DNA of 63,365 bases, the filler included, from Globobulimina sp. (taxonomy: Eukaryota), in NCBI GenBank assembly GCA_003354225.1. It is 50 parts of 50 records of this genome, joined end to end, with 100 filler letters (N's around TTAATTAATTAA, not from the genome) between each part and the next. Parts side by side here need not be neighbours in the genome. Positions count along the whole stretch, not along the records: positions 2,541 to 3,710 come from PIVH01021777.1; 49 more parts are not named here. One strand, written 5' to 3'. Made by a program: the position numbers and the translations under genes. Each line of letters begins with the position of its first letter. Position 1 is the stretch's first letter. The notes beneath the pieces are model-generated. The model had not been told where the DNA came from, made no database searches, and worked only from the letters and a program-made list of their open reading frames with translations. Of this stretch, positions 1 to 63,365 are shown piece after piece.

Positions 1-681
1 TATATACGTTTTGGTTTTCCTTTTACATGATGTATGCATGCATTCAATGGGATATGATATGCGACCTGTATTTTTGATGGTGGCGGTGTAAATGGTAATT
101 TAGTTGATACATTCATTTTTGATTTAATTTTCGAACCCAACTAGCTTACTTCAAGAAAACTTCAAATATCTAAATCTCAGTGTGTTACAGAATTTTTTGC
201 TTTCGAAAAATATGATATCAACTTCAAAAAGTAAAATTACAAATATTAAAATTATAATAAATCATAACAAATCCAACAGAAAAATGTAAAATATAAAACA
301 AAGGAAAAAAGGAAAGAGAAAAAACAAACATCAAACAATTGATAGAGATTTCCAATTATTTCTCATATTTACTGCTGAAATTGACTTCGATCTTTTTATG
401 ATATTTACTGCAAATCAGTCAAAATCAGTTACAAATTTACAATTGGAAATCCCTAATTTAATGACTCCAGACAATTGCAAACATTTTAGTCGTCAATGTC
501 GCACAAATTAATGTCACATCCAAATGAATCACAATCTAATGACTCACATTTTGATTGAATCAGTCGAAAACTTAATTGTTTATACATTATATTTATATCA
601 TTTAAATTTAAGTTATCTTCATCTTCAAATTCGTCTTCATTATCACCTTCATATTCTGATACATATTCAATTTTATTTGAT

Positions 682-1035
682 TTAATTGCATCCGGATCCG
701 ATATTATTACATGTTTTGTATGAATTATAACTGTTGATAATCGTTGTGGAAGCATTTGTTTTTTGCTCTTGTGGTGATAATTTTGCTTCTAATTTTCGAT
801 ACACTTCAGTTTCTGATAGATTTGCAAAGGAATCATCTGATGAAGTGGCCCATGGATAATCATACGCGCTATTTGCTGTATCATTAGATTCCGATTCTGA
901 TTCTGTATAATCAGTGGTTGCATCGAGGAAAGCAGTAACAGGACTTTTTGGGGTAGTTGCTATTGCAAACGATGATGAATAATAACCAGCTTCGCTATCA
1001 GAAAATGTTTTAATTTTGGTTGTATCCGCATCCAT
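682..1035 (-). CDS. Hypothetical Ser/Asp-rich protein; acidic continuation in another frame (486..755), possibly frameshifted
   Basis: ATG-initiated low-complexity ORF; no family recognised. Confidence 0.3.
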   Translation of the reverse strand: MDADTTKIKTFSDSEAGYYSSSFAIATTPKSPVTAFLDATTDYTESESESNDTANSAYDYPWATSSDDSFANLSETEVYRKLEAKLSPQEQKTNASTTIINSYNSYKTCNNIGSGCN

Positions 1036-1170
1036 TGATCTTCAAAGTAAAGTTTTTCTTCCTTTCCAAAATCAAATCACATCCAAATTAAATTCAAAAT
1101 GATTCGCAACCCGTCCACAAACTCTGATGGCACGCCAGACTTAAATGAAGAGGAAAAACTATTATTCTCC

Positions 1171-1270
1171 NNNNNNNNNNNNNNNNNNNNNNNNNNNNNN
1201 NNNNNNNNNNNNNNTTAATTAATTAANNNNNNNNNNNNNNNNNNNNNNNNNNNNNNNNNNNNNNNNNNNN
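1171..1270. other. Artificial contig linker N44-TTAATTAATTAA-N44 (first of 49 copies, every ~1270 bp)
   Basis: Identical 100-nt spacer with a six-frame stop cassette recurs throughout; intervening segments are 1170, 1169 or 1168 bp in descending order. Confidence 0.99.
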
Positions 1271-1540
1271 TTGTTTTTGTTGCCGGATTCAGTTTGTTAA
1301 CAGCTCGAAAACGTTTTTGCGATGTGTTTAAATTTGAGAGATGTTTACAAGCAACGTTTTTTTCTCAGCCTTAACTTGAAATTATATTTGTTGCAATAAA
1401 ACCAATATCTTCTTCTTTCGCGCAGTTTATTATATTGTTTATCTTCATTGCATTATTATTTGTTTATACGTGATTGAGAAATTGCATTTTAATGTGTGAT
1501 GTTTTTTAAGCCCTTTCACTGCAAGTTTTAGGTAGCAAGC

Positions 1541-2440
1541 ATGGCAGTCTTATTGTTTTTATTATCCACTGTTTCCGTAGCATTGTCATTATTAGATGAC
1601 CCCCGATCATACAATACATCATATGAGCCGCGACCAATGACGATTGTGATGAAATTAGTTGAAGAAGCAACTATTGTGTGTATGATTGAAGGCACCTGTC
1701 CTAATAATAGACCATCGTTGGTAAATAATCCTAAACCTTGCATCGATGGGATGTCTAACGGGCTTTACCCCTGTAATAATATTGATTTATTAGGTTATTT
1801 AAATCTTGTTGACTTAGGCTCAAATGCCAACGCATTGGGCAATGATGTCTGGGGATGGAAAGACACGGTTTTAAATCGTTTATATGCATTGACGGGACAA
1901 ACAGATGGATCCTCCATTGTGGATGTAACAGATCCCACGAATCCCGATGTATTAGTATTTATACCCTCCACTTTATCACATTTTGTAAACTGGCGTGATA
2001 TGAAAATATTTAATAATGGCTGGGCCTTTGTGGTGGCGGATAGTTCAAATCATGGCATACAATATTTTAATATGAGAGTATTGATACAAACGGCACGGAA
2101 ACATCGGACTATGCTTAATGTTACAAAACGAATTTACAGAGCTAATTTAAACGATGATGTCGGTGTTGATTCACAAGTTGGCAATGTACACAATATTGCA
2201 TACAATGAACAAACGGGTTTCCTATATGCGGTTGGCTCAAATTCGCAGAATTCTCGAGGTATATACATATCATATATGTCATTGTATATATATTGTTTTT
2301 GAAATGAAAATAAAGCGTTTCTACAGTTAAAATACCATTAATTTAAAAGGTGGCTTGATAATGTATGACGTGGCAATGCCGGACATTACACAGAATCGAT
2401 TGGAGATTGTGGGTGTTTATGCAGAGGATGGCTATACGCA
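1541..2440 (+). CDS. Secreted choice-of-anchor B / LVIVD-type beta-propeller protein, 3' partial; intron 2259..2349
   Basis: Signal peptide; motifs PC.NIDL, GNDVWGW.D, VDVTDPTNP, WRDMK, HGIQ.F, HNIA.NE.TGFLYAVG. Splicing GT(2259)..AG(2349) restores GGLIMYDV...EDGYTH. Confidence 0.85.
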
Positions 2441-3379
2441 NNNNNNNNNNNNNNNNNNNNNNNNNNNNNNNNNNNNNNNNNNNNTTAATTAATTAANNNN
2501 NNNNNNNNNNNNNNNNNNNNNNNNNNNNNNNNNNNNNNNNAGAATAAATATAAAAATGGCTTGTTTCGGTGTAGGATCCATTTGGATCATAAACCGGAGA
2601 ATGTGTCGAAAATAAATCTGGGGATGGGGTTATTTTGTAAATATGCGAATAATTTTGATAATTATAGTTATGGCGAACTGAGATATGACAAATTGTATAA
2701 TGTATCGTTGCATTCTTTATTTAAAACAAAACTATTAAAGAAAAATTTGGATAAATTTAATTTAAAAGAATTTGAATTAAAATTACAAATACAGTTATTT
2801 TATATTTATGATTTTAACGGGAAAATAATTAAAATCAACCAATCCACGATCAAAAATAATATGAATTTTATTGATTAATTGTTGCCTCATTCTTTCTTTT
2901 TGTTCTTTCTTTATTATTTTGTTATTATTTTTAATTTTTTATTATTATTTGAATTGTCATAAAGAAAATAAATATATACATATTATTATTATTTATTGTA
3001 ATAATGATATCAGTACACACATCTTTGTGATATCATTGTTTCTTTTTTTTTGTTTTTTGTTCACATTCTTTTTTTTTATTATTATTTTGTATTAATTAAG
3101 TTCAAATTTTCACTTTTTTTTTTAGTGTAATAACATCTACGGAACACGAGACAACACACTCGTATATATTTCGTACAATTATACTTTTTTACCAAAAAAT
3201 TGAAAGCTGACATTAAAAAACTAGAGCATTTAGTGTTTTGAAGACAAAACGATTTTTAGAGCGTTTATAATGGTAAAAATAATACCAAATTCAGTCCAAT
3301 TATAATACATCCAAGTATAGAATATGAAATATATGACTCAGCCATTGTATTAATAGTCAGACGTTTTTGACGAAAAAAA

Positions 3380-3603
3380 AGCCGACCACTGACCACTGAG
3401 CTACGCTGGCGTCGGATACGCTAGGCCAACTTTATTGGCTGAGCTGCAATCCGGTTTCGGCAAACTTCCATGGCCACCGTCCTGACGCGTTAGACCATAG
3501 TGCTATCCTGACAATTGTAACTGTGTGGTCTAACCCCTAAACGAGAATCATACCACTAGACCATTGGCCTATCGGGTAACAGCCGACCACTGACCACTGA
3601 GCT
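3380..3603 (-). repeat. 23-bp direct repeats (AGCCGACCACTGACCACTGAGCT at 3380..3402 and 3581..3603) flanking tRNA-like fragments
   Basis: Exact repeat seen. Minus strand contains GGCCAATGGTCTAGTGGTATGATTCTCGTTTAGGG (tRNA-Pro 5' half-like) and other A-box-like pieces. Confidence 0.7.
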
Positions 3604-3863
3604 TTTGTATAGTCATATATACACAGGTACAGCATAGCTTGCGTATAAATTCATGATAAGTTTCATGAAAGCAATAAAAACAGAAATCAATAACAAACCA
3701 AAGTACAGTCNNNNNNNNNNNNNNNNNNNNNNNNNNNNNNNNNNNNNNNNNNNNTTAATTAATTAANNNNNNNNNNNNNNNNNNNNNNNNNNNNNNNNNN
3801 NNNNNNNNNNTTTTTCACAAGTTAGATAAAAATAATAATGCAACGCTTGTTGCTTCCGCCTCG

Positions 3864-4833
3864 ATGTACCAGATACTATTACAATTCTGCATTCATCGTA
3901 GCAAACGCATTCAACCGCACCTTATTCAATCCTCAACGGTAAGCACAACGACCACCGCAACGCAAACCGTAACACAGAATGAGGACAACAAAAGAAAGAA
4001 TGAAGAGGATGAACGCAAAGAGGCAGAGGATAAGCAGACCAATCTATCATTTAAACGGAGATGGAGCATGTATATAACCGGTGCGATGTTGGCGGCATTC
4101 TTATACAAAGCGTGCAAATCGCCATCGCAATATTCGACATTACCGTCAGATATAACAAACCAACCATTGACCCTCAGATCCTATCTATTTAGTAATATAT
4201 TGGCAAACAGAGCATTGTCACGCATCATGGCGCCATTGACCGAGAAAACAATACCAATAAAATGGAGAACATACATTTATAAATCCGTTGGTTTATTTTG
4301 GACTGTGAATTGGGACGAATTTAAGCCAAATCTCCAACATTATGCTACATTTAAACAGTTTTTTATTCGACCATTGGAATATCAAAGAACGTTATCTCCG
4401 AACGATTTGATCTCACCGTCTGATGGCAGAGTGTTGACCTTTGGAGAAATCGATAGAAACAATGGCACATTGGAGCAAATCAAAGGCGTTACGTTCAAAT
4501 TACAACAGTTTTTATATGGATATGACAGCATGGATTTGCATCCCAATATGTTAAATATCGAGAATTCTGAGGCGAATAACAAAAATAAATTGTATTATAC
4601 CATAATCTATCTGGCTCCAGGTATCGTATACGAATTTGTGAGAAATTTCTGCGTTTTATCAACATATAATTATACAAAGGCGACTATCATAGGTTCCACG
4701 CATGCGGAGATAACATAAAAATAGATTGTATAAATCATATTGTCGGCGACTTATACCCCGTAAAACCTTCATGGTTGAGGGAAATACCTGGTTTGTTCAC
4801 CTTGAATGAGCGTATTGTGATGACTGGGAAATG
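3864..4833 (+). CDS. PISD: Phosphatidylserine decarboxylase, mitochondrial PISD/Psd1 type; intron 4621..4679; truncated by a chimeric junction
   Basis: F..FF.R.L, SPSDG, EQIKGVTF; spliced YLAPG|DYHRFH and LFTLNERIVMTGKW. Confidence 0.88.
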
Positions 4834-4980
4834 GAGAAACTCTGCGCGAAGTCGGGGATCGCCGCTCGACATATTTCAGCGCCAAACGAAACGGCCAGTG
4901 ATTTGGGTTATCAGGCCGCTCTGAAACTGCTCAATCGAACCCTTGTTCCCACTGAGCAGATCGACTATGTGCTCTTTTGC
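4831..4980 (+). CDS. fabH: Bacterial 3-oxoacyl-ACP synthase III (FabH-like) N-terminal fragment
   Basis: KSGIAARHISAPNETASDLGYQAALKLL...IDYVLFC matches the FabH/KAS III N-terminus; GC content rises abruptly. Confidence 0.8.
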
Positions 4981-5080
4981 NNNNNNNNNNNNNNNNNNNN
5001 NNNNNNNNNNNNNNNNNNNNNNNNTTAATTAATTAANNNNNNNNNNNNNNNNNNNNNNNNNNNNNNNNNNNNNNNNNNNN

Positions 5081-6151
5081 GATCGAATTTGCTCTTCTTT
5101 GCTTAATTAAATGAGTCAGTTTTTCCACCATACGATCCCGACACAGTTCATCCATATTATTAATATCGTCATTATCCTCATTTGTATCCATTAATTCATT
5201 CATATTAATCCGCAACGAATGGAATATAAAACAATGTGCAGTGTCTAAGCATTGTTGGCAAGCAATATATTTATTGATTGCATCCGAATCATTCATTGCT
5301 TTCATTGCCGTGTTTGATGCGAAAAATAATTGCTTATTTTTATTACTATCACGTGAATAATATTCCTTTTCCCGCTCATATCGATCCATTACATAGCAAC
5401 CATTCACATTACACATATCTTCGTCGTTTTCCTTTTCGTTTTCTTTTTTTTCGTCCTCATCAAATCCCAATAATTGTTTATTGTCAATGACATATTTAAA
5501 ATCGCACAGAAATTCGATAAACCCATAATGTGGACATAATGAATAATTTATTAAATCATAAATATTGATATGTGCCCCTTTTTTGTCTGTTTTCTTTAAT
5601 CCAACCCACAAATCAAAGATTTTCAAAACACATTTTGTTCGCTCTAAGCAATGTTGGTTATTATTAATATTTATTTCGTCAAATATTACATTTAAATTAT
5701 ACGTGTCGCCAATGTCAATCCCTAATGTCATTAAATATGAATATATGTACGTATACATTGAATCTGGTGAGACTTTCTTTTGCTGTTTTTGTGCATTAAT
5801 ATGTTTGATATATTGCCCAATTTGACACATTTATCTGTCTTAACTTGTTTTGGTTGATTGCATATTGAACAGTGTGCCACATTCGATTCATTTAAAAATG
5901 TACATATTGTACACGGCCATTTATCATCATTTGGTATGAATTGTTTTTTATTGCCGCATATCTCACAATTTATTACATTTGCTTCATTAAAATAAGTACA
6001 CTTCGGACAGGGCCATTTTTGATCATCATTAAAATTATTATTTATTGATTCTTGCAATTGTTTCTGTATAAAAAAGTAACGTACATATAATTATATATGC
6101 ATCGCCTTTTTGAAACATATAAATATGTCATACATCATTGCCATTTTCCAT
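5081..6151 (-). CDS. Protein with two RanBP2-type zinc fingers followed by an unassigned domain, 3' partial; introns 6133..6064 and 5756..5722
   Basis: WPCPKCTYFN...CEIC and WPCTICTFLN...CSIC; both introns are GT-AG and join the ORF-track frames. Confidence 0.75.
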
Positions 6152-6567
6152 GGTTCTCTCAAACGAAATTATTGTTTTTGTTTGTTATTTTGTAGTAAGT
6201 TAACAAGCTGAGTTATCTCATGGAATTACATTCTTTTTTTGAAACATAATNNNNNNNNNNNNNNNNNNNNNNNNNNNNNNNNNNNNNNNNNNNNTTAATT
6301 AATTAANNNNNNNNNNNNNNNNNNNNNNNNNNNNNNNNNNNNNNNNNNNNGTAAGACAAAGCTTTAGTATTGTTGTCATTCTATGATTACTGGGGCAAAT
6401 AGGCAATGATCGTTGGTTGATACGTGGCTCATAGTTATTGATTTTTGTGCACAGTGAAAGGGAGTAGATGGTGGACCGCTTTGTTGGTGCCTTGTGTTTT
6501 GTTATATTTAAGTGTAATGACGGCATGATTCGATGAGATTCCAACTAAAATTGTTTTTTTAGTCACC

Positions 6568-7520
6568 ATGTCAAATAGCTTAATGAAGTATTATTCAATG
6601 GACCTGAGAGATTTGAGGAAGCTCTGTATGAACAAAAGCTTAACCGGAATCACCCGAAGATCTAATCGCCAGCAATGCATAAACTCCTTAACTTCCAACA
6701 AGAAACCAAAACGAACAAAGAAAAGTCGTTCAATCTCAAGTTTAGTTATTGTTTACTTTTATTCTCACATTACAAAACAACACAGAACATATTATCTCAG
6801 AAAACAGTCACAAATCAAACCATATTATCTCCGGAGACCCAAATCCCATCAGAACAAAAATAGAAAAAGTAGAAAAATTAAACAAATTTAAAAAAGAAGA
6901 AAAAGAAGAAGAAAACATTGAGATTATTTTAGAGAATTATTTAAAAAGTTGGAAATTGGGGCAATATATAAATATATTAATAGGTGAACTTGGAATGATT
7001 TGACTCTTTTAGAATTACAAAGTATGGGATTTAAACCTGGCCATTCTAAGAAATTTAAACGAAAAACTAATGAATGTTTTGTGCAAAAAAGAAAATTACG
7101 AACCGCAAGCACTAAACATCCGTATTCGACAGACAGTGCACTGCGAAACATCCCTACATCCACACAAACTGCATTAAATAAGTTAAATTACAGCCCGCCC
7201 GCTTTGCTAGATTTATTAAGCGAATCAGAAGAAGATACAAAACCCAAATATTTCAACAAACTCAATCATACTCATAGCAATGATGTGGATTTCGATGATG
7301 AGTCATCTCAATCTCACTCTGAATCTGAGGGTGAAGCCTCACCGATTTATCATAGATCACCATCTAAATCACAATCACAATCACACTCAAATGCAAATAC
7401 AAGGAAGAGTACAAGCGATATGATAGCCAGTATAGCCAAACCACAATATCATGAGCACATCCATAAGAATAACAATGTAAATGTTACACCCAATGTTCCC
7501 ATTGAGGCAATGTTGCGTAC
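6568..7520 (+). pseudogene. SAP/HEH-like N-terminus plus SAM domain protein; intron 6740..6785; frameshift or deletion inside the SAM domain near 7000
   Basis: LENYLKSWKLGQYINILIGELG / LTLLELQSMGFKPGHSKKF are two SAM halves in different frames. Confidence 0.55.
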
Positions 7521-7620
7521 NNNNNNNNNNNNNNNNNNNNNNNNNNNNNNNNNNNNNNNNNNNNTTAATTAATTAANNNNNNNNNNNNNNNNNNNNNNNN
7601 NNNNNNNNNNNNNNNNNNNN

Positions 7621-7790
7621 AAGACGAGACCAACTGCAAATTACCTGTTGAAATAAGAGTGATAGTATTATTTTTTTGTTTCAGCTCAATGTCCTGATTG
7701 AGGTGGGGTAAACTAAAGGAAAGTGTATTTTCACCTGACCGGAAACGTATTTTTTCTGCGGTCAATGTCTCGGATGGAAGGAAGATCTGC
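7621..7790 (-). other. Unrelated, probably bacterial coding fragment fused to PSD
   Basis: Protein departs from PSD at KRGDVAGE|QIFLP where F.FGGST is expected. Confidence 0.5.
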
Positions 7791-8681
7791 TCACCGGCAA
7801 CATCACCTCTTTTCACAAGCGCCCCTATTTTGCGCAAAGCAATGGGATCATCAACAGCCGGATTCTGACATTCACCACAAAACAATCGATACGAACCAAC
7901 CATCGTAGCAGCAATAACAAACATAATATATGAACATTTATTTGATTCGATCTCAACAATACATCTCTTATTATCTGTATACACATCAATGTCTTTGTTG
8001 ATTGCAATTTGGTTCACCGTATACAATGAACCATCAATAGCTTCAATACGAATAATTTTGCCACTCAGTGGATAATGCCATCTATGATAATCTTGCGGTG
8101 CTAACCTTGCAATTACAAAGGAACCACCATCATATTTACCAATATTTACATTCGATTTTGAACCCACTAAATTCTGCAATGTAAATTCACTTCCTTTGAC
8201 CCAAAATTTCGTAGAATCCAACATTGACTCAAATAGCATCATTCTGCAATCCGCTGGCGATAAAATAATATCTTCATTCGCGTCCAAAATCGGTCGATAT
8301 TCATCCACTTTGATACCACGCGCAAAAAAATCATTCATCGTTTTAAATTCATTCACATCTTTGTACAGCACTCGAGTGTCTAAATTGTGTTGTTTTATAA
8401 AGGAAGGGATATCTTTTGCGGATTGGGACGAATCCATAGCTTTACCTCCTTTCTTGCTCAATGCATATAATATTTGATGAGCGAGTTTACTTTCAACAAT
8501 CACCCGATTTACGTTGACACCATACATAGCTCGGTATAAATTCTTGTATTAATAATCCAGTGCTTCGATCTTTTATTTTAATCACTTTGTTAGTTGCGGA
8601 ATTTTTATGAGTAAAACCTGACATTAAATGTTTGTTATAATCCCCAGCTGCACCTAACTCTCCGTCTAAATAAATTGCCAT
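7790..8681 (-). pseudogene. PSD2: Phosphatidylserine decarboxylase, Psd2/PSD3 type; frameshift near 8525; C-terminal GGST cleavage motif replaced by foreign sequence
   Basis: FKTMNDFFAR, SPADCR, ARLAPQDYHRWHYP, AATMVGS, KRGD..G motifs. Confidence 0.8.
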
Positions 8682-9119
8682 TAAATCCTCCTAAAACGGC
8701 GACCAAGACAGATTAAGAATCTGCCAATAAGTTGGATCTGTCTCTTCTATGACTGTATTAAGCTGGGTGTTTAAAAAGGATTAACCCAGTNNNNNNNNNN
8801 NNNNNNNNNNNNNNNNNNNNNNNNNNNNNNNNNNTTAATTAATTAANNNNNNNNNNNNNNNNNNNNNNNNNNNNNNNNNNNNNNNNNNNNCACATTATTG
8901 TGGTCATTCGCGTTAATTAAATAAAAATAAAATATAGTGGAAAAATTATATTTTTTGTGTTTCTATTATAATTTTTACGTTATTGCCATTTTTGAGTGGA
9001 GTTTTAGCAAAACACCCTGCCCAATATATTATTGTTTCGATACGTTTGTGTAAATTAATTGCATGCAAAATCCCTTAAAATTAAAAAACATGGCTGAATG
9101 TTAGAGTTAGACTGCTATC

Positions 9120-9610
9120 ATGACACTTTGTGTAATAGTTAGTGCATATTGTGGATCTCATGCATCATTAACAAACGTATCGCAAATCTTTAAATACGCA
9201 AATGTATTATTAAAACGATGTAGTAAAATAGGAGAAGGTGATGTAATGTTATTATTCCAAGACACGTATGGAAAATGGACCAAATACGACTGGATGAATT
9301 GGATCCGAGCTAATAGCCGTAAATTAATATTAAACAATGTCACTAAACACCAAAATGTATGTTTACAACAATTACAAAAACAACCACAACAAAATCATAA
9401 TCACAACACTAATACTAATACAATAACCATGTTAAATACATTAAAAGAGTGCATATTTGATTGTAAGAGACATAATGAAAAGCACTCATCAGTCACATTC
9501 ATTTATCATATTGTTTTGATTGGAAATGAAAATTGTTTATCATTTAATGGTGATGCATATGTTCATAAACATAAATCATTGCCGCAATTACAGGCAATAT
9601 TGTCATTGAC
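9120..9610 (+). CDS. Hypothetical AT-rich eukaryotic protein fragment
   Basis: ORF with Q/N/H-rich stretch; no family recognised. Confidence 0.35.
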
Positions 9611-10060
9611 GCGCATCACTCCGAACAGGTTGACGTTGAAAACATTCTGGGCCTGACCAACTGAAAATCCTTCGTCGATTCCCCGTCGGATTTCAACTTC
9701 GAACCGCGCCATCATTTCATCTACCAAAGCCTGATTATGCTGTGTTACGCCCCAGGTTGCCGTGATGTAATAAACCTTTTGTTTTTTTGTGCCGCGGAAG
9801 CGAACCGACTCTCCGTACTTGGAGTCATACGACGATCCCTTCCCATCGCCATCCCAGCCAAGTAAAACCACTGCGTTGGGCAAATTCTTTTCCGTCAGCT
9901 CAGCGGTCATGCCGTCGATTTCAACCTGATTGCTGTTTTCCTCTTTTGGACTCCAATAGAGATCTCCATAGGTCCACTCCAAAGCGGTGGGTGAGCCGCC
10001 GTTCATGCTGGGGATCTCGGTCTGGTGTGCGATAAAAGACGCGGTGGCCAGCCTGGCGGA
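9600..10060 (-). CDS. GC-richer, probably bacterial hypothetical protein fragment, open from the contig end
   Basis: Stop-free frame from 10060 (SARLATASF...MNGGSP...); sharp composition change near 9600. Confidence 0.55.
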
Positions 10061-10558
10061 NNNNNNNNNNNNNNNNNNNNNNNNNNNNNNNNNNNNNNNN
10101 NNNNTTAATTAATTAANNNNNNNNNNNNNNNNNNNNNNNNNNNNNNNNNNNNNNNNNNNNCTGATTTAACACCACATGTTTACGATACAACCAAGTTATC
10201 CAAATGTTGTTGTTAATAAAACAGCTGGTGATGTTTTTAGCGATATTATATTCTAAGTATTAAATTCATTGACCATCCCATAAGTGTGGTGATAGACTGC
10301 TAGTCATACATATCTGCTACAGATGATTCAATTAATTCCTTTGTTTCAACGTTGTGGTTTGGTTTTTGAGTAATTTCACCCAATACAGGCGATAATTTTT
10401 GAGTAAACTCCATATTGAGCCACTGCAGTCACAGCTGTTGGCCTAGTCACAACTATAAATGAACTCACTGCAGATACAACTATCGGAGTTGATCTCTCAC
10501 CACAATAAGACCAAATTTGGAAACACTTTTGACACATTTTAGGTCACAACTTGTGCCT

Positions 10559-11062
10559 TTACAAATCGACAGGGTCAATTTCCTCGCTATCACTGTCTTC
10601 ATCATCCACTGTTAATGCAGTGATTTCCATGTCTCCTTTACTTTGATTTATTGTCAAATGTAAATATCTTCGTTTACACCATTTCCTGACAGTAAATATG
10701 ATCCAAAATAAAGTCGCTATAGAAAAGAAAATAAAAAAGACATCTGAAAATGTGATATGTTTGAAATAGAAATGCATGTCTTCTTCAAATGATTGCCATC
10801 GTGTTTTTAATTCATTGCACCTCAACATAAATAATACTGCAGTAAAGACATAACCACCTCCATATTCACACAAAATAACAATTAAATCCAAAAAATCATT
10901 GCATTTTCCAGTCTCAAAACATTTATCCAATATAAATGGTACAATCAGACAAATTACTAAACCAATGGTTAGATATAATATTACAAAGTTAGTGGAAGAT
11001 AATGGACATAAACAATCATTTTCTATTACAATTAAATCCAAATAAATCCCATCAGTATCCAT
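10559..11062 (-). CDS. Small membrane protein (about 3 TM segments, acidic tail), unknown family
   Basis: Complete ATG..TAA ORF of 167 aa with three hydrophobic stretches. Confidence 0.5.
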   Translation of the reverse strand: MDTDGIYLDLIVIENDCLCPLSSTNFVILYLTIGLVICLIVPFILDKCFETGKCNDFLDLIVILCEYGGGYVFTAVLFMLRCNELKTRWQSFEEDMHFYFKHITFSDVFFIFFSIATLFWIIFTVRKWCKRRYLHLTINQSKGDMEITALTVDDEDSDSEEIDPVDL

Positions 11063-11430
11063 TGTAGAATATGAGTATATGTCACCTTATGTATACATAA
11101 TAATAATAATTTGTCAGTTTGTCTTTTTCAAATCATTCGGAAAATAGTTTCTATTGACATCCATTTTATCGCACTCGTTTGTTATCACATTTAGATCGAC
11201 ATACAACGTCCATTAGACAAAGTGCATTTAAGTGAAAAGAAAGTAAAGTCACTAATTCAGTTGATTTTATCCGTCTACAATCAATATTTAACAGACTAAA
11301 CGAATAAATACTGAATTATGTCACCGTATTNNNNNNNNNNNNNNNNNNNNNNNNNNNNNNNNNNNNNNNNNNNNTTAATTAATTAANNNNNNNNNNNNNN
11401 NNNNNNNNNNNNNNNNNNNNNNNNNNNNNN

Positions 11431-11955
11431 CAGCTGTGCCGCGTCAAGAAATATTTGATGGATGGAACCATGTCGGAAGGCCACAGGTCTTCGCGTGATA
11501 AGCTATGTATATCGTTGCATAAATTTGGGAACAGATTGAAATTTTATTTGCATTTCGAAGAGAGCGTATTTCGAATACGCGTGGAAGATTTGTGTGAATG
11601 GTTTCCTTTTATGTTTGATAAATATGACAGTGCATTGGAATGGGAGCAAATGGAACATGTTCTAAGCAATGCATTGAGGGATAATGAGAAATTGGCAGAT
11701 ATTACACATTGTGGAATAGTGCAACCGGATGAATTCAATTATTATTCTCATAATCCCCATGGTAATGATAATGGGAAAATGAATGAGAAGATAAAGACTA
11801 ATTTTTGGCGAAATATACATAAATGGAGTGATTTGGATAAAGAGTTTTATCGGAAATGTGATAAGTTTACATATGAAATGAAAAAGAAATTTAGTTTACA
11901 ATATGATCAGTACGTTTTTGACAAAAATATCGTTGATAAGTGTCAATTCGTATAA
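11431..11955 (+). CDS. Hypothetical protein, 5' partial
   Basis: Long open frame; no family recognised. Confidence 0.45.
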   Translation, partial: QLCRVKKYLMDGTMSEGHRSSRDKLCISLHKFGNRLKFYLHFEESVFRIRVEDLCEWFPFMFDKYDSALEWEQMEHVLSNALRDNEKLADITHCGIVQPDEFNYYSHNPHGNDNGKMNEKIKTNFWRNIHKWSDLDKEFYRKCDKFTYEMKKKFSLQYDQYVFDKNIVDKCQFV

Positions 11956-12217
11956 TTTTATTCTATGATATAATGTACAATGTAATGTAATGTAATGTTT
12001 CTTTCTTTAATTGGAATATGTTTTTGTTGCATTTAAAAACCACAGAAAGATACTGACATCCTTGCACTTGAGTTTGCTATCTGAAACTCAAAAAAACTTC
12101 AAGTAATCGACCTTGTTTTACCATTGCCTCCTGTCATTTTAGCAAGCGTCTTTTATTGCCATTCGCATTTACATATTGCAATCGATACAAACTCAGATCT
12201 AAACAAAGCAACCAACA

Positions 12218-12560
12218 ATGACTGAATCGAAGACAAAAGCCGTGGTGAAGATAGCAGATATGGCGGATGATATGCAAGTCAGTGCTGTTGAATGTGCCAC
12301 TCAAGTTTTGAAGAGACAATACATAGTTAAATGCATGCATGAATACATAAAACATAAACAAAATAATACAGGCATTGGAGAAGTTTTCCATTGAGAAAGA
12401 TGTAGCAGCACACATTAAAAAAGAATTTGACAAAAACCATAGTCCAACTTGGCATTGTGTGGTAGGGCCTAATTTTGGTTCCTACGTAACTCACGAAACA
12501 AAACATTTCATTTATTTCTATATCGGCCAGGTTGCAATCTTATTATTTAAATCGGGATAA
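12218..12560 (+). CDS. DYNLL: Dynein light chain LC8, complete; intron 12305..12371
   Basis: Spliced [87 protein letters not shown]. Confidence 0.97.
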
Positions 12561-13004
12561 AACAATTACAATACTTCAAAAAGTAAATTTATTTATTTCT
12601 NNNNNNNNNNNNNNNNNNNNNNNNNNNNNNNNNNNNNNNNNNNNTTAATTAATTAANNNNNNNNNNNNNNNNNNNNNNNNNNNNNNNNNNNNNNNNNNNN
12701 AATTGACCAATTATGTACGGTACATGGACATAGACACTGTTGATTGACCTTTAGTACAGCAAGTGCGTCAAACTTTGCATAGAAAGCACACACACCTGCA
12801 CAATGCGTTTAGCACACCAAATGCGAAATAGCCGAATAAAAGGGGTAGGAAATACAGAACAAGCATCAGTCGTTCAATCCTCGAACTCCGGCAAGCTCTT
12901 CGTTCTCTAAAACGTTTCTAATTAACATTTTCTCTCTCTCGCACCCTTCTAGTATTTCGTTATTCCCTATTACTTTACTATCACACTTCACTAGTCCTCT
13001 TACC

Positions 13005-13817
13005 ATGAATCCAAAGGAATGTAGCTATTGCAATCGCATATTTGCATCCGCATACAACAGGTAATAAAATTTAACATTAAAATTAGTAAAATAACATAAA
13101 ATGCGAATTAAAATTTCATTTCCATTAACTTGAAACCTAAATACACACCACCGAATTTTCACTTTCTATTAAAATATTTTTACGCCACTTCTTTATAGAA
13201 AGCGCCACGAAACTCTAAAACATGTTAGCAATAAACAACCAATAGAACAGGACTCATCTCCTGACTCTTCCATAGCAAGTCAACAAAGCGAGACTGGCAT
13301 GGAAGACTGGGATGCATGGGATACCATCATTATGGAAACATGCGATCAGCTACCTAAACCTACTGACAGTATACAAACAACACAGGATCTTCTCAAGGAA
13401 CCACATGTCAACATATTTCTGGAAACGCTCTTTGATCAGCTTACTGAGCGTCTTCAATTCTCTCACCATATGGAGGCAGAGAATGAGCTCTATGCCAAAT
13501 TACAACAAACGGTCAACAAATATTTGGGTTCTGGCGAAGGGTATAACAGCAGCGAAGCATTCAAAAAAGCCTGGCAAGAGCGTAAAATCCTTGTCATCGA
13601 TATGCTGCTCAAACACGAAAAAACCATTACTAAAAAGATATTCAATGATTATAGCAGCAGCAGCCAAAAAAGCACTAGCAGCAACAGTCAAAGTAGCGAC
13701 AGCAGCAGCGACAGCAACAACAACAACAGCCAGAGCAACAGCGATTCTACAAATGGTTTAGCAATGGAAGCATATCAAAACATAATGGGAATGGGTAATA
13801 ATCATAGAAGCTTCTGA
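13005..13817 (+). CDS. C2H2 zinc-finger protein with helical C-terminal domain; intron 13061..13198
   Basis: Splicing yields MNPKECSYCNRIFASAYNR|KRHETLKH in frame with ORF 13299..13817; Ser/Asn-rich tail. Confidence 0.75.
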
Positions 13818-14034
13818 TCTTACACATTGCTACTGTTATATGTATATAATGTATAGTGGCCCCCACAATTNNNNNNNNNNNNNNNNNNNNNNNNNNNNNN
13901 NNNNNNNNNNNNNNTTAATTAATTAANNNNNNNNNNNNNNNNNNNNNNNNNNNNNNNNNNNNNNNNNNNNAAAATTTTCATTTACATACTATTTATAAGA
14001 AAAATTTCAAAAAAAAAAACCATTTATATGTCAT

Positions 14035-15140
14035 TTATATAAGAAAAACCCATTTATAAACATATTTACATGAAGTATTCCAAGAATAGTTCATCAATTT
14101 CGCACAACAAAAGAGCATAATCAATCTCGTTGCAGCCTTAACATGTAATTCCGACCCAAATAATTTGAAATACAATTCATTTGCACATACGTAATTATAC
14201 AAATAGTTACATTTTTGAGTGGCTCTCAATACCTTATATATTGTGCTTTTGTTAAGTTCATCAAACGTACTTTGATTATTAATATTGGATTGTGTCACCA
14301 ATAACTCACAGCAAAACATATGATATGCAGAAGATAAACTCGATGAAGCAGCGACTAATTCGACAAATGGAGTCATCCAAAATGCAATTCCAACCACACA
14401 AAATATAACACCATATATGCTGTTAATTGAATGGATTAATTCCGAGGAATATATCCAAATAAAACAAAACAATCCAAGAAATTTAATACTAAAATACCAA
14501 GTCCAAAATGTTGACTCTTTCTGAAATTCCTGCAGCGTGGTTTTGTAATTTTTAGTAATTGAATCATAATCAATGTTGATTGCATGATTTGCATCGCTTT
14601 CGTCAACGCATAATATATTTATCAATTTGTGCACTGATAACTCAAAATGAAGAAATATTACACTTGCACAACATTGTGATATAGCAATTGGAATCACAAA
14701 ACCATAGAAATATGTTATACACCACATAACGTCAACAAATGTCGAAACATCGTAATAATAAAATTCAGCACCGTAATGAAACAAACATGTCACGGCATAA
14801 CATGAGAGAAAAATAATCATTCGTTTGTTGGTTTTGATAGTTTTATGTTGACCTAATTCAACGAAATTATTGTTAGTTGAATCAACTAAGTAAGCGGGTG
14901 ACAGCAACGCAAAATTAAATGTTTTCCAGTAATACCAAATTGAGAATATTTTCGAAGTAATTACACAAACATCTCCCACACTTTCAATGACCAATCGCAA
15001 AGCATTATTTACTTCGAACACATCGTTCTTGTATATGGTATATACACAATAACCCATATAGTAAAGAACACAGATCAAAACAACAAATATTCCAACGTAA
15101 TTCAACCATTTTGGTCTATATGTTTGTTGAGGTGTCTTGA
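14035..15140 (-). CDS. Multi-pass membrane protein, gustatory-receptor-like (GRL/7TM ion channel) candidate
   Basis: About 7 hydrophobic segments, long loop after TM4, C-terminal YLYNYV...FKLFG.EL.......LIMLF pattern resembling GR/GRL TM7. Confidence 0.55.
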
Positions 15141-15240
15141 NNNNNNNNNNNNNNNNNNNNNNNNNNNNNNNNNNNNNNNNNNNNTTAATTAATTAANNNN
15201 NNNNNNNNNNNNNNNNNNNNNNNNNNNNNNNNNNNNNNNN

Positions 15241-16410
15241 ACAATGGATGTAAAACAATCTCCAATGATTCTGTCAGCTTATGTCACCAAAAGACTCTCA
15301 CTTCAACGAAGCTGGTGGGGGCTGCCACAAATGGAGAGCAAATTACAGCCCCCGGGATCGGTGCGCAAGGTATTCTCTCTGATAAGAATTGTGCTGCTGT
15401 ATTTTCAGGAGAAGCCACCGATTTGCCGTTGTCTGAGTCGGGAAATTCGTTCCCAGTCTTGCCAGTCACCTGTGAAAGTGACCTCAGTCCGTCAGTGAGT
15501 GTGTATGAAAGTCAATGCGACACCAACCATCCGATATCTGATGGTGTGTCGGTCATTGCTCATACACTTTCAGGTAGTCATGACAGTGCCAGTAGCTATG
15601 AATTCAAGCTCTGGGCACCTACCAATCATACTCCTTTCGACCAATTTGATTCATGTGACACTGCCGAGTTATTTGAGGGTGGTGGTCAGTCGACAATCAA
15701 TCAGGACAATCATATTTCATATCAGAATGATGAAAATTGTGAATCCCCAGACAGTTCATATGGTGGTTGCTTGGATTTGTTATATTCAACAGATATTGAA
15801 CTGGTCAACAACTCAAAAAATGCATGCAATGGAGTTTTGGATTCAATGTTTGTCAATGGTCAGTCGGGTCAGTCAACAGACAGTCATGGTCATGTGTTGG
15901 GCCCACAGTATGATTCAAAAGGCTCTCCTCAATCGAGAAATATGTGCCAAATACCCCTAGAGTCGGGTGGCACCGGATTTGGTGAGATATTGTTCACTAA
16001 AGTTGATAAGAATTTAGATCCTACGTTTCAGCAGCAGCAATCAAGCCCTGGGTTGGGCAGTTCAATGGATTCTAATAGTCAACAGGGTGGAACAATGACT
16101 AGATGTGAAGCTCAGTCACTCACAATCAATCGATTTGCAAAGGGGTTGGATGGTGAAGCCTCTACAGTCAAGAAAACCATCATGATTCATCAGTCGGCTG
16201 TCTTTGAACATTACAATGAACATTCTGTCGAGAATGAATGTCAGCAGCAATGTGGAAATCAATCTGGTGAACAATCTGACACTATGGACAACATTATTTC
16301 GTCATATGATGTGTCAGGTCAGTCATTTGTCAATCAGCCCGTGATATGTGCTTCTAGACTCTACAAGCCTCCCAGTCTCGTTCGAGGAGGAGATGATATT
16401 CCAGAGGAAT
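15241..16410 (+). CDS. Low-complexity S/Q/G/D-rich hypothetical protein, partial at both ends; GC higher than host-type contigs
   Basis: Contig-spanning open frame. Confidence 0.5.
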
Positions 16411-16944
16411 NNNNNNNNNNNNNNNNNNNNNNNNNNNNNNNNNNNNNNNNNNNNTTAATTAATTAANNNNNNNNNNNNNNNNNNNNNNNNNNNNNNNNNN
16501 NNNNNNNNNNCTCCACTTCAATTCATTGCAATAAAACCTTTACCAGAAGAAGATGAAAGTGAAAATACTGCAATAAAAAATAACATAATAACAGATTGGG
16601 AAAACATAGAAGCTTACGACAATACAAACAACTCAAAAATAAATAATCTCTACAATGATTATAAAATTGACAATGAAAACGACAATGATGAAAAAATTGA
16701 GAATGAAATTGATAAAGAAAATAATTGTTTAAAGTGCAAAAATGTAACTTATAACGAAATAATCACAAAAACAATAAGCTCTGATAATAATAACTATATC
16801 TGTAATAATTGCAAATTAAATTGTAATTCTGTACTTTGCAAAAACCTCAACGGAGCAAATGAAATATACACACACAAAAATAAAAATAAAAATATTAATA
16901 TTTTCAATGAAAGTTATAATAACTACCATAATTCCTCATTATAT

Positions 16945-17050
16945 AAGAATGGGAGCAGTTGTTCCAATCCTTAAAAAATCTGATGCTCCGAATAGCCCCA
17001 CTAATTACAGACCAATAACCTTACTACCAATAATTTTTAAGATCTACATA
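16945..17050 (+). mobile_element. Non-LTR retrotransposon (LINE) reverse transcriptase remnant
   Basis: AVVPILKK...PTNYRPITLLPIIFKIY is the canonical N-terminal RT motif of LINEs; flanks are decayed. Confidence 0.8.
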
Positions 17051-18118
17051 TGGTACAAGGATGTAATAGAAAAAAAAGAGGAGTACCTGAACAAATTGGC
17101 ACGTTAAATATTATATGCGAGACTGCAATTAAAAATAAAAAACCACTCCAAATTTCTAAGTAATTTTGATCAAATTATTCATGGGAAGATGCTAGAATGT
17201 GCAGAATTTGCAGGAAAATTCAATGGCACAAACCATTTTACTGTGTTTTTACTTCATTGTTGATATTTCGTTGAGATGATATGGCTGTGATTTATCCACA
17301 CTAGCGATTGTGCTTGTGAGGTACGTTCCATGGATGAGAGCAAGTTAGAGTTTTTTTTGCAGTCGCAAAACATTTATCATTGATGATTAATATTGTTTTG
17401 ATGATTACTCCTTTTGTATTTCTGAAATAGCAATGCAGCAAAGTAACTTCAAATTGTTTCTCATAATTCATAAGTCAATGATTTTGTGAGGTAAAACGAG
17501 CGTCAGCGAGCAATCGAGCGAGCGCAGCGAGTGAGTAAAGTGGGTAGCAATACGGCAAATTTATTTTTTGACTCATTTCTAACAATCGATTTCACTGTTT
17601 TTTCAGAAATATATTGCAAAACAATGAATTCATTCAGAATGTGTTGAATATAGGCATATCACGAAGATTTTTAAGTTCATNNNNNNNNNNNNNNNNNNNN
17701 NNNNNNNNNNNNNNNNNNNNNNNNTTAATTAATTAANNNNNNNNNNNNNNNNNNNNNNNNNNNNNNNNNNNNNNNNNNNNAATCCTATGTATTATTTACA
17801 AACATTTAATGTCAACTCGTTACATTATACAAAATACAAAGGACCATTGTTAGTTGTTTAGTAAATAGATAATAAAAACTCTCAACAATTAACATTTTCA
17901 ATGTTCATCTAAAATGGCAACGTAAAAAAAACATAACAAGCAATCTAAACACAAATAAATATACCGTCTAAATGAATTCAACAATATAATGGCACGCTTT
18001 CTGAAATTTATATATATACAAACATTACAACATTAATCATAAACACTGGATTCCTTTTCAACATCATTGACCCATCGAACATATGGTGACGATTTGACAG
18101 AAATAATTTTATCTTTCT

Positions 18119-18871
18119 TCAACATGGATAACACAGTTTGTTTAATGACAAATAGCAACACAAATTGGAATGAACTGACAGCCAAAGACCCCAAAGATAT
18201 GGAAGTACCAATAATTTCAATACAAACTCAAATGTTTTTGCAACAACACATAATGCGGATTTATTTGTGATTAATAAGACAAAAAACAACCAAATCAATG
18301 ATAAACTATAAAATATAAATTGATAATAACTAAACCATATCTTTTCTGCAATGTTTTTAATTCCAATTTTAAAAATTAATAGTACTAAACCTAAAATACT
18401 AAAAAATAACATTGTTAATTTATGAAATATAAAATTAATAAATTTAGCCACATTTTCTTTGTTCAAACATATATTAATTGATGTGGATTGTACTAAGAAT
18501 AAATAGGTATAATCCTTTGGTCTCTGGTTCTTATGATCTTGCAATGGCGGCTTGGATAAGACCTGATGGATTCGTTGCCGTTGAATCTCATTTAATAACA
18601 TTTTATTGCGTGAATTCAAATAATCAGTCAATATCTGATCAATACCACCCAACATATCAACTAATTCAGGCGTTGCTGCTATAAATGATGTTTCATTCTC
18701 CATATGTTTTGAATGAATTTTACTAAGGTTATCGTATGAGTATTGATTAAAATCTGTATCATTACTTTGTGCTGAAAACTCTTCACTCTCATTTATAGAG
18801 TGTACCATTTCTGCATGTTTTTGCTCCATTTGCATCCTTTCTGGCGAATTGACGTTTACTTGGGTCGTCAT
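18119..18871 (-). CDS. Hypothetical membrane protein; probable frameshift near 18200
   Basis: ATG ORF with a soluble N-terminus then TM helices. Confidence 0.45.
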   Translation of the reverse strand: MTTQVNVNSPERMQMEQKHAEMVHSINESEEFSAQSNDTDFNQYSYDNLSKIHSKHMENETSFIAATPELVDMLGGIDQILTDYLNSRNKMLLNEIQRQRIHQVLSKPPLQDHKNQRPKDYTYLFLVQSTSINICLNKENVAKFINFIFHKLTMLFFSILGLVLLIFKIGIKNIAEKIWFSYYQFIFYSLSLIWLFFVLLITNKSALCVVAKTFEFVLKLLVLPYLWGLWLSVHSNLCCYLSLNKLCYPC

Positions 18872-19176
18872 GTTGTAAGCCTGTACAGTTTTTTAAGGAG
18901 AATATTATGAGATGAAAAACGTTATTGATAGTGAATCCGTAGCAGGCAACNNNNNNNNNNNNNNNNNNNNNNNNNNNNNNNNNNNNNNNNNNNNTTAATT
19001 AATTAANNNNNNNNNNNNNNNNNNNNNNNNNNNNNNNNNNNNNNNNNNNNAAAGTGCCACTAAACACAAGAAAAACGTTTTGAAGTTTACCGAATCTGAT
19101 GTTCCTTGTTTTGAACACAAATACATTTGCTAATAATTAATAATCAAACAAACAAAAACGAATAATAATTATTTCT

Positions 19177-20142
19177 TTATTTGACAACAAAAAAATCGAG
19201 TTCCTTCATACAAATATAACTTCCAGTTGCTTTTAAATTAAATCTTATTCCATCCACAATCTGTCTGATTTTATGAGTACGTTTAATCCCCAAAGCATCA
19301 TTTTTTGTGTCTATCATTTCACAAAATACTGTCCATCCATTATTATGAAATAAATCAATGCTGTACATAGCATTCGGTGCCCAACGCCCACTGTTTGTCA
19401 TTGATCCGATATCGACAAAAACATTGATATATGACAATTTGATTGATTCTGGAAATTTGAATGTTAACTGCTGATTTTTGGCCTCTTTCGTAGCCACAGT
19501 CAACCAAAATGATGATCGAAATGCATTGCTGACATAATTTGCGGGGTTACTCGAACCATGCGCCGTTTTCACATCTCCATTGAACATATATCGCATATGA
19601 TAAAAACTAGAATTTTGGTAAAAATGCAAAACGGGCTGACTCGCCTCAACAACAATACCATTCACTGTATATTGTTTCTGTGCAGCACCTCCACCAGAAC
19701 CACCTTTCAAATTTAATTGTTCAGTATTATTCCAATCATAATCATGTTCTGTGTATGTACACAGAGGTTGATTTTCTTGATTCTTCTCATTGCCTTTGTC
19801 TTTAATTCTATATCGATTCAATGCATTGATTAGTTTGGCGATTTTGCCCATTGTCACATTATTCAATAAAACTGATCTTATTTCATTGTCTGAAAATAAC
19901 AACAAATCATCAATATTATCGAGTTCTTGGTCGTTGACTAATACACGTATTAACTGTGCATCGTCCAAACCATTCGATGTTAACCATGCCATCAAACTAC
20001 GTGATTTTGGGCCATGTTGCAATTTGCTTTTACATAAGTAACAAAATGTATTACCGGCAGCATTGTTTACAGTGCATTTATGACAAACGATTTGTCCATT
20101 CACGTTGTTACTGTTGGGTTTATGCACAAAGCTGTGAGACAT
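19177..20142 (-). CDS. RanBP2-type ZnF + SAM + C-terminal F5/8 (discoidin/galactose-binding-like) domain protein
   Basis: CHKCTVNN...CYLC; LMAWLTSNGLD...DDLLLFSDNEI...MGKIAKLINAL; SFWLT...QQLTFKFPESIKLSYINVF...GIRFNL...ICMKELDFF. Confidence 0.7.
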   Translation of the reverse strand: MSHSFVHKPNSNNVNGQIVCHKCTVNNAAGNTFCYLCKSKLQHGPKSRSLMAWLTSNGLDDAQLIRVLVNDQELDNIDDLLLFSDNEIRSVLLNNVTMGKIAKLINALNRYRIKDKGNEKNQENQPLCTYTEHDYDWNNTEQLNLKGGSGGGAAQKQYTVNGIVVEASQPVLHFYQNSSFYHMRYMFNGDVKTAHGSSNPANYVSNAFRSSFWLTVATKEAKNQQLTFKFPESIKLSYINVFVDIGSMTNSGRWAPNAMYSIDLFHNNGWTVFCEMIDTKNDALGIKRTHKIRQIVDGIRFNLKATGSYICMKELDFFVVK

Positions 20143-20320
20143 TATATGTTGTGAAGTAACGTAAGTTTTTAAACGCAAATCCTGGCATATTAAAAAATAT
20201 AAATTAAACACAAACACATANNNNNNNNNNNNNNNNNNNNNNNNNNNNNNNNNNNNNNNNNNNNTTAATTAATTAANNNNNNNNNNNNNNNNNNNNNNNN
20301 NNNNNNNNNNNNNNNNNNNN

Positions 20321-20625
20321 ATTATACGTCGTTTATTTTTGCGTGTTTTTCTAAACTCACTGCTTGTCCAATCAACACACGACTTACACGCAATAACTCC
20401 TTCATGATGCCGTGCTTTATGATATCTTATTATAATGTCTTTATACCGTATGGCTGCTGGTGTAAATAATGAAAAAGCTGTAAACAACTTCTTCTGACCA
20501 TTGACAGGAAGATAACTATTGACGATCTTTTCTATTTGTACGTATTCACGCACCAAGCATCGTAAACTTATTTTTGCTTCCTGCAATTTCGTGTCCTGCA
20601 AATCCTGCAATTTCCTTGATATCAT
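20321..20625 (-). CDS. Hypothetical protein N-terminus, divergent from the neighbouring gene
   Basis: ATG ORF running off the contig. Confidence 0.35.
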
Positions 20626-20948
20626 TTTTTAACTGAGATATGAATTTTTATTATTCAAAAATAGTTCCGATAATGCGAGACTTTAAGGCAGCAGATAACT
20701 TGTCTGGAATTTAAAAAAAAAAATCGCAGACAAGTTATTTTGGTGTTGAAACAAAGAATAACTGTCAATAACATAACAACTATTTTATTTAGTTATATTA
20801 TTCTGCAACAACACGTTGCAAACAAATATCAAATTCCATTATTATACACAAATTTTATTATTTTATCATTTATTATACACAAATTATACTGTAACACTTA
20901 TTTCCTTTTCAAATTAAAACACTTTGTGCACCACTCCATAATTTTCAA

Positions 20949-21490
20949 TTGCATGGCTTCACCGGTAAAACCAAAAAACAACGAAACACTCAATTAAATT
21001 GGTTCAAACTGTGCAGAATGTTCTTTATGGAAGTGCTTCTGATAATGACCATCAATTTGTGCGTTGATTCGTTTCATCATAATCTATTGGCATTAACAAT
21101 AATCACTTTATTAATCACACATGGCCTCTCATTTGCGTTAATGTTCCTCACATGCCAGTTTCCACATTACAAAAATTTCACTCAAAAGAAGATGATACCA
21201 TGTTTAACAAAACATCAACACAAAAAGAGGAAGAAAGCGAAATTGAATTCCAGAATCATCACAGTATGCATTATGGATCCCCTGTTATGCTTGGCATTTT
21301 ATTTCCAAATGATTTATTCACGTAAATATCAAGAATCACACACAATATCTATATTTACCATTGATGGTTACATCACACAATATTTGTTGCCATCAATGTT
21401 CATCGAAATAGTGATGGATTTCATGTATTATTGGTGTCATTATTACATGCACAAAATACCTTTTTTATGGAAAAATATTCATTCTATTCA
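20949..21490 (+). CDS. Fatty acid hydroxylase / sterol desaturase family protein, 3' partial
   Basis: TM segments then His boxes DFMYYWCHYYMHKIPFLWKNIHSI(H). Confidence 0.85.
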
Positions 21491-21687
21491 NNNNNNNNNN
21501 NNNNNNNNNNNNNNNNNNNNNNNNNNNNNNNNNNTTAATTAATTAANNNNNNNNNNNNNNNNNNNNNNNNNNNNNNNNNNNNNNNNNNNNCTTTGCTTCA
21601 CTGTTTCAAAAATTATATGCTTTAAGTTCAAAAACAGTTTTATTGTAACTGTAACAATGGAAAAAAGACAAAATAAGGGAGCCATTA

Positions 21688-22421
21688 TTGTTGAAAAATG
21701 CAACGCAATATTTTACTCTCGAAAATGCGCCATTTTCAATGCTTTTATCCGGCGTAAAAAGAAACTCATTAAGTCATTATGAACAAGCTAAATTTGATAA
21801 AGTTGGTATGCATTTTGGCATCCTTCCACCAGCAGATCCTGCAGGTTTTTTTAAATGTGGATGGGGTGAATACAGTGTGCAAATTGATGAAAATGGTGAT
21901 ATCCTTCCAATTATTTGTGAAAAATGGTCTGATGGAAATAAAAAATGTTTACGTTTAGCTGTAATTGGATGCATACACCCGATCAATCTGGATTTATTTG
22001 GTGTATTTGCAATATTATTGGCGGAATGGTTATATTAATGGGCTTATTATTGCATATTTTAAGTGTATTTGACACTAAATTAACATTTACATTATATACT
22101 AACGGCAGAATGTTCCGTATTATATTTATTTTATCCTTAATTGCAACAATAAGTATATTTATTGCAGCATTTAATTGGTTTAATATGAATTCAAAATATA
22201 ATGGATGTTGGAGTGACAATTATGAATATATTTTGGACTCAGATTCAAATGCAAAAACCTTTGTTTATGATTCGTTTCAATTTGAAAATAAACAGTTGGG
22301 GTTTTCAATGATCTGTGATCTTTGCGCATTATCTGTAATATCGATATTTATGTTTCTTTATTGTTTTCTATCATGTCAATGTTCAAATAAATCCAGCAGA
22401 TTTATAAAAGATAGAATTTAA
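21688..22421 (+). pseudogene. Tetraspan/claudin-like membrane protein, frameshifted
   Basis: Two overlapping frames with Cys-containing loops and TM helices; family not certain. Confidence 0.35.
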
Positions 22422-22447
22422 ATTCCTTGCAAAAACCTTAGCTAATA

Positions 22448-22760
22448 ATGGGTCAATCAAATACCAAATCTGAAACTGACGCAGACGAACCGTGGATTGA
22501 TGAACATCGTGACTTAGGAGATGGCGGTTACCGAGCAGCTATTTTTGGTTTCAATGATGGTACACATTATATATTAATATAAATATATATTAATATAAAT
22601 ATATATTAATATATATATCTAATCCATAATATATATATCTAATCCATAATATATATTATATAGGATTGGTGACAAACTTATGTCTTATCATTGGTGTCCA
22701 ATTTGCTTTGGAAGACGCTTTGACCAAAAGAGAAATAATTGTGACCGGATTGGCAGGATT
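22448..22760 (+). CDS. VIT1: VIT1/CCC1 vacuolar iron/manganese transporter, 3' partial; intron 22560..22663 (not in the ORF track)
   Basis: Spliced MGQSNT...EHRDLGDGGYRAAIFGFNDG|LVTNLCLIIGV...IIVTGLAG carries the VIT family signature. Confidence 0.92.
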
Positions 22761-22860
22761 NNNNNNNNNNNNNNNNNNNNNNNNNNNNNNNNNNNNNNNN
22801 NNNNTTAATTAATTAANNNNNNNNNNNNNNNNNNNNNNNNNNNNNNNNNNNNNNNNNNNN

Positions 22861-23861
22861 GGCTTTGAAGTGGTGGGACGAGAGGTTGTCGGTGACGAAG
22901 TCGTTGGAACTGATGTCGTTGGAACTTTTGTTGTAGGACGGGATCTGTTATTTGCATCAAAACAAATTATAAATATTAATCAAAGTAAAATATGATATAT
23001 GTTTTGCATACGTTGTGGGATTAGATGTAGTCGGAGAAGATGTTGTTGGCGCAATAGTTGGCATTGCCGTCGTGGGTCTGGCTCTGTTGTTTGTGTCATA
23101 CATAATAATTATGAAAAAGTCAGATAGTTCCATACGTTGTCGGATTGGAAGTAGTGGGAGCAGCAGTCGTTGGAAGTGATCTGTACAAAACAAATACAGA
23201 ACATTGCTGATAATAAACAGAAATATATATATACGTAGTCGGATTATTGGTTGTTGGATTTGATGTGGTTGGTGTTGCTGTCGTAGGATTGAACGTGGTC
23301 GGATTAGGTGTCGTAGGCGCCGCTGTTGTCGGAGGTCTGAGTATGGCAAAGTGTAGAAAACAATTGACAAATATGCATATATGTACGTTGTTGGTGCTGG
23401 TGAGTAAGGAGTTGGTATTTTCTTCTTGCCGGGACATTTTGGACCTGTACATATGAAGCTTCTGGCGAGGTTATTGCGAGTATCTATGTTGATATTCTTG
23501 CAGGCGTCTTTACCACTTTCACAGTTCACAAAACAGTCTCCATTTACTGGGCAGATCACGGTTGCGTCTTTGCAGGAACTTTTACCGGAACAAATCACAG
23601 TGCATGCATCACCATCTCGACATGTTAACGTATCATCAGTGCATTTGTTGGAATCACAACTAGATTGTATGTGGGGGCATTTTAATTTAAATATATATAT
23701 ATATATGAATTGCAATTGTAGTGACAGAACTTTAATGTGCAGGATTGCCCTGTGTTGGCTGCATCGCATGAACAATCTCCACCATTGCATGTAATATCTT
23801 CTTGAGAATATGAGTTGATTATTAGTGCTAGTAAAATGATTAAAATTAAATACGAAGACAT
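22861..23861 (-). CDS. Secreted Cys-rich plus PTTxx-repeat mucin-like protein, 3' partial; introns 23730..23660, 23386..23337, 23234..23181, 23135..23084, 23011..22945
   Basis: Signal peptide MSSYLILIILLALIINSYS; five GT-AG introns give one continuous frame. Confidence 0.88.
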
Positions 23862-24130
23862 GGTTTTAAAAGTTTATTTTTTAACTACGTTTTTTTTGTT
23901 TTGACATTAATTTTGTGATTATATATCAGCATACAATTAATGGCGGATATATTTGAAAATATAAAATATTAAATGAAAGCTATGTGAATAATGGTTGGAG
24001 ATGAAAGAAATTTGTATTTGATATGTCACANNNNNNNNNNNNNNNNNNNNNNNNNNNNNNNNNNNNNNNNNNNNTTAATTAATTAANNNNNNNNNNNNNN
24101 NNNNNNNNNNNNNNNNNNNNNNNNNNNNNN

Positions 24131-24673
24131 TATTACAGCAATGAAATATTTGATAAATCACCAGATGTTATCAACATCAATAAAGAAGGAGAGATTGTAA
24201 GTTATTCAACGGCATCAATATCGAGAAAAACAGTTTATGGCAGGAAGAGAGTGATTCTTTCACCAATGATTTATTCATGGACAGTAAAGATATTACAAAA
24301 AGGAGAATATAATATGTATATTGGTATTGATTCATCCAATCGAGAGCATGTTGATGCAGATTTTGCAGATAAAGCTGATAATCCAAATTATAGTTACAGT
24401 TCAACTGGACGTAAATGCACATAGTCAAATATTGAACGAGGATATGATTATGGTAAACCATACACAATCGGTGATGTAATAAAAATGGAAGTGAATGCCG
24501 CAAATAAAACATTAAAATATTATTGGAATAACATAGATCAAGGAGTAGCATGGACTGATGTAGAGTTAGAAAATAACACATATTATTTTGGAATCTCATT
24601 GTGCTCAGATCAAAATGACATTGTTTCCGTAAAATTAGAGTCATTTGAAAAGATTTATTGTAGAAATGTCTGA
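24131..24673 (+). pseudogene. B30.2/SPRY domain gene, apparently frameshifted
   Basis: YIGI, YG.PY..GDVIKMEVN..NKTLKYY.NN.DQGVA...YYFGISL motifs broken by frame changes. Confidence 0.6.
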
Positions 24674-24761
24674 AGTGAACCCGTTTCTCCAGTATTAACA
24701 ACCTTGCTTCAAATTAACTAATTAATTTTGTATCAGAACTCCATCATTTGACATAACTCAT

Positions 24762-25300
24762 ATGACAGAACAAAAATCCGTCGAAGGATTGCCAGTATAT
24801 TCTGATTATAAAGCACCATTGGAATTCGATATTGCAGTAAATCGAAAGGAAATAAGTTATGGTGCTTATAATCGCAGTGCAATGTTACAAAGTAAAACAT
24901 CTTGCACAATAAGAGGACCATTTTGGAATCATGGAAGACATATTGTAAATATATATATTGCCAAAGCAAGTCATGTTGGAGTTGGCATTGTCAATAAATT
25001 ATTCAATGCATCGCCAGGTAATTATTTGGGTCAAAATGAAAACTCATATGGTACATGGGATAGTGTGGTAGCATTGCATCGTGGAGCTGGTCCCTCCAAC
25101 GCTGTTAAACATGCCATTAAAACTAAAGATGGTGATGTTGTTACAGTTGATGTCGATTTAAATCAACGGATATTAAATTTTGCAATCAATGGACAATATT
25201 TATCTGATATACCTATTTTTAAAAATATACCAAAAGAGGTTGCAATTGCGGCTAGTTTGTGGACTTCTGGAAATTCTGTCGAGATCTTGCAATATACGCG
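24762..25300 (+). CDS. B30.2/SPRY domain protein, nearly complete
   Basis: HVGVGIV, YLGQNENSYG, GDVVTVDVDLNQRILNFAINGQ, AASLW..GNSVEI. Confidence 0.85.
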
Positions 25301-25400
25301 NNNNNNNNNNNNNNNNNNNNNNNNNNNNNNNNNNNNNNNNNNNNTTAATTAATTAANNNNNNNNNNNNNNNNNNNNNNNNNNNNNNNNNNNNNNNNNNNN

Positions 25401-26569
25401 AAGTGATGACTCAATTAATGACCATTTATGGTATGCTGATTTGACAAATGAGATCAATGCGCAGTATGTAAACATCCTAAAATTAATCGACAAATACGCA
25501 GTCAAACCAGATGATATTACCATTACCAACATAATTAAGAACAGAAGATGGTGCAGAAACACTTTATTTCAAATGAGTAATGAAACCGGATGCGATTTGG
25601 AGCCACCTTCATGGATAAAAGAGGAAAGTTGGAAGAGGATGATTGATTTTGTTGTGGCGGATGATTGTATACAAAGTATTGGCAAACCGTTTAAATCGGA
25701 TTTGATGTATGATGAGCAATCTGTTTTTATTACGCCGGTGACATTAAATGGAATCAATCCAAAATTAGTTGTTGGTGATGCGGCATTAAATTATCCCTCA
25801 ATGAAATTTCAATATGGCACGATTTGTAAATATATGCTGTTATTGCGGAGCAATTTTTATTATGACTTCATCGCAACGGCGCCAACCTGTGTTTGTGGAA
25901 AGAAATTTGTGGGACATTCTGCGTGTCCTGAATTAGCAAAATATGTCAAGAAAAGAATCAATGCGATAAGACAGCGGTGCAAGAAAGGGAAAATTACACA
26001 GAAACAAGCGGAGATTGAGATAAATAAAATTAAATCGATTAAATGTATCAAATGTGGCCATTGGGGACATGTTATTAATGGATGTAAATGTGATGAGCCG
26101 TCGTGTCTTTGTTGCCATAAATCGCGGCATATTCGGACTTTAAATATTTTAGTTTGCTCGGACTCTTTCAATTTGGTCAAATTATTTGAAAATTTAAACA
26201 ATATTATTACGAATTGGAAAGATATAAATTTAAAAAATATTGATCATTATAAATTAATCCATTGCCAAGTAAACAGTTCATTGGAACTATCGGAGTTATA
26301 TAAAATTATTGACTCAAATTCAATCAATCAAACTGTCCTCAACACAAACACCCAAAATGAAGAGAAAAAACAAGAGAATTTCTGTGCGGCCGTCCTCCAA
26401 AATAATACCAATAATAATAATTCCATTCGAGACATTGACCCAAATACTACCAACAACAATAACTCCGCGCCAATGAGAACCGACATTTTATTACAAACAG
26501 ACCCATCAACAACAACAGAAACACAATTAGTAAACCATGGATTAGTGGATGAAGACTTTGATTCAGCAC
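25401..26569 (+). mobile_element. Gag/ORF1-like protein with CCHC zinc knuckles, probable non-LTR retrotransposon ORF1
   Basis: CIKCGHWGHVINGC (CX2CX4HX4C, 26044..26085) followed by CLCC...H; Asn/Thr-rich tail. Confidence 0.6.
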
Positions 26570-26929
26570 NNNNNNNNNNNNNNNNNNNNNNNNNNNNNNN
26601 NNNNNNNNNNNNNTTAATTAATTAANNNNNNNNNNNNNNNNNNNNNNNNNNNNNNNNNNNNNNNNNNNNCATTATTTAGCTAATAGCTATTATAAAACAT
26701 GGCTGTTTACTTTGTCAAATATTCCAAATTTATGACTCACAATTTGTGTGCTGCTCAGTTCAGTTTTTGCGTGTCTGGACTCTGGAGGCATAATAAAAGA
26801 AAATCCAACTTGGAAAAACCGTCACTTAACTCCTCAACACGTGTATCACCGATTAAAACAAAGCAAACACCGATCGAAAAACAAATTAAAACAATAATCA
26901 AATCGATCAATCTGCTCAGTCAGTCAATT

Positions 26930-27197
26930 ATGTTTATTAGTATTTTATTCTGCGCCTTTGTATTAGCAACGAGTGGATGTGAAGATGTTGGATGGGAGCA
27001 AGTTGCCGGCGCATTAGAACATGTAACTGCGGCGGCTGATGGCACGGTATGGGGCGCAAATGCAGCCGATAAGATTTTTCGCCGTGATGGGACTGCGTGG
27101 ACACAAATCTCCGGAGGTTTAGTGAAAGTAGATGTTGGTTCGGCAGATGAGATATGGGGTATTAATGCAGCCGGTTCTATTTTTCGGCGTTCAGGAG
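26930..27197 (+). CDS. Secreted tectonin/fish-egg-lectin-type beta-propeller, truncated after two blades
   Basis: Signal peptide then two repeats W.Q..G.L..V.......VWG.NA...IFRR.G. Confidence 0.85.
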
Positions 27198-28374
27198 AGA
27201 CACCCATATTTTTGCCCCTTGGATATGCGACAAAAAAATACCACGATATTTTTGTTTGCCAAATCTGCAATTTTTTTGATTACACACGAGCTTTATGTGT
27301 GTATCTCACTATTTTTTTCAGTTTCAATCAATTCCACTCATACATATCCATAATATGCATCGATTTCTGTCGTCTTATTCAGATTCCGTTTCTTAAGAAA
27401 TTTCCTTGCGTTTCCATATAATCCGCCATAAAAAGGCTAACAGAAACCAATGCATTTTTTCGTTAAAAGCTTGGGGGGCTTTTTTTTAATATCAATATTC
27501 CAGTTCATTAGCATCTAAATCCAATGTGGTTCCATTTATATGATAATACAATTTCAAAATAAATAGTTATCGCTCATCAATATAAAAATCCATTATTATA
27601 TCCACAGTATCCATTAGATGCGACTCGTATTGATTTTGAGCGCTTTAGACACATTCCATGGTTCCATGCTCGATTGTGCAGGTTTTTGAGTGGTTCTTAG
27701 ATTTTCTAAACTAAAAAAGCTTAATCTTAATTGCTGAGTTTAAATTTTGTTTTAGAAAATATGCAGCATTTATGCGCAAATCTTAGGATTTTATAATTAA
27801 AGTTGAAATTAGAACCTTGCAAACAAGTTTGATTTACTNNNNNNNNNNNNNNNNNNNNNNNNNNNNNNNNNNNNNNNNNNNNTTAATTAATTAANNNNNN
27901 NNNNNNNNNNNNNNNNNNNNNNNNNNNNNNNNNNNNNNGGGAGTACGTCAGGCAAATGGGGCGTCTATATCCAGGAATCTTTAAAACCGCTGGACGGTTT
28001 GATAATGGATATGGTTTCGCTGTTTTTGAAGTATTTTTCATTTCTTGTTTAGATTGAATTAAATATTGTACATAACAAAATTAAGAAAAGTTAGCGGTGA
28101 ATTGGCGACAGGATGCTGATGTCAGCATGCAAATTAAATGATGTTGCACTAAAAAGTTTTTTATTGTATCAGTTAGCATGAGCGTCGGTAATGTCCACAC
28201 CGGCACATATTAGGTTCTGTGTGCGTCATAAACATGCACCAGAATCGGTATCAGTTTCAGAGAACTAATAACAGAGCTGAAAGATTTGCAAACCCAAGAC
28301 AAAGTTATAGCAAATTGGGAATTGTGGATTAATAATGATATGCATGGTTTCTCGATATGGGATGAAACACCTTA

Positions 28375-29107
28375 ATGATGATCAGTTATCCAGCTTATTT
28401 CACCTTACCATTGCTTATAAATGTTATGTTCTCCATCTGGTTAATAATAATTTGGTCCTGCATTGGATGTGAATATGCATTTTTGCCACCAGTTGTTGTT
28501 GAAACATTTGGCGCGAAATTTGTTGGCGGTGAAGCACCCGCTGCGATAATTATTGTTATTTTATATATTTAACAAATACGTATTCAAAAATACTGAAAAA
28601 GATTGGATATGTCATTGTATTGTTATGGCTGTTTGTACTGCAATATCTACCAACTGCATGTGATGAGATACAACATACTGACAGTATTTTAATATTCTGA
28701 CATTTTTATGATGTGTTCTAGTCAGTGTTTACTTAAGATATTTATTCTAAAAGTTTTAAATGTAACCCTGAAAATGGAACATGTGCTAATTCGTATTTGT
28801 TCCATGCTGTTAGTCTTTTTGATAACGATGGGTCTTTTGTATGCGCCCGTTGAGATCCTTAGCAACGAGAAGTCAATTGTTTGTGATGCATGTGTTGATT
28901 ATTGGAAGGCCGCATTCATTTTGGCATCATTAAATTTTACATTTGGATATTACATTCAAATATTGTTAATTGTTCTTTTTTATGTCGGAGCATGGCATAC
29001 AAAAAAAGGAATGTTGATATTTTCCCGCTATTTGACAATGTCCGGATTGATTGCATCAATTTTTGGCGGCTGCAGTTTGTTTATGGCAGACTCTCCACCA
29101 AATACTT
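28375..29107 (+). pseudogene. Degenerate membrane protein fragments, one MFS-like
   Basis: YAFLPPVVVETFGAKFVG resembles MFS TM10-11; frames are broken. Confidence 0.3.
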
Positions 29108-29207
29108 NNNNNNNNNNNNNNNNNNNNNNNNNNNNNNNNNNNNNNNNNNNNTTAATTAATTAANNNNNNNNNNNNNNNNNNNNNNNNNNNNNNNNNNNNN
29201 NNNNNNN

Positions 29208-29885
29208 ATAATATCTCCTTTTTTTTCTTTTTTTTCCTTTCTGGCCATGAATGGTCCAAAGGATGTCTGTGTAGCCTATCCATCTCATTTCTGATCCTCT
29301 CTTCCTCGCTCTCTTCCTCCTCTCTCTCTCTTTTCCTTTCTTCCCGCCTTAACTTCCATTCATCCGCAATTGAGCCATCCTCATCTTCGCGTAAACCCAA
29401 TGCCTGTCTCATTACCGTGTTTTTAGCTAATTTGTGGGCCGATCGTTGATGGCTATCATTCAATCTGTGGATCATTTAGTCATTACACAGTGTTTTAATA
29501 TCTATTTCAGTAAAAACGGTGCAAGGATAATACATAACTCTTTCTTAGCATTGGAGAGAGAATGTGTGCCGTTTTCAATCTGGTACAGCAATTTCTGTCT
29601 GTATTCGGCGATCAATGTTTCTATTTCTTGTTCAGTTTTGCCTTCGTCTTCATATTTACACTGCTGTTTACAAATTAAGACTTCTATTTGACGTTTTTGA
29701 GTGTGTTCAATGATGGATTTATCGACGCGCAATTTATTTGGTTTGGTAACATGTCTTTTGTTGCGATTGGTTTTCAATCCAACTATAAATTCTTGGCTTG
29801 GACGGGAAATGTGTGCCAGATTACGTTGGATGTAACCATTTGTGCCTGAACCACGAGCTGTTCGGAGGCCGATATTATTGTACAT
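29208..29885 (-). CDS. CWC21: Spliceosomal protein CWC21/SRRM2 (cwf21 domain), 3' partial; intron 29538..29465
   Basis: MYNNIGLRTARGSGTNGYIQRNLA; H..KRQIEV; spliced DSHQ....LAKN..MRQALGL. Confidence 0.95.
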
Positions 29886-30804
29886 TGAACTGAGTCAGTA
29901 AAGATAAATAAAAAAAGTTAAAGACTCAAAAAAAAAACTTGTAAAGTTTTTGGTTTTATCAGATAATAGTAACGAGAATAATCCCTTTATTTTGGTTCAG
30001 TGTCGTGCAATCAAACTGACATTATGCCAGTATGTCACTTATTGGAGATCTTTATTGACTAAAATAGCACAAAAACACAATACAGCTTAGATACTATGTA
30101 GTGATTGGCCGCGCAAAGCCAACCAAAACCAACAAAGAGCCAAGAATCTATCGCTTAAAAGTGTTTGCAAGAAATGACGTGCGCGCAAAATCTAAATTTT
30201 GGTATCACATCGCAAATTTTGATCGATTAAAACGTGCAAATGGCCAAGTTTAGTATTTATAGCGCGTCAGCAAAGAGGATGCAAAAATATGCGATATTGC
30301 GTTGATTGATTGTTTATAAATGAAAAAAAATAAAAAAAAATAAGATATTGGCAATCCATCGAATTATAGATCCCGANNNNNNNNNNNNNNNNNNNNNNNN
30401 NNNNNNNNNNNNNNNNNNNNTTAATTAATTAANNNNNNNNNNNNNNNNNNNNNNNNNNNNNNNNNNNNNNNNNNNNTTTATTTCATAAATCATATCTGAA
30501 TATATGATTCTGCGTCTTATAGGAGTTATCCCTGTACGCAAAAAACTTTTAAGTTCTTTGTCAAAAACCTGTGTCAAAAACAAGATGTTTTTGTAATGCT
30601 TCTGCCTCCGTGCTTCTTGCCTCTGGGTCTATCGCCCCGCAATGCAACTCTGTTGCCCCCTATTACATGTTAATAACTGAATAAATTGTACTTGGTCTGA
30701 ATCTTGTCTAATTATTTCTGTTAAAGTAACAGCTTTTTCAAACATGCTATTTTTTGCCCAAATTTCGCTGTTGCCCAAATTTCATCATTAATTTATGCCA
30801 TGCT

Positions 30805-31645
30805 TTAGTGCCATGATATGGCTTCTAATGTTTCTTCAACATCATGTGTTGTTTTTTCACCTTTGCATGAATATTTTGCGGCATAATTAATAGCAACATG
30901 AAAATCTAGCATAATTTGCATGTCAACGTTAGCTGCATGTCCCATAATTTGACATTTTTCGCATTGGTTTAAATGTGAATCATTAGTTTTAATTAAAATT
31001 TTTGCTCTAATGAATCCTTCTTTGTTTTTGCCAAATGAAATTTGGGTGACTGGATCAATAGGTTTAGGGAAATGAAACCTACATTGTAGTTCTTTTTTAC
31101 CTTTCTTTTTCCGTAAACAACCAGTAGGTCCAACTTTACATTCATGTCGTTGTACTGTCATCAATAGTTTATTATATTGTTCTTCATAATCTTTTATTGT
31201 TGGTGAAATATCACAAAACCGTGTTGAACATGGATGTGGTTTATATGAATTTTTAATTTTTCTTCCTTGATCTGTTTTTTCATCAAATTCAGGACTATGA
31301 TTCATGGCTTTAATTAATTAATTTATTTGCATAATCTTGAATTCTTTTTTTAGATACCACACATTCAATAAGTGCATCTCTTTCTTCAGATGTAATTTTA
31401 TAACTGTCCCCGATGAGTTCTTTTTTATCTTTTATTTTATCCTCAATTTGTTCACCATGAAAAACCTTTTTCGCTAATTTTACTAAATCAGGATCATATT
31501 TTAATTTTCCCATTTCATGAGAATGAGCAGAACCTCTTCCTTGAAATTCAGCTCTAGACCAATACCATTCTGTTTGGAGAATCTTTTTATAATAATATTC
31601 TCTCCATAGATGCATTTTTTTTTGCCAGTATAATGCAACAATTCC
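30805..31645 (-). mobile_element. Helitron Rep (HUH endonuclease) fragment, frameshifted near 31310
   Basis: WYWSRAEFQGRGSAHSH (HUH), VQRH.C...C.....CRFHFPK, ANVDMQ, Y.AKY..KGE catalytic tyrosines. Confidence 0.92.
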
Positions 31646-31745
31646 NNNNNNNNNNNNNNNNNNNNNNNNNNNNNNNNNNNNNNNNNNNNTTAATTAATTA
31701 ANNNNNNNNNNNNNNNNNNNNNNNNNNNNNNNNNNNNNNNNNNNN

Positions 31746-32914
31746 GACACTGAGAATAAATAGACATAGCTAACTGTTGGAGAGGCAAGCACATGCTACC
31801 CTTGACGACAATGGTTTCAACAGCCTGATTATCAGTAAACCATTTAATACACTTGCCAGCGATATGTGGCCCAATTGCTTCCAGGCCATAATCGACCATT
31901 GACAATTCTCGCCAGGTAGATGACATCCGACTCTGAGCAGGAGTCCACATACGATGTGCAACTGTATTCTGTCCATGAAGGATTACAGCACCCCCAGTAC
32001 TGCTGGCGTCTGAATAAACTAATGATTCAGGCAAAAAATCCCTGATAATCGGAGAATCAGGAAGTAGCAACACATTATCTCGCCAAAATGTCAAATCTGT
32101 GATTGCCCCTGTTGTCAGTGTGAGTGAGCGGTCCCATTGATTTGTTTCAAAAATCGGTGATAGACACGAATACAAATGTCGAGTCATAAGCAAAGTAATA
32201 TTCCCAAGAGCCATTCTAAGGCACATAATACTACCGGCGGTTTTTGCAATCTGACGAGCTGTCACTGCTCCACGATTTAGCAGAGAAAGAACATCTGCTC
32301 GAGCACGGGCTCGTTTCTCTATAGGTGCACCGAGCACGAAACGTTTCAGGTCAATGTCAAGACCTAGCCACCGCAACCGATGCGTGGGAGTCCATTGACT
32401 CTTACCTTCATTAACAATTAAACCACAATGTCTCAAATCGGCACGCACTCTGGTAATATGTGACTCTAGCACGGTCTTAGTTTTTGCAGTCAATAATCCA
32501 TCATCTAAATATAAACCAACTCTAATTCCAGCTGACCGCCACAAGCGCACGATTGGCCGTAACAATTTAGTAAAGATATAAGGTGCCGATGCTAATCCAA
32601 AAGGGAGCACAGTAAAACAGAAATAACGAATTTTGCCATTTAAATACCATGAAAAACCTAGATACTGTTGATGACCAAGAAAAATATCACAATGATGATA
32701 GCTAGTTTCTAAATCAAAATTGGCAAGAAAACCGTTTAAACAAAAATATGGTAGGCAGGTTGTTAAATCATCTAATTTAAATTTTTCTTTCCATAAATGT
32801 TGATTGACATAGCGTAAGTCAAGTATAAGCCGTTTTTTACCATTGGATTGTATAGCCACACTAAGGGGATTAGTAACTGTAGCTGGAGATGCTAACTCTC
32901 GTACAAACCCTTTG
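31746..32914 (-). mobile_element. DIRS1/Ngaro-type (tyrosine recombinase retrotransposon) RT + RNase H, open across the contig
   Basis: KKRLILDLRYVN, FDL..SYHH, VLPFGLASAPYIFTK, YLDDGL, YSDAS.TG, SSTWREL, WFTDNQ. Confidence 0.92.
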
Positions 32915-33092
32915 NNNNNNNNNNNNNNNNNNNNNNNNNNNNNNNNNNNNNNNNNNNNTTAATTAATTAANNNNNNNNNNNNNNNNNNNNNNNNNNNNNN
33001 NNNNNNNNNNNNNNCACTTTTGAATGACTCTCGCCTATTAATCATTTACTATCTTTACTGTATTACTCAACCGAATCTTTCTTACTGTATTC

Positions 33093-33884
33093 ATGGCCTC
33101 CACTGTCAACCAAGTGACCCTGAACCCAATTGAGTCCCTTGACAAATCTTTCAGCGATGTCAATGGAATTACTGGCTGCACTGTCTACATACAACAACAT
33201 GAAGACAAGATGGACTCTGACAACTACATGGTCAGTTTATGTCAGACTAAACCCAACGAATCTGAACAAACTACCATCCTCTACCCTCTATACCATTTGG
33301 ACAAATTCAATTCGTTTTTCCATACCATAACTCAAGGATTGCTTCAAGAACTATTCAGTAATCGAAAATTCAAAGGAATCGGACGAAAACTTTTGGTCGA
33401 ATATAAAGACACCAAATACTTCATTGAATTCAAAGGAGGTTATGGAAATCCCACCAAGATTATTCAAAAGAAGGGTCGAGAATCCAAGATTATTGAAGTG
33501 GAAAATGTCACTGGGTTCAGCAGAATGCTTGAAAAAGTTGATCAACATACATGCAAATACCTGACACAACTTGCAAATGAAGAAGGCCGAGATATCGCAA
33601 AAGAACAAGAAGAGTATGACAACAAACAAATCCAGAATGCATTGAAGGTATGTAAACTTTTCTATTGTTAGTACAATAGTATTGTAATGAAGGGTCAACT
33701 CTAACTTAGTCATGTAGTATATTGTAATGCCATTATAGAGAACCAACTCGGATGGGACCTCTGTTGATGCTAAGAAACAAAAAGTGGAAGAAAATGATGA
33801 AAAAGCTTCCACTGATGACAAATTGGTCGTCAAGCCAGAGATAGAAGAAGAAAACAAGAATGAAGATGAAAATGAAAGATCCTG
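33093..33884 (+). CDS. Hypothetical protein; intron 33648..33738 followed by an acidic/basic exon
   Basis: ATG ORF; splicing continues RTNSDGTSVDAKKQKVEE...; family not recognised. Confidence 0.55.
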
Positions 33885-34283
33885 GTACATACCACATGAA
33901 TTCAATATCAGACACAATTTTCATGTTATGAAGTAAAAAGACTACTGATCTTTTGATAAGGTACAATTTGTTGTATTGCTTGAATGTAGTAATTAGCCAC
34001 ATAAAATAATAACTGTACTTTTGAGCTTTACACCGCGATTCTAAACAAATTAAACTTGGAAAAGCAACTACTATCAGGCCATATAAAATCAGAATAATCA
34101 TTCGAAATTGGTGCCTAAAACTTCTGTAATAATGTCATATACTCTGAACATCATAGTGAGATTATACTCTGGCCATCGTTTCTNNNNNNNNNNNNNNNNN
34201 NNNNNNNNNNNNNNNNNNNNNNNNNNNTTAATTAATTAANNNNNNNNNNNNNNNNNNNNNNNNNNNNNNNNNNNNNNNNNNNN

Positions 34284-35268
34284 ACGATTCAAATTCCATT
34301 TTGATGACATCTTAACATTGGACTCCCTCAACACACCCAAACAGCAACAAATACACAAAGAGAACCTGACTATTCTGTCAACGTATTATTATGGTATCGA
34401 CAATGAGGGACATCCATGTTTATGGGACAATGGCTTGGCGTACGGCCAAGCCGACAGAATCAAACATTTGTTTTGTGAGGATAATTATGAGCGAGCCAGC
34501 TATTATCTGTATAGATAAAAACGGAAAGAAAAGAATTTATTTTTAAAACTTAGCTCTCATTTCGGTGTTAAAATTAGTAAATCGTTTTATATCTTTGATT
34601 TGGGAAAGATTTCAGCTTCTGAGTTTTTTGCAAACCGTGCTTTTTATAAATGGCAAGTTCGAACAGTCTCGGAGTCATTTCCTGAAACTATGCATAAAGT
34701 GATTGTTATTAATGTTTCGTGGACTTTTCAAATGCTTTGGGAAATAATACGTCAATTTTGTGATGAAATTACTGTGCAAAAAACAGGTTTGTATTGCATT
34801 TGGAATGAAATGTGTCTTTACAGCAATAATATTTTGTGTATGTTATTTTTAGTGATTTTAGGCAGTGACTATTTGAACGAACTGACAAAATATGTTGACA
34901 TTAATATGATACCTCAAGAGTTTGGTGGTAAAGGAATTTGGGGAGAACCGATACCTGGAGATGTACCGAGTGATTTTCCCTTTCAAATGGATGATATTAA
35001 GAAAGATATGACTGTGCGAAAGGAGTATATTTATAAACATATTAATTATTGTAATAATAAAATAATTTGCTTTGGTGGATCGGGAGATTTTAAAGATGTT
35101 ATATTTGAATTACCAGCGGATAAGGATGTGTTGGAAAAAATAAAAAATGCGATTCAAGATGGAATCGAGCAGAAAAAAGAAGTTATAATTTTGGTGTCTG
35201 GAACAAAAAAGAATGATCAAGGAACAGTATTTGGTGCATATATTGCTAACGATGTAGAAGCGAAGTAA
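34284..35268 (+). pseudogene. CRAL-TRIO/Sec14 domain protein with in-frame TAA at 34516..34518; intron 34787..34852; extra C-terminal domain
   Basis: YYGIDNEGHP, IFDL, FPETMHKVIVIN.SW.F..LW, T..K..ILG, IP.EFGG. Confidence 0.8.
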
Positions 35269-35552
35269 TTACCGTTGACAGTCTTGGCATTTTTTGTTTT
35301 TGACACTGTATTACAGACACTCAGGCTGTATAGAAAAATCATTCAAAATCATTCAAAATCAACTTCAAGCTATAACAAACATTATTTGAGCCGATCTGAT
35401 GTACAGACATAATATAAGTTGTTTTTAACTAAATTCAATTAAAAGTATTCAGNNNNNNNNNNNNNNNNNNNNNNNNNNNNNNNNNNNNNNNNNNNNTTAA
35501 TTAATTAANNNNNNNNNNNNNNNNNNNNNNNNNNNNNNNNNNNNNNNNNNNN

Positions 35553-36721
35553 AGCAATTACAATACAATGATAAATTAGAAACAAAATTATTAACTTTCA
35601 AAGATTCTCAGTCGAAATCCAACTTTCATTATGCTGCCAAAGGTGGCGATATTGAATGTATTCAATTATTACTATCAAAATGTCAAAATGAGCAACAAAA
35701 AAAAGAATTATTTGAACAGGATAAAGATTTCCAATCACCTGCATTTGAAGCAATATTGCAAGGTAAAAGCGAGTGTGTCGACTTTTTATTGGCTCAAATG
35801 AATAAGGCGCAGAAAAAAATATTTTTAAATACTAAATCGAAATATAATGACGATCCAATTCAATGTTTAAGAAAGTTCAAATCCGAAAAACATGTGGAAA
35901 CATTTAAAATTGTGTTGTCTCACATTGACAGCGATGATTTGAGACTGTACGCTGTGTTTTTATTTGCAGCGGAAAATGATTTTGTTGAGCTCGCCCAATT
36001 AATCGTAAACAACAAAACCAGCAACGATGAGATGAAGAGGAAAATGATAAATTATCAATCTCCGACTGATGACAGCGCCATGCATTTAAGTGTAAAATGC
36101 AATAATTTTAAATTTTTATCCTGGTTATTATCCGTGTTGGGTGACAGCAGATTGTTTACGCTCAGAAATCGCAGCGGGAAAAATCCACTCATGGTTGCTG
36201 CTACAAATGGCCATATAAAATGCTGTAAAATGATTTTAAATCATATTAAAAATGATAGAAAACTTAAAAATGCAGTGTTAATGACAAAGGATAAGAACGA
36301 TTCTGATGCGGTGCAATTAGCATTAATCAATTCCTCCATCAAAAAATATAAAAAATGTGCAAAAGTAATCATGAAATATTATGATGAAAACGATGTAGAA
36401 AATATTTTTCTACCATGCGTTCAGTTGGGTGATATTAAGCTTGCGCAGGAGATTTGGGATAAAACCGGAAATGATAACAAGTTGCAAAAAAAATTATTAA
36501 CTGCTACGGATAAGGATAAATTTAATTGTTTCTTATCCGTTTGTAAAAATGGCACATTTAAGTCATTGGAATGGTTATTGACTTTAAATGACGATCACAA
36601 AGACGAAGAAAAAGAAGACGAAGATAATCTGACACAAAAACATGTCAATAATAAGAAAACTCCGTTGTTGCTCGTGGTGGAGAAAGATGTCCGAACCGAA
36701 TCCAAAGATAAACAACAAAAA
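35553..36721 (+). CDS. Ankyrin repeat protein, partial
   Basis: Repeated FHYAAKGG, SAMHLSV, NPLMVAATNGH, TPLLL motifs. Confidence 0.88.
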
Positions 36722-39359
36722 NNNNNNNNNNNNNNNNNNNNNNNNNNNNNNNNNNNNNNNNNNNNTTAATTAATTAANNNNNNNNNNNNNNNNNNNNNNN
36801 NNNNNNNNNNNNNNNNNNNNNGTCAATTCGAAGAATTGAAGTGTCTGCTTTTGCATAGCATCTGATTGATACAATACACACACAATACAACAACGAAAAA
36901 GTCAAGCAAAATGACGAAAGAGTTAGTGTGCTCATACCTAATAGAGGACGACAAAATTATGACCACAATCATGGCCCATTAAAAATACGCAATACAGCAC
37001 AAAACCGTTAAAATTACCAAATAAAATATATAAAATAAAATTAGTTTTTACAAAAGCCAGGTATAAAATGATGATAACAATAACATATCACATACTAAAT
37101 ATTAAAGATAATGATATGAATAAATTTTTATCAAAATAATGATTTGGGATCGGATCAATTATCACTTTTTGAGATGCAATATGCTGGATTCATAACCACC
37201 AATGTCCACCATTAACAAAATATATCGCTCCGAAAAAATCAGAAATGACACATAAATATTAAACACAATTATCTTTCTCAAAATGCTTAAATTAAAACAA
37301 ACTATAATGTTTTTGCTCAGATTTGAAGATATTTGTTTTCATCGTAATTATCTTTCTTTCATCAAACAATATAATTACTCATTTGTACTAAACTCCGCAT
37401 TATCTATTTACAACAAAAAAAAACCAATAACAGAAACATATAACATTGCATATACATATATTCAGGGAAAGGGTGTTCGAAAATTATTATTTTGTCATAT
37501 AAACCCTTTGGATTTATCCGTTCTTTGCGAAAGGAAACAGGTTTATCATCATATGCATTGCAAGGAAAAATAAAGGAAAAATAATTTGAGATTGAGTGTT
37601 GTTGTATTGTTGAGTTGGCAGAGCACTATTTATTAAAAAAAAAACTCGGTAAATATTGATTGACTCAATGTATGGTTTATATTTATATATTTGTTGGATA
37701 TCAGATATGGTGATTTTGTTTCAGCAAAAATGATCTATTCAGACGGGTGCCAGCAGCCATGCTTTAGCGTTGTCATCACACAAAAATACAGAAATAGAAA
37801 TAAATTCTTTTACCTATGTATGATTAAAAGGAAATACTGAGAATAAAAATACAATATCAATTATATTCTCTACAGAAAGCATCAATTTTAATATTCTGAC
37901 ACCTTTAAAACCAAAAAACATATTACAAAAATGTTAGTGTATGGAGTTAGTGTCATACCTTCTCAATATCCATATTCTTTGTCCATTAATNNNNNNNNNN
38001 NNNNNNNNNNNNNNNNNNNNNNNNNNNNNNNNNNTTAATTAATTAANNNNNNNNNNNNNNNNNNNNNNNNNNNNNNNNNNNNNNNNNNNNTGCCTTTGAT
38101 TTTCTAATATTAATTCTTTATTTTGTTCCACCAAATTCTATTCATATTTATTTTTAAATTTAATATATTCGAACGTTCAAATTCATGCAATTGTCATCAT
38201 AGTGACCTATATGCATTAACGCGTGAAATTTTTATTTTAGAAAAACGGTTCATAGCCGTGAGGGTACCCTTGCTTCTTTGAGCGCGTATGTAATTTATGC
38301 TATTTCGAGCATAGAAATAATTGTGCTACTTTGAGCGCGTCAACAGCTTCATACGTATAACTTTTTTGTTACCCGTGTGTTGTTCAAAAAAAAGGGCATA
38401 GACACTTCTAACATGCTACGAGAGCACTTGGCCAGTCAGAAATGTCATGCAGTCGATAGTTCATTTGGTTGAGCGTGAACTCGGTGCAGAATTTGAGATA
38501 GAATCATAAATATTTTATGACATACAGTTAGTTTCTTTTTAAACTCTTTATTCCAATTTTTGCTCATAGCTAATATTATGGTTCTCTCTCTCCGTTCGAT
38601 CAATTAGGAACGGTCGACGCACTAATTATGGTATTCCTTGATTTTGTGACTAAGGGATGAAGTAAGTAGCTTAGCTAAATTAGTAATTAGTAAACTATAT
38701 CCTATACTAAGGCTATACTTAGGGGGCTATAAATGATCAATATATTACAGTACTAAATTACTAATCCTATCCTATACAAAAACATATTATATTTTAATAA
38801 TTAGTGTTCGATCGAATATATATATATATAAAAAAACAAATATGAAAAAAAATAACTATTCACATGATGCAATACTGGCTATTTTAGTATAATAAAAAGC
38901 TTTGACAGCACTACATTTTAGTTTGTGTATAATATCATTATGATGGCAAAACAGTGTATCATTTAATAAAAATTGAATATCTTCATTTTGTAAATTATTT
39001 CCACATAATCCCTCATTCTCGTAATTAATGGTTTATATACGTTGCAAGTGTAATAATAATCGCATAGTTCCTCAGGAACATTTACAACATTCGAAGTTCG
39101 AACATTTTTTTAAATAACTATCCCAATCTTTAAATCCTAAGCTCGACAATAAGCAACACAGTAAAAATTGAAACGAACAGCAAACATAGCAAAGATTTAC
39201 GTGCCATGATATATTGTTCAAGGTTTTTTATTTTCATATACATGTTTTTGCTTTGTAAANNNNNNNNNNNNNNNNNNNNNNNNNNNNNNNNNNNNNNNNN
39301 NNNTTAATTAATTAANNNNNNNNNNNNNNNNNNNNNNNNNNNNNNNNNNNNNNNNNNNN

Positions 39360-39978
39360 TCCCAAATTGAATCAATATTCACTGCCTCAATTTTAAAGCT
39401 TGTTTCATGATTTATTGGTTTTAAAAACTCCCAACGATTCATAATTGATGTTGATATGCGTTGAATTATATCATTATTCACAAATGATAATAATTTATAT
39501 TGTTTAGTCATATCCAATGGACTCATATCATTCAAATCCGATTTTGTTTCCAACAAAATGGTTCGGAGATGATCTGATTTTACCAGTTTCAAATACTGTA
39601 ATGCCGATTCAATATATGACTCACTAATATTTATAAATACTTCTCCTGTTTTAATATTTACATCAAAATAATTGTAATCGTAAATATACATTTTATACCT
39701 CTGGCAATATCAACTTTTGCTCTGTCTTTGTACCATTTAGCAATTGTCAATGCAGCACAGATTGGGTATTTAGAACCAATTACAATTTGTTGAGTGATTT
39801 TATGTAATTGGTTTGCATCGAAACGAGTTAAATCTTTTTCATATTTTCCCAATAATTGAATGGATATTTTGTGGGGAGAAAGAAAGCAAACTCTAGAAAA
39901 TATCAACGAAATTGCTGTGGATGAATCTGTTTTTAATAATGTTATATTTGGTGTTGCGGCGATAACGTAATAATGCAA
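39360..39978 (-). CDS. TRP(M)-like cation channel pre-transmembrane region, partial; intron 39698..39646
   Basis: PICAALTIAK...SESYIESALQYL...LL....MSPLDM....LLSFVNNDIIQRI....W resembles the TRP pre-S1 segment. Confidence 0.55.
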
Positions 39979-40628
39979 CCAATTTGTGTCGATGCAGCGG
40001 AAACATTGCCTTTAAATCCTCCCCTTTGTACCATACTCCTTTACCTTCATCACCTACATATATTCATTAATGTCTTTATTTATCTCATATGATATGTTTT
40101 ATACGTAATTTGCTTGACATATCTGTTTTGTTTGACATGCGCACATTTTGAAAACTGAAAAGTTTTTGTTTCAAATTTACAAAGATTTCAACAGCAGTTT
40201 GAAAGCATAATATCATTGATATGCACTTGAATTCACAGTACATTTTGCAATAAAATGTGCATTTTTAATAATTAATAAATCAATGATATTGTTATGGACA
40301 TTAAACCATATCACAACAACAGATAATAGAAACACAATAAACAAAACAGTATCGTATGTATAATAATATCACAACAAAAACAAAACAAAACAAACAAAAA
40401 TCAAAAGCAAAAGAAACATATTCTAATACAAGTAATGAATCAATGAATGTAAATATTTTTGCTGTAAATTGTAAATATTGTTTCATTTACGATCATAAAC
40501 GCACATTGATCGCATAATAATGCATACTNNNNNNNNNNNNNNNNNNNNNNNNNNNNNNNNNNNNNNNNNNNNTTAATTAATTAANNNNNNNNNNNNNNNN
40601 NNNNNNNNNNNNNNNNNNNNNNNNNNNN

Positions 40629-40970
40629 GCAAAATGGTGGAAAAATAAAGAGAAATATGAGAGTAAATATGATGTAAAAACGGCATCAATTTTGGCTGAA
40701 TTGTATTTTTCAACCATGAAATTCAAGAGTATGCAAGAAATATTATATCAATCAAATCCAAAATCATTACATCCCATAAAGTCATATGAAAAGAATGATT
40801 GTCCCCCAATTCCGTGTTTTAAATTGTATGAATTTGATGAGGATGAGCAAGAATTAAAATTATCGGCAAAATCCGCGTCACAAAAGAGTGATGATGCAGA
40901 TATTTGGTGGATATCCGACGACTATGATCCATATGATTTAGATTCCTTTGATATGATATCGGCGCAGTAA
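40629..40970 (+). CDS. Hypothetical protein C-terminus (acidic)
   Basis: Open frame from contig start to TAA. Confidence 0.35.
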   Translation, partial: AKWWKNKEKYESKYDVKTASILAELYFSTMKFKSMQEILYQSNPKSLHPIKSYEKNDCPPIPCFKLYEFDEDEQELKLSAKSASQKSDDADIWWISDDYDPYDLDSFDMISAQ

Positions 40971-41176
40971 TTGTTGGATATCAATTATATCATATAATGC
41001 ATTAACGAAATTCGTTTATATTAATGTAAATATTAATTCTTTTTTTATATTAAAATATATATTATATCATATATTGATAATTATTAATTGTGTCATTACC
41101 AAAAATTTTAATTCGTTTTTAAAACCTGTACAATATTGGCCAGTATTAACTTTTTTTGATTTTGCAATTGTTAATA

Positions 41177-41516
41177 TGGCAAACATTTTTTTATGTAATT
41201 AATTAATACGTGATCTGTAATATTTAAATTATGGGTCAATTGTTGTTAACATTTGTTTTGTGTTTGAATAAATTGATCGAATTTGAAGAACTCAGTTTTC
41301 TTATTTTGTTTTTCTTATTTTGTAACTCTGTAATTATACGTTCTATTTATTGTATACAATTAATTTAAAACCTTTTGATTTTGTTAAATGGCAAACATTT
41401 TTTATGGAATTAATACGCGATCTGTAATTGTTATTAAACATTTGTTTTGTGTTTGAATTTGAAGAACTCACTTTTTGTATTTTGTTTTTCTTATTTTGTT
41501 TTTCTTATTTTGTAAC
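41177..41516. repeat. Imperfect direct duplication of about 130-150 nt of non-coding DNA
   Basis: ATGGCAAACATTTT...GATCTGTAA...AACATTTGTTTTGTGTTTGAAT...GAAGAACTCA...TTCTTATTTTGTAAC occurs at about 41177 and 41388. Confidence 0.8.
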
Positions 41517-41897
41517 CATTTTCACGTTTTAATACCATTTTTGCTATTTTTCTAAACCTCATGGTTGATTGTTGTTATTTTGGTTCGTTATGTATTGAAT
41601 TGTTGATTGATATATCATGAGAAGGCGCGCACATATATAGCTCGGAGACGTCGGAGTGTCGATCGAGCTATCAATTTTTGTGGAAAAAATAACTTTTTGA
41701 CCATACAGAACAAACACAACACTACATGTGGTATATCGTGACTTCTTACTAGGAATGGTGAAGTACTAATTTAAGGACTAACAATAGTTTTAGCTTANNN
41801 NNNNNNNNNNNNNNNNNNNNNNNNNNNNNNNNNNNNNNNNNTTAATTAATTAANNNNNNNNNNNNNNNNNNNNNNNNNNNNNNNNNNNNNNNNNNNN

Positions 41898-42931
41898 CAT
41901 TGTAAATCTTGTTTAAGTAATAATTGTTGTGCTAAATATTCATTTTTAAAATGGATTAATAAATTCGATCGATGCCTTGTTTTGTTTATAATCTCATCGC
42001 ATTCAAACATATCGGAGATAAAACCTTCCAAATATTCGTATAAAATAAAGGATTCTGGTTTGAGTAATACTGTTCGCGACTGTATATCGGATAAATTGCA
42101 ATGATACCATCGATTGTTACCATTATTTTGATAAAACCACGCTTTTTGCCGAGTTAATATCTCACTTATTTCTTCCGTTCGCAATTCATTGTATCTTATT
42201 CTTTGGGTGAATGCATTTGAATATTTATTATACAAAAATGTAATTTGTTCCAGCGTTAAGCCATCAATATAATGTGTCAATAATCCCCATAAATTCTCAA
42301 GAATCTCGGGACTTATTGTCTGAGTTTGTGCCTTAAATTTTATTCACAAGACAAAGTTTTGATAATTTGACCACACATCCCATGTTTAGTGAATTAAAGT
42401 TTTCAGTATGGCTCAAATTATCAAAACTTTGTTGAGTGAGACTATATCTTTGGATGATATTATCTGATTTGTTGTTTTTGTTATTTGCTTACTTTCAATA
42501 TATTCGTCCAATGCAGATTTATTATTAATATCAACCTCTATATCAAATGGCAACGGATTATGCGAATATGACTCTGAACATATAAATGGCAGTGTTTGCG
42601 GTATTATTTCATCCAAAAACGTTTTCAATTTCATTAAATTTATCCTTGACACATGCGATATATTGGATTGATTGCTGTTTGCTTGCAATTGTTTTGAAGT
42701 GGAATGATATTGTTTATAGAAATAATTTGCATGAATTGATTCAGTAAAACATAAAATATATTTCCAAACATTATCATAAACAGTGGCATTGCGCAAAGGC
42801 ACAATATCTAATAAGATATACTTGCGTTGTTTCAAGTGCGTAATCCGAAAATATTTCATTATCATTGCATTTATAAAATTCACATTTGATTTGTCACAAT
42901 AGATTTGCCATCCTGTTGGTCGTTCAAGCAA
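41898..42931 (-). CDS. Hypothetical protein (two ORF segments)
   Basis: Two long co-oriented ORFs; no family recognised. Confidence 0.35.
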
Positions 42932-43166
42932 TGTACGTGCTGTGCTGTGCTGTGCTGTGGTTTTACAAAATAAACAGAAGGAAAGTTATAAATTTGCTTC
43001 AATGATTTAAAAATTGGTTACAATCAATTGTCGACTCACAGTTATGCCATACATACAAATATGGAANNNNNNNNNNNNNNNNNNNNNNNNNNNNNNNNNN
43101 NNNNNNNNNNTTAATTAATTAANNNNNNNNNNNNNNNNNNNNNNNNNNNNNNNNNNNNNNNNNNNN

Positions 43167-44335
43167 ATTTCGGTATATACATTGTCAATATCTCCACTGT
43201 AAGTTACTGATAAATAGATCGCAATCCATATTATCGCAAAAAATGTACAACAAAATAAAAATGATTTTACAGAGTGCCAACAACATTTGATAGCAGCAAA
43301 TATAGTTTGTAAACATGAATATTTATTATAATTAAAGTTGATCACTCTTTCTTCAATACTTTTGCCACAAATGCCAGATAAAGGCGTCATTTCATAGTTA
43401 TACGGTAATATTACTAACCAATAAACTTTATACAATTTAAATATCGAATAAAAATAATTTAACATTATTTTAAAATCGACACAAAAACGATTCAAACAAT
43501 TCATTGTCGCTCTTTCTTCAAACAAATGTCTTCTGTCGTTATATATGTTAATATACAACGATGTAAATAATGTCATTGCTTCTTCTTCAGATTGCAATAC
43601 ATGTTCATCATCGTCTTCATCAGAGCCATACAATGCATCTCTTACTTCACTGAGATCATCGGAGATTGGCGAAAAAAGCTCCTTTTGTTCATCTATCAAA
43701 TTTGCTGAACAATTTGTTACGTATTAATATTGAAGCAAACAATATAAATAAATATGAACAAAACTTTGCTCCGCTATGCTTAAAACATGTGTGTCTGAAT
43801 CAAAATTGTCCACTGTCAAATTGTTTGTCAATAACCTTTGCATTTTATGATGTTTTAATGCTGTCATTGTAGAAAGATGTGTTGCACCGATCTCGTCAGA
43901 CGATACTGAATCAGCTCTATTCATATTACCAGTTTCTTGGCTATGATCAGGTTCCATATCTTGAAACCAATTTAGTTCCAATGATTTCATATCAGACTGC
44001 CATAAATAATGAATGCCAGTCGGTTTATTATTTGCTAATATAGTCATTGCAAAATATAATAAATTAACAATACCAATAAATAATAATAATCTCATATTTG
44101 TAATTGACCCTAATATTATTAGCAAAATGCCGGTTACAATTAATAATATACAATATGTTATTTTATATTTCTTCCAACATTGATTTGTTTCTTTTAACCC
44201 AAATGCATCCATAAAACAACAGAGTCGTTCAATGTTATAATAAACATCGCCATCATTCATAACAACTTCATTGAATATGGATATTGTTGCTATTCGCCCA
44301 TAACACGCAGGCAAAAAAGCTAAAAACCAGAAGTA
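43167..44335 (-). CDS. Hypothetical membrane protein (two ORF segments)
   Basis: TM helices separated by acidic loops. Confidence 0.4.
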
Positions 44336-44618
44336 NNNNNNNNNNNNNNNNNNNNNNNNNNNNNNNNNNNNNNNNNNNNTTAATTAATTAANNNNNNNNN
44401 NNNNNNNNNNNNNNNNNNNNNNNNNNNNNNNNNNNTATCTGTAAATAGATATGTTATAAAAATGATTGCTTTGCATTGTACTGTGTCATATTTATTGCTA
44501 AACTTTTGTGTTTTCACAATAGTTTATGTTAAATTCATCTAATCTAATCTAATCGTCAATAAAGTTAAAAGTACCGATTCAATCTCAAGAATTTAGCATA
44601 TCCACAGGGCAGACGATA

Positions 44619-45604
44619 ATGGAAAAGGTCTATTTATCCTGCGTCCCTGACGATTTATTAATTATTGGCCGCTATTCGCACAAATATTTGGGTTTAGGTA
44701 CCTTCACGAAAAGCGATATCAAGAAATGCATGTATTATCATGCTAGAAAGCAATTATTTAACATTATTCCAGAGGATGAGGACGTAGATAGCTATTTGGA
44801 TGCGATTGAGTACCGTCATAAAGGAGATCCAGGGATATATAAAATATCAGAAAATAATATGGTATCATCTCTAAAGCCGAGATTTGCGGCAAGATCCATA
44901 TCGAACGAGCGCAGCGAGAATTTGATATTAGTATATCCTGCATAAGTTTGTATGAATTGAACGGTTATGAAAAGGAGCTGAAATTCGTGGAAGATTGTCC
45001 GAGTAAATTTATTTTGAAATTAGATAATGGAGATTTTATCAATAATCAGCCGCAGAATGAAAGCATTATCTATGTTATCGATGACAAGAATATCAAGAAA
45101 ATTGTCAGTGACTCCACCGGCAAAGTATTGCAGTTAGATCAGAGCATAAATACCGCTGCATTTACATTAGTTTCACACACATTGACGGATGGCACGAAAG
45201 TGGCATATCCGGAGGTTTTGGATGGTACAGAATATGATCAGAATTTATTTCGTAAAGACGAGGTGGCGAAACATAAAACGCTCATTGCTCACAAAGCGAA
45301 TGTATTCGCGCGATCTGATTTCGACGTAGGTCATGTGGCAGAGGTAAAGGATTTGATGGTTCATATCATTGATAAAAAGAAATGTCGATTAGGAAAGCAT
45401 TATGATTTAGCATTGCCAGATGACACCATATTAATGAAAGAGGTTGGAATCTGGGTAAAGAATGGTTTGATGGGTTGGCCACATCAGGCAAACCCGGACC
45501 ACGTAGTCGAGAATACTTCCGCACCGTTCGTTGTGCACCGTCATTTAGGCAAAGATGCCGAAAATAATCTGATTGTAGCATCGCGGGCAGTGATTGATCT
45601 GAAA
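44619..45604 (+). mobile_element. Ty3/Gypsy-like LTR retrotransposon pol fragment (protease end, linker, RT start), frameshifted near 44945
   Basis: LIIGR, VFARSDFDVG, Y.L......MKEV..WVKNGL, SAPFVV, R.VIDLK. Confidence 0.7.
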
Positions 45605-45989
45605 NNNNNNNNNNNNNNNNNNNNNNNNNNNNNNNNNNNNNNNNNNNNTTAATTAATTAANNNNNNNNNNNNNNNNNNNNNNNNNNNNNNNNNNNNNNNN
45701 NNNNGTTTCTATTTAGATTCATATGAGATTCCATCGTTACCCAAAGAGTCCTGGAGATTCAATAGATATATTTCTGATTGTCAGTATTTGAGAAATATCG
45801 ACACTTTTGACTGGATCTGGTCTTATATTAAAACAAAATTATTTACAAATATATATGTTTATTTTGGCATATTGCCAATATTAAGAACTTGTTAGCTCAT
45901 GTAATGTTGTAATCTTTTAGTAAGTAACTAAGTAATCTTACCAACAAAAAAAAACTCCTTACTTCAGCATCCACAAAACTTGTCTCACC

Positions 45990-46873
45990 ATGCAAAAGCT
46001 TTGCAATTTTATAAATGGAGAATTCGTAGCTCCAGTGAGTGGAAATTATATTGATAACATAAACCCGGCAACTCAAGAAAACATTAATTTAATTCCAGAC
46101 AGTGATTATCGTGATGTAGAAAATGCCATTAATGCGGCACAAGAAGCATATAAAAAATGGGGGAAATTACATTTTAACGATCGCGCCGTATATTTAGATA
46201 AAATTGTCGCAGTAATGAAAGAAGACAAAACATTTCAAGAACTTGCTAGAGCTGATTCCATTGATATGGTATATATTATATACTTATTTAAAACACCAAA
46301 GAGAGCCGTATTTTGTTGGAAATTTCTTGCTAAAAACCCTATGTAACACACAATAAAGTACCACGTTAATTGTTGCTTGAAATTCCATACTTGCAGGAAA
46401 AGAAATTTCCAGCAAAATACAGTCGCATTATCGCGCACTTATTTCCTTAATAAATATAGCATGAAAACAGCTTAATTTTTACTATAATAATCATTTAATA
46501 ATTGTGTATATTAAAACATTACAGGGCAAACCAATAAATTTTATGCGACAAATGGATGTGCCAGCTGCCATTGGTGAATTTGAACAATATTCAAAATTAA
46601 TTCAATGTGCGACCACACCATATTATCAAATGAGTGATGCAGTGGGTATCGAGCATCGTAATCCCATTGGTATTGTCGGCCTTATTTCTCCGTGGAATTT
46701 CCCGGTGTTATTAATTTGCATCAAGGTATCCGCCGCAATCGTATGTGGTAATTGTGTCGTATGCAAACCATCCGAATTAACACCAACATCATCGTATTTA
46801 TTATGTAAAATCTTTAAACAAGTTGGCCTCCCACCGGGTGTAGTTAATGTGGTGCATGGTTATGGTATGAAAG
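45990..46873 (+). CDS. Aldehyde dehydrogenase (ALDH8A1/aminomuconate-semialdehyde dehydrogenase-like), 3' partial; intron 46269..46524
   Basis: NFINGEF, INPAT, spliced ADSIDM|GKPI, PIGIVGLISPWNFP, GNCVVCKPSELTP, GLPPGVVNVVHGYG. Confidence 0.95.
46308..46420. repeat. MITE-like inverted repeat inside the ALDH intron
   Basis: GTATTTTGTTGGAAATTTCTT (46308..46328) pairs with AAGAAATTTCCAGCAAAATAC (46400..46420), 20 of 21 matches. Confidence 0.75.
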
Positions 46874-47126
46874 NNNNNNNNNNNNNNNNNNNNNNNNNNN
46901 NNNNNNNNNNNNNNNNNTTAATTAATTAANNNNNNNNNNNNNNNNNNNNNNNNNNNNNNNNNNNNNNNNNNNNACTGTACGTTTCATCACAATCGTAACC
47001 TGACTTTTTTTCTTCCGCCATTTCCTAAAAATCAGTAGAATTGGCTGTGGTTTTTTTTTGAAATAAATGCGAAGTAGAAACACAACGGAAAAAAAGGAAA
47101 AATTAAAATTAAATTATAAAAAAAAC

Positions 47127-48142
47127 TTATAATTTTGCAAAACATAAATCATTATAATGACCTTTATCCTGCACAAACAATCTCCATTTCACAGTTTGCC
47201 TAAATTTATCAGCATATATGGCCAAAGCATCGGGTATTCTTAATCCTCGACTTCGATGTTGAATCGGTTGATATATAATAATTTTTTTCAAACACACATA
47301 ATTGTCGTCATTTTGATGTTTATTTAACATAGAAAATATATAATCAATCACTTTCTTTGTCAATCCAATATAATTTAATTGTATAACCTGCAAATGTTTA
47401 AATAACGACATAATACGATTCATTTTAATCCAATCAAATGACTCCATGCAAATCTTATGTTTAATAAACTTAAATCCCTTCGCATTGGGATACATCTCAT
47501 CATATTCCATAGTCATTAACTTCCAATCAATCGTAATTTCTTTCACATTTTTAGCAAAATGATTGAATAATTTCTCCACATAAACCTCCAATGGTTTTTC
47601 TAATTTATCCTTTAATTTATGATAAAATAACAACGAATACACCATTTTGCATGTTTTGCCGCTAAATGGCGCACTGGAACGCGAATAATATAATTGCCCA
47701 TTAAACAAACACGAAATAATATTAATGGCCACAATATACGGCCTGTAATCAATGGTTCGCGGATTAATAACAGTTTCAATCAACAATGGATCATAACCCC
47801 CTAGAAAAAATTTCTCTTTTTCGTTAGAATAATCCGAAATTCCACAACAATCAAAAAATCGAGCATTGGTCCCACTTAATTCCAACAATAATCCTTCATT
47901 CCCCGCAAAGTTCAACGCAACAAATGGTTCTGTCGATGTACTGAACAAATACAACCCACATTTTGTGAGGGACCAACATCAAAAATGTAACATATATATA
48001 CCTCAAAGGTCCGCAGATTTTGGCCGAAGTGGACACAAACACCATTTCCTGATTGATGCCATGATAAAAGTTTAATTTCCCGGATTCATCCAAACAATAT
48101 GACTCCCCACGTCTTTTTAGCAGATGTTCCTCTGTCAACATC
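47127..48142 (-). CDS. ADP-ribosyltransferase-like domain protein, 5' partial; intron 48001..47941
   Basis: Spliced FYHG...GPL|STST...VALNFA...GLLLEL...ISDYSNEKEKFF follows ART motif order. Confidence 0.6.
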
Positions 48143-48470
48143 NNNNNNNNNNNNNNNNNNNNNNNNNNNNNNNNNNNNNNNNNNNNTTAATTAATTAANN
48201 NNNNNNNNNNNNNNNNNNNNNNNNNNNNNNNNNNNNNNNNNNGTCAAATCCTGGGGACACTCATGTACTCGTTCCACGCCGCCACAAACCATCAAAATGG
48301 AACTATCCCAAGTTACAAATACATCCATTGCACCAAACTAGTGTGCCATTTTGGCTTCGCACTGACAAATTGCTGCACCAAACAACTTTGATTTTTTTGG
48401 CGTCCAAACTTGCAAAATTATGCGATTTTGCGTATAACCAACAAACCACAATACATACACACATAAATAG

Positions 48471-49411
48471 TACGCGTGGGACTGCGAACTGTGTACTTTT
48501 CGTAACGAGCCAGAAGTGTTCGACTGCGAAGTGTGTAAACATCCGCGGCCATTATCCAAACAACGGCATCTCACGCAAGACTCCATTCGCTTGGACAGTT
48601 TGCCCGTTTTGGGCGATCCGGTCAATACTTCCATTTCATTCAACGACATGTTTCCAGACACTCCCAACATGGAAAACGGTCTCAGTCAGAACTTGCACAG
48701 AATTGACGAGCGGCCGTATGACGAAAAGAGCGAATCTAAGGAGTCGAAGGAGGAGGAACAAGTATCCACAATTAAAGAGCTGATATGCCAGATAATGAAC
48801 GGCGAGTCGGTGGCTTCCATCAAAGCCTCCGACGTGGAAAATATCTTATTATTATGCCACGACACCTTCACCGATTCGGAGACTATGCTAAAAACCTTAT
48901 TGTCGCAAGTCAGCGACGCGAATTTGATGGATGCGACGTGCCGCATTCGCGGAGTCAATTTGTGCGAAAGCTGGATTAAGAAATATTGGGATAATGACTT
49001 TGCTGAAAACGAGCAAATGACGGAGATTATGTACGCGTTCATCGACGATCTGCACGACTCGCAATTACCGGATAGCGATATCAATTTGTTGCTGCGCATC
49101 AAAAAAGTGTTTGAGGAAAAGATCGAAAAGCGGATGAAGCGAAGGTCGACGTTCAAGAACATCGGGAAATGGATTGGTATGATGTATACAGTGCAGATTT
49201 TTCACTGTTTTTCACCTCAAAAAAAAATGATTATGTGCTTAGGTGATGTGGATATACCAAAGAATTACGACGTGATGAAGGATAACAGCACGCAAGTCAT
49301 AGCTGAACAGATCACGTTGATGGACTTTGCCATTTTTCAGTCGATTACCCGGCGCGAAATGACTGGGCAAGGCTGGAAAAAGAAGGATCGCGCTGTGCGG
49401 TCTCCGCATTT
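48471..49411 (+). CDS. RasGEF (REM + CDC25 start) with RanBP2-type ZnF, partial; intron 49177..49242
   Basis: WDCELCTFRN...CEVC; LLLCHDTF; NLCESWIKKYW.NDF; IAEQITLMDF.IF.SI..RE....W.K. Confidence 0.9.
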
Positions 49412-49511
49412 NNNNNNNNNNNNNNNNNNNNNNNNNNNNNNNNNNNNNNNNNNNNTTAATTAATTAANNNNNNNNNNNNNNNNNNNNNNNNNNNNNNNNN
49501 NNNNNNNNNNN

Positions 49512-50033
49512 GCCGGGCGCGATCATGATTGGATTGAATTCGACGCAGAGAAGCGGATCAAAGAATTCACCGGCGACGACAACGACGCTTTTACCAAAGC
49601 TTTTGTATTTGTGGATCCAGAAGCAGAGGATCACAAGTTCCAAATAGCGGACGTCATAGACGGCAAAATGACCGTAGTCCCTCAGGCGGTATTTTTAGCC
49701 GCGGCAAGTATTAAAACCGACAAGACTATGAGCGGAGCCCAGAAGCGAGCGACGATTGACAGCCTTGATCAATATTATGATAAGATTGGATTAGAAAGCC
49801 CATTTATAGAGCGCGAATGCTTTAGAGTGGACGATCTAGGCGCCATGGACGAGCGCACACTAGAAAAAACTTTAAAAGCCGGGGGAGTATTTCCCGGAGA
49901 AGTAGCTAAGACCATAGTAAGTGCCCTTAAATCCTTCATGCGAGATGCGGACAAGGAAGAGAAGCGAGACGCGGATCAGAAGGAAGCCGACGACCTTTTA
50001 GCTAAAATGAAATTAATCAACCGTAAATTTTAG
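49512..50033 (+). CDS. Phage head protein C-terminal part (probable HK97 prohead protease extension/scaffold), 5' partial
   Basis: W....AEKRI..F....KAFVF.D....KFQIADVIDG....VP.A...AA domain seen in phage head modules; lies directly upstream of the capsid gene. Confidence 0.6.
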   Translation, partial: AGRDHDWIEFDAEKRIKEFTGDDNDAFTKAFVFVDPEAEDHKFQIADVIDGKMTVVPQAVFLAAASIKTDKTMSGAQKRATIDSLDQYYDKIGLESPFIERECFRVDDLGAMDERTLEKTLKAGGVFPGEVAKTIVSALKSFMRDADKEEKRDADQKEADDLLAKMKLINRKF

Positions 50034-50037
50034 GAGA
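50032..50037 (+). promoter_or_regulatory. Shine-Dalgarno site for the capsid gene
   Basis: AGGAGA 5 nt upstream of ATG 50043. Confidence 0.7.
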
Positions 50038-50042
50038 ATACT

Positions 50043-50680
50043 ATGGATATGAAAGAATTCGGCAATCAGCTCGAAGTTATGTCGAAAGGCATTACCGCGG
50101 CGCAAGATAAAGCCGATCAAATTGGCACGGAGTTATCCGAGTCTAAGGAGATAGCAGAAAAGACGGCGAAAGACGTTTGCGACGCTATCGAAAAAATTAA
50201 CGCCATGCAGACGGAAGATAAGCACAAAGAGCTTAAGGACCGCATGGAAGACATAGAGACGGCAATCGCTACCTCTGGCCCAGCCGAGAAGAAGCAAGAC
50301 AACGCTTATTCTCACGCTATGGCGGCTTACCTGCGTAAAGGTGCCGACAAGGCTCCTATGCCTCAGGACTTGCACGAAGCGACACTTACGCGCTTTATGC
50401 AAAAATCGCTATACGGTGCCAGCGAAGACGAAATACGTTCGCAGGTTAAAGACTTGGTCGCGGGTTCTGGTCCAGACGGCGGGTACCACATTATCGCCGA
50501 ACGTTCTAACCGTATGATTGAGCGTATTTTCGAAACCTCTCCTATCCGTGGTCTTGCTAATATGGTGACGACTACAAGCGACGTTTTCGAAATGTTACTC
50601 GACGACGACGAGGCGGATTGCGACTGGGTCGGCGAAGTGTCAGATCGTGACGACACAAACACGCCTAAGATCGGCTTGAT
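50043..50680 (+). CDS. HK97-family phage major capsid protein, 3' partial
   Basis: Coiled-coil delta domain, YLRKG, L..GSGPDGGY, SPIR.LA.., WVGE...R..T.TP. Confidence 0.92.
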
Positions 50681-51398
50681 NNNNNNNNNNNNNNNNNNNN
50701 NNNNNNNNNNNNNNNNNNNNNNNNTTAATTAATTAANNNNNNNNNNNNNNNNNNNNNNNNNNNNNNNNNNNNNNNNNNNNTTTTGTATGCTGTTGTATAC
50801 TGTAAATGTGTGTTTTTTTTAACAAAATGACCGTCATTTGTTGTAACAAAAAGAAAGTAAAAATCTGTATGTACAAAAAAAGAAATTTTTAATACAACAC
50901 GTGTTTTTTTTGTTTTTTTTGCAGAGTGTTTCTGCAATATATACATTCAGAGCAGTTTGTATCCAGCCAGCATAGCGGGATTTATTTATGAAAACTGCCA
51001 TGTTTAATTTAAGGGTATGGACCTGGACAATTTCGTTTTTTTGACAAACGTTTCTCATTTCCAGAGTGTTGGGGTCCACCCAAATATTGCTTCAATTCAA
51101 TTAATTCTTCTTTGTTTAACTACATATATATTATTATTACAATAATCAAATACCATTTCATTCTTAAGACAAACATTAGTTGTCATGATCGAAACATTTT
51201 TTACAAAGTAATTTTTGACTTGCTCAAATTTACAAACTATTTAAAAGCATGCTGTCGTCAGGCAAAGGTTTGTCTGCGTGATAACGATATGGATTATGGC
51301 AATGGACAATGAGAAGATGCTATGACTGGATTATGCGCAACCGACTGCCAACAGAAATTTATTATAATATCAATCAAGAAAAACGAAAAGAAACACAA

Positions 51399-51555
51399 TT
51401 GACTTTTTAGGCTTACACTTCTAAACACTTCTTTTGTATTCGAAGTTGACGTAGGATTCGAATCCTAGTATTCAAAGTTGAAAACCATTCTAGCTAACCC
51501 AAAAACCTTGCCAATCACAAAAGAAGTGTTTAGAAGTTTAAGCATAAAAAGTCAA
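51399..51555. repeat. Foldback/MITE-like element with 39-bp terminal inverted repeats
   Basis: TTGACTTTTTAGGCTTACACTTCTAAACACTTCTTTTGT (51399..51437) versus 51517..51555, 37 of 39 matches; internal 16-bp palindrome. Confidence 0.8.
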
Positions 51556-52049
51556 CTATTAACAAATAATATTTTATGACAATGAACACATAATAAATCA
51601 AAAAGAACATAGAAACAATTGTTAACAGTGCAAACCAAGTTAATTTAATGCAAATAATACATAATAATGTAAGTATAAATAATAAGTATTTATAATAAGT
51701 TATATTTTATAATGAAATTAATATTTAAATAAATATATTTAATAAGGGAATAAAAAATTGATATGTTGTAATATTACAGGCGGAAGTTTATGTTTTTGAT
51801 GTGTATAACGAGGAGCATAGCGATCGTCTTCTTTTAATTTGATTTGTTTGTAAATTTTGATTGGTCTCTGGAGTCTGGATCAATAATTGCCTGCATATAT
51901 TTATGATTTTGTATGTGTTTAAAGTAACATTCAAACATCAAAAACATTTNNNNNNNNNNNNNNNNNNNNNNNNNNNNNNNNNNNNNNNNNNNNTTAATTA
52001 ATTAANNNNNNNNNNNNNNNNNNNNNNNNNNNNNNNNNNNNNNNNNNNN

Positions 52050-53218
52050 CGAAAAAAGCGAGTCGAAGTTAAAGACGTTTTAAATAAAAAAGCACCGTTA
52101 AAAAACGAGGATATTGATGGTAGAAATAAAAGAAAACCGAAGAAAAAATATAAAATCGTGGAAGAGGTGAAAGAATATACATATTATAAAGGAAAAGGGA
52201 CGTTAATCATCGGTCCGGTTTCGTTAATCGGTCAATGGGAATTGGAAGTGGATAAAATGTCGACCGCCAACTTAAAATATGCCCGTTATTATGGTCAAAG
52301 GTCACGAAATATTAAAAAATATTTGGACTACGATATTGTGTTTACAACATATGGTATATTATCAAAAGAAAACAGCCACGATCGAGCAAACCACGTATTG
52401 CATAATATCGAGTGGCATCGGATTATTTTGGACGAGAGTCATTCGATTAAAAATGGCATGGCCTTTACCTCGCTGCATATCAACGAATTAAAAGCCAAAA
52501 ACAAATGGTTATTATCGGGCACTCCCTTTGAAGCACCGAGTTGGTTAGAAAATCAATTACGTTTTCTAGGCATTCAAAATGAACACTTAAATGCGATGAA
52601 ATTGAAGAAAAATCAGTACAATGCGGCTGTGATTAAAATTGTAAAATATATGATGATGAGACATAAAAAAGGACAGCAATTTAATAAGAAATCCATCTGT
52701 GACTTGCCTGAAAAAAAAGAGGATGTGATTTTCGTGAATTTTGATGCCAAACAACAACAATATTATAATAAATTGTATGCCACAGCACGAGAAACATTTG
52801 ATTCGTACAAAGCTACGGATAACGTCGGACGGGGAAGCATTGCCATTTTGGCCTCATTGCATCCAGCCAGACAAGCCTGTTCTGGCTATATCGCCAATAT
52901 GAACGAAATTGAACAACAATTATCCGTCGCGCAACAGCGATTGCTTACTATCCGAGCCTTGGTGGAGGAGCACGGTGATAAAACCAAGAAGGAATTGTAC
53001 GAGTTGGCCCGCGAAGAGGCCTATAACAAGGATGGAATGTGCGTCATTTGTCTGGAGGCGCCGCCCGACGAACCCTTACAAACGCCGTGTCGACACATCT
53101 TATGCGGCGAGTGCATTATCGCCTGTTTGACCGACGGAAATGAGGAATGTCCGATTTGTAGGAAGGGAATGAAAAGAAGTGAATTGAAAATCGCCTATTC
53201 GGAGGAGAAGATTCAAGA
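52050..53218 (+). CDS. SNF2-family helicase with RING finger (Rad5/Rad16/HLTF-like), partial
   Basis: TLII.P.SLI.QW..E, TTYG, W.RIILDESH.IKN, W.LSGTP, C3HC4 RING CVICLE...PCRH.LC..C...CPICR. Confidence 0.93.
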
Positions 53219-53318
53219 NNNNNNNNNNNNNNNNNNNNNNNNNNNNNNNNNNNNNNNNNNNNTTAATTAATTAANNNNNNNNNNNNNNNNNNNNNNNNNN
53301 NNNNNNNNNNNNNNNNNN

Positions 53319-54074
53319 GTCTTGTAACAACGAGACAGTTAAACCCCTGATTTTTGTGTCCAAATCATGTGAATCACGTAATTTGTCCATAGTATGTTGG
53401 ACGTCATCATCTAAAGACAAACAAAAACGTTGACAATTAAAACAGTGCGAAAACAGATTAAATGGAACGTACAGTTGTTTTTGGAAGCAAACTCGCGGGC
53501 CCTTTTGATCAGTTTTGTGAGATAATGTATTTGTTGCGGTGGTAACTTTAGTTTTGTATTTAAAATGTCTAACATTGTCTGAATATGCTCATCATCCAAA
53601 TCATATAAACCAAGCTTTTTAGGATATTTTTTACCATTTTGACTAATTATAATGGATCGAAGTGTTGATGCTAGTTTTGCATTCATTTCATGATCAACAC
53701 AGTTTGCAATATTTATCCAACTCATTGTTGAATGAGCGGTTTGTAATTTATTTGAAATATATTTAATTATATTTTTGTCATAACTCGTATCGATATCAAT
53801 TGGTTTTATATTGTCATTGAATCGTTGAATTTCCTTTGAACTCTTATTATTGTATTTAACTTTGACCCATTCCTGATTTGTGTCTTGATACACAAACATG
53901 TCACTGATTTGAGCATGAAACCATTTTGTATTTTTACGAGAATATATTAAGCAAAATGAATTTATATGCCATGATAATCGTTTGTTTACATCGTCAACAC
54001 ATTTAATAACATCTTCTTTGGGGTATCCTAATTTACAAAGTTCAGCAATCACAGTATACCGGCTATTACTCATA
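53319..54074 (-). CDS. Hypothetical protein with UBA-like start and Tudor-like segment
   Basis: ELCKLGYPKEDV; IYSR...KWFHAQI......EWVKVKY....KEIQRF. Confidence 0.45.
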
Positions 54075-55091
54075 GGTAAATTGCGACTTATTGCGTAATT
54101 AAAATTGAATTCAAGGTCCGAGGCTAGGTCCCATGTAAAGAAAAGTAAAGTCACCACGTATTCAAAAAAAACAAAAGCAACATTAAACAATTATTAATTA
54201 AATCAATTTATACGCATTCACCACATCCACAATCATCACTACATTCTTGTCCTCCAGTAATATTTGTAAATTGATCACCACATTTTATGTTGACACATGC
54301 TGTTGGTGCTGCACATCGGATGCTTGTGCATGGTACAGCGATACATCGTACATCTTGACAGCCAATGCCTACTGCAATCAATATATCACTCATTTCAAAG
54401 TAAAATAACTAGCTACAATTTGGATATGATATAGCTTAATGTATTCTAATAACAGTTCTGAAACTCATTTTGTGCCATTGTGGATAANNNNNNNNNNNNN
54501 NNNNNNNNNNNNNNNNNNNNNNNNNNNNNNNTTAATTAATTAANNNNNNNNNNNNNNNNNNNNNNNNNNNNNNNNNNNNNNNNNNNNACTCAATATTGTG
54601 ATTTCACTTAACATAACAATATATATAAATCCCAATAAAAATATACTTATGCAAATAGCAAATACAATTATCCCTCATGGGATTGTAATGTCAGTATAAA
54701 ATAATTGTGGTTTGTTGATGCTTGTATTGTGAAAGAGTTGAATCGTACTCTACCTATTTGTAATATTGAAGAAAGACAAAATAGTGGCCAATGGGATGTT
54801 TGTGGAAATTCGGGATTTGCTTATGTTTCGTCGGGAGTTTTCTTACTTTTTCATCAAAAACAAAAACTCTCTTTCTTATTTAAGTCCTTGACTTGGCCCA
54901 GTCCATTCATTGATTGCTTTGGTAATCAATTGATGTTTGGATTAATGGGTCAATTCGCCGATCGCGGCAATTGATAATTAACAAAATGGCACAATAATCC
55001 TATTCATTAATGGCGCAATCTCGCAATTCTGATTCAATTCAATTCAATTCGTGGACGACGATAGCCATTACTCAGCGGCGCAAATTCGCAA

Positions 55092-55756
55092 TTAATTATT
55101 CCGAGATCCATGGCGTTGGATGGTTGTCGAGGACTGGGAGGTATTTCTATTTCGCTGAATAATTTTGTTACAATACAAATAATTTAGATTCAAAGGCATG
55201 GCACATGAGCAATGCAGGTGGTTTGTTTTAAAAAGGTTCTTGCGATTGCCGACATAATGCGACTGCATATTATACAGGACTTGCTGCCCAATGCTGATTG
55301 GGTCATCGATTTTATTCGTATCATAGGATTTTTTGCGCATTTTATTCCGGAGTATCGCATAAATTCGTATTGCAATGGGTAATATTTATCGGCGCATACG
55401 TAGTCATCCGATTTGGCTGCGAATTATATTGTATATTGTATGATTGGGAGATAGTCGGACCATCGAGAAAATTAAGGCCTCCGTCGCGCGCAATCAATGC
55501 CAATCTCTCTTTTCAATGAAATAGTTACAATTCGACCTGTTGCGACATAATTTTCTGGAGGTGAACTTTTGACGTTTCTTCACCGGACCTTTCTCGTCAT
55601 CGTTGTCGCGGAGTTTACGGCGTGGTTTTCGGGCTGCGACCAATGAGGAATACGGAGGATTCAGTATAATCATATTAATATTTATGCCAATGGTATTTTT
55701 CGATGGTTTCATCGCGTATTTCAAGAGGAATAACCTTCGTATCCTGCTCTTTAATG
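55092..55756 (-). mobile_element. Decayed LTR retrotransposon integrase remnant
   Basis: Fragments IQYNSQPNRMTTYAP and RKKSYD......IGQQVLY......GN.K.L resemble the integrase C-terminus; multiple stops and frameshifts. Confidence 0.5.
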
Positions 55757-55856
55757 NNNNNNNNNNNNNNNNNNNNNNNNNNNNNNNNNNNNNNNNNNNN
55801 TTAATTAATTAANNNNNNNNNNNNNNNNNNNNNNNNNNNNNNNNNNNNNNNNNNNN

Positions 55857-56566
55857 ACAATAAAAGAAGAAACATCTCGAATACAAATACCAATACAAAT
55901 AATACTAATAATAATAATAATGCAACGACATCAGACTCGATCTCAGACTCAGAGATTAAAAACGAAAGCACAAAGAATTTAAAAACTGAAGTTGTAGATA
56001 TCGATACCTCCCAAATACCGATATTAGGACAGAAACGAAATCTAATTAAAAGTGATGATGATGCACCAAAAGCAAAACGAATAAAATTAGATATCGATGG
56101 CAATGTGGATGATAATAACAATAATAATAATAATAATGATAAGAATGGTGGTGATATTCCAATTGATTTTGATTCTTTATTCAAAGACTTAACGGATAAA
56201 AACATTTGCAACTTTATGAATAATAATGAGAATAATAATGATATGCATACTATTAATAATAATAATAATATGGCCATCAATGTGGATGTAAATACAAATC
56301 AAGCAATGGATTTTATGGATAATGGCTATGGCTATAATAATTTTTTAACTTTACCTTCGATGCCAACATTTTATATACAACAAAATAATAATTATGGCAA
56401 TAATAATATATTTAATGAGATTGAGAATTTAAGTAATTCTGTGAATTTGTATCAACAATTTCAAAATCAAGGACATGCCACCAATCCAAGTGCACTCCAA
56501 ATGTTAGCAACTGTTGCATTGACATTGCAAAATCAAAATAATAATACAACAAATAACTTACAATAA
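55857..56566 (+). CDS. Asn-rich low-complexity protein C-terminus
   Basis: Open frame with poly-N tracts and basic NLS-like KRIK. Confidence 0.5.
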
Positions 56567-57125
56567 ATATAGACATTACAAAATCTTGTTTGAAAATAAC
56601 ATAGATTTGAATTAAATACACGATTAAACTCAACACAATGTGAGTTTCGTCTACTTTTGATCAAATTTTGTTCTATAGCGTCGAATTAATTCTTTTTTTG
56701 CATTGTTCAGTATACACAAATTTATGGATATTTCCTGACATATTTCAGACAACGTTACATTAATTTTTCGCTGTGTTCTGTTATTTTTTTCGTCCTGACC
56801 AACTGGGATACAAAAGTGTTTCCAAAATGTACTTATTTTCTTACCAGAGTTGATGTGCTAGGTGTAGTGGTAGTAACTGCTCATTAGGGTTTTTGCTTTT
56901 AGTTCATTTCTTCAATCAACATTTAAATTTTCTATTTTTACTAACATTTGAGTGCTTCACTTTGTAACTAAGTATGCTGACCATGGGCAATAACTTTTTG
57001 GCAAAATCCCCCAGATGGTCGAATCNNNNNNNNNNNNNNNNNNNNNNNNNNNNNNNNNNNNNNNNNNNNTTAATTAATTAANNNNNNNNNNNNNNNNNNN
57101 NNNNNNNNNNNNNNNNNNNNNNNNN

Positions 57126-58293
57126 TCGACGCCGCAATTTTAATATTTTGTGCCGAGCTGTCTCATGATTCGCATCAGTATCAATCAATAATAAGTCTTC
57201 CAACTCTCCATTGTTATCCTCTGACACCTCTTTATTCTCGGTTTCTTTCTCTGTTTTTTTATCAGAAACCACATTTACTGTCAATAACGGAGTGCATTTG
57301 TATTGCTCTGTGGTCTCTATCTGCAAACCATAGGAGACACAGCCGGCGATGCTCCGGTTCCAGTCGTTGTTGGTGGGATAAATATAAGTTTTATAATCTT
57401 CATTGCTGAGATGTCTATTTGCTGAGATACTGATTTCTGAATCAAATGTACTTTCATATTTGACTAATTTCTCAGATTGCTGCTTAATCAAATTCATATT
57501 AATGGGAATATTGATATTTGTCAGGGTCTTTGCGGAAAACCAGGAATTTAGTTTTAATTCGACGTCAATGGATTGTGGTTCTTGCAACATTTTCATTTCT
57601 AATTCAAGCTGCACATCGCACACAAAACTAGGAAAGTGGGCGTATATTTTATCTGTACGCGTAATGTTTGTACTTTTTATCTTTGTATTTTGATAATTAT
57701 TCACTTTGACATGAGCAGAAATGCCGCAATTTGTCAGTTGCCGCCTACGGAATCTTTCTCGTGTGTTACATAGATCTGTTTGCGAAATGTCACACGAATT
57801 TGTATCAATGTAAGCAATGTAATGCACAGTTCCTGGTTTATCTAAATACGTATTTTGTCGCTGGATAATATGTTCGCGGACTCTATTTTCATTAAATAGC
57901 TCTGCACTTCTTTCCTGCTGTTTGTTTGCAATATTTTTCAGTTTGATTAGATTTTTAATGTCATTCAATTCATCATTCACAGCGCGTTTATATGCAATTT
58001 GCTGTTTAATTCTATTCGTTTCAATCTTTTTTAAATATAGCATCAATTTCGTGCCTTGATATATTGTGCTGGTCACCGACGTGGACGATATCAACGAAGA
58101 GTGATTGGCGAATTTGTATGGACCGTTATTGTATCGCCAGGCGACCAAATTGCGCCAATTCATATATATTTTAGTAAACAATCGTTTTGTTTCAAATTGT
58201 AACGCATCCTTTTGTTGCCTGCTTGTGATCAATTCGTCCAATAACTGTATGCAGAGTACATTGTTCTTTTTGTGTTGGATTAGTTGCTCAATT
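57126..58293 (-). CDS. CC2D2A: CC2D2A/MKS6 ciliary transition-zone protein (coiled coil plus N-terminal C2), internal fragment
   Basis: EL..SRQ.KD......RL...I...W..L...R, AY...V..EL, KPG, D.C...E..RR, VKVNN, EPQSI..EL, RHKILKLR align with the CC2D2A layout. Confidence 0.75.
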
Positions 58294-58733
58294 NNNNNNN
58301 NNNNNNNNNNNNNNNNNNNNNNNNNNNNNNNNNNNNNTTAATTAATTAANNNNNNNNNNNNNNNNNNNNNNNNNNNNNNNNNNNNNNNNNNNNCCATAGC
58401 TTGATATTGACCACTTTTTTTTATTGGTTTCACACAAAATTGAAATTCTTTAAAATAATACAATAAAAATATAATAATTGCTTCGATTACTATCAATACA
58501 AAAAATCCAATACAGCAATCCCTGTACGTCAATATTGATTTGTTTATATATATATATATATATATTGCTTCTATTTAAAATCATATAGATTCTATATACT
58601 AAACAGATAATGCTAAAAGCAAAGTATTGTTGATATACCATGGCTTCTGAGTTTTTCTACTCTAAGTCTAAGCTCTATATTGTTTCTGAGAAACGAAAAC
58701 CGGACTTTCTAATTAAAGTACAATGGTACAAGC

Positions 58734-59524
58734 TCAAGACGTGTCATATCGAATGGTTATATTATAATAATCGCGCTGCGATGGTGCATATAATGAAGGA
58801 AACACAGTACTTAAAATAGTAAATAAATTATCAAAATTTACATTTTCTTGACCCATGTCATCCAACATTGTTATTGCAGCATCGCGTCGAGGATCTTTAG
58901 CAGCTTTCCAATAATCATAATTTGAAGAATCTTTTAAGAATAACGGCGCTGTGTACTCCATTCCATTTACATATGGAGCTATAATTTTGGTGTTACTCAA
59001 TCTATCCACAGCTTCATCAAATGTAGTGTCTCGAATTAATGCTTCACGAATCAACCAATTGCAACCATCGGGAAAATAACCCTTTTCTATATCCAATATA
59101 TTTCCCCATAATTATAGTAATTGCAAATGCATTTGGTTTAAATCCAGATGGTACCCCAACATAACCCGCAGCAGTGGCCATTTCATACAATGTCTTAAAT
59201 TTACTGTATCGTTACGTAAAACCGTTGGAAAATCAAAATTGCGGCCATGATATACTTTGCCTTTCGGGTCAACAGCAACACATTGCGACTAAATCATAAA
59301 TTAAATTCACAGCCAATGCATTGAGAAAAATATTCAATTTCACTCTTATACGGTTCAGCCATATCATTGCGCCAATATGACATAGCAACATCTTCAAATG
59401 CTGGTTGTAATGCATTCATTGCATCCTCTTTTTTATCTTTACAAACTGGTGCGTAATATTCACTTGCTGGTAATGATATATTCAAAATAGCCACAAAAGC
59501 ATGCATAATAAACAAAATAGCCAC
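58734..59524 (-). pseudogene. Acid ceramidase / NAAA (Ntn-hydrolase) pseudogene
   Basis: PY.SEI, VA.D..G.VYHGRNFDF, AGYVG..SGFKPNAFAIT, WLIREAL....FDEAV..LS..KIIAP, DPRR..A...L; several stops and deletions. Confidence 0.82.
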
Positions 59525-59661
59525 AAGGCCATGGTTAGTTCGGACTGATTGAAAACTTGTTNNNNNNNNNNNNNNNNNNNNNNNNNNNNNNNNNNNNNNN
59601 NNNNNTTAATTAATTAANNNNNNNNNNNNNNNNNNNNNNNNNNNNNNNNNNNNNNNNNNNN

Positions 59662-60034
59662 TGAAAAGGTTGGATTTTCAATGGCTATTTGTGGATTTTT
59701 GTTGAGGGAATTATCAAAATATTATTTAGGAAAACATTTTACATATATTCTAAGTACACAACGTGATCATAAAGTGGTTGATTGTGGGCCATATGGATTG
59801 GTGCGACATCCCGGTTATACTGGAATGTTATTGTTGAGCATTGGCAATACGCTGTGGTCTCAATCACAATTATCTGCTTTGACTACAATATTAAGTGCAC
59901 ATCAATTCGTCGCCAAACGGATACCCGACGAAGAAACCTTTCTGATGGATGAATCACGAAATGGTGAGCTTGCACTGTCATATAAAGCCTATAAAACAAG
60001 AGTTGTCAAGAAATTAATACCATTCATATATTGA
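59662..60034 (+). CDS. Isoprenylcysteine carboxyl methyltransferase (ICMT/PEMT) family, 5' partial
   Basis: LGKHFT, HKVV..GPY.LVRHPGYTG, RI.DEE..L, Y..YK..V..LIPFIY. Confidence 0.88.
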
Positions 60035-60131
60035 TATCATGTGTATATTGATGTTATTATTTTTTAGTTCATGCAAGAAACTAACAGTAAATTAATATAG
60101 TTTGAGTAGGATTTTTTTTCAGCGTCAGACC

Positions 60132-60760
60132 ATGGCGCAACAAATTGAAGGAGAAACACACTCGCAATCAATTAGCATATGGATGAAATCCAATAATATC
60201 ACTTTATCCGACGATGCAATCAACAAATTGAAGCAAAATGGATTCATAACAATGTATGTGATGCAATCAAATCGCTCGTCCGGTATATATACCAAATAAA
60301 TTATACTTAAAAACATATAGAGAAGATTTGCAATACTGTTCGACTGAGGAAATGGACAAAGACTCGAAAGATGAAATGGAGATGAAATTAGCAGATAGGA
60401 AAAAACTAAAGAAAGCCATGCAAATATTGACAAAAGATGAGAAGAATCCGAATGCATTGAATGAAGCAATTACAATGATGGGATATCCAAATGTCACAAA
60501 TGATGCATTGGATATCGATGAAGATCTTGATTTGTTGCGTTTAAAAGAAGGAATTACTTTGATGGGCTTTACTGAGCGTGGCCTCATTGACAATTTATAT
60601 ATTGGTAATTTACACAAATTGTCTGATCGAAAGGGTTTGTATTCAGAGGAGAAAACAGCGCATGAATGGACTATGTTTATTTCTGTGTCGACGGATAAAT
60701 TAATCAAACCACAGTCAATCAGACAAGTCACATATTACTTACATCCCACATTCCATCCAT
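60132..60760 (+). CDS. SAM + UBA-like + YEATS domain protein, truncated; intron 60254..60320
   Basis: SAM W.............KL.QNGF.TI|EDL...S.EE; YEATS LYIGN.H...HEWTMFI...IRQVTYYLHPTF.P. Confidence 0.72.
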
Positions 60761-61056
60761 GCCTTGAAACACGGCGTTGATTCCATCTGTTGCCATCTGT
60801 AAGGAGAACAGTCCACCCATCATAACAGANNNNNNNNNNNNNNNNNNNNNNNNNNNNNNNNNNNNNNNNNNNNTTAATTAATTAANNNNNNNNNNNNNNN
60901 NNNNNNNNNNNNNNNNNNNNNNNNNNNNNCAACTCATAATCAGAACATTTTGATATTTTTATACAAACAACTTTCTATTTTTGTGTTTCAGATTTGATTT
61001 ACATTTCCTTTCCTGAGTTTCCTCTACAATTTGTTGAACAAACTAACAATATCATT

Positions 61057-62097
61057 ATGGCAGAAGCAGCGATACCATCAAGAACATCAAAAAGTGAGTA
61101 TGTGGTGAAATTATGGGGTCATTTAAAAGGCCGTATTGATGGCATAATGAAAGAAGAGACAACATTTGACGAATTAACGTCATTTATGGGTGATACCAAA
61201 AATATTAAATTAACAGCCAATTTTTTTATGATGTTATCCTCATTTTGTAACAAAACACCAATACAGAAACATAAAAATCAATCAATAAATACGAAAAAAG
61301 CAAAATTAATTTTATGTGCTTTAATGGTAATAAAATTCCCAAGCGATGCATTAGATGTTACTGCGGCTGATATTAATAAACAAGAATTCAAAGATGCTGA
61401 TCCATTATCAGAGGAATGTTATAAATCTGCAAAGAATATGATTCAATGTATGTTAAATAACAATAATCCCTCCGTGCAATGTATTGATTGTAATAAATTA
61501 TTGAATAAAATTAATGATTTTGAGCGGGCATTTACATATTGGAAGAATAAAGATTTTGAAAAAGTATTAGAATCTCTACTTAATTATTATTGCGAATGGA
61601 TGAAATCATATAAAATATTATCAAAATCGAGCATGAATGAAGTACAAAAAAAAAATGTACTAAATACATTGGTTGAAAATATGAATAAAACACAACAACG
61701 AATTTCGAAATTGGTCGGAATAAATAAGGCGAAAGAAATTTGTCAACAAATCAAAGATAAAGTAAATAATGATAATGAACAAGAACAAGAACAAGAAGAT
61801 GAAGATGAAAAAAAAGAATCATTGGAGGATAAATTAGCAGCAAAAGGAGTGCCCATTAATATTAAAAGTGGCAGAAATTTATTAAAAGAAATGCCGAAAA
61901 CAGAAAACGTCCAAACTGAGAAAAAATATGTAAAAACTGTAAATGGGCAAAAAATGTTGGATTTAGATATGATTATAATGGAGGAAGCGAGTAAAAATTA
62001 TTGGAATAAATTTGAAGATGAAATAAAAAATAATGATTTTTCAGGTTTATTTGAATTATTAAATGAATTATTAAAAAGATTAAAGAAATTAAGCGCA
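61057..62097 (+). CDS. TCP11/Sok1-like protein, 3' partial
   Basis: K.ILCA.M...FP...L, F...F..WK.KD...V...L...Y, M....K.YW..F..EI...DFS.L..LL.EL..RL. Confidence 0.75.
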
Positions 62098-62197
62098 NNN
62101 NNNNNNNNNNNNNNNNNNNNNNNNNNNNNNNNNNNNNNNNNTTAATTAATTAANNNNNNNNNNNNNNNNNNNNNNNNNNNNNNNNNNNNNNNNNNNN

Positions 62198-62920
62198 ATA
62201 TTTGCATTACATTCATGTGATGATATTAAGGGAGACCATAAATTGGATTCTGTTAATATCCAACAACAACTCACCGAAAAAGATGAAAAAATGCAAGAAT
62301 TAAGTTCAAAAATGATATCAATGCAGAATGTAATTAATCAGAAAAGTGAACAAATTCAACAATTAACAAATCAAATAACATCCATCCAACAAGAAACAGC
62401 TTATAATGGCAAAACAATGCAACAAATGCAAAATATGATTGATACCAAAGAAAAAACAGTTACAAAATTAACCAATAAAATAGAATCTATCAATAATAAT
62501 GAAAAAGAAAAAGATAAAATAGTGCAACAATTAGTAAATAAGATAAGTAATATGGAGTCCTATGTATTCGCAGAGAACAAAGGGAATGAAGAGAAGGAGG
62601 ATAATATCAATAATGTAACCACTTCAATATTATTATTACAACAACAAATGAAAGAAATGCAAAAAGAAAATATCCATCAAAATCCAGGACAAAAACAATT
62701 AAAATCATGGCTAATAAATGTAGTTAAATTAGCACAATATTTTGATATTTTTGTGGAAGAAGGTTTTGAAGATTTACAATCTGTAAAATATGTCACCGCA
62801 AATGAGTTGACTTTGATGGGGATTACAAAGATTGCGCATAAAATGAAATTACTTCGATTTATTGCCAAATTAAATGAGGATAATCCACAAAATGAAGGAA
62901 ATACTGGACATTTTAAATAA
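62198..62920 (+). CDS. Coiled-coil protein with C-terminal SAM domain, 5' partial
   Basis: LKSWLINVVKLAQYFDIFVEEGFEDLQSVKYVTANELTLMGITKIAHKMKLL. Confidence 0.88.
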   Translation: MFALHSCDDIKGDHKLDSVNIQQQLTEKDEKMQELSSKMISMQNVINQKSEQIQQLTNQITSIQQETAYNGKTMQQMQNMIDTKEKTVTKLTNKIESINNNEKEKDKIVQQLVNKISNMESYVFAENKGNEEKEDNINNVTTSILLLQQQMKEMQKENIHQNPGQKQLKSWLINVVKLAQYFDIFVEEGFEDLQSVKYVTANELTLMGITKIAHKMKLLRFIAKLNEDNPQNEGNTGHFK

Positions 62921-63365
62921 ATATAACTAGATCTTCCGTGGACTGCAATTAAAACTCCACCTTGGTGAAAAACTTTGTTTTTTAGAAACACGTTTCCAGA
63001 CACGATTTTACTGACTTGTGATAATACTATTGAATTGTAGTGTTTTCAACATATAATACATCAGTTTTATACGGTGTCCATTTACCAATTTTCTCCAAAT
63101 GATATATTCCCCAAAACACATATGAAGACTTGCATTTTAAAACCAAACCTTACTCTTTGTTTTGTTTAACTTCCATCAAAATCATCAAGAACATGCTTAA
63201 CCACATTAAAACCAGTTGTTTAATAAAGTTCAAACGGTGTTTAATAAAGATTCCAATTTTTTTGTTTGTATTTTTGTCATTGGAATAAATGATGAAAAAT
63301 ATCATGAAGTGCACCATACATCATCATACTATCGAATAGATGATAAAAAACATGAGGATTATGAT

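Follow-up and report, generated by a model that had tools for sequence, protein, structure and literature searches.

In tRNA-derived SINEs the head keeps both an A box and a B box, and after it come a body and a tail that is LINE-like or a simple repeat. Permuted tRNA genes occur in red algae, and tailless retropseudogenes were reportedly treated by Schmitz in 2004. The cited account of therian mammals describes tRNA retrocopies that have lost their 3′ part, the truncation lying in loops (Noll 2015, PMC5322556), and fusions of tRNA halves (positions 1–37) to LINE-1 are described in PMC13174262. Double template jumps are given as the source of three-part chimeras, two- and three-part forms being described from Magnaporthe and mammals (PMC2104539). 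In other systems it is the arrangement of tRNA genes that is unusual: the halves of split tRNAs in Nanoarchaeum are described as encoded apart (PMC2237900), and tandem tRNA-gene arrays are given as more than 10% of the Entamoeba genome (PMC2652664).

The locus considered here lies in DNA of Globobulimina sp. (GenBank assembly GCA_003354225.1), within a stretch of 63,365 nucleotides, referred to as the window, in which approximately 50 contigs of roughly 1.2 kb are separated by 100-base linkers (N runs plus a fixed 12-base spacer). One of these contigs carries an island made up in part of pieces that are derived from tRNAs, all of them without 3′ halves. The island has no cloverleaf, B box or special fold, and two of its joints are present in another sample. 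The explanation that we tentatively prefer, at rather less than even probability, is that the island is not a gene but a dead mosaic of tRNA origin, produced when a polymerase jumped between templates.

The island and its tRNA-derived pieces

The host contig (2541–3710, 1170 bases) was recognized from the linker positions and is AT-rich, with an open frame that enters from the left edge and stops at 2878; the element lies 107 bases from the contig end. The GC-rich island of about 220 nt noted in the preliminary description was borne out by measurement, as the minus-strand interval 3381–3603 (223 bases) has a GC content of 53.4%, against 23.1% and 29.9% in the flanks (2541–3372 and 3604–3710, respectively). 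The T-run described as closing the element is also present and was measured as eight T (T8; 3380–3373, minus strand); the second copy of the direct repeat discussed below ends with the first of these T, and the run is the sole one of four or more T on the element's minus strand. A TATA-like run lies 13–24 bases upstream of the island, a 5-base word is found at both island borders (3607–3603 and 3369–3365), and a T5/A8 inverted repeat lies beside 3368/3369.

Read along the minus strand, the element contains four tRNA-like pieces and two spacers. Piece 1 (3568–3603) resembles tRNA-Asn(GUU) over approximately tRNA positions 9–46, and comprises the D arm, the anticodon arm and the start of the variable loop, without the 5′ acceptor strand. 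It scores 17.7 bits against the Asn profile in nhmmer, a value matched by 0/300 shuffles, and is identical to Asn at 20 of 21 bases over positions 26–46; the Rfam tRNA model gives it only 14.8 bits, the gathering score being 29. These Asn(GUU)-like arms, which consist of the first repeat copy and the next 13 bases, were absent from the preliminary description, and alignment gives their source a broken D stem and a Thr-like acceptor. Piece 2 (3534–3569) covers positions 2–38 of tRNA-Pro(AGG) with no mismatch. The Pro 5′ half, previously recognized as far as the AGG anticodon, was upheld: 3569–3535 is identical at 35 of 35 bases to tRNA-Pro(AGG) genes of metagenome contigs, and the isotype profile score of 31.4 bits was reached by none of 300 shuffles. 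This piece shares GG with piece 1, its break point being the 3′ edge of the anticodon loop. It is followed by spacer x (3513–3533, 21 bases), which is not tRNA-like above the null (45/60 shuffles equal its best tRNA score) and which, together with 3534, supplies one arm (3534–3526) of a 9-base inverted repeat, the other arm (3497–3489) being the D loop of piece 3.

Piece 3 (3479–3512) is called here, from global alignment, a probable class II (Ser/Leu)-like, diverged tRNA 5′ part, covering approximately positions 1–32 and ending just inside the anticodon loop. Its best global match among tRNA heads is Ser(UGA) 1–34, with a score of 16 that occurred in 0/200 shuffles (mean 7.95, maximum 15). 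The earlier label ‘tRNA-Leu 5′-like’ thus holds for a class II head, but Leu itself is weak by profile (2.7 bits, which 61/300 shuffles match with some model). Spacer y (3411–3478, 68 bases) contains a small hairpin (3439–3425), and for its two halves 41/60 and 22/60 shuffles, respectively, reached the best tRNA score; both hairpins of the preliminary description were found. Piece 4 (3380–3410) represents tRNA positions 1–33, and the part described as tRNA 5′ end-like (3410–3387) scores 10.8 bits by profile (0/300 shuffles), in agreement with that description. It opens with a tRNA-Thr(CGU)-like acceptor strand, the first 11 bases of which are identical to a Thr(CGU) gene in the metagenome locus L031, continues with the Asn-like D arm and stem of piece 1 (the second repeat copy) and stops after U33.

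Three of the four pieces start at tRNA position 1 or 2, solely the 5′-most being 5′-cut, and the 3′ end of each of the four lies within a loop or at its edge (tRNA positions 46, 38, ~32 and 33). No piece is able to fold into a tRNA. It had been proposed that the element strings together tRNA 5′ parts without T arms, and that pieces scoring no better than shuffled controls would speak against this; three pieces exceed all 300 shuffles by profile and the class II piece exceeds all 200 in alignment, which supports the proposed chain.

The exact 23-base direct repeat reported to bound the island was verified at both positions (minus strand, 3603–3581 and 3402–3380). Allowing up to three mismatches, it has two matches in the whole window, and 0/100 shuffles give two. 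The repeat lengthens to 26 bases with one mismatch, its spacing is 201 and copy 1 (3603–3581) contains a 7-base tandem duplication. Copy 1 continues downstream and copy 2 upstream, and the repeat is not a target-site duplication but the overlap (tRNA positions 9–33) of two pieces from one Asn-like source. A repeat search found no target-site duplication of at least 8 bases flanking the island, the internal 23-mer being the only direct repeat at its borders. With this period, 1.13 units are present, and a short-read contig could be a collapsed array.

Gene signals, copies and recurrence

No tRNA gene was found by ARAGORN in the whole window (50 contigs). Rfam gave no matches at gathering, nothing in the element at E values up to 1, and no matches for either the class II or the perfect Pro piece when each was searched in isolation; because the Rfam model misses even a true half, these tRNA-finder and Rfam negatives are uninformative. 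The absence of a T-arm or B box remarked upon earlier was confirmed with a B-box consensus, which has no match within 3373–3612 and no full-pattern match in the window. Words resembling an A box are found at 3563–3553 and 3403–3393, among only 10 in the window. The RNA fold of the island is no better than that of shuffles (z = −0.59; 48/200 fold equally well), and ARAGORN and a pattern search found no 3′ halves matching the pieces in the window. The island carries neither a LINE part nor an A-rich tail, its sense strand ending in T8.

The element has a single copy in the window's 50 contigs. A BLAST comparison of the contig with the remainder of the window was negative, and a 46-residue translation across the island revealed no other copies among predicted proteins. 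Exact-word scans likewise returned no matches, for the 23-mer in metagenome, genome and viral contig collections and for the Asn/Pro joint in genome and viral contig collections. Another contig of the assembly carries a reverse-transcriptase frame (RVT_1, 64.8 bits). Among the titles listed by a literature search on foraminiferal tRNA SINEs none was relevant, and a paper reached through a search on tRNA-derived satellites had no bearing on the element.

Marine metagenome loci picked by a Pro 25-mer (79 loci, 80 matches) provide a comparison with tRNA gene neighbourhoods, and all 80 matches continue as normal tRNA-Pro, with no mosaics. Across these loci, Pro(AGG) has Asn(GUU) as its upstream neighbour on the same strand in 18/37 cases and Leu(CAG) as its downstream neighbour in 9/48, and Asn(GUU) is itself preceded by Leu(CAG) in 19/30, counts that are not independent, the loci having been picked by the Pro word and many of them being near-copies. 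The cyclic order of the mosaic (Asn, Pro, class II, Asn) is the neighbour order in these dense tRNA arrays, the succession class II, Asn, Pro being the most frequent among them; the Thr(CGU) gene that has the acceptor strand of piece 4 also sits in a tRNA cluster (L031). BLAST of the contig against the 79 loci matched only the tRNA pieces, and no similarity was found between spacers x and y and the array spacers or 3′ halves.

Among the sequencing runs searched, only two, from one independent sample, contain a small share (0.08) of the words, and no RNA run was listed as containing any. The downstream flank (3301–3369) is mismatch-free in contigs of both runs (records 1 and 8), and in both the matching ends at 3368/3369, four bases from the T run; record 1, from run X1, has 37 more letters outside its match. 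The mean word depths of the flank are 7 and 47 in the two runs, the deeper run being the smaller. The Asn/Pro joint recurs in records 6 and 7 of X1 with one mismatch each, and the joint between spacer y and piece 4 (3431–3399) recurs in another context in record 2 (33 bases, one mismatch), the stretch comprising the last 21 bases of spacer y and the start of piece 4. Because two joints recur in X1, the mosaic is not one stray molecule, a result that bears in part on the earlier condition of a single copy with breaks in the reads at every joint. Record 3 of X1 is exact to 3534–3563 and then continues with a normal tRNA 3′ half, as an ordinary whole tRNA-Pro(AGG). The related X1 records have joints in common with sequence that differs beyond them, and break inside stems (Pro at ~position 28, piece 4 at ~position 12). 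Neither run covers 3370–3398, 3432–3533 or 3578–3710 and no contig runs across the island, blanks from which nothing is concluded. Depth on the tRNA-like X1 records is 750–5400, against 7 on the flank; an estimate of hundreds of copies was set aside and is a hint only, since depth sums over organisms and, with conserved Pro words occurring in many marine eukaryotes, is unsafe as a copy number.

Origin of the mosaic

If the island arose by template jumps, a polymerase, most likely a retroelement reverse transcriptase, would have copied the 5′ parts of several tRNAs or pre-tRNAs from one tRNA gene neighbourhood, the templates being a Thr/Asn-like pseudo-tRNA (used twice), a tRNA-Pro(AGG) and a class II Ser/Leu-type tRNA. 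Jumps between templates would have taken place at 2–7 bases of homology, and the finished chain would have been inserted into AT-rich intergenic DNA. Such an origin would imply an RNA intermediate as well as integration of the chain, and related copies may form a repeat family. Homologies of this sort are seen where the Asn and Pro pieces meet (GG) and in the 7-base duplication that the repeat contains, and the lone 5′ cut on the 5′-most piece fits its being the last template copied. The pieces share with retrocopies a 5′-complete, 3′-truncated form with ends in single-stranded regions, but only the 5-base border word is present where the mammalian screen has a flanking target-site duplication of 8–35 bases. 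Against template jumps, no origin was found for spacers x and y, which make up 89 of the 231 bases, the Asn-like source is no faithful tRNA, and the X1 breaks fall in stems and not loops. The earlier suggestion of a footprint of elements that capture tRNA 5′ halves comes close to this explanation and remains a live reading.

The order of the pieces fits better with an origin at the DNA level, since random capture of abundant halves does not predict the order of array neighbours. The island would then be the collapsed, partly duplicated remnant of a tRNA array (class II Ser/Leu, Asn, Pro), or a 201-base satellite unit plus 13%, with the 3′ halves lost by short-homology deletions and the direct repeat marking the start of the next unit, a history that we regard as possible though somewhat unlikely. 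The neighbour order in the 79 loci argues for it, as do the cluster-borne Thr(CGU) gene with the same acceptor strand and the abundance of the arrays described for Entamoeba (PMC2652664); the continuations of the repeat copies suit a tandem or permuted unit and not a target-site duplication, and the X1 records vary beyond their common joints as variants of a repeat family do. Just 1.13 units are seen, however, the neighbour counts carry the dependence noted above, the window's 50 contigs hold no tRNA gene, spacers x and y showed no similarity to array spacers or 3′ halves, and random deletions are unlikely to start at tRNA position 1–2 and end in loops. A possibility that we also rate as somewhat unlikely is an artefact, namely an in vitro chimera formed by template switching while a tiny sample was amplified (as whole genome or cDNA), or when short fragments were ligated, and carried into a very fragmented assembly. 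Contigs of roughly 1.2 kb and the shared end of matching next to the T5/A8 inverted repeat are consistent with this, and the unequal flank depths, greater in the smaller run, suggest uneven amplification; the joint homologies of 2–7 bases and one antisense snippet are as in polymerase jumps, and a letter-perfect Pro piece implies that it is either young or not genomic. At least five jumps within 231 bases are, however, far beyond what is usual for amplification chimeras. The recurrence of two joints in a different sample, in several records, also speaks against an artefact, as does an Asn-like source that is a diverged pseudo-tRNA used twice and not an abundant true tRNA, and the homologies are too short for misleading an assembler.

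We consider doubtful the proposal that the island belongs to a high-copy repeat family of a rhizarian-like protist, with a unit of ~200 bases that compacts a conserved tRNA neighbourhood (Ser/Leu, Asn, Pro, Thr-like acceptor) and keeps only the A-box-bearing 5′ halves. If so, it would be an element of tRNA origin with several heads that had spread through retroposition or in the form of a satellite, and Pol III transcription to T8 might yield RNAs resembling tRNA 5′ halves. It is less likely that the island is a working Pol III unit, whether an ncRNA or a SINE source copy, of ~200–230 bases with an A box/TATA-like start and a T8 end. The scarcity in the window of A-box-like words, two of which it has, is in its favour, as are the upstream TATA-like run, the lack of any run of four or more T ahead of T8, and a GC-rich setting in AT-rich DNA that is like that of Pol III genes of such genomes; but TATA-like words are common in AT-rich DNA, and the lack of inner T4 runs is estimated to be roughly an even chance at the composition of the island. 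The tRNA-derived SINE or Pol III gene of the preliminary description is likewise not supported, given a missing B box, a fold like that of shuffles and the absence of an Rfam family, and the repeat and the Asn/Pro joint had no matches in the collections scanned for each. The other early suggestion was of split-tRNA pieces; that they come from split or permuted genes, with separate 3′ halves added on as RNA, is very improbable. Every piece is indeed a 5′ part ending in or near the anticodon loop, but the window as a whole yielded neither a matching 3′ half nor a T arm or B box, the pieces abut with no leaders between them, the D stem of the Asn-like part is broken, and run X1, which has the contig's flank mismatch-free, contains a whole tRNA-Pro(AGG) with the same 5′ half (record 3).

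Meaning and comparison with known systems

If the template-jump mosaic is real, it would extend tRNA 5′-half capture and retroposition, documented mainly in mammals, to a distant protist, and in a more extreme form, namely a chain of four pieces that follows the gene order of a tRNA array; it could also show the birth of tRNA-derived repeats. If it is an amplification chimera, it serves as a warning on tRNA-like mosaics in tiny-sample assemblies. Under either reading, the evidence of the reads should be checked before the island is annotated as a tRNA gene or as a cluster of pseudogenes.

With tRNA-derived SINEs the island shares a tRNA-related, non-coding sequence with an A box that is possibly multi-copy, but it differs in having several heads, a T run and no B box. 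Split and permuted tRNA genes come with matching 3′ halves and with joining signals, and the island showed neither. The arrays of Entamoeba and of the marine metagenome loci resemble it in placing several tRNA sequences in one short repeated unit, and the gene order of the metagenome arrays is that of the pieces; these arrays consist of whole, foldable tRNA genes, whereas the island has 5′ parts only. The mammalian tailless retropseudogenes are described as single pieces made by LINE-1, with target-site duplications of 8–35 bases (PMC5322556), whilst the island chains at least four pieces, has no such duplication and lies in a protist host. Chimeric retrocopies, in the accounts cited above, join RNAs head to tail, and their usual tRNA part (positions 1–37) is close to the Pro piece of the island (positions 2–38); the chimeras described there have a LINE or SINE 3′ end and two or three components, whereas the island has four tRNA-like components and two spacers with no LINE part. 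Set beside these systems, the island is unusual mainly for chaining several tRNA pieces, and is most likely dead, copied-and-pasted DNA.

Setting and composition of the island

The window consists of about 50 contigs, each of about 1170 bases, arranged in order of length and joined by 100-base linkers, in each of which an invariant 12-base stop-codon spacer sits between two runs of 44 N (for example at 3711–3810); features that cross linkers are not real, and long 'ORFs' that enter them are cut genes. The element lies on the minus strand of the contig at 2541–3710, 107 bases from the contig end. This contig has a GC content of 29%, and an open frame enters it at the left edge and stops at 2878, the remainder being AT-rich and non-coding. 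Elsewhere in the window, a phosphatidylserine-decarboxylase-like frame (7621–8548, minus strand) has its closest relatives among marine sequences (60% identity), the closest named relative being Reticulomyxa filosa (48%), so that the host is probably an AT-rich protist with few sequenced kin, perhaps a rhizarian. Another frame, at 52050–53216 on the plus strand and cut by both contig ends, has an SNF2-related helicase domain and, after it, a RING finger, a Rad5/Rad16-like architecture. A reverse transcriptase frame (RVT_1, 64.8 bits; 31747–32913, minus strand) fills a whole contig, the GC content of which is above that of its neighbours, and indicates that retroelements are present in the assembly.

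As the preliminary description had stated, the element is a GC-rich island with an exact 23-base repeat, a T-run end and hairpins, and it lacks a B box. The GC content of the island (3381–3603) is 53.4%, compared with 23.1% and 29.9% in its flanks. The 23-base repeat is found at 3603–3581 and 3402–3380, a spacing of 201, and stretches to 26 bases with one mismatch; no further match with up to three mismatches was found in the whole window, and two matches to the repeat occurred in none of 100 shuffles. A T8 run at 3380–3373, the sole run of at least four T on the sense strand, closes the element, and both of the small hairpins named previously are located within it. With consensus search patterns, 10 A-box-like words were found in the window, two of them inside the element, which contains no match to the B-box pattern. 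An identical 5-base word marks each outer edge of the island (3607–3603 and 3369–3365), and could be either a very short target-site duplication or a chance occurrence in AT-rich DNA.

The element does not correspond to any known type of gene. No tRNA genes were predicted by ARAGORN in the whole window, a search of Rfam at the gathering threshold gave no match, and a whole-window Rfam run with E up to 1 returned nothing inside the element. At a loose threshold tRNA alone was matched, with 14.8 bits over 3548–3611 (gathering score 29); the Rfam model misses even a perfect Pro half given alone, and its silence on halves is thus uninformative. The fold of the 231-base RNA has an energy of -72.9 kcal/mol versus -70.2 ± 4.7 kcal/mol for shuffles (z = -0.59), and 48 of 200 shuffles were equally stable.

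Anatomy of the mosaic

Reference tRNAs were drawn from a metagenome collection scanned with a 25-base word taken from the Pro piece, which gave 80 matches in 79 loci, every one of which continues as an ordinary tRNA-Pro gene. ARAGORN predicted 829 tRNAs in these loci, and 19 isotype profiles derived from them were run on the element and on 300 dinucleotide-preserving shuffles. The Pro profile scored 31.4 bits at 3569–3535 and the Asn profile 17.7 bits at 3603–3560, and 3410–3387 scored 10.8 bits as a generic tRNA 5' end, with Thr as the best profile; none of the 300 shuffles reached these scores with any model (shuffle maximum 9.2). BLAST alignment revealed 3569–3535 to be identical to Pro(AGG) positions 2–36 at 35/35 bases, and 3588–3568 to Asn(GUU) positions 26–46 at 20/21. 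For the piece at 3512–3479, previously termed Leu-like, the Leu profile gave 2.7 bits, which 61 of the 300 shuffles equalled with some model; when it was globally aligned to all tRNA heads, the top match was Ser(UGA) 1–34 with a score of 16, against a mean of 7.95 and a maximum of 15 for 200 shuffles. This piece is weaker than the others, and is here called a diverged 5' part of class II (Ser/Leu) type. The proposition that the fragments are no better than shuffles thus fails for three pieces, and only narrowly for this fourth, and the reading of the element as a tRNA-derived mosaic was right. The spacers at 3533–3513 and 3478–3411, the latter tested as two overlapping parts, have no above-chance tRNA likeness, their best scores being reached by 45/60, 41/60 and 22/60 shuffles (controls: Pro piece, 0/60; two flank segments, 47/60 and 60/60).

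Read along the minus strand, piece 1 (3603–3568) is Asn(GUU)-like and covers approximately positions 9–46, namely the D arm, the anticodon arm (loop CTGTTAC) and the first part of the variable loop; the 5' acceptor strand is missing, and a 7-base tandem duplication breaks the D stem. Piece 2 (3569–3534), which overlaps piece 1 by GG, comprises tRNA-Pro(AGG) positions 2–38 and breaks off exactly where the anticodon loop ends on the 3' side. A 21-base spacer with no matched source (spacer x, 3533–3513), the putative class II 5' part (piece 3, 3512–3479, positions 1 to about 32) and a 68-base spacer, also with no matched source (spacer y, 3478–3411), lead to piece 4 (3410–3380), which holds positions 1–33 of the Asn-like sequence of piece 1 with the acceptor strand present, and the first 11 bases of which are those of a Thr(CGU) gene (locus L031). 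The 'direct repeat' is therefore positions 9–33, present in both of the pieces that derive from a single pseudo-tRNA. The source sequence continues downstream from copy 1 of the repeat and upstream from copy 2. This arrangement is the opposite of the one that a target-site duplication would leave if an insert had entered a tRNA gene, and is as expected of a 201-base tandem or permuted unit or of a template used twice.

tRNA gene arrays and related sequences

tRNA genes are densely arrayed in the 79 metagenome loci, where as many as 15 occupy 1.6 kb. In these loci, which were selected by the Pro word and are in many cases near-copies of each other, the next gene upstream on the same strand is Asn(GUU) for Pro(AGG) in 18/37 cases and Leu(CAG) for Asn(GUU) in 19/30, and Pro(AGG) has Leu(CAG) as its next gene downstream in 9/48; Ser(UGA) and Thr(CGU) are found a few genes away within the same clusters. 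The mosaic follows the cyclic order of the arrays (Asn, Pro, class II, Asn), and the chained pieces look like neighbours of one tRNA gene cluster rather than a chance sample of the abundant tRNA halves. BLAST against the 79 loci found no similarity to the contig outside the tRNA pieces. The array tRNAs are eukaryote-like in appearance, and a recurrent, widely shared order is, for example, Lys, Thr, Glu, Ser, Leu, Asn, Pro, Ala, Thr, Gly, Lys, Phe. Two loci (L055 and L062) carry within the array an ARAGORN-predicted tRNA with anticodon CUA (labelled Pyl), which would decode the stop codon TAG and may point to a suppressor or an altered genetic code in the organisms concerned.

One independent sample, sequenced in runs X1 and X2, has a small share of the words, and was compared over 3300–3710. 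The downstream flank (3301–3368/3369) is present without mismatch in a 675-base and a 1357-base contig, both of which stop matching 4 bases short of the T run; 37 further, unplaced letters belong to the X1 contig, and the X2 contig ends at that point. A T5/A8 inverted repeat (3363–3380) lies exactly where these contigs cease matching. An X1 contig (record 3) matches 3534–3563 exactly, and its loose end carries, on the sense strand, the 3' strand of the anticodon stem, a variable loop and a T arm in form, so that an ordinary tRNA-Pro(AGG) sharing this 5' half exists in a run that also has this contig's flank. The Asn/Pro joint is found in records 6 (3545–3577) and 7 (3550–3577), with one mismatch each, record 6 departing from the Pro sequence at about position 28; the joint of spacer y and piece 4 is found in record 2 (3399–3431), also with one mismatch, diverging near position 12 of piece 4. 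Two mosaic joints thus exist in another sample's reads, in other contexts, which makes a single chance chimera less likely and favours a group of related variants. Mean word depth is 750–5400 for the tRNA-like records and 7 for the flank, but depth sums over organisms and is not copy number, and Pro words are common to many marine eukaryotes; a high copy number of the tRNA-like records is only hinted at. Flank depth in the two runs is 7 and 47, and the deeper run is the smaller, which suggests uneven amplification and keeps an artefact reading alive.

Origin of the mosaic

The best explanation, tentatively held, is a template-jumping copy of tRNA or pre-tRNA 5' parts. A copying enzyme, most likely a retroelement reverse transcriptase, would have taken as templates the 5' parts of molecules out of one cluster and jumped from template to template, and the chained copy would then have been inserted into intergenic DNA. 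Three of the four pieces begin at position 1–2 and all four end in or at a loop, 5' truncation is seen in the 5'-most piece only, the joints have 2–7 bases of homology, and a reverse-transcriptase frame is found on another contig of the assembly. Against template jumping, a target-site duplication of useful length, an A tail and a LINE part are all absent, random capture does not predict array order, and the breaks of related X1 records fall inside stems. Piece order and the permuted repeat are better explained if the island is a collapsed tRNA array or a 201-base satellite unit, a DNA-level origin that is rather unlikely and that accounts less well for piece starts at position 1–2 and loop ends.

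That the contig is chimeric is doubtful to a similar degree: the assembly is fragmentary, both foreign contigs break at 3368/3369 beside the inverted repeat, the Pro piece is letter-perfect and the X1/X2 flank depths suggest uneven amplification, but two joints recur in another sample and the number of joints also argues against it. The proposals of a SINE, Pol III gene or split tRNA were not borne out. The A-box words, a TATA-like run upstream and the clean T8 would suit a working Pol III unit, which is nevertheless improbable, with no B box, no structure signal and no conservation seen in the sequence collections scanned, and split tRNA genes, for which the window offers no 3' partner, are highly improbable.

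Template jumping also has published precedents: 3'-truncated tRNA retrocopies with truncation in loops (PMC5322556), tRNA 1–37 halves joined to LINE-1 (PMC13174262) and three-part chimeras from double template jumps (PMC2104539). The element is best classed with the known dead copies derived from tRNAs, as a variant that is unusual in having its pieces chained, and in array order.
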